32,847 nt of DNA from Chiloscyllium plagiosum (taxonomy: Eukaryota): positions 84,979,968-85,012,814 of the forward strand of contig NC_057718.1 of the NCBI RefSeq assembly GCF_004010195.1. Reading direction: 5' to 3'. How positions within the stretch are numbered: the stretch's first letter is position 1; every line of letters begins with the position of its first letter. Positions 1 through 32,847 of this stretch are shown here, piece after piece. The position numbers were made by a program, and so were the translations under genes. The notes under the pieces were generated by a model. The model was not told where the DNA came from. It searched no databases and saw only the letters and a program-made list of their open reading frames with translations.

Positions 1-392
1 GCATTTTCATGTCTCAACTCTGCCTAGATGTTATCTGTCACCAGATTTATTGCAACTGAAATGTCTCAGTTTCCAATTGTTTCCAATTTTCAAAGTTTTA
101 AAGTCAGCAGCAAATTTACGTAGATTCTTCCAGATGTCTAGAATTGCATGAAGACTCTTTCCTATTTTATCATAGTTGATTTCTCAAACCTGCTTAATTA
201 GTTAATTGTGTTTAGCAGCTCAACAAAAACAAATGTTGAATCCTGATTTTTTTGGGCAGAGTGATTAAAGTTGAATTCTACAGAGAACAACAGATACAAT
301 TTCTGATCAGAGAAGCAATTGAGCATTAGCAGGGAACATAACACTACATTTGCCTGATTGATCTACACGAAACCAGCAGGCTACCTGCCTTT

Positions 393-529
393 GGGAGGCA
401 GTAGTGTAGTTGTAATGGTAGTGGATTAGTAATCCAGAAATCTGGTTAAATGTGCTGGCCTCGTGGGAATTGAATCTCACCATGGGAATTGGTGAAATTT
501 GAAATCTGTTAAGAATTTGGAATAAAATG
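393..529 (+). mobile_element. tRNA-derived SINE, 5' part (split by two later insertions)
   Basis: Degenerate A-box/anticodon/B-box head (gtagtgtagttgtaatgg...ggattagtaatccaga...gaattgaatctcacc). Continues at 1109-1175 and 2995-3124. A reverse copy of the family lies at about 18535-18704. Confidence 0.7.
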
Positions 530-1108
530 TATTATGGACTAGGCCAGACTACTCAAAGCATTCTTAACCAGGCAGCCCAGACCATAACTTGGCAATTTGT
601 TTTGGTAAGTGTACAGTGAAAATTACCCAGATTAAGTTAGCTAGGTTGACTACCAGATTTTAAAACAGACAAAAATGTGGTTACAAAATTATGCAATGAA
701 GCACAAAGAACAGAATAAGGAACCCCAAAAGAAATCAGCCTATCCAAACTGGACTTAATTCTGCTGTTCCCAAATATACATCCCCGATAAGTAAGCCCCC
801 ATATAAAAAAAAACAGTAAATATGGAACAAATGCTTACAGGTTGAAGTTAAAAGGGCAGAAGGAGAGAGTGAGCCTGTTTCCACACAGCTGGACTGAACT
901 GCTCAGCTAGAGAACTGACCATTCCCCTTTCATTATACAGATCACTTCTAAAACATGATCACTTTGGCCTGAAGTCACATCCGTTTACATATAAACAAAG
1001 ATGCCCAAGTCTAATCAGGACCAGGAGCTGTCTATGATTCCTCTGAAAACCAAAGAGACAGTATCCTTGAGAAAAGCCTTTAGAAAACAAGGGACCAGCT
1101 TAGTGACA
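530..1108. mobile_element. Solo-LTR-like element (579 bp) inserted in the SINE
   Basis: Ends tattat... / ...gtgaca (a decayed TGTYAY...RTRACA inverted terminus), flanked by the 4-bp duplication AATG (526-529 and 1109-1112). The SINE resumes immediately after it. No coding capacity. Confidence 0.65.
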
Positions 1109-1175
1109 AATGTTAGCTAATGGTAACAAAGTAACCACTATTGATTTGGTTTTTTTGGGTTATTAGCATCCTTTT
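1109..1175 (+). mobile_element. tRNA-derived SINE, middle part
   Basis: aatgttagctaatggtaac...tagcatcctttt continues the SINE between the LTR and the CR1. Confidence 0.55.
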
Positions 1176-2994
1176 AGAGACATAGAGTCGTACATATCTC
1201 AGCAAGAGGCTCAGCAATCACTTCTCTAGCTTCCCACAGAGTTCTCGGGTGCACCTGATCAGGTCCTGGGGATTTATCCAGCTTTAACCGTTTTAAGACA
1301 TCCAGCACTTCCTCTCTGTAATCTGGACATTTTGCAAGATGTCACCATCTATTTCCCTACAGTCTATATCTTCCATATCCTTTTCCACAGTAAATACTAA
1401 TGCAAAATATTCATTTAGTATCTCCCCCATTTTCTGTGGCTCCACACAAAGGCCGCCTTGCTGATCTTTGAGGGGCCCTATTCTCTCTCTAGTTACCCTT
1501 TTGTCCTTAATATATTTGTAAAAACCCTTTGGATTCTCCTTAATTCTATTTGCCAAAGCTATCTCATGTCCCCGTTTTGCCCTCCTGATTTCCTTCTTAA
1601 GTATACTCCTAGTTTCTTTATACTCTTCTACGGATTCACTCGATCTATCCTATCTATACCTGACATATGCTTCCTTCTTTTTCTCAACCAAACCCTCAAT
1701 TTCTTTAGTCATCCAGCATTCCCTATAACCTACCAGCCTTCCCTTTCCCCTGACAGGAATATACTTTCTCTGGATTCTTGTTATCTCATTTCTGAAGGCT
1801 TTCCATTTTCCAGCTGTCCCTTTACCTGCGAACATCTGCCTCCAATCAGCTTTTGAAAGTTCTTGCCTAATACCATCAAAATTGGAATTCTCCAGTTTAG
1901 AACTTCAGCTATTAGATTTGGTCTGTCCTTTTCCATCACTATTTTAAAACGAATAAAATTATGGTCGCTGGCCCCAATGTGCTGCTCCACTGACACCTCA
2001 GTCACCTGCCCTGCCTTCTTTCCCAAGAGTAGGTCAAGTTTTGCGCCTTTTCTAGTAGGTACATCCACATACTGAATCAGAAAATTGTCTTGTACACACT
2101 TAAGAAATTCCTCTCCAACTAAACCCTTAACACTATGGCAGTCCCAGTCGATGTTTGGAAGTTAAAATCTCCTACCATAACTGCCCTATTATTCTTACAG
2201 ATAGCTGAGATCTCCTTACAAGTTTGTTTCTCAATTTCCCTCTGCGCCCTCTCTGAGACATCCTTGATCCTGGCACCAGGGAAACAACACACATTCAGCT
2301 TTTTCTCTGCTGGCCACAGAAATGTCTGTCTGTACCTCTGGCTACAGAATCCCCTAACACATTTGATCTATTGGAAGCCGACGTATCCCTTGTTGCATTA
2401 GAGCCAATCTCAATATCAGAAACTTGGCTGTTCGTGCTACATTCCCCTGAGAATCCATCACCCCCTACAATTTCCAAAACCGCATACCTGTTTGAAATGG
2501 GTATATCCACAAAAGACTCCTGCACTAGCTACCTACCTCTCTCACCCTTCCTGGAGTTAACCCATCTATGTGATTGTATCTGAGACTTTCTCCCCTTCCT
2601 ATAACTGCCATCCATCACCTACTGTTGCTATTGCAAATTCCTCATCGCTTCTATCTATCTCTCCAACCGATCCACTCGATCTGATAAGATTCGCATCCAA
2701 CAGCATTTATGGCAGATATAATCCGCAGTAACCCTTAAATTCTCTTTAAACTCCCACTTCTGACAAGAAGTACATATCACTGCACAGGCCATATTTGCTC
2801 CTTCACAATCTACAGACCCCGAAAATAACACCGTCTTATTCCTCTACAAACACTGCCCCAGGTTAAATTAATAGCAATGGCTTATATTTTAAGTTTAATC
2901 CAGAGACCTATCTCCAAAAACATATAATCAAGAAAGAATCCACTATACTCACTACTGCAGCCTTTCTCTTGGACAGACTTAAAACAACAATTAA
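1176..2994 (-). mobile_element. CR1-clade LINE, internally deleted: 5'UTR, ORF1 (SGNH esterase part), ORF2 endonuclease/linker, 3' tail
   Basis: Minus-strand peptides LGDSVARGTD and FPGARIKDVSER (ORF1 esterase); MVGDFNF, PTRKGAKLDLLL and SDHNFIRF (APE endonuclease); KENPKGFYKYIK. The CR1 3' tail (rc catagagtcgtaca) is at 1181-1194. Possible TSD ctttt (1171-1175 / 2995-2999). Confidence 0.92.
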
Positions 2995-3124
2995 CTTTTC
3001 ATGAAAGAAATCTGCCGTACTTCAACATGTGACTCCAGACCACCAGCCACATGGATGCTTCTTACATGCCTATGGGCAATAAAGACTGACCCAGTCAGTA
3101 ATGTCCACATCCCATAAATGAAAA
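2995..3124 (+). mobile_element. tRNA-derived SINE, 3' part
   Basis: gaaatctgcc...atgtgactccagacc...gggcaataaa...cacatcccataaatgaaaa. The tail resembles the 3' end of the LINE at 21535 (rc attcattcatgggatg...tttattgccc). Confidence 0.65.
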
Positions 3125-3394
3125 TAGTCTCATGGTCCTCATAACCTAATCCAAACCAAGACTTCCAGTCAGTGACTGGAACTTCCTAATGCTGATTCCT
3201 ACATTCTAACCAGAGTACCTTTACCAGGATTAATTGTCTGAACTTTAACTACAGTACTGGCTCAAATTTGCTAAGATTTCTAAGAAATGTTAGGATTTGC
3301 TAAGAATGCCCTTCCCTTATTCTCTTCATTCTTTCTATCCAAGCACAGTACCAACAGCTGCCAAGAGGAGAATCCACACTTTTATTGAAGAGAA

Positions 3395-5505
3395 TAAGGA
3401 GATTTGGGGCGTTCTTAAGAGTGAAATCAGGAGAGCTACAAGGGGATATGAGATAGCCTTGGCAGATAATGTTAAGGATAATCCAAAGAGATTCTACAAG
3501 TACATTATGAGCAAACGAGTACGGGAGAAAATAGGACCCCTTCAAGGTCAATAAAGTTATCAATGTATGGAACCACAGGACATTGGAAAGATACTAAATT
3601 AATATTTTGTCAGTATTTACTGTGGAGAAAGACATGAAGGCTAGGGAACTTGGGGAAATAAACATTGATGCCTTATCAGTCCATATTGCAGAAGATGTGG
3701 TTCTGGAGGCCTTACAAAAAAATGGATAGATCTCCAGGCCCTGATTTAGGTGTATCCTAGGACATTGTGGGAAGCAAGGGAAGAAAGTGTGGGACCTCTA
3801 GCAGAGATATTAGTATCATCTACAGCTGCGGGTGAGGTGCCAGCGGGCTGAAGGGTAGCTAACTTTGTGCCTTTATCTAAGGCTGTGAGGAAAAACCTGG
3901 CAACTTTTGACTGGTGAGTCTGATACCGGTGGTGGGTAGGTTGTTGGAGGTGATTCTGAGAAAGAGGATTTATGTGCATTTTGAGAGTCAAAGATTGACT
4001 TAAGGATCATCAGCATGACTTTGTATGTGGGAAATTGTCTCTCACAAACTTAATTGAGTTTTTTGAGGAAGTAACCAAGAAGCTTGAGGGAAATGCAGTG
4101 GACATTGTTTACTTGGACTTCTAGTAATGCCTTTGACAAGGTTCTGCATGGTAGACTATTTAAGTTAGATCACATGGGTTAAGGGGTGAGCTTGCCAATT
4201 GGATATGAAATTGGCTTCATACTAGAGTCCTAAAGATGTACAACATGGAAACAGACCCTTCCGTCCAACTTGTCTACGCTGACCAGATATCCTAAATTAA
4301 TCTAGTCCCATTTGCTAGCACTTGGCCCATATTCCTCGAAACCCTTCCTATTCATGTACCCATTCAGATACCTTTTAATTGTTGTATAAGTGCCTCCTCC
4401 ACTTCCTCTAACAGCTTGTTCCATACACACACCACCCTCTGTGAAAAAGTTGCCCCTTGGGTCCCTGTTTAATTCTTTCCCCTCACCTTTGGAGACAGAG
4501 GGTGGTGGTAGAGGTTTGTTTTTCAGATTGGAGGCCTATGATCAGTGGTGTACCACATTGACCAGTGCTGGGTCCACTGGTGTTGGTTATTTATATGAAT
4601 AATTTGGTTGAGACTTTAGGAAGCATGATTAGTAAGTTTATGGATAACACCAAAATTGGTGGTATAGTGGACAAGTGAAGATGGTTTTCTAAGATTATAG
4701 AGGCATCTTGATCAATTGGGTCAATGTTCTAAGGAGTGGCAGATGGATAAATGAGATGTTGCACTTTAAGACATACAAGGGCAGGATTTATACACTTAAT
4801 AGTAGGACCCTGGGGAGTGTTGTTGAACAGAGACCGAAGTTTGCAGATACATAGTTCTTTGAACGTTGCTTCACAGGTAGACAGCATCTTTAAGAAGGCA
4901 TTCGCACGCTTGCCTTCATTGCTCAAACCACTGAGTATAGGAGTTGGGATGTCACGTTGAGGTTGTACACCATGTTGGTGAGGCCATTTTTGGAGTACTG
5001 CGTGCAGTTCTGGTTACCCTGCTATAGGGAGAATATTAAATTGGAGAAGGTACAGAAAAAAATTTCAATTATGTTATGAGGAGTGGAGGGCTTGAGTTAT
5101 AAGGAGATGCTGGTTAGGCTGGGATTATTTTCTCTGGAGCATAGGAAGGTGAAGGGTGACCTTTATAAAAAAAATGTTGAAATCAAGAGGTGCATGGATA
5201 GGGTGAATAGCTAAGGCCTTTTCCTCGGTTAGAGGAGTTCAAAACTAGAAGGCACATCTTTTAAGGTGAGAGGATAAAGTTCTCTTTTAAATGTTTTGTA
5301 TGTGCAATAAACTGCCAGAGGAAATGGTAGATGCAGGTACTGTTACAACACCTAAAAGACATTTGGATTAGTACATTAATAGGAAAGGTTTAGAGGTATG
5401 TATTTACGGATATAACACAGGCAACTGGGGCTAGTTTTGTTTGGGAAACTTGGTCAGCATGGGTCACTTGAATTGAATAGTCTACTTCTGTGCTGTGTAA
5501 CTCTG
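3395..5505 (+). mobile_element. CR1-clade LINE, 5'-truncated (ORF2 RT to 3'UTR), decayed
   Basis: KDNPKRFYKYI, SPGPD, CLTNLIEFFEEV, VYLDF..AFDKV, a decayed FADDTK (tttatggataacaccaaa), RPFLEYCVQFW and a CR1 3'UTR; many stops and frameshifts. Confidence 0.92.
4221..4490 (-). mobile_element. CR1 3'-end fragment nested in opposite orientation inside the 3395-5505 CR1
   Basis: agatgtacaacatggaaacagaccc...tctttcccctcacc closely matches 31132-31397. The host LINE reads through on both sides (aaattggctt | ggagacagagggtgg). Confidence 0.88.
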
Positions 5506-6429
5506 AATGCCTCATTGGATCAGCTAACTCTGTTTTGCACATTTTTATGAGAGTTATCACTCATTCCTGTACATGTCTGCTGTGGAGAGTGCCAGCTTCT
5601 TTACCCCCAAAGCAAGTTATTAATTGATTTGGATTAGGCTATTAGAAGGATTCTCCAAATTACACTTCCCCTAAAAATATTAAGATGGCTAACAGTCCTA
5701 ACTGGAATTTCATTTATACCTTGTTTGTTTGTGGATTTTTTTCCAAACCCAATTTGCATTATGAATTTGTCCAGATAGTGGCCAGTAGCTGTGATTTGTT
5801 TTTCATCTTTTTTAAACTTCTGTTTGTAGGAGCCTGTTTTCTTTTTTGAAACAGGATATCGGGAATAGACAATTATTGCTGGCCTAGCATGTGATATTCA
5901 AACTTTGAATACTTTAACAAAGAAAGAGGATCTTTCGGGCCTAAACTGCCTTGAAATGTAATTTTTAAAGAATTGCACATGATCAGAGAAATTAACCTAG
6001 TGTCTATAAATGAGGTCCCATGAATCATCCTGTACCTCTCCTATACCTCAGTAACTGGCATTTTTCTTTGAAGTGGTGTTATACATTTTTTTGTAGAAAT
6101 GAGTAACTGGATGACATTGAAAAAGATGTTTAAACTGTGTTCTTGTTTTTATACACATTCTTTTTGTTAAATTGCTTAATTTGTTAGTAAGCATTCATTT
6201 TGTATGATGGTCCTGATTGTGTTCTAAGGTGATGACCCTGAGGAATATTAACTTTGAAGTTTTATTAAATGATGTCCTTTTGTTTTTCACATTTTAATCG
6301 AAACTAGCCTACATTATGTTTTTTTTAATTGAAAATGCCACACCAGTAAATTAAACACCATGAAATCCAACTCGGGAAAATTATTCTCTTAGAAATTTAT
6401 TCTAATTTTCCTTTTGTGTTTATCTGCAG

Positions 6430-6460
6430 GGGTGGGGATCACAGGGTTCAGCTATATAAG
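6430..6460 (+). CDS. ABHD12: ABHD12 (lysophosphatidylserine lipase, alpha/beta-hydrolase) internal coding exon, 31 nt: (R)GGDHRVQLYK
   Basis: Branch-like ttctaat (6400-6406), polypyrimidine tract and tgcAG acceptor (6428-6429), then G GGT GGG GAT CAC AGG GTT CAG CTA TAT AAG and a GTagga donor. The peptide matches vertebrate ABHD12 RGGDHRVELYK as I recall it, and it joins in phase 0 to the next exon. Confidence 0.93.
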
Positions 6461-7540
6461 GTAGGAGGTTTTAAAATTAATATTATGGGGGTGGAGGAAT
6501 ATTATTAATATAAAATGCAACTTTAGTTTTCAAAAAAAAAACTGAGTATATTAAGCTATTCCTGGTAATCCTTGTGTTCTACTCCATTTGAATATCTTAG
6601 GGTTAACTTCTTAACAAATTCTCGTTAGAATGAATGTTTTCAGTGGTGCTTTAAATCTGTTGTTCCAAGTTTTAGCTTAGATAATGGGCATCTGACAGAG
6701 TCTCAGCCATTTTTGTTCAGCATTTGAACATCAGCACCTTTTACAGTCATGCAAGCCATATTGCAGCACTAACTGTTGAAGTTTTGAAGAGCAATTACCT
6801 TTTGCATGTGACTGTATGACTGGTATTAATTACTAGGCCTATTTCAATTGAAATGCTTCCGCTTCAAGTTGCTTCCAGTATAAAATAACTTCTGGCAACT
6901 GGGAATGTTGCATGTTCTTCAGTATACTTTAACAGATACTCTAAAGGTACTCCTCATGGAACCATCCGTTGATCAAGATGGATTAGTAAGTCTTCCGCCT
7001 AGCCATATACAGATCTTGAAATGGAGTACATAATCCAGAAAATCCAAGATTTAGCCCTCTGCTGTTTTAGGTTCCAATTTCTTCATGAAATTGATTTTTT
7101 TAAAAAACCTTAGATATTTTGCTTTAACAAGTGATGAGACAGAATTTTGGGCATGATTAAATTTTGACTTCTCTTTTGCAATGAAACATATCCAGTTCAA
7201 TCTCACATATGGTGAAGGTTTTTAAAAATCAATGCCTAATGTCTGGCACTATTTTAATAATATGTTTTGTGGTTTTAGTGATGACATTAGATTTCAGCAG
7301 CCCTAATATTTTTATTTAGTGTGCATAGTCACTGAGCTAAGAAATAATCTTGTCATTGTTTAGATGGTGTTCTTGAACCCCACCTTCTGGTTTACTCAGT
7401 GAGTACTCCTCAACAGCGTTGTTTAAATTGCACCACAGCTGCGGCCGGTGGGGTAGCATAACAGAGGCATTGGCGTGTTTGCAAATTGTTCAATCATGCC
7501 AACTACTGTTGTAGGAGATTGAAATTGGGTGTACAAGTAG

Positions 7541-7765
7541 GTGAGTCAAAAAAAGTTGTGCTGGAAAAGCACAGCTGGTCAGGCAGCATCCAAGGAGCAG
7601 GAGAGTTAATGTTTCGAGCATAAGCTCTTCATCAGAGATTCCTGATGAGCTTATGCTCGAAATTTGACAAAAACTCCTTGGATGCTGCCTGACCGTCTGT
7701 GCTTTTCCAGCACCACACTTTTATTTTGACTCTGATCTCCAGCATCTGCAATCTTCACTTTCTCC
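7541..7765. mobile_element. Penelope-like (PLE) inverted pseudo-LTR mini-element (fold-back plus 3' tail) with two decayed hammerhead cores
   Basis: Arms of about 90 bp (gtgctggaaaagcacag..gcagcatccaaggag..tttcgagcataagctc..atcag / ctgatgagcttatgctcgaaa..ctccttggatgctgc..ctgtgcttttccagcac) plus the tail ccagcatctgcaatcttcactttctc, which is the reverse complement of the PLE end at 19097-19130. Possible degenerate TSD tgtacaagtag/tgtacatggag. Confidence 0.85.
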
Positions 7766-7789
7766 TGTACATGGAGTTGAGTCTAAAAA

Positions 7790-9868
7790 TCAAGAAGTGC
7801 TTCCTGATGGATGTTTTCTCCTATGCTGTCTGCCATAGATCCTTAGTTAGTGTGGTGGGTTTAGCTATCTGTGTGGTATATAAGTTCTTCGTGTTCAAAG
7901 GTGTTCAGAAGAAAGGCATGCAGAGCTGTGTCAAGGACGATCTTAAGGAAAAGCCAGCAAGTCTCAGACATTGCCTCAAAGGCCTCCAAGATTATGGATT
8001 ATGGAGCAGGATGAGATGTGCTTGCATTTCTTCTTCCAGAGCATGCACAGGGAGAGCTTGGTAATCAACTGCCTAAAGAAAGAAGGTGGTTCGGTAACAT
8101 CGTCTGGATCTGACATCCTGCAGATGTATGGCTGCCCAGTCATTCCTGTCCTCTATTGTGGAGGCCTTTGATGGCAGCACGAGAGAGAAGCTGGTCTAGC
8201 CACTTTCTGTAGATGAGCTAATCTTAAGTGTCCTCTTGAAACAAAAAAGTCCCAAAAGTAATGGCTTACCAGCTGAGTTGTATTCAGCTTTATGGGATTT
8301 GATTGACGAGAACCTGCTGCAGGTGTACAACAGTATGCTTCTGGCTGGTAGCATGTGTAAATCTGTGTGGAAAAGTATCATCACCCTCTTCAAATAGAAG
8401 GGGGAGAGGGAGGGAATTAGTGACCAATTTCACTGTTGAATGTGGATTATAAAATCATGACCTAAGGTCATTGCCAACCAGGTGAGGTTGACCAAACTTT
8501 GACCAAACTTGTGCTCTTCCAGTCAGCGGAGGCCAACATGTCAAAGCCTCCCTGTACATGGATGACATCACCATTTCTGCTCTGATTTGCTGTCTATATG
8601 CAGACTCATGAACATCTGCAACCAGTTCAAGGCCAGTGGTCTGAGCCCACCACCCCCCAGCACTGCTCCCTCTCCATTGCAGGTAACAAAAACCTGCTCA
8701 TCAGGGGTGAGATAGTCTGTTGTTGTATGTTGTGAAGGTCTAGCCTATTCCCCAAGGCGGCAGCACTGCAGTTATCCAAGCCATCTTTCACTTCATCTGG
8801 ATGTCAAAGATGGACTGTATCTACAAGGGCACCCTGTGCAAATCTCTGGGTATGTTCTTCCCCCATTTATCCAATGTCACCTTTCTCCTGATGGCCAACT
8901 ATGTGTGGCCAAATCAAGCTATCGACACTCAGTATGCAAACACCAAGTGTCACTATGTTCTACGTGTCCCCAGTGTTGCAAAGGATGAGCCTGGCCTCAT
9001 TGCCACAGAACAGTTGTACCATCCCTTATCACCTGTCCCTCTTGGAAAAATTTGTAAAGCGAAGCACGTTTGACCACATGTCCATTAGGCATTGGTCAGC
9101 ATGTAGCATCATTAAGACCTGATGGGGAAAGGAGAGGGTTGATTCTGTTGGTGGTTCCCTGAGCAAACTCAAAATCATTTGGTAGAATGACTCTTCTCCA
9201 GTTCTTTCCAACAAGCACCAAGACATAGTTGGTTGTGAGAAGGTTACGACTTGTGCGATCCTCCATGTATGCCTGGACTCTGCTGCCACATGCTGTCCTT
9301 GAAGCAGCTGCAGGGGGAAGAAACTGTCACACATCATCTGGAGTATACCTTCATAAAGAAGTAATAGAGAGAGATGCAGTCGTTTTTGTTGAGATTTGTT
9401 CTGAGCAGCTCTGTGATCTAGGACTCTGCTCCACGCTGCCTCCCTGGGAGGCACACTGACATAATCATCGAATGTTCTGGAAGACCGTTAATTCTGTGAA
9501 AGATGCTGTTTGGTCTGCTGAAAGCGCACAGATCTTCCAGTGCAGCGCGTTAACTTCGACCAAGTGTTGTAGACTGGCACCTTCCAAGGACCTAGACTAC
9601 GTGCTGAGGATACACTAAAGCTTGGGACACCTGCCACCAAGGTGTAGTGGGGAAAGACCACTGTCTGAGGTCTTTGCCAAAGTCTAACAAGGATTTGTTC
9701 GGTTATCAGACTCTGCCTCAAATTTTTGTAAATAGTCTTGCGTGAGTCAAAAATGCATTTAGCTTTTGCAACTGCAGGGAATGCAAAGACTGTACAAACT
9801 TGCTTCAGTACCTGTATATGTGCATGAAGATTATTTTTATGTATTAAGTATATTTTTGCAATAAAATC
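7790..9868 (+). mobile_element. Tx1/L1-clade LINE ORF2 remnant with 3'UTR, decayed and internally deleted
   Basis: EQDEMCLHFFFQ, KSPKSNGLPAELYSALWD, SLLNVDYKI, SLYMDD (YMDD 8555-8566), a C-terminal C..C...ETVTH zinc-knuckle region and WGKTTV*, then an AT-rich 3' end with aataaa. Confidence 0.85.
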
Positions 9869-11149
9869 TGGGATGTCACATAGGAGTACTGCTAGTGGGT
9901 TGAGGAGCTCATTGAATAAGGGCACACTTGGTTCTATAGCTTTTTCCAGTAACTTGTCTGTTGGAAATATCCTCCTGATGTGAGAGATGGTGCATGTTGC
10001 AGAGGCTAGTGAACCACGGAGGTCAGTTGTTCAGAAGTACCTGAAATTGAGATCGAAGAAGGAACTGAATGTTGCCCGAAATGGCCAGGGACTGAAGCAG
10101 AATGGAACCCTGTTTATTTGGGTTTACCACTGACAGAATCCTCATGCACTGACAGCAGGCCCAACGGAAATACAGCTTAATAGAATTTAGAATTGGCTTT
10201 ATTGTCTCATGAACTTGAATGAGTGCAATGAAAAGTTGGCAATAGCATCATCTTAGGTACAAAATATCTAGGTATAGATACTTAAGTATTTGTTACAGAA
10301 TTGAAAGAATAATAAATACAGTCCAGCATTAGCATAAAAATGTTTTTAAAAGTACTCAAATTACATCCTTTTCAAATATGTGTTAGCTCCTAGCCTCCAG
10401 ATCGCACCGGGCTTCAAAACTTGAGGCTTTGCCTTCAGTCCGCAAGGGCCTTGCTTCCCTCATGCCAGTCTCCAGTCCAGAGCTCACTTCCCACATTGGC
10501 TTAATAAATTAGCAGCCCAAAGATCACTATATTTTTGATCAATCTGAATTGTATTGTGATGCAGTCTATGGTGAAAAATTTAAAATGGCATTGAAAAATT
10601 AACACTTGACAAAGTTAATTCGAAAGTATACATTTCACCTCCAGAATGCTCCTTACTGATGTTGATTCTGAACTATTGTAGATAAAACAAAAGTTTCAAT
10701 GCACTCTCTCCTCAGCACAAGGCCCAAACTAGTCAACATTTTGACAAAATAAGCAATAGATTGTTGTCTCAAAATAATCTTGTGCTAAAGGTATGTTGCA
10801 ATCCTCTTGTTTATGATAAACAATATTTTGTTTTTATTCACGTATTCAATTTTATACTGATGTGACTAATGATCAGACATTGGGAGTTGAAGAATCTATT
10901 CAGTAAAATTTCAAATCTGTATTTATTATAACTTTATGCGAATTAAAAGATATCTTGGGAAATGGATCTGTTTTTGAAGTTTGAGCATGTGATTCTCCAT
11001 GCTGTGGGTTAATGCATTTCTTTCTTTACAGTTGACAGGAGGAATTCTGTTCAGTTTCTGAATATTGTCATAAACAGAAAAGATATCACATTTTTTGGAT
11101 ATCACATTTTTCAGATTCACATTCCATGGTACGCATTAAAAGAGAAGCG

Positions 11150-11530
11150 AAGAGTTGTTTGTGTTTATGTAGCATATTTCATGATCTTCGGGTGTGCCAA
11201 ACCACTTTGCAGCTCATTAGATGCTTTTGAGGTGTGATTACTCTTCTGATGTGGGAAACTTATTGACCAATTTGTACACATCTGTAATAAGGAACAATAG
11301 TGCAATAATCAGCTAATCTGTACGTCATATTGATTTGAGGGATAAATGTTCACTGGTCACCCACGGAGAATTCCTAGCTGTTTGAGAAAGCAACATGAAA
11401 CATTGCTGAAAATGTCCAGGGTCTCTACTGTTTTGGAAATGTCAGTCTCGATCATCTGCTCAAATCTCTGAAATGGAACTTGAATCCGCAACTTTCTGAC
11501 TTGAGTAAAGAGTGCTACCTTAGCTGCAAC
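11150..11530 (-). mobile_element. Deu-domain SINE (SacSINE1/AmnSINE-like), decayed
   Basis: ttgagggataaatgtt...ggagaattcc core, and the reverse-complement tRNA head ggaacttgaatccgcaactttctgacttgag...agtgctacc. Similar to 29745-30130. Confidence 0.7.
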
Positions 11531-12559
11531 TAATACCAGATTAACACATGGTAGTGAATGCTCATCACTGAGTGATATACAATGTAACTTAAACAATGAA
11601 ACCAAACAAAATTAAGTGATGATTCAAAAGATCTAAAAATATTGGTATTGCTGTTGTCTTTCAAACACTATCAAATTATATCTGAAGAATAACACATTTC
11701 TAATCGAATTAGAGCTAAATACACTAGCAATACAGTCAGCTGCCTAGGCTGCAAATCCTGTCTAGGAAGCACTTATAGGTTTTAAAGTTGACACTTGGAG
11801 AAATGTTAATTGTGAAGCTTATGATTCAAAAAGCTTGGATCCAGGTTATCATACACAAATTTACTTGTGTGGATTTGAGTTCTTGTTTGAAGCGTAGAAT
11901 AAAACAAAGATCTGAGTAGGGTTTGTAGTGCATTTAGGTATATTTTAAAAATTATAAAATTTGAGCTGTGGCTGCAATTAGTCATGTAATATGTTGTGAT
12001 AATGGAAATCTAGCTCAAATGGTTAAATCTGGTAGTAAATATTCCTGGATGCAAGGTATCTTTTTAAGAAAGGAGAAGGAAGGGAAGTAAGAGGTGCTGC
12101 TCTAGGCTGCCATCTTGGTGCTACATTCAGTGGGCGTTGCTGCCACTTGGGTTGAATGAGCAGATCTAACCATCATGCCCAAGACTGTGATCAATTGTGT
12201 GACGCTGGTCTAACATGCAACCACAATCCATCACTCCGCTAATGGTTCTGGTCCCAAAAGTGAGAAATTGCAACTGATATGGTTTTGGCCACATTTCCAC
12301 CCTTGATAACAGTACTATAGCGTGATCCCTCAGAGAGTCTGGAAGAGACAGAGGATTAAACATATAATCAGAGCAGTGTTAGAATCGTAAGGCAGCAATA
12401 GGGAATTTTAGCTACCCAAGTATTAACTGAGATCATTTGTGTGCAAGATGGGGAGGGAACAAAATTTTTAAATTGCGACCAAGAGAACATTTTAGCTAAT
12501 CTGCAGCAAGATCCAGCAGAGGGGGATGCAGTTCTGGACCTAATATTCAAAATAATTCT

Positions 12560-12762
12560 AAAGTCAAAAGTCACACAACACCAAGTATTAGTCCAACAGG
12601 TTTATTTGAAGTTGCAAGCTTTTGGAGCTGTGCTCCTCCAGGTAATGAAGGAGCAGCTGAAACTGAAGCTTGCAACTTCAAATAACCTGCTGGACTTGTA
12701 ACCTGGTGTTGTGTAACTTCTGACTTTGTCCACCCCGGTCCAACAGTAGGACCTCCACTTCA
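12560..12762. mobile_element. PLE-derived fold-back mini-element (second family), decayed hammerhead centre
   Basis: aaagtcaaaagtcacacaacacc..gtccaacaggtttatttgaagttgcaagctt / aagcttgcaacttcaaataacctg..ggtgttgtgtaacttctgacttt plus the tail gtccacccc..ctccacttca. Same family as 27722 and 28312. Confidence 0.8.
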
Positions 12763-13676
12763 AAATGTGCAGGGAATTTATACTTTAACTATGTGATTTC
12801 ACAGTTACTGCTTAGAGCAACAGCATAGTGGAAGTAGTGGTATCAAGAAAATAATTGACTGTCTTCTGCAATTATTTTCTGCAGTGATATCAATTTTGAC
12901 CCTGCTTCTTCCAATCTGAAAAACTTATCACTCTATCGTTCATACATATAAGCTATTCACCTGCCCAGGAGTATGAGTTGTTGTTAGCCTGATGGCCTTT
13001 GGCATCTATAACTGGTCATAATTGTATCGTTCAATCAGCCATCTTTTGCTGACCAAATGTGTTTGTGCACACACCTCTGGTGATACGGGATTTTATTTCA
13101 CCTCCACCTATTTACAAAGCATGACTGTGTGCTCTGGTAACTTGTTTTCAAAACTGCAGCAATTCCTTCCACAGTTCTTTGTTAACTGTCTTTTTAGCCC
13201 ACAGTCAAAGATGGAAAATTAAAACATAGTCTTTACAGTGACTGTAGCTTAGTTAGATTTGGGATAGTTACTCAAAAGGACAAGGATCAGCAGGGAATAA
13301 AAGTTTTAAGACTAGATGTGACTTGGCCCAAGTGGATGAGGAGCAGCTGCTGTCAGATCAGTGGGCGCACTAAAGGAAGAAATAGCAAGAGTGCAGAGCA
13401 AGTGTGTCCTTGTAAAAATAAAGGAAGGAATGAAGACTGGAGAAACCTGGATGTGAAGGTGCATAAATGTTAAGATTAAGGGGGAAAAGAAGAAGCTTAT
13501 GGCAGATACCGAGGGGTCGATATGGCAGAGTCCCTGGAGGGGTATCAGAAATGTAGGAGGGAACTTTAGAAAAAAATTGAGAAAGCAAAGAGTGTGCATA
13601 AGAAAACATTGAGTTGAATAAAAGATTAAACATAGATAAAGAGCAAGAAAGAATAACTAGGGAAAGAACATGGCCA

Positions 13677-13861
13677 CAAAAACTCTTTGATGGAAAAGCG
13701 CAGGTCTGGTAGCATCTGTGGATAGAAATCTGTTCGTTTCGGATCGACAGATGCTTCCTTAGAACTCTTTTCTCTCCAGATGTTGCCTGACCTGTTGGAA
13801 CTTATCCAGCAATTTCTGTTTTTCTTTCTGATTCAAAGCATCCAGAATTCTTTCGGTTTTG
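13677..13861. mobile_element. PLE-derived fold-back remnant (third family)
   Basis: tggaaaag..caggtctggtagcatctg / cagatgttgcctgacctg..tccagca, with a cgtttcgg remnant. The tail resembles 16450-16550. Confidence 0.65.
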
Positions 13862-14637
13862 TGTTATGAAGTTAATCACATGTACTGTGCCTTTTGAGAG
13901 AGTGAATGCTGTTCTAAACTGAGATTATAAGCACCTGTGTATGTGACTAGGTGGCAGTCCCAGAGTGCACTAGAAAATTGAAAATATGTAACATTTGGCT
14001 GTGAAATGAATGAGAGTTTTGTATGCTGTTGTGACAACAATTCGAATTTAACCAATCAGTTGAAATTATACCCCAGGATACTAAAACCCAATCAAGTTTG
14101 AATCTATTGGTTTGCCAACATGAAACCAATGAGACAATCCAGTTGTTGGGGTATAAAAATACAGATGTTTTGAAAATTGGAGAGAGAACAACTGCCTTCA
14201 AGACAGAAACATCTGGAAATCTAACATCTTGCTCTCCAAGAAATTAAGAAGCACACTCTATCCAAGGTACCTTTTCAAATAAAACATACTTGCAGTAAAA
14301 AGAAAGACAATGACCCAGGGAGATCTTCAGCTGGAAGAAAGGCACAGAAAACAACAGCGGCTGTATCATTTTGAAATTAAGTTGATGTAATTCCAATAAG
14401 TGTCTTATTGGAACAGTATATTGTTAGAGATGGAGGCAGATTGTAAGAGTTAAGAGAGGGGGGGCTTAGAATTGTGAATACTTGTTCACTTTGCATTTTA
14501 AAAAAAGTTGATATTTTCTTTAAATAGTGGGATTTGAGAGTTCTCTGTCACTCCTATTTTAACAGATTATGAGGCAATGTGAGCTTTTCTGGGTGTTTGG
14601 TTTAATTAACAGAGGGGTTCACCTCCAAATTGCAACA
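13862..14637 (+). mobile_element. Solo-LTR-like element (776 bp)
   Basis: TGTTAT...GCAACA termini, a TATA-like gggtataaaa (about 14150) and a downstream aataaa (about 14280). It interrupts the old CR1, which resumes at 14638. No clean TSD seen. Confidence 0.55.
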
Positions 14638-16431
14638 AGAGTGTGGCCATTAGGTATAATAGGGATAACTTGTGTATGGACCTTGAAACTGTGGGCACAG
14701 ACCTCAATGAAAATCGTCAGCCTTGACAATAGAAAAGGATAATGCAGGTGGAGGACCATGAGCTATTGTTTCATGAGGACCATGAAACAACGTCGAGAGA
14801 GTGTGTGCGCAGGTACTTACAGCTTAAGTAGTTTTAGAAGTGGAAGATGTGAAGGCTCAGATAAGATGTATGTTAGATTGGAGGGAAAGGAGGAAATATC
14901 GGGTCAGAGCAGTAACTTTTCAAGTCTTTGGCCACAGGTGAGGTGCCAGAGGACTATAGGGCCACTAGCATTGACCTGTCCTTTCTTTTAAACAAAAAAA
15001 GAAGCAATAGATAGACCATGAAATTACAGTCTAGTAAGCTTAACCGCCTGTGGTGGGGAAGTTGTTAGAATTCTGAAGAATAGAATATACCTACACTTGA
15101 AGATACATAGATTAATTGGCAATAGTTGGTATGGATTGGTTAAGGGAGGATTGGGTTTAACAAATTTCATTAATTTTTTTTTGAGTATTGATGAGGTGAT
15201 GCATCTGGCGAAGGCCATGTGAACTTTAATGTGGCTTTTGTCTCGCTTGTGGCAGACTTGTCAAGAAGGAAAGAAGCAGTGAGATCCAAGGCAAAGTGAC
15301 ACCTTGGAGAAAAAAGGCTGAGAGTCGAGAAGCAGAGGATGGTGGTAGAGGGATGTTTCTGTGAATGGAAATCTGTTTCTAGTGGAGTTAAGCAGGGGTC
15401 TGTGCACTTGCGGTATGGATTGAATGTAGGAGGTATGATCAAGAAGTTCCTAGATGATGTAAATTGTGGGTAGAGTGGTAAAGAGTGAGGTGGCTAGCTA
15501 TATACTGCAGGAGGATGTGCAGAGCAGTGGTAAATGGAATTCAACCTGGAAAATTGAGGTAAAGCACTTATGGAGGGCAAGCAGGGGAAGAGATTACATG
15601 AATGGTGGACCCCTAGAAACTAGTGAAGATCAGAGGGATATCCACAAATCCCTGAAGATAACAGGGCAAGTAGCTAAGGTGGTTCTAATGGCATATTGGA
15701 TACTTTATTAGCCTAAGCATTGAATTCAAGAGCAATGTTATGTTGGAACTGCATTAAGTGCTAGTTAGGCCGAAACAGGGATTTGTTTCTGATCATTGCA
15801 TATTAAGAAAGATGTGATTGCTCATGAGGGCATAACTCGCACTTAATTCAGTTCCAGCATAACATTGCTCTTCAGTTCTGTGCTTTGGCTAATAAAGTAT
15901 CCCATCTGCTGCCAGTACATAAGAGACGGTGCAGTGGGAGATTTACCAGGATGCTGACAGGGCCCGAGGGTCTGAGGTGTAAGGGAAGATCAAATAGGCA
16001 GAGGTTGTTTTTCCTTGGATCAATGAAGATTGAGAGGGAGCTTGATAGAGGTATACAAGATTGAGAGACACAGAGAGGGCCTTTAGAAGAACATTTTTTT
16101 TTCCCCATTAATAGTGAGAACAGTCACTGGGGGCATAGATTTAAGACAAGTGGTAGAAGATGAGGAAGAGAGTTGAGAAATTCTTTCCAGAGGGTGGTGG
16201 GACTCTGGAATTCACTGCATGAAACTCTCTAGAAGAATATTTAGAAATTCACATAAGTTGCCAGAGCTTCCAGGACTATGGGCCAGAAGCTGGAAAGTGG
16301 CATTAATGTAGTGAGATCCTTTATTGACTAGAGTGGACATGATGGGCTCAATTGGCACTCTTACATTGTAAACAGTTTTTTCAAAATTTCATTTTTGAAA
16401 GGAAGAGTAGCTTTTACATTTTTGAACAATC

Positions 16432-16550
16432 ACCAGACTCCATGTTAATTCTGCTTCCTTTCCACAGATGCTGCCAGACCTGCTGAGTTTCTGTAGCAAT
16501 TTTTATTTTTGTCTTTGTTTCAGATCTCCAGCGCACAGTTTGTTCTTTTA
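16432..16550 (+). mobile_element. PLE pseudo-LTR 3' tail remnant
   Basis: cacagatgctgccagacctgctgagtttc..agcaatttt..tcagatctccagc, similar to 13778-13860 and 7681-7765. Confidence 0.65.
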
Positions 16551-17018
16551 CTTAAGTAAATGTTTATTTCTCAGTACCAAACTGTACTTGCAACAACACT
16601 CACTCTGTCACACGCAGAAGAGATACGCGCACACAAGAAAAAGTGACTGCAAAAATGGTAGCATGCAATTAGGGATTTTTTGGGCTTAAAAACCTATTAC
16701 TTCGAGTCTTTTGAGATGGAAGCTGGAAATACTGTAGTTGCTATAATTCTTTTTGTTCACTGAGGAAATGTAGATTGTCACCAAAAATACCAGTATCGTT
16801 GTGGGTTACTACTTGTGACAGCAAGTTTCTGACTTTGCCCCAATTGAAGGGCAGTTGAGCCTTGTATTGAAGACCGGTCCTTTGCTAGCCCCACGTATTT
16901 GCCTGTTGGTGAATTTTAGGTAAGGTTGTTCTTCCTTTCACTGAGTAGGATCCTCCCTTTGGTTTCCTTGTCTCTTGGACTTTAGTGTGAAGATGGGACT
17001 GTGTCCACAAGGACTGTG

Positions 17019-17547
17019 GATCAGTGGTGCTGGAAGAGCATAGCAATTCAGTCAGCATCCGACGAGCAGCAAAATTGACGTTTCGGGCAAAAGCCCTACA
17101 TCAGGAATAAAGGCAGAGTGCCTGAAGCGTGGAGAGATAAGCTGGAGGAGGGTGGGGGTGGGGAGAAAGTAGCATAGAGTACAATAGGTGAGTGGGGGAG
17201 GAGGTNNNNNNNNNNNNNNNNNNNNNNNNNNNNNNNNNNNNNNNNNNNNNNNNNNNNNNNNNNNNNNNNNNNNNNNNNNNNNNNNNNNNNNNNNNNNNNN
17301 NNNNNNNNNNNNNNNNNNNNNNNNNNNNNNNNNNNNNNNNNNNNNNNNNNNNNNNNNNNNNNNNNNNNNNNAGGAGGCGCCCAGTCTCCCCAATGTAGAG
17401 GAGACCGCATCGGGAGCAATGGATACAATAAATGATATTAGTGGATGTGCAGGTAAAACCTTGGATGTGGAAGGCTCCTTTAGGGCCTTGGATAGAGGTG
17501 AGGGAGGTGGTGTGGGCACAGGTTTTACAGTTCCTGCAGCCGGAAGT
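17019..17547 (-). mobile_element. Penelope-like retroelement 3' part (GIY-YIG endonuclease plus pseudo-LTR), spans the gap
   Basis: Minus-strand FTCTSTNIIYCIHCSRCGLLYIGETGR (GIY-YIG with CxxC). pLTR hammerhead motif at 17075-17108. 7-bp TSD gactgtg (17012-17018 / 17548-17554). Confidence 0.92.
17206..17371. other. Assembly gap (166 N)
   Basis: Run of N inside a G-rich PLE segment. Confidence 1.
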
Positions 17548-18191
17548 GACTGTGTCAGTCATTCCTATTAACAGTACCATGGTTAAGTGCATCTGCAACA
17601 GGATGAATTGGGAGGACAAAGTCAAGGAAGTTCTCTGCCCCTTGTTTGTTTCCTCAATATCTGCCGCAGACCCAACTACCATTTAAGTTTCTTTTGGACT
17701 CTATCAACTTGATCAGTATTAATGCCACCAAACCTTAGTAATGGATGTTGAAGTGCCCCACTCAACATTTGTGCCCTTGCCATCTTCACTTCTTCCAAAT
17801 GATTTTCAACATTGGTACTGATTTATCAGGCTAAGGAAAGAGTGATGTGTGGTGATCAGGAAGCTTGGGAGGTATTCTTGCTCTTCTTTGACCTGGTGCC
17901 ATGAGACTTTGAGGCCTGGAGCCAATATTCAGGAATGACAGGTTGATATCCCATTGTGCTACCCTCTGGTGGGTTTGGCTTGCTGGTAGAACGGGCACAC
18001 CCAGGATTATAATGGTTTTTAAGCAGTCTTCTATAAAGTATGATTTAGGGTGTTGCTTGTTTAATTGTGGGACAATTCTCCCTGTTTTGAAGCAAATGTT
18101 AGTAAGGATATTTATGCAGAGTCAACCGGGCTGGGTATATCATGTTAATGGTATCTAGGTTGGTGTTAAGTGATCTGTACAGTTGCACTGA

Positions 18192-18510
18192 ATCAGAATT
18201 CTGAAATCCCTACAGTGTGGAAGCAGGCCATTTGGCCCATCGAGTCCACACTGACCCACTGCATCCCACCCAGACCCGCCCACTACCCTATCCCTATAAC
18301 CTTCATTTTCCTATGGCTAATCCACCTAACCTGCACATCCCTGGGTACTATGAGTGATTTAATATGGCCAATCCACCTAACCTACACATTTTTATGTGGG
18401 AGGAAAGCCAGAAGACATGGGAAAATGTGCACAGACTGACACCCGCGGCGGAACCAAACCCGGTCTGTGTTGTGAGACAGCAGTCCTAACAACTCTACTG
18501 CCCCACTGCT
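18192..18510 (-). mobile_element. HE1-type elasmobranch SINE (V-SINE group)
   Basis: ccctacagtgtggaagcaggccatttggccc tail, internally repeated ggc[t/c]aatccacctaacct[g/a]cacat, tgtgggaggaaa core, and the reverse-complement tRNA head ..tgtgagacagcagtcctaac. Confidence 0.8.
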
Positions 18511-18534
18511 TTTTGACTTTTTTGTAGTGGTTTG

Positions 18535-18704
18535 TTGACATTAAGAGGCATGCTTTAAGATAACCACATTGACTTAGACGTAATTTCAGACTCTGTCAGT
18601 TTAGGGTGGCAGATTTCCTTTGAAGAATATTAGGGAACTGCATTTTTAGCCTGAGCCTCTGAGATGCTAGTCTAATTACCTTGCCACTGTACCACCGCCC
18701 CTCC
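18535..18704 (-). mobile_element. tRNA-derived SINE remnant (same family as 393-3124)
   Basis: ggcagatttcctt and ctagtc...ccactgtaccaccgcccctcc are reverse matches to the 393/3000 segments. Confidence 0.55.
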
Positions 18705-18734
18705 TAATTTTAGACACCACCTTTTTATGAAGAA

Positions 18735-19070
18735 TGTGAATGTTTGAGTACAGAAAAGGTTTGAGTATGATTTCAAGGATGCGGAATTTTAGTTTGTAGG
18801 ATAGATTGGAGAAGATGATCAACATGCTCAATTTGAAGTTGATACTGAAGGCAGAGAGAAACTATTTTCTTTGGTGTGATTGAAAACTAAAGGAAAACGG
18901 TTTTGTGGTAATTGGCTAAACAGTGAAAGGTAACAAAAGTTTGGGAACTGGAGTTTGCTTGCGGTGGACACATCGATTATTAGTTTTTAAATGGATTTGG
19001 ATAAACGCCTGAAGATTAACATTTGCTGGGTTTTGGGAAAGGGTGGGAGAGTAGGGATAACTAATTAATG
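18735..19070 (+). mobile_element. Very old CR1 3' fragment
   Basis: ttgagtacagaaaaggttt...gatagattggagaag...tttaaatggatttggataa, typical of the CR1 ORF2 end and 3'UTR. Confidence 0.5.
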
Positions 19071-19094
19071 GACTTCCTGTGGTGGAGATTTTCT

Positions 19095-21240
19095 GTAGGC
19101 AAAAGTGAGGACTGCAGATGCTGGAAACCAGAGTCTAGATTAGAGTGGTGTGGAAGGCTTCTTTGGGGCCTTGGATGGAGGTGAGGGGGGGAAAGTGTGG
19201 ATGCAGGTTTTGCAATTCCTATGGTGGCAGGGGAGGGTGCCAGGATGAGAGGGGGGGGGGGTGTGGACCTGGCCAGGTAGTTACGGAGGGAACAGTCTTT
19301 GTGGAAAGGGATGGGTAGGGAGATATATCTCTGGTGGGGTCCGTTTGGAGGTGGCGGAAATGTCGGCGGATGATGCGGTCTATGCGAAGGTTGGTAGGGT
19401 GGAAGGTGAGGATTGGGGGGGGATTCTGTCCTTGTTACGGTTGGAGGGGTGGTGTTTGAGGGCAGAGGTGTGGGATGTGGATGAGATGCATTGGAGGGTA
19501 TCTTCAACCACGTGGGAAGGGAAAATTCGGTCTCTGAAGAAGGAGGCCATCTGGTGTGTTCTGAGGTGGAACTGGTCCTCCTTGGAGCAGATACGGCAGA
19601 GGCAGAGGAATTAGGAATATGGGATGGCATTTTTGCAGGAGGTAGGGTGGGAAGAGGTGTAATCCAGGTAACTGTGGGAGTCGGTGGGTTTGTAAAATAA
19701 AAAAAGTCAGTGTCAAGTCGGTCGTCATTAATGGAGATGGAGAGGTCTAGGAAGGGGGGGGGAGGTGTCTGAGATGGTCCAGGTGAATTTAAGGTCGGGG
19801 TGGAATGTGTTGGTGAAGTTGATGAACTGCTCAACCTCCTTGCGGGAGCACGAGGTGGCGCCGATGCAGTCATCAATGTAGCGGACGAAGAGGTGGGGAG
19901 TGGTGCCGGTGTAACTACGGAAGATGAACTGTTCTACATAGCTGACAAAGAGACAGGCATAGCTGGGGCCCATACAGGTGCCCATGGCTACCCCTTTGGT
20001 CTAGCGGAAGTGGGAGGATTCGCAGGAGAAATTGTTATGGATGAGGACCAGTTCCACCAATGGAAGGGTACTGTTGGGGACGTCAGGAGAGGAAGAAACA
20101 GAGGGCTTGGAGGCCCTGGTCATGGCAGATGGAGGTGTAGAGGGATTGGTTGTCCATGGTGAAGATAAGGCCTTGGGGCCGGGGAAGCGGAAGTCTTGGA
20201 GGAGGGGGAGGGTGTGGGTGGTGTCTTGAACGTATTTAGGGAGTTCCTGGACTAGGGGGGATAGGACAGTATCAAGGTAGGTGGAGATGAATTCGGTAGG
20301 GCAGGAGCATGCTGAGACAATGAGTCGGCCGGGGTGGTCAGGCTTGTCGATCTTGGGAAGGAGGTAGAATTGGGTGGTGCGGGGTTCCCGGACTACGAGG
20401 TTAGAAGCTGTGGGTGGGAGATCTCCTGAGGTGATGAGATTGTGTTTGGTCTGGGAGATGATGGTTTGATGATGGGGGTGGGGTCATGGTTGAGGGAGCG
20501 GTAGGAGGAGGTGTCTTCCAGTTGGCGCCTGGCTTCAGCGGTGTAGAGGTCAGTGCGCCAAACTACCACTGCACCCACTTTAACTGCTGGCTTGATGGTG
20601 AGGTTGGGATTGGAGCAGAGGGAGTGGAGGGTGAGAGGTTGGAGTGGGAGAGGGGGGTAGACAGGTTAATGTCTCGGCGGCAGTTGGAAAGGAAGACATC
20701 GAGGGAGGGTAATAGCCAGCGTGGGGTGTCCAGGTGGATGGAGTGTGTTGGAGGCGGGCGAAGGGGTCCTCGGAAGGAGGGTGGGACTCCTGATTGAAGC
20801 AGTAAGCTCTGAGGCAGCGGAAGAAGTAGTGTTTGTCACAATGCATGTTAAATTCATTTATGCATGGGTGGAGGGAGATAAAGGTAAGGCCTTTGCTGAG
20901 GACTGATCGTTCATCCTCAGTGAGGGGGAGGCCTGGGGGGCTGGTGAAAACTTGGCAGGGCTGGGTAGGACCTGGTGTAGGTGTGGAACTGGGAGTGGGT
21001 GCAGAGCCTGTAACTGAAGTGGGTGTGGTGGAAGGGGGAATGGGGGTGGAGTCATGAGCAGGGGTGATGTTCCCCTCAGGGTTCTGGGGGGGGCGGGGAT
21101 GTTGACAGTGGGACCTGTGGGGGTCATGTCATGGTGGGGGGAGCGGAAGTGATGTCACTTGTGGTGCATGAGGAATCGTGAGGGGTGGGAGTGGCTGTGG
21201 AAGTGGCCATGATGAAGGCGGAAGTAATGTCATCGATCGG
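19095..21240 (-). mobile_element. Penelope-like retroelement: N-terminal region, RT and thumb, with GIY-YIG/hammerhead deleted and the pLTR end retained
   Basis: Minus-strand GVAMGTCMGPSYACLF..RYIDD (YIDD 19869-19880), PFLDLSISI, VVVWRTDLY, LSKGLTF-like segment; pLTR terminus aaagtgaggactgcagatgctgg at about 19100; strongly G-rich + strand. Confidence 0.93.
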
Positions 21241-21294
21241 TACCTTGTCCTGTTTCTGATGTCTATGCACTGACACACAACTGTGCAATATCAA

Positions 21295-21495
21295 AGTCAA
21301 CAAAATCCTATGGCACTACTTGAAAACTAGGAAGGTTCTCCCTGATGTCCTGGCCAAAACTTACTATTCAGGCAGCATTGCTGAAATAAATAATCTAGTC
21401 CTGATCTCATTCGTGCTTGTGAGATTTACCTTGTCTATCTGCCGACACATTGATGTATTTCCTACGTTATAGCAGTGATTTGTTTTTAAAGAAAT
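21295..21495 (+). mobile_element. Deu-domain SINE core fragment
   Basis: aaaatcctatggcactacttgaa..gttctccctgatgtcctggccaa (Deu domain) ..tttcctacgttatagcagtga. Confidence 0.7.
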
Positions 21496-21534
21496 ACTTA
21501 ATCTCACGACATCTTGAGCCATTTTACGGTGTTA

Positions 21535-22312
21535 TTTTAAATTCATTCATGGGATGTTTATTGCCCATTCTAGTTGCCCTTGTGACGGTTGTGGTGAGTT
21601 GCTGTGTTAAATCACAGTAGCCCACATTTTGTAACATTCTCAATGCTGTTAGGGAGTTCCAAGATTTTGGTCCAATGTTACTGAAAGAACGGTAAATAAT
21701 TTCCAAGTCAGTCATGAGGGGCTTGGAAGGGGACTTGCAGGTGGTGGTGTTCCCTGCTGCCATTGACCTTTGAGATGAAGTTGGTTGTGGGTTAGGGAGG
21801 TGCTATATAAGAATACTTGGTGAATTTCTGCAGTGCATCTTACAGGATATACGCACTGCTGCCACTGAGCATCAGTGGTGGAAGGAGAGAATGTTTGTGG
21901 ATGTGATGCCGTATGTTATCAAACTTCTTGAATGTTGTTGGAGTTGCACTCATCCAGCCAAGTCAGGAGCCTTCCATCACAACCTTATGGATGGCGGACA
22001 GGTTTTGTGGAGTCAGGAGGTGAGTTACTTGCTGCAGGATTTCTAGACTCTGACCTGCTGTTATAGCCACACTGCATGGTGAATCCAGCTGAGATTCTGG
22101 TCAATGTTAATGCCCAGGATAGTGATGGGGGATTCAGTGATGGTAGCATCATTGAATGTGAAGAGGCAATGGATGGATTCTCTTTTGGTGGTGGTTATTG
22201 CCTGGCATTTGTATAGCTTGAGTGTTATTTGCCACTTAGCAGCCTATACTTAGATATTGTCCAGGTCGTTCTGTATTTGAGGAATTGCATGTGATGCTGA
22301 ACATTGTTCATC
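21535..22312 (-). mobile_element. LINE (CR1/L2 group) 3' portion, RT to tail
   Basis: Reverse-complement tail attcattcatgggatg; minus-strand GNTTTCKSPSKP and GPKSWNSL; ends at the FADD-coding region in a fold-back. Confidence 0.75.
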
Positions 22313-23049
22313 TTAAGGTCAGAGCCCGCAATAGTTGCTGATGATAGCACTGTTCAGTGTATTGTGAAAAACGCTGTATGATTGCAAGTATATGGACAGC
22401 CATTGAAAAACAGGATTGCAGTAAGCAATTATAGAATTGTAGTTTGTTTTACACTGTAGAAGCATTACCCCACTGTATATGGATTGACAACCTATTGAGA
22501 AATGATAAGTTTTATATGTGCAACCCCACGTTATTGAAATGCAGTTTATCTTGGTGCCTCACTTCTATTTTTCTCTAGCTTTGACTTTAGAGCCATTAAA
22601 AACGTATGCACATTACTGATTAGTTGCATCTTTAATGTAATAAGGAAAACTTATGTTGTGCTTACAGCAACAAAAATCTGAAAGGGACAATTTTATCCTT
22701 TTACTTTGTTACTTTTAAATTCATGAGGGTTTAGCAGCAACATGTTCATAAACCTGTTAAATGATACTGAAGGTCATGTTGAAACTGTTTTCTTTATGTG
22801 ATGACCTGATCCCAATAAGAATTGGAGATGAATTACACTCAACAATAAGAAATGCATTGTCTCTGTATTACAACTCATCTCTCCGAATGAAAATGCACAT
22901 ACTGTTCACTTGTATGCTGTGGAAGTCAAGAGGAGAGTATATGCTTATCTTTGAGTGCAAAATATTTATTAATTATGCGTGATAACATTTCAATACTGAA
23001 CTTATTTGTGCATTACTTCTCTACATTTTTGATTTTCTTCCTGTTTTAG

Positions 23050-23095
23050 GTCTTGAGCTCTCAAGGCTACCATGTAGTTGCATTTGATTATAGGG
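23050..23095 (+). CDS. ABHD12: ABHD12 internal coding exon, 46 nt: VLSSQGYHVVAFDYR(G)
   Basis: ttttcttcctgttttAG acceptor, GTC TTG AGC TCT CAA GGC TAC CAT GTA GTT GCA TTT GAT TAT AGG G, GTaagt donor. Matches ABHD12 VLSSLGYHVVTFDYRG, including the DYRG motif of alpha/beta-hydrolases. In frame with the 6430-6460 exon. Confidence 0.95.
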
Positions 23096-23757
23096 GTAAG
23101 TAGCTCTGTAGCTCTGGATTTAATAAAAAAGTTTAAGTAGTGTTTATCTGTTTACTAATAGATATGGATCTGGTAAATAATAGTGCACCGGTATGATCTC
23201 TAACAAGAAATGTGTAGCACGGGCATTAATAAAGATTTTAAAGGATGTGATCTACTGCATAAAGAACAGCCAGAATTAGGTAATTTCACAGTATGTTCTG
23301 CAGAATTGGCAGTATAAGTGAGCTTGAATCATCACTGTCTTGTGATTTTGGGGCACTGTTTGTTTGAATCCTGGTCTCTGTTTGGTTTTGAACATGAACA
23401 GCACAAAACTGCATGTTGTTTTGTTTCAGAAAGTATAAAAAAGTGCTTGTTTTGCTTTCTGTTTCCTAACTTAAGTATTTTTCCTTCAGATCCTTATTTT
23501 GTATTTGCCCTCCTTTCTGTTAATAATCACACTATTACAAAAGGGTGTGATGTGATATGGGGCTGAATTGTCTGCTTGCATGCTTCTCTCTCTTGGTTTT
23601 ATTGTTAAAGATGCAATTCCATTCATCCTCTACAATTGTAGAGTTAATTTAATTCCAGCCATTGTTTTAAAATAGCTTTAAAATATAAAATAGATACATA
23701 TGTATATATGCCTATATAGATATATACATGCTTTATCCCACCAATCTCCCTGTCACA

Positions 23758-23976
23758 TTGATAAGTGGGGGAATCCCATGATAGTAGCGCTATTGAATGA
23801 TTGGGGCAATGGATAAATTCTCTCATTGAAGATGGTTATTGTCTGCTATTTGTATAGCATGAGTGTTACTTGCCACCTATCAGCCTAAGTATGGAAACTG
23901 TCCAGATTTTTCTGCATTTGGACATGGCCTGCTTCAGTATCTTAGGAATCGCAAATGGTGCTGAATATTATGCATC
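23758..23976 (-). mobile_element. Second copy of the same LINE RT segment
   Basis: Aligns to 22121-22312 and shares the same downstream junction. Confidence 0.75.
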
Positions 23977-24329
23977 AGAAGGTCACAGCCAGCAATAGTT
24001 GCTGATGATTGCACTGTTCAGTGCATTGTGATAAATGCTGTATGACTGCAAGTTAAGTATGGACTGCAAGTTTAAAAAAAAACAGGATTGTGTGAAGCTG
24101 TTATCCCCTAGTATTTTATTTGCTCTGTAGAAGTACTACCCATAACAGTTATTGGTAGCAGTCACCGATGCACAGTCCTTGTGAAGATGAAGTCCTTTGT
24201 CCATACTAAGGGCACCCTCCATTGTATTGTGTGGCACTGTGTTAAGTGGGATAAGTTCAGATTAGATTTAGGATCACAATAATGGGTATCCATGAGGCAG
24301 AAACAGTAGCATAATTTTTTTCCACCACA

Positions 24330-24935
24330 GTATTTAATATTCCAATAGGACGAGTTCCTTAATCTGTCTAAACATGGTGCTAATGCAGTATAACATGTTC
24401 GTAGACCTGTATTGCAGTTTCACTGGGTTGGTACCTCATCTTTAGGTATCCATCACGTTGTTCTTAGCAAGCTCTCTTCTAGTTCTTATTGATCCAGGAT
24501 TGGTCCCTTGGCTTGACTGGAATGGGAGATTAAAGAATATGTCCTATTGGAGGGTTCAAGATTGTGGTATAAAATTTATGCTGCTGTTTCTGCTACCCCA
24601 CAGTGCTTAATGGATGTTCAATGTTGTGCTGCTAAATCTGATCTGAATTTATCTCAGTTAACACAGTTGTCATCTCTCATAATACAAGGGAGGGTCTCCT
24701 TAGTGTGGAGAGAGGACTTCATCTTCGCAAGGACCATACGTTGGTCATTGGCAGCAATAACTGTGCTGGGCAGGTGTATCTATGGTATGTGGATTGGGGG
24801 GATGATAGAAGAAGTATATTTTTCCCTTGGTTAAAGTTCTCATCACTTACATAAAGCTCTGCTTGGCAGATTTAGGGCATGCTAGCTCGGTCAGTAGTTT
24901 TTCTTCCCCAACCACTCTTGCTGATGGCTTCCCAT
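24330..24935 (-). mobile_element. Old LINE endonuclease/linker region (same group as 16900-18170)
   Basis: Minus-strand HQQEWLG..TTDRA and similarity to 16960-17015 and 17555-17640. Confidence 0.6.
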
Positions 24936-26650
24936 ACAGAGTTGATTTAATAACTTTGCTATTCGTGGTAATTTTTAACTTGAACAAACTGTGTCTCCCT
25001 ATATGATCAGGATACAAACTTTATTTTAAACTCTTTTTCTTGGCATAAATGTGAATTAAGCAGTCACGTTCTCAAATTTGCTTTCTGCGAAACCTTACAA
25101 ATGAATGCTCTGCTTTGTCATCTTAATTAAACTGAGGATTTCCAACAAATGGAAATATATTGGTTGAGCTGAGAAATTAAACCACTGAAGGTTGTGTGCT
25201 GGTTAATAGGCACAACGTGAACTAGAACATTTGCCCGTTCTATCTGGGAGCAAATCCAAATTGATGTGCTGAAATCTTTTCTTCCTTTTGAAATATGACT
25301 TTTATAAATTGATCGACCTTTAGTAGAGCAAATGTCATTTCAAGCACACACAGTCCTGAGCATAACACTGATCATAATTTGGGACTAATTGACTTGTTCC
25401 CTACGAGAAGTAAATTGTTGGGACAAAGGAGATGATGCTGTATGCATTGCACCACATACCAAGATTTAATGTAGAGGTGCAAAATATTCCACTCCTCAGC
25501 ATGAAGTGTGTAATGAATGAAAAATCAGTCTTTTTAGTGAGGTCATTTGTTCAGGGACCTAATGGACAATTATTATTTGAACAACTGAATTACCTTCATG
25601 GGTGACTCTCTGAAAAGTGTCTCGAAGGCACAGGGCGAGCTTGCTCATCTGGTAATCACGATCTTGGTTCACTCTGACATTCTATTCAGGCTACTGAACC
25701 TTGGTAGGTGGTGACAAATATGTGCATGTTGTAGGTTGATCAGCCAATAAAGTGAGTACCTGTGAGTTCAGTATGTTGCAATGAACAAAAATTGGCTAAA
25801 TTTGAATATGCAGTTCATACATGTTGATGATACAGAACTTGGAAGCATTATGAACTGAGGAGGATATGGTAAACCATTAACAGGACATTGAAAAGTTGGT
25901 AAAGTGGTTGGATAGGTGATATATGGAGTTCAATTTTGAAAAATATGAGGTGGTGTATTTTTGTAGGAAGAACATGGAGATCTGAAAACAAAGGGTATAA
26001 CTCTAGAGGAGTGTAGGAGTGCATGTATACTTGGGTATACAAGTATTTAAAGTATGTACAAGTACTTACTTAGGCTTAAGTATTTAAAGGTGGCAAGACA
26101 GGCTGAGGGAAGTAGTGGAGCAGGATGACTAAATCACTTGACATTTGGAGTCGACTTCCAGCATTAAAGAGTTTATAGATGTTACATTGGTGGGAAGAAA
26201 CCTCTGAGGGGTCCAGAAGCTGCTTTCCTGAGCAAAGGCAAGATGTACACTTCTATACATTTTTATCCCACCTTTAGTGATTACAGATCAGTCATGTTAT
26301 GAATTAATTACATACACACCTAATCAAATTAATCAGTGATCGTATGGTCAGTGATGGGCAGCCTTACAGACAACCCCAGGTATTCCCATGAACTGTATTT
26401 ACTAGCCATCCTATCTTTAACCTTGGATCTTTACAGTACATCTTATTCAATCCACATTCCAGTGCCTGCTGATTTATGCATCTGTAATTCAGTTCTCCCT
26501 CTAAACAGTGTGGGGGGGGTCTTTCCTGCTGTCTGAGGAATTGTTTATCCATAGGAATTTTTGGAATTTTTCTCATGCTTAGTTTTTTTTAAAGAAAATT
26601 ATATTGAAAATCTAAACTGATTATCTGGCAGTCTGAACTAAATTTATGTT

Positions 26651-26690
26651 GCAGACGTTTCGTCCCCTGTCTAGGTGACATCCTCAGTGC
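26651..26690 (-). ncRNA. Minimal type I hammerhead ribozyme motif (intact core)
   Basis: Minus strand GCA-CUGAGGA-U-GUC(acctagacaggg)GAC-GAAA-C-GUC-UGC: stem I GCA/UGC, stem II GUC/GAC, palindromic ACGU helix III and a GUC cleavage triplet. Confidence 0.78.
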
Positions 26691-26845
26691 TTGGGAGCCT
26701 CCTGTGCAGCGCTTCTGTGATCTTTCTTCTGGCATCTGTAGTGGTTTGAATCTGCTGCTTCCAGTTATCAGTTCCAGCTGTCCGTTGCAGTGGCCGGTAT
26801 ATTGGGTCCAGGTCGATACAGAAGCGCTTCACAGGAGGCTCCCAA

Positions 26846-26885
26846 GCACTGAGGATGTCACCTAGACAGGGGACGAAACATCTGC
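26846..26885 (+). ncRNA. Hammerhead motif, sense copy with GUC->AUC change
   Basis: GCA-CUGAGGA-U-GUC..GAC-GAAA-C-AUC-UGC; the ACGU palindrome is broken (ACAU). Confidence 0.6.
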
Positions 26886-27721
26886 AACACAAATTCCCAG
26901 CTCGGCGAACAGAACAACAACAACGAGCACCCGAGCTACAAATCTTCACACAAGCTTTGAAGTCTGAACTAAAGTAAGTAGATCTTTTCTGTTTGTGATG
27001 GATTTCAGACCTTAAATCAGCGAGGTATGGAATTTTTCTGTCAGCATATTCAAGGGTGTCCTGATCCAGCTGTCTCAATGTAAACAACTGCAGTTGTGTT
27101 TGCAACACGGCACTTTGCAGACTGTCTTAATCTTATTACCTTGGATATATTCTGTCTACAAAGCTACAACTGTCCTAACTTATGGTTTACTTCAATACAT
27201 ACTACACTAAACAAGCTACTACTTCAGCTGAAAATCCTCTCTGTCACTTTTGGCCTTTTTATGTGGCTTTTATGCTATGGGTAGTCCCAATAGTGTCCTG
27301 GGATTTGTTAATATGGGCATTGAATGCAATAGCAAGGAGGTTATTTTGAATTTGTATAAGACTCTTAAGTTGGCCTCAGCTGGTGTTGATGTCTATTTTG
27401 CTCCACAACTTTGGATGGCACAGGTTATCCGTACAACAGCAGTGGCTTTGTTATCGGACAGTCGGCAAGAGATTCAAGTGTCTCCAAAGTAGCCGTGTGT
27501 CGACTTGTGGTGACACTTCTCCACTAATCTCTGCCCTACACCGAGACAGTACATTTGTAAGAATTTTTAAAACAGTTTATCAGTCACATGGGCAATTGTC
27601 ACCACATAGTTTAAAGTAGGTAATTATGAATTTACAAAGCCCGATGAATGTCAATGTCCTGTGATAATATGTGACTGGATTACAGAAACTGATTATCGTA
27701 TTCTTCATGATTGTATTGATG

Positions 27722-27880
27722 GTTAAAAATCTCACAACACTAGGTTATAGTCCAACAGGTTTATTTGGAAGCACTAGCTCTCGGAAAGTTAGTGCTTCCA
27801 AATGAACCTGTTGGACTATAACCTGGTGTTGTGAGATTTTTAACTTTTGTACACCCCAATCCAACACTGGCATCTCCAAA
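27722..27880. mobile_element. PLE fold-back mini-element (second family), near-perfect hairpin with TSD
   Basis: Arms 27722-27783 / 27784-27844 with essentially no spacer, tail gtacacccc..catctccaaa, and TSD attgtattgatgg / attgtgttgatgg (27710-27722 / 27880-27892). Confidence 0.88.
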
Positions 27881-28311
27881 TTGTGTTGATGGGAAGAGAT
27901 TAAGGCAGAAGGGTTTTGCCTGTTGTAAATAGGGGATTCACATAGCTATGCTAATATTGAGGGGAAGTAAGACTGTGGGAGTGGGAGGCAGTTTAACAGG
28001 GTTGTGGCCAAGGCTATCAGTCTTGTCTGGGGCTACAGGGGGAATCCACATGTGTGGCTCCAATAGGCTCTATTTCTGAGATACAGTTAACCTCCCCCCT
28101 ACTGAGATGTTCTGTCTGTATTGTAAGAGTACAGGCTTGATACTGCAGTAAGTCCTTTGGCAGTGGAATGTTTAACTCTTGAGTCCCCAATGTGTCTTGA
28201 AAGAGAAGTAAAGCATGGAACTGACCCCTCTGTGGCATTTTAACTTACTCACTGGTGTCTGGGACCTTACTTTTGGAGGGCTGTGAAAGCAGGCATTGGA
28301 GATATTACAGA

Positions 28312-28390
28312 CCACCTGATGACGGAGCAGAGCTCCGATAGCTAGTGCTTCCATTAAACCTGTTGGACTGTAACCTGATATTGTGTGATT
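28312..28390 (+). mobile_element. Single PLE pLTR fragment (second family) with hammerhead motif (GAAA->GATA)
   Basis: CAC-CUGAUGA-C-GGAGC-aga-GCUCC-GAUA-G-CUA-GUG, flanked by the repeat attacaga (28304-28311 / 28388-28395). Confidence 0.8.
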
Positions 28391-29744
28391 ACAGAACAGG
28401 TTTGCTGGCATGGGGAATTTTAGTTAAATTGGATTGAAGACGCTAGGATTGTGTCCCTTGGAGAAGAGAAGGCTACAGGAGATTTGACTGAAGTATTCGA
28501 AATCATGGGTGATCTGACCTGTGTAAATAAGGAGAAATTGTTCCCTTTTCTGAAAAGATTGAGCATGGGAGGGCATGGGCTTAAGCATTTTTAAAAAAAA
28601 TGCAAACATGATTCCAGTGCAATCAGTGGGTAGCATCTGTAATTCACTGGCTGAAAGTATGATTGAAGCCAACTCAATCAAGACATTCAAAAGATGGTTC
28701 CTTGAAAAGGAAGAATGTATAGGGTTAGGGGAGAAGACAGGAGATGGCACTAAACTGGTCATTTGGAGAACCAGCAAATGATGGGCCAAGTGACCTCCTT
28801 TTGTACTGTGGTGATTCTGTATTTAATAAAATCTGATGACACTCACATTGCTTCAGGTACATGCTTAATTGTATGAATATTTTAGAGGAGTGGGGGCCAA
28901 TTCAGGAGAGCAGTGGAAATGCACTATGTACTTCCTTAAAATGAAGTACTACATTCCAACTTCTATAAACTGATTCTGAGAAGGCTGAAAGCAGTGTACA
29001 AGAGTGGAATGAATGTGATTGATTTTTATGCATGAACATTGGAGGGAGTGGGGGAAGCAATTTTAGGTATTGTACAAGATGAATGTAGTGCAACTGAATA
29101 TACACCAAGTTGAAGTGTTTAATGTTCAAGGTTAGTGACAACAGAATTTGAAAAATAATATATTCCTTCCATGAAGATAAATATGATTGCCACATTTTTT
29201 TGGACTTTCAGGAGAGCAAGCAAATTTACTTATCAAGATGATTTACTTATCAAGTAGCCAGTTTCAATAAGATTGAATTGAGAATTAATGGCTGCCCATT
29301 AATTTCTTTATGTATTTGAACTTCAAAAATTTTAATGGAATTTTGAATTTGAAGGTGTCATTATTAGGACAGCTGTCGTGACTTGAGTTCATTGTAGAAT
29401 GCAGTGAAACTAGTATGATCAGAGTCTTTTTGTGCAATGAATTGGTTGGTTGAAACTGGAATTTATTGCATTTAAGTTGTACTACAATTCGTTCCAGTTC
29501 AATTTCATGGAATGCTTCTTTACCTGTTATAAATCTCCATTTCCAAAGATAATAGATCCACTGCAACTGCAGTGATTATATAGAATTGACATTGGAAACA
29601 AATGTTTGCTGATTTTTCTGAGATAGCATTGATGTATTTTAAAGAGTTGCTTGATGCAAACATGAGAGCAGATAGCATGATAAAGGGTAGTAAAAGCCAA
29701 CTAGAATTGGAGGAGAGTCATGTGAAATATAAACAACAAAGATA

Positions 29745-30130
29745 AAAAAAACTTGCACTTGTAACAGTAAATCTTTAAACCTCCAAACATCCAAAAATGT
29801 TTTATAACCAATTGTGTGCTTTGAAGGCCAATCATTGTTGTAATATAGGAAGTGTGGGTGCCAACTTACACGCAGTAAGCTCCCCCAAATGGCAATATGA
29901 TAATAAGCAACTTGGTTCTAAGAAATAGATGTTGACCATACTATCAGGGATGTAATAGCCCTATTCTTCTGTCAAAATAGTTCAGTGGAATCTTCTACAT
30001 TTGCCTGAGAGGGCCCACTGGGTGCACTTTAAAGTCTCATCTGAAAGATGACACCTTCAATAATGAAGCATTCCCTTGGTAGTGCATTGGATTATCAGTT
30101 TTAAGACTTAAACTAAAAGTGCTATTGACT
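29745..30130 (-). mobile_element. Deu-domain SINE
   Basis: aacttgcactt..ttttgaagg..ttgtaatataggaa..ctattcttct..ggaatcttctacatttgcctgagagggc..gtctcatctgaaagatgacacct. Confidence 0.72.
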
Positions 30131-30489
30131 AAACACTATTATTGAAGTCAATGGTTATACTTTAAAATACACAACAGAACTTCACCTTGATTGAAAAAAA
30201 ATCAATATGCACATGTCTGCTAAATAATTGTTCAGTTTTCCTAGATCTAGCCCAAAATGAATCTTGCTTCCAGACTGCAGAACCAGTCACCTAAGCCTCT
30301 TCATTTTACTTTTAAAGATGTGGTCCCAGAACATAAAATTATTATAATCCTTACCAACGGTAATGGCTAAGGATCCCAACTGCCTTTTTACAACTTCCTG
30401 TCTGAAAGTTGGCAAAACACATGTGTATGTAGTCTTCAATGTCTCCCTGAGTATTTTAGAAACCAAATAGTATAATTTTAATGCCTATC

Positions 30490-30695
30490 CTCAATCTTAC
30501 AAGGCTTAATAGGGTAGATGCAAGAGGACATTTCTTCAGGTTGGGGAATCTAGACCAGGGAACAGTACCTCAGAATAAAGGGCAGGTCATTTAGGACTGA
30601 GATGATAGAATTGCTTCATTCAGAGTGGTAAATCTTTTAGAATTCTTCGTCCTAGAGAGCTGTAGATGTTCCATCATTGAGTATATTCAAGACAG
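30490..30695 (+). mobile_element. CR1 3' fragment
   Basis: ggcttaatagggtagatgc..ggggaatctagacc..aagggcaggtcatttaggactgagatg..tattcaagacag. Confidence 0.7.
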
Positions 30696-30696
30696 G

Positions 30697-31131
30697 AATT
30701 TGTAAGAAGATCTCCGTTATCTGTAAGAATAATCGGGTGATTATGGTAGGGGATTTTAACTTTCCAAACATTGACTGGGAATGCCATAGTGTTAAGGGAG
30801 AGGAATTAAGTATAGACAAAATTTTCTGATTCAGTATGTGGATGTACCTATTAGAGAAGGTGCAAAACTTGACCTACTCTTGGAAAGAAAGCAGGGCAGG
30901 CGACTGAGGTGTCAGTGGGGAGCACTTTGGGGCCAGTGATCATAATTCTATTAGTTTTAAAATAGTGATGAAAAAGGATAGACCACACCTAAAAGTTGAA
31001 GTTCTAAATTGGAGAAAGACCAATTTTAATGGTATTAGGCAAGAAATTTCAAAAGCTGATTGTTGGCAGATGTTCGCAGATAAAGGGACAGCTGGAAAAT
31101 GGGGAGCCTTCAGAAATGAGATAACAAGTCC
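30697..31131 (+). mobile_element. CR1 ORF2 endonuclease fragment (same family as 1176-2994)
   Basis: MVGDFNFPNIDW, GAKLDLLL, KDRPHLKVEVLNWRK..FRNEIT; an inverted, highly similar match to about 1781-2222. Confidence 0.92.
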
Positions 31132-32584
31132 AGATGTACAGCATGGAAACAGACCCTTCGATCCAACTCATCCATGCTGACCAGAAATACCAATCCAATC
31201 TAGTCCCACCTGCCAGCACCCGGCCCATATCCCTCCAAACCCTTCCTATTCATATACCCATCCAAATGTCTCTTAAATATTGCAATGTACCAGCCTCCAC
31301 CACTTCCTCTGGCAACTCATTCCATACTCGTATCACCCGCTGTGTGAAAAAGTTGCCCCTTAGGTCTCTCTTTTTTTATATCTTTCCCCTCTCACCCTAA
31401 ACCTATGCCCTCTAGTTCTGGACTCCCTGACCCCAGGGAAAAGACTTTGTCTATTTACCCTATCTATGCCCCTCATAATTTTGTAAACCTCTATAAGGTC
31501 AAGAAAGCATACCAAATGCCTTCTTCACTATCCTATCTACCTGCGACTCCACTTTCAAGGAGCTATGAACCTGCCCTCCAAGGTCTCTTTGTTCTGCAAC
31601 AGTCCCTAGGACCTTACCATTAAGTGTATAAGTCTGCTAAGATTTGCTTTCCCAAAATGCAGCACCTCTCATTTATCTGAATTAAACTCCATCTGCCACT
31701 TAGCCCATTGGCCCATCTGGTCAAGATCCTGTTGTAATCTGAATTAACTCTCTTTGCTGTCCACTACACCTCCAACTTTGGTGTCATCTGCAAACTTACT
31801 ATATCTTTTATGCTCACATCCCAATCATTTATGTAAATGATTAAAAGTAGTGGTCCCAGCACTGATCCTTGTGGCACTCCACTGGTCACAGCCTGAAAAA
31901 CAACCCTCCACCACCACCCTCTGTCTTCTCCCTTCGAGCTAATTTTGTATCCAAATGGCTAGTTCTCCCCGTATTCCATGCGATCTAACCTTGCTAACCG
32001 GTCTCCCGTGGGGAACCTTGTCGAACGCCTTACTGAAGTCCATATAGATCACATCTACCGCTCTGCCCCCCTCAATCCTCTGTGTTACTTCTTCAAAACT
32101 TCCCACGCACAAAGCCATGTTTACTATCCCTAATCAACCCTTGCCTTTCCAAATACATGTGCATCCTTTGCCTCAGGATTCCCTCCAACAACATGCCCAC
32201 CACTGATGCCAGGCTAACTGATCTCTAGTTCCCTGGCATGTCCTTACCATCTTTCTTAAACAGTGGCACCACGTTAGCCAATCTCCAGTCTTTCAGCACC
32301 TCACCTGTGACTATCGATGATACAAATATCTCAGTAAGAGGCCAGCAATCGCTTCCCACAGAGTTCTAGGGTATGCCTGATCAGGTCCTGGGGATTTATC
32401 CACTTTTATGCATTTCAAGACATCCAGCATTTCCTCTGTAAAATGGACATTTTTCAAGATGTCCCTGCATTCTATATCTTCCATGTCCTTTTCCACAGTA
32501 AATACTGATGCAAAATACTCATTTAGTACCTTCCCCCATCTCCTGCGGCTCCACACAAAGGTCGCCTTGCTGATCTTTGAGGGG
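31132..32584 (-). mobile_element. CR1 LINE (RT to 3' end) with internal deletions
   Basis: Minus-strand LNEYFASVFTVEKD, KSPGPD, GVPQGSVLGP and KFADDTK; the 3'UTR (rc gatgtacagcatggaaacagaccc) is at 31132. Confidence 0.93.
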
Positions 32585-32847
32585 ACGGAAATGTGTTGCT
32601 GGAGAAGCGCAGCAGGTCAGGCAGCATCCAGGGAACAGGAGAATCGACGTTTCGGGCATTAGCCCTTCTTCAGGAATGAGGAAGGTTTGTCCAGCAGGCT
32701 AAGATAAAAGATAGGGAGGAGGGACTTGGGGGAGGGGCGTCGGAAATGTGATAGGTGGAAAAAGGTCAAGGTGAGGGTGATAGGACAGATTGGGGTGGGG
32801 GGGGAGAGGTCGGGAAGAAGATTGCAGGTTAGGGAGGCGGTGCTGAA
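32585..32847 (-). mobile_element. Penelope-like element pLTR/3' region inserted into the CR1; runs out of the window
   Basis: aaatgtgttgctggagaagcgcagcaggtcaggcagcatcc... is similar to 7555-7635 and 17025-17105, followed by G-rich PLE sequence. Confidence 0.88.
32641..32677 (-). ncRNA. Minimal hammerhead ribozyme motif (intact core)
   Basis: Minus strand AUUC-CUGAAGA-A-GGGC-uaau-GCCC-GAAA-C-GUC-GAUUC; ACGU palindrome; weak stem I with a U-U mismatch. Confidence 0.7.

Follow-up and report, generated by a model that had tools for sequence, protein, structure and literature searches.

A 318-bp insert in the genome of the bamboo shark carries a hammerhead motif on each strand, arranged head to head between perfect direct repeats, and raises the question of what kind of element left it there, by what route, and whether it has been active since. 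The reading that explains it best, to which we give a probability of roughly 0.85, is that two 5'-truncated 3' ends of one Penelope-like element (PLE) family lie head to head between 13-bp repeats, likely placed by a single event and likely inert since. Within the window (the whole stretch of DNA analysed, 32,847 nt), the insert occupies 26643-26960 and is flanked by the direct repeat AGTCTGAACTAAA at 26630-26642 and 26961-26973, identical at 13 of 13 positions. Exact 13-mer repeats about 331 nt apart were found at 3 of 4586 sampled window positions, all three at the insert locus. The inverted arms (26643-26718 and 26818-26893) measure 76 bp with three mismatches (96% complementary), or 78 bp if the 2 nt overlapping the left repeat are included. 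An earlier sequence-only reading had described a 318-bp insert with perfect 13-bp repeats and 76-bp arms, and its coordinates proved right. The repeats share 1 nt with the element at the right and 2 nt at the left, and from the anatomy of the insert we infer that they are a target-site duplication (TSD). The features are as follows, with signed numbers counted from the ATG in stem II.

26630-26642: left target-site duplication, 13 bp; microhomology, with the final 2 nt common to the element
26641-26817, minus strand: inverted 5'-truncated PLE copy, about -135 to +39/+41, without a tail
26651-26690, minus strand: minimal hammerhead motif whose core is intact and whose palindrome reads ACGU; cleavage predicted after 26654 (criteria from the available text of PMC4209133)
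26671-26817, minus strand: final 48 codons of the PLE RT/GIY-YIG ORF, with its stop; 73-90% identical to P0001-P0003 over all 48 aa
26719-26817, minus strand: 99-nt hairpin loop between the arms; ORF sequence in the minus copy only
26817-26818: inversion junction, head to head; lacks exact microhomology (GAT matches but for one missing base)
26818-26961, plus strand: PLE copy in direct orientation, truncated at its 5' end (about -36 to +107); its end is the distal 3' terminus of the family
26846-26885, plus strand: minimal hammerhead motif; A at 26880 against G in the family, breaking the ACGU palindrome
26899-26937, plus strand: predicted stem-loop with an AC-rich loop that holds the proximal 3' terminus of the family (26922)
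26923-26961, plus strand: 39-nt PLE "tail" between two family termini (concept from the available text of PMC8557442 and PMC11167929)
26961-26973: right target-site duplication; its first base is common to the element

Two of the 24 runs supplied contigs of organism A (X4 and X5), one supplied contigs of organism B (X9) and one supplied RNA of organism A (X21). No empty allele was present among the listed joints and pieces of X4, X5 and X9. An assembly artefact was rejected, as the insert is connected to its left flank by contigs of X4 and X5 and to its right flank by contigs of X4 and X9, with no listed piece covering the whole stretch. A DNA transposon or MITE with terminal inverted repeats was likewise discarded, since the right arm falls 66 nt short of the right end and the insert consists of PLE ORF and pLTR sequence.

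The insert is composed of two 5'-truncated ends of one Penelope/Poseidon-type retroelement, head to head. On the minus strand, 26817-26674 encodes 48 residues that matched four bamboo shark proteins, three of them (P0001-P0003) over the full length of the peptide (E 2.7e-17 to 1.6e-9 for these three of the four matches, among 12 candidates). The peptide forms the C-terminus of the RT-bearing ORF P0002, and likewise of P0003; the RT of P0002 scored E 3.3e-6, just below the Pfam cut-off. RT and GIY-YIG both exceeded the cut-off in P0051 and P0108, two of the five relatives scanned, and GIY-YIG did not exceed it in P0002 itself. On the plus strand, translation from the ATG at 26855 yielded 35 residues matching P0022 residues 19-53 at 86%, and because of this match we read the plus copy as a pLTR with the start of the ORF. 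The start codon at 26855 is assigned by analogy, an in-frame ATG lying 18 codons upstream in P0022. Stop codon and ATG both fall inside stem II, and the pLTR overlaps the end and the start of the ORF with the hammerhead motif. [quoted passage not shown]

A Zn-finger-like linker between RT and EN is given as an extra feature of Neptune and Nematis in the available text of PMC8557442. Since CxxC was found in the 45 residues before the GIY-type motif in none of the 50 motif-bearing proteins (of 122 proteins), the sequences point to a Penelope/Poseidon type rather than Neptune. Relatives of P0002 numbered 610 proteins at E<=1e-20, and the 120 of these that were listed came from carpet sharks, flatworms and unnamed sources. 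The best named relatives outside sharks among the matches listed (P0007-P0122) were from tapeworms and flukes, at 43-56% identity, with some ENA proteins at 57-59%; by sequence identity, the tapeworm and fluke proteins offer a candidate lead for host-parasite transfer. Two shark gene models, P0001 and P0004 (NT5DC1 isoform X3 and MAP3K7 isoform X3), finish in about 100-170 residues of PLE endonuclease, possibly through exonisation or as an annotation artefact. The openly available literature that was searched yielded no paper on this shark PLE family.

Contigs matching the locus numbered 7647 in X4, 14194 in X5 and 9815 in X9, and since nearly all of them fall on the insert, the parent PLE family is abundant. 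Unrelated AT-rich flanks start at 26922 in 85, 66 and 89 contigs of X4, X5 and X9, and at 26961 in 124, 78 and 96. The X21 RNA places the family termini at 26924 and 26961/26962. The 39 nt between 26922 and 26961 are the PLE tail, and the plus copy ends at the distal terminus of the family.

Counted from the ATG, the two copies are staggered rather than nested: the minus copy begins at about -135 and reaches +39/+41, whereas the plus copy begins at about -36 and reaches +107. The copy with the tail extends less far at its 5' end than the one without. Because the copies overlap without either lying wholly inside the other, the fold-back of a single cDNA is impossible unless a deletion followed, and because neither strand could have templated its own second half, two template copies were likely needed. 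The layout favours two separate priming events, and it could be imitated by a central deletion in a longer palindrome.

We lean towards a double nick with dual priming from two template reads as the route of formation, holding it only slightly more probable than otherwise. The GIY-YIG endonuclease would nick both strands, 13 nt apart; the bottom-strand nick would prime reverse transcription at the distal family start (+107), running to about -36, whilst the top-strand nick would prime at +39/+41 through 2 nt of microhomology, running to about -135. The two cDNA ends would then be joined. Two template copies would be read, either two RNAs or two pLTR junctions in a tandem RNA, and the hammerheads would be passengers brought by the pLTR. 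In the available text of PMC11167929, the enzyme of Poseidon from Anolis carolinensis (PAc) cleaves both strands and extends them, the tail is set by internal RT starts and a dimer is predicted. With its end at +39/+41, the inverted copy stops 27-29 nt before it would reach the proximal family terminus, an unexplained departure from the textbook form that counts against the main reading. Classical twin priming of the L1 type on a single RNA was rejected, 76 nt being copied twice at this locus.

A second route to a one-off insertion is possible, although we regard it as rather doubtful: a cDNA from +107 to about -135 would have folded back and been copied on itself to +41, and a central deletion would later have taken 99 nt from the plus arm, or an antisense template would have primed itself, a process to which the available text of PMC3846280 attributes junction palindromes. 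A 4-nt palindrome does lie 1 nt from the junction, but one of that length is common by chance, and the fold-back at 27722-27844 looks nested by eye. Long palindromes are unstable, which counts in favour of a fold-back followed by deletion. The present layout (-135 to +41 against -36 to +107) nevertheless demands that extra deletion, and the Poseidon enzyme extends both strands in vitro (available text of PMC11167929).

The breakpoint between the copies bears on whether the hairpin belongs to a family of its own. Colinear family copies run on past 26817 into upstream ORF sequence in 31, 47 and 68 contigs of the three sets and in 28 RNA reads, and the listed loose ends at 26817 and 26818 were ordinary upstream element sequence. 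At least 15 antisense-to-sense joints were detected, at depths of 10-189, each one in the main joint list representing one contig of one run, and 14 of the 15 listed have other breakpoints (23 joints and 4 further rows stand beyond the 15 listed). Pattern scans of two metagenome collections, one viral collection and one collection of prokaryote genomes each gave 0 loci, which is what animal DNA would lead one to expect and is uninformative on copy number. No second copy of the insert occurs within the 32.8-kb window, and no dominant family with a fixed 26817/26818 breakpoint was seen among the listed joints. The sequence-only reading had offered two alternatives; the first, a one-off PLE insertion that was truncated and inverted, is consistent with the data, whereas a non-autonomous family with a common breakpoint found little support, copies being colinear across 26817/26818.

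An improbable version of the latter is that the whole hairpin unit forms a small non-autonomous family copied in trans by the PLE enzyme. The joint at 26817/26818 recurs in X9 at a depth of 33.9, about twice the two-contig flank depth of 17, and two other X4 joints reach depths of 188.8 and 129.3 against flank depths of 16-33; contig depths are not copy numbers, and values several times the flank suggest that some inversion junctions may be multi-copy. In the available text of PMC3846280, PLE pLTRs are able to mobilise sequence in trans, and retrozymes are proposed as PLE derivatives in that of 10.64898/2026.07.22.740005. Against this stand the differing joints, the colinear contigs and RNA reads, the single copy in the window, the lack of a tandem array and the predicted masking of the ribozymes. 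It is similarly improbable that the Penelope enzyme re-copied the hairpin, or other high-depth junctions, as a fold-back retro-MITE family whose ribozymes would stay off through the antisense arm until a protein unwinds them. Inversion joints of higher depth run from 26673 to 26818 and from 26782 to 26881.

The sequence-only reading had also placed a hammerhead on each strand, with the minus copy complete, and this was borne out. The core CUGAGGA...GAAAC[G/A]UC starts at 26687 on the minus strand and at 26849 on the plus strand, in the arm order CUGAGGA-U-stem II-GAAA-C[G/A]UC; read from the sequence, stem I has 3 bp and stem II has 3 bp, an A.G mismatch and a further 3 bp. The conserved core, the extra base after A9, G10.1-C11.1 and helices I and II (helix I of 3 bp) are in place, and positions 15.2-16.2 of the minus copy are palindromic (ACGU; self-duplex -3.1 kcal/mol), so by the features described in the available text of PMC4209133 the putative minus motif is a complete minimal hammerhead. 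Those of the plus copy are not palindromic (ACAU; +1.3 kcal/mol): it has A at 26880, where the family base is G in 134 of 153 X21 reads of the main direction. The predicted cleavage-site base C17 (26654 and 26882) is often U in the family (59 of 152 X21 reads at 26882). Searches with Rfam returned no hammerhead near the locus at E<=5 (two unrelated weak matches) and no match of any kind in the window at the gathering score, which we ascribe to the limits of Rfam models where minimal hammerheads are concerned, not to absence of the motif.

Folding predictions suggest that these motifs are masked. Free-energy folds of the isolated motifs did not recover the hammerhead and were no better than shuffles (z -1.0 to +0.35), and hammerhead pair probabilities were low even in isolated copies (0.007-0.27). 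As equilibrium predictions without protein, the full hairpin has an energy of about -186 to -192 kcal/mol, and the penalty for enforcing the hammerhead is 71.4 (plus) and 79.7 (minus) kcal/mol in the full insert, compared with 4.8 and 6.4 kcal/mol for isolated copies. Whichever direction is transcribed, the antisense arm precedes the motif, and because it is predicted to pair with the whole motif, self-cleavage of read-through RNA is unlikely, the hairpin being predicted to block ribozyme folding. The two motifs cannot dimerise in cis, since they are never on the same strand. The claim that transcription in either direction yields a hammerhead inside a long hairpin therefore holds literally for the motif in each transcript, but not for a folded ribozyme, the hairpin being predicted to prevent folding and the plus copy lacking the helix III palindrome. 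In the available text of PMC4209133, a monomer of the minimal hammerhead did not cleave and dimers cleaved at a low level, and in that of PMC11167929 cleavage by the Poseidon hammerhead requires protein, whilst insertion in vitro does not require the hammerhead.

The RNA of X21 concerns the family more than this copy. Its reads run mostly in one direction relative to the element, and because 380 of 393 fit the insert only partly and three are at least 99% alike, they derive from other family copies. Around the locus itself, about 2% of the run gave the left flank no reads and the right flank a depth of about 1x at most, a coverage uninformative on locus expression. No pile-up of RNA ends was listed, but the library is a poly(A) single-cell one, unable to show such a pile-up. 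With respect to RNA editing, A>G and T>C changes occurred at 14 and 10 places in X21, similar to the 10-11 and 8-11 in contig runs, and the X21 reads come from other copies, so these counts say nothing on editing.

The perfect TSD is no sign of youth, and the description of the element as young was contradicted by organism B and by insert positions that differ from the family. Record 24 of X9 spans 26908-27217, crossing the right junction and reaching 53 nt into the insert with 11 differences, and because this contig of organism B bridges the junction, the insertion is likely older than the split of organisms A and B. Record 17 of X9 spans 26380-26660 with 15 differences and three gaps, and its 18 aligned nt inside the insert at the left junction are below the 31-letter rule for bridging. 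Organisms A and B differ at 26 of 591 letters (about 4%). At least seven insert positions (26707, 26727, 26736, 26756, 26767, 26916 and 26954) differ from more than 90% of the X4 family depth, with 126 further rows of X4 differences beyond those listed. In the right flank, joints skip 131 nt (26990-27122; X4 and X5) and 55 nt (27099-27155; X4, X5 and X9), possibly reflecting indel polymorphisms or another repeat.

That the host has retained this old insert for a function, as a dsRNA hairpin or a ribozyme switch, is very improbable: the insert does occur under two species labels, with arms still 96% complementary and a very stable predicted hairpin, but its near-private substitutions (at least 7 of 318) are comparable in magnitude to the flank divergence between A and B, none of the three differences between the arms has a Watson-Crick compensation and one of them breaks the helix III palindrome, and none of the 141 window frames of at least 62 aa matched any Pfam family, host domains included (short exons would escape).

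The window holds three more short fold-backs of other families (7543-7732, 12560-12727 and 27722-27844). The one at 7543-7786 belongs to another PLE family and has hammerhead cores on both strands (7635, minus; 7642, plus), a tail-like extension to about 7761 and weak TSD candidates of 9 bp. Those at 27710-27892 and 12546-12766 represent a third family with a tail of 30-35 nt on the right; the former is flanked by a 13-bp repeat with one mismatch (27710/27880) and has a tail of about 35 nt, the latter has an 8-bp repeat (12546/12759), and a direct copy of this family with a hammerhead-like core lies at 28316-28390. An inverted repeat at 15691-15909 (74% over 223 nt), in which no TSD was found, is unlike PLE ends and looks LINE-derived by eye. 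Decayed pieces of a second PLE type were observed at 17000-17680, 19060-21130 and 32589-32677, with an intact-looking hammerhead core at 32673 (minus) and a GIY-type motif (17445-17377) with a CxxC linker before it, which we take to be Neptune-like.

Overall, the insert is a typical, ordinary by-product of Penelope-like retrotransposition, in an arrangement already described for PLEs. The origin of inverted pLTRs in PLEs is stated as unresolved in the available text of PMC8557442 and PMC3846280, and the use of this insert is as a mechanistic footprint for that origin. Because staggered pairs need two template reads or a later deletion, counts of staggered against nested fold-backs bear on dual priming versus self-priming. 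The right junction, common to organisms A and B, also provides a presence/absence marker between two species.

Among known systems, the non-LTR retrozymes of 10.64898/2026.07.22.740005, as far as its available text describes them, share with the insert a short, non-coding, PLE-derived sequence and a type I hammerhead, but they are head-to-tail tandems with hammerheads on one strand, and the insert, a single head-to-head pair, was rejected as a retrozyme on that requirement. Minimal hammerheads of PLEs (available text of PMC4209133) share the CUGANGA/GAAA core, the extra nucleotide after A9, G10.1-C11.1 and, in the minus copy, the palindromic 15.2-16.2; opposite-strand pairs 100-700 bp apart are described there from Schistosoma mansoni, and the present cores lie 162 nt apart. 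Stem I usually has 4-5 bp there, against 3 bp in the insert, whose plus copy has lost the palindrome and whose motifs are known from sequence alone. A likeness to PAc, drawn from its published description in the available text of PMC11167929, extends to an ATG at the start of stem II, an AC-rich stem-loop and two termini bounding the tail; the cut site lies at +28 in the insert against 26 nt in PAc, the 3' end at +107 against RT starts at 111-118, and the AC-rich loop at the proximal terminus rather than the distal one.

The closest resemblance is to the complex insertions of EN+ PLEs. An inverted 5'-truncated copy with tail and TSD is described for PLEs in the available text of PMC8557442, PMC3846280 and PMC8969392, and inverted pLTRs with TSDs of 8-10 bp in that of PMC3846280. 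Like the complex insertions in the available text of PMC3846280 and PMC8557442, the insert has a head-to-head inverted copy, a TSD, an ORF start inside the pLTR and a tail at one end (39 nt, against 30-40 bp). Unlike them, both of its copies are stubs without the ORF body, its TSD is longer (13 bp, where the rotifer examples have 8-10 bp), its inverted copy does not reach the proximal terminus but stops 27-29 nt before it, and its copies are staggered rather than nested, a small addition to the published anatomy of PLEs.
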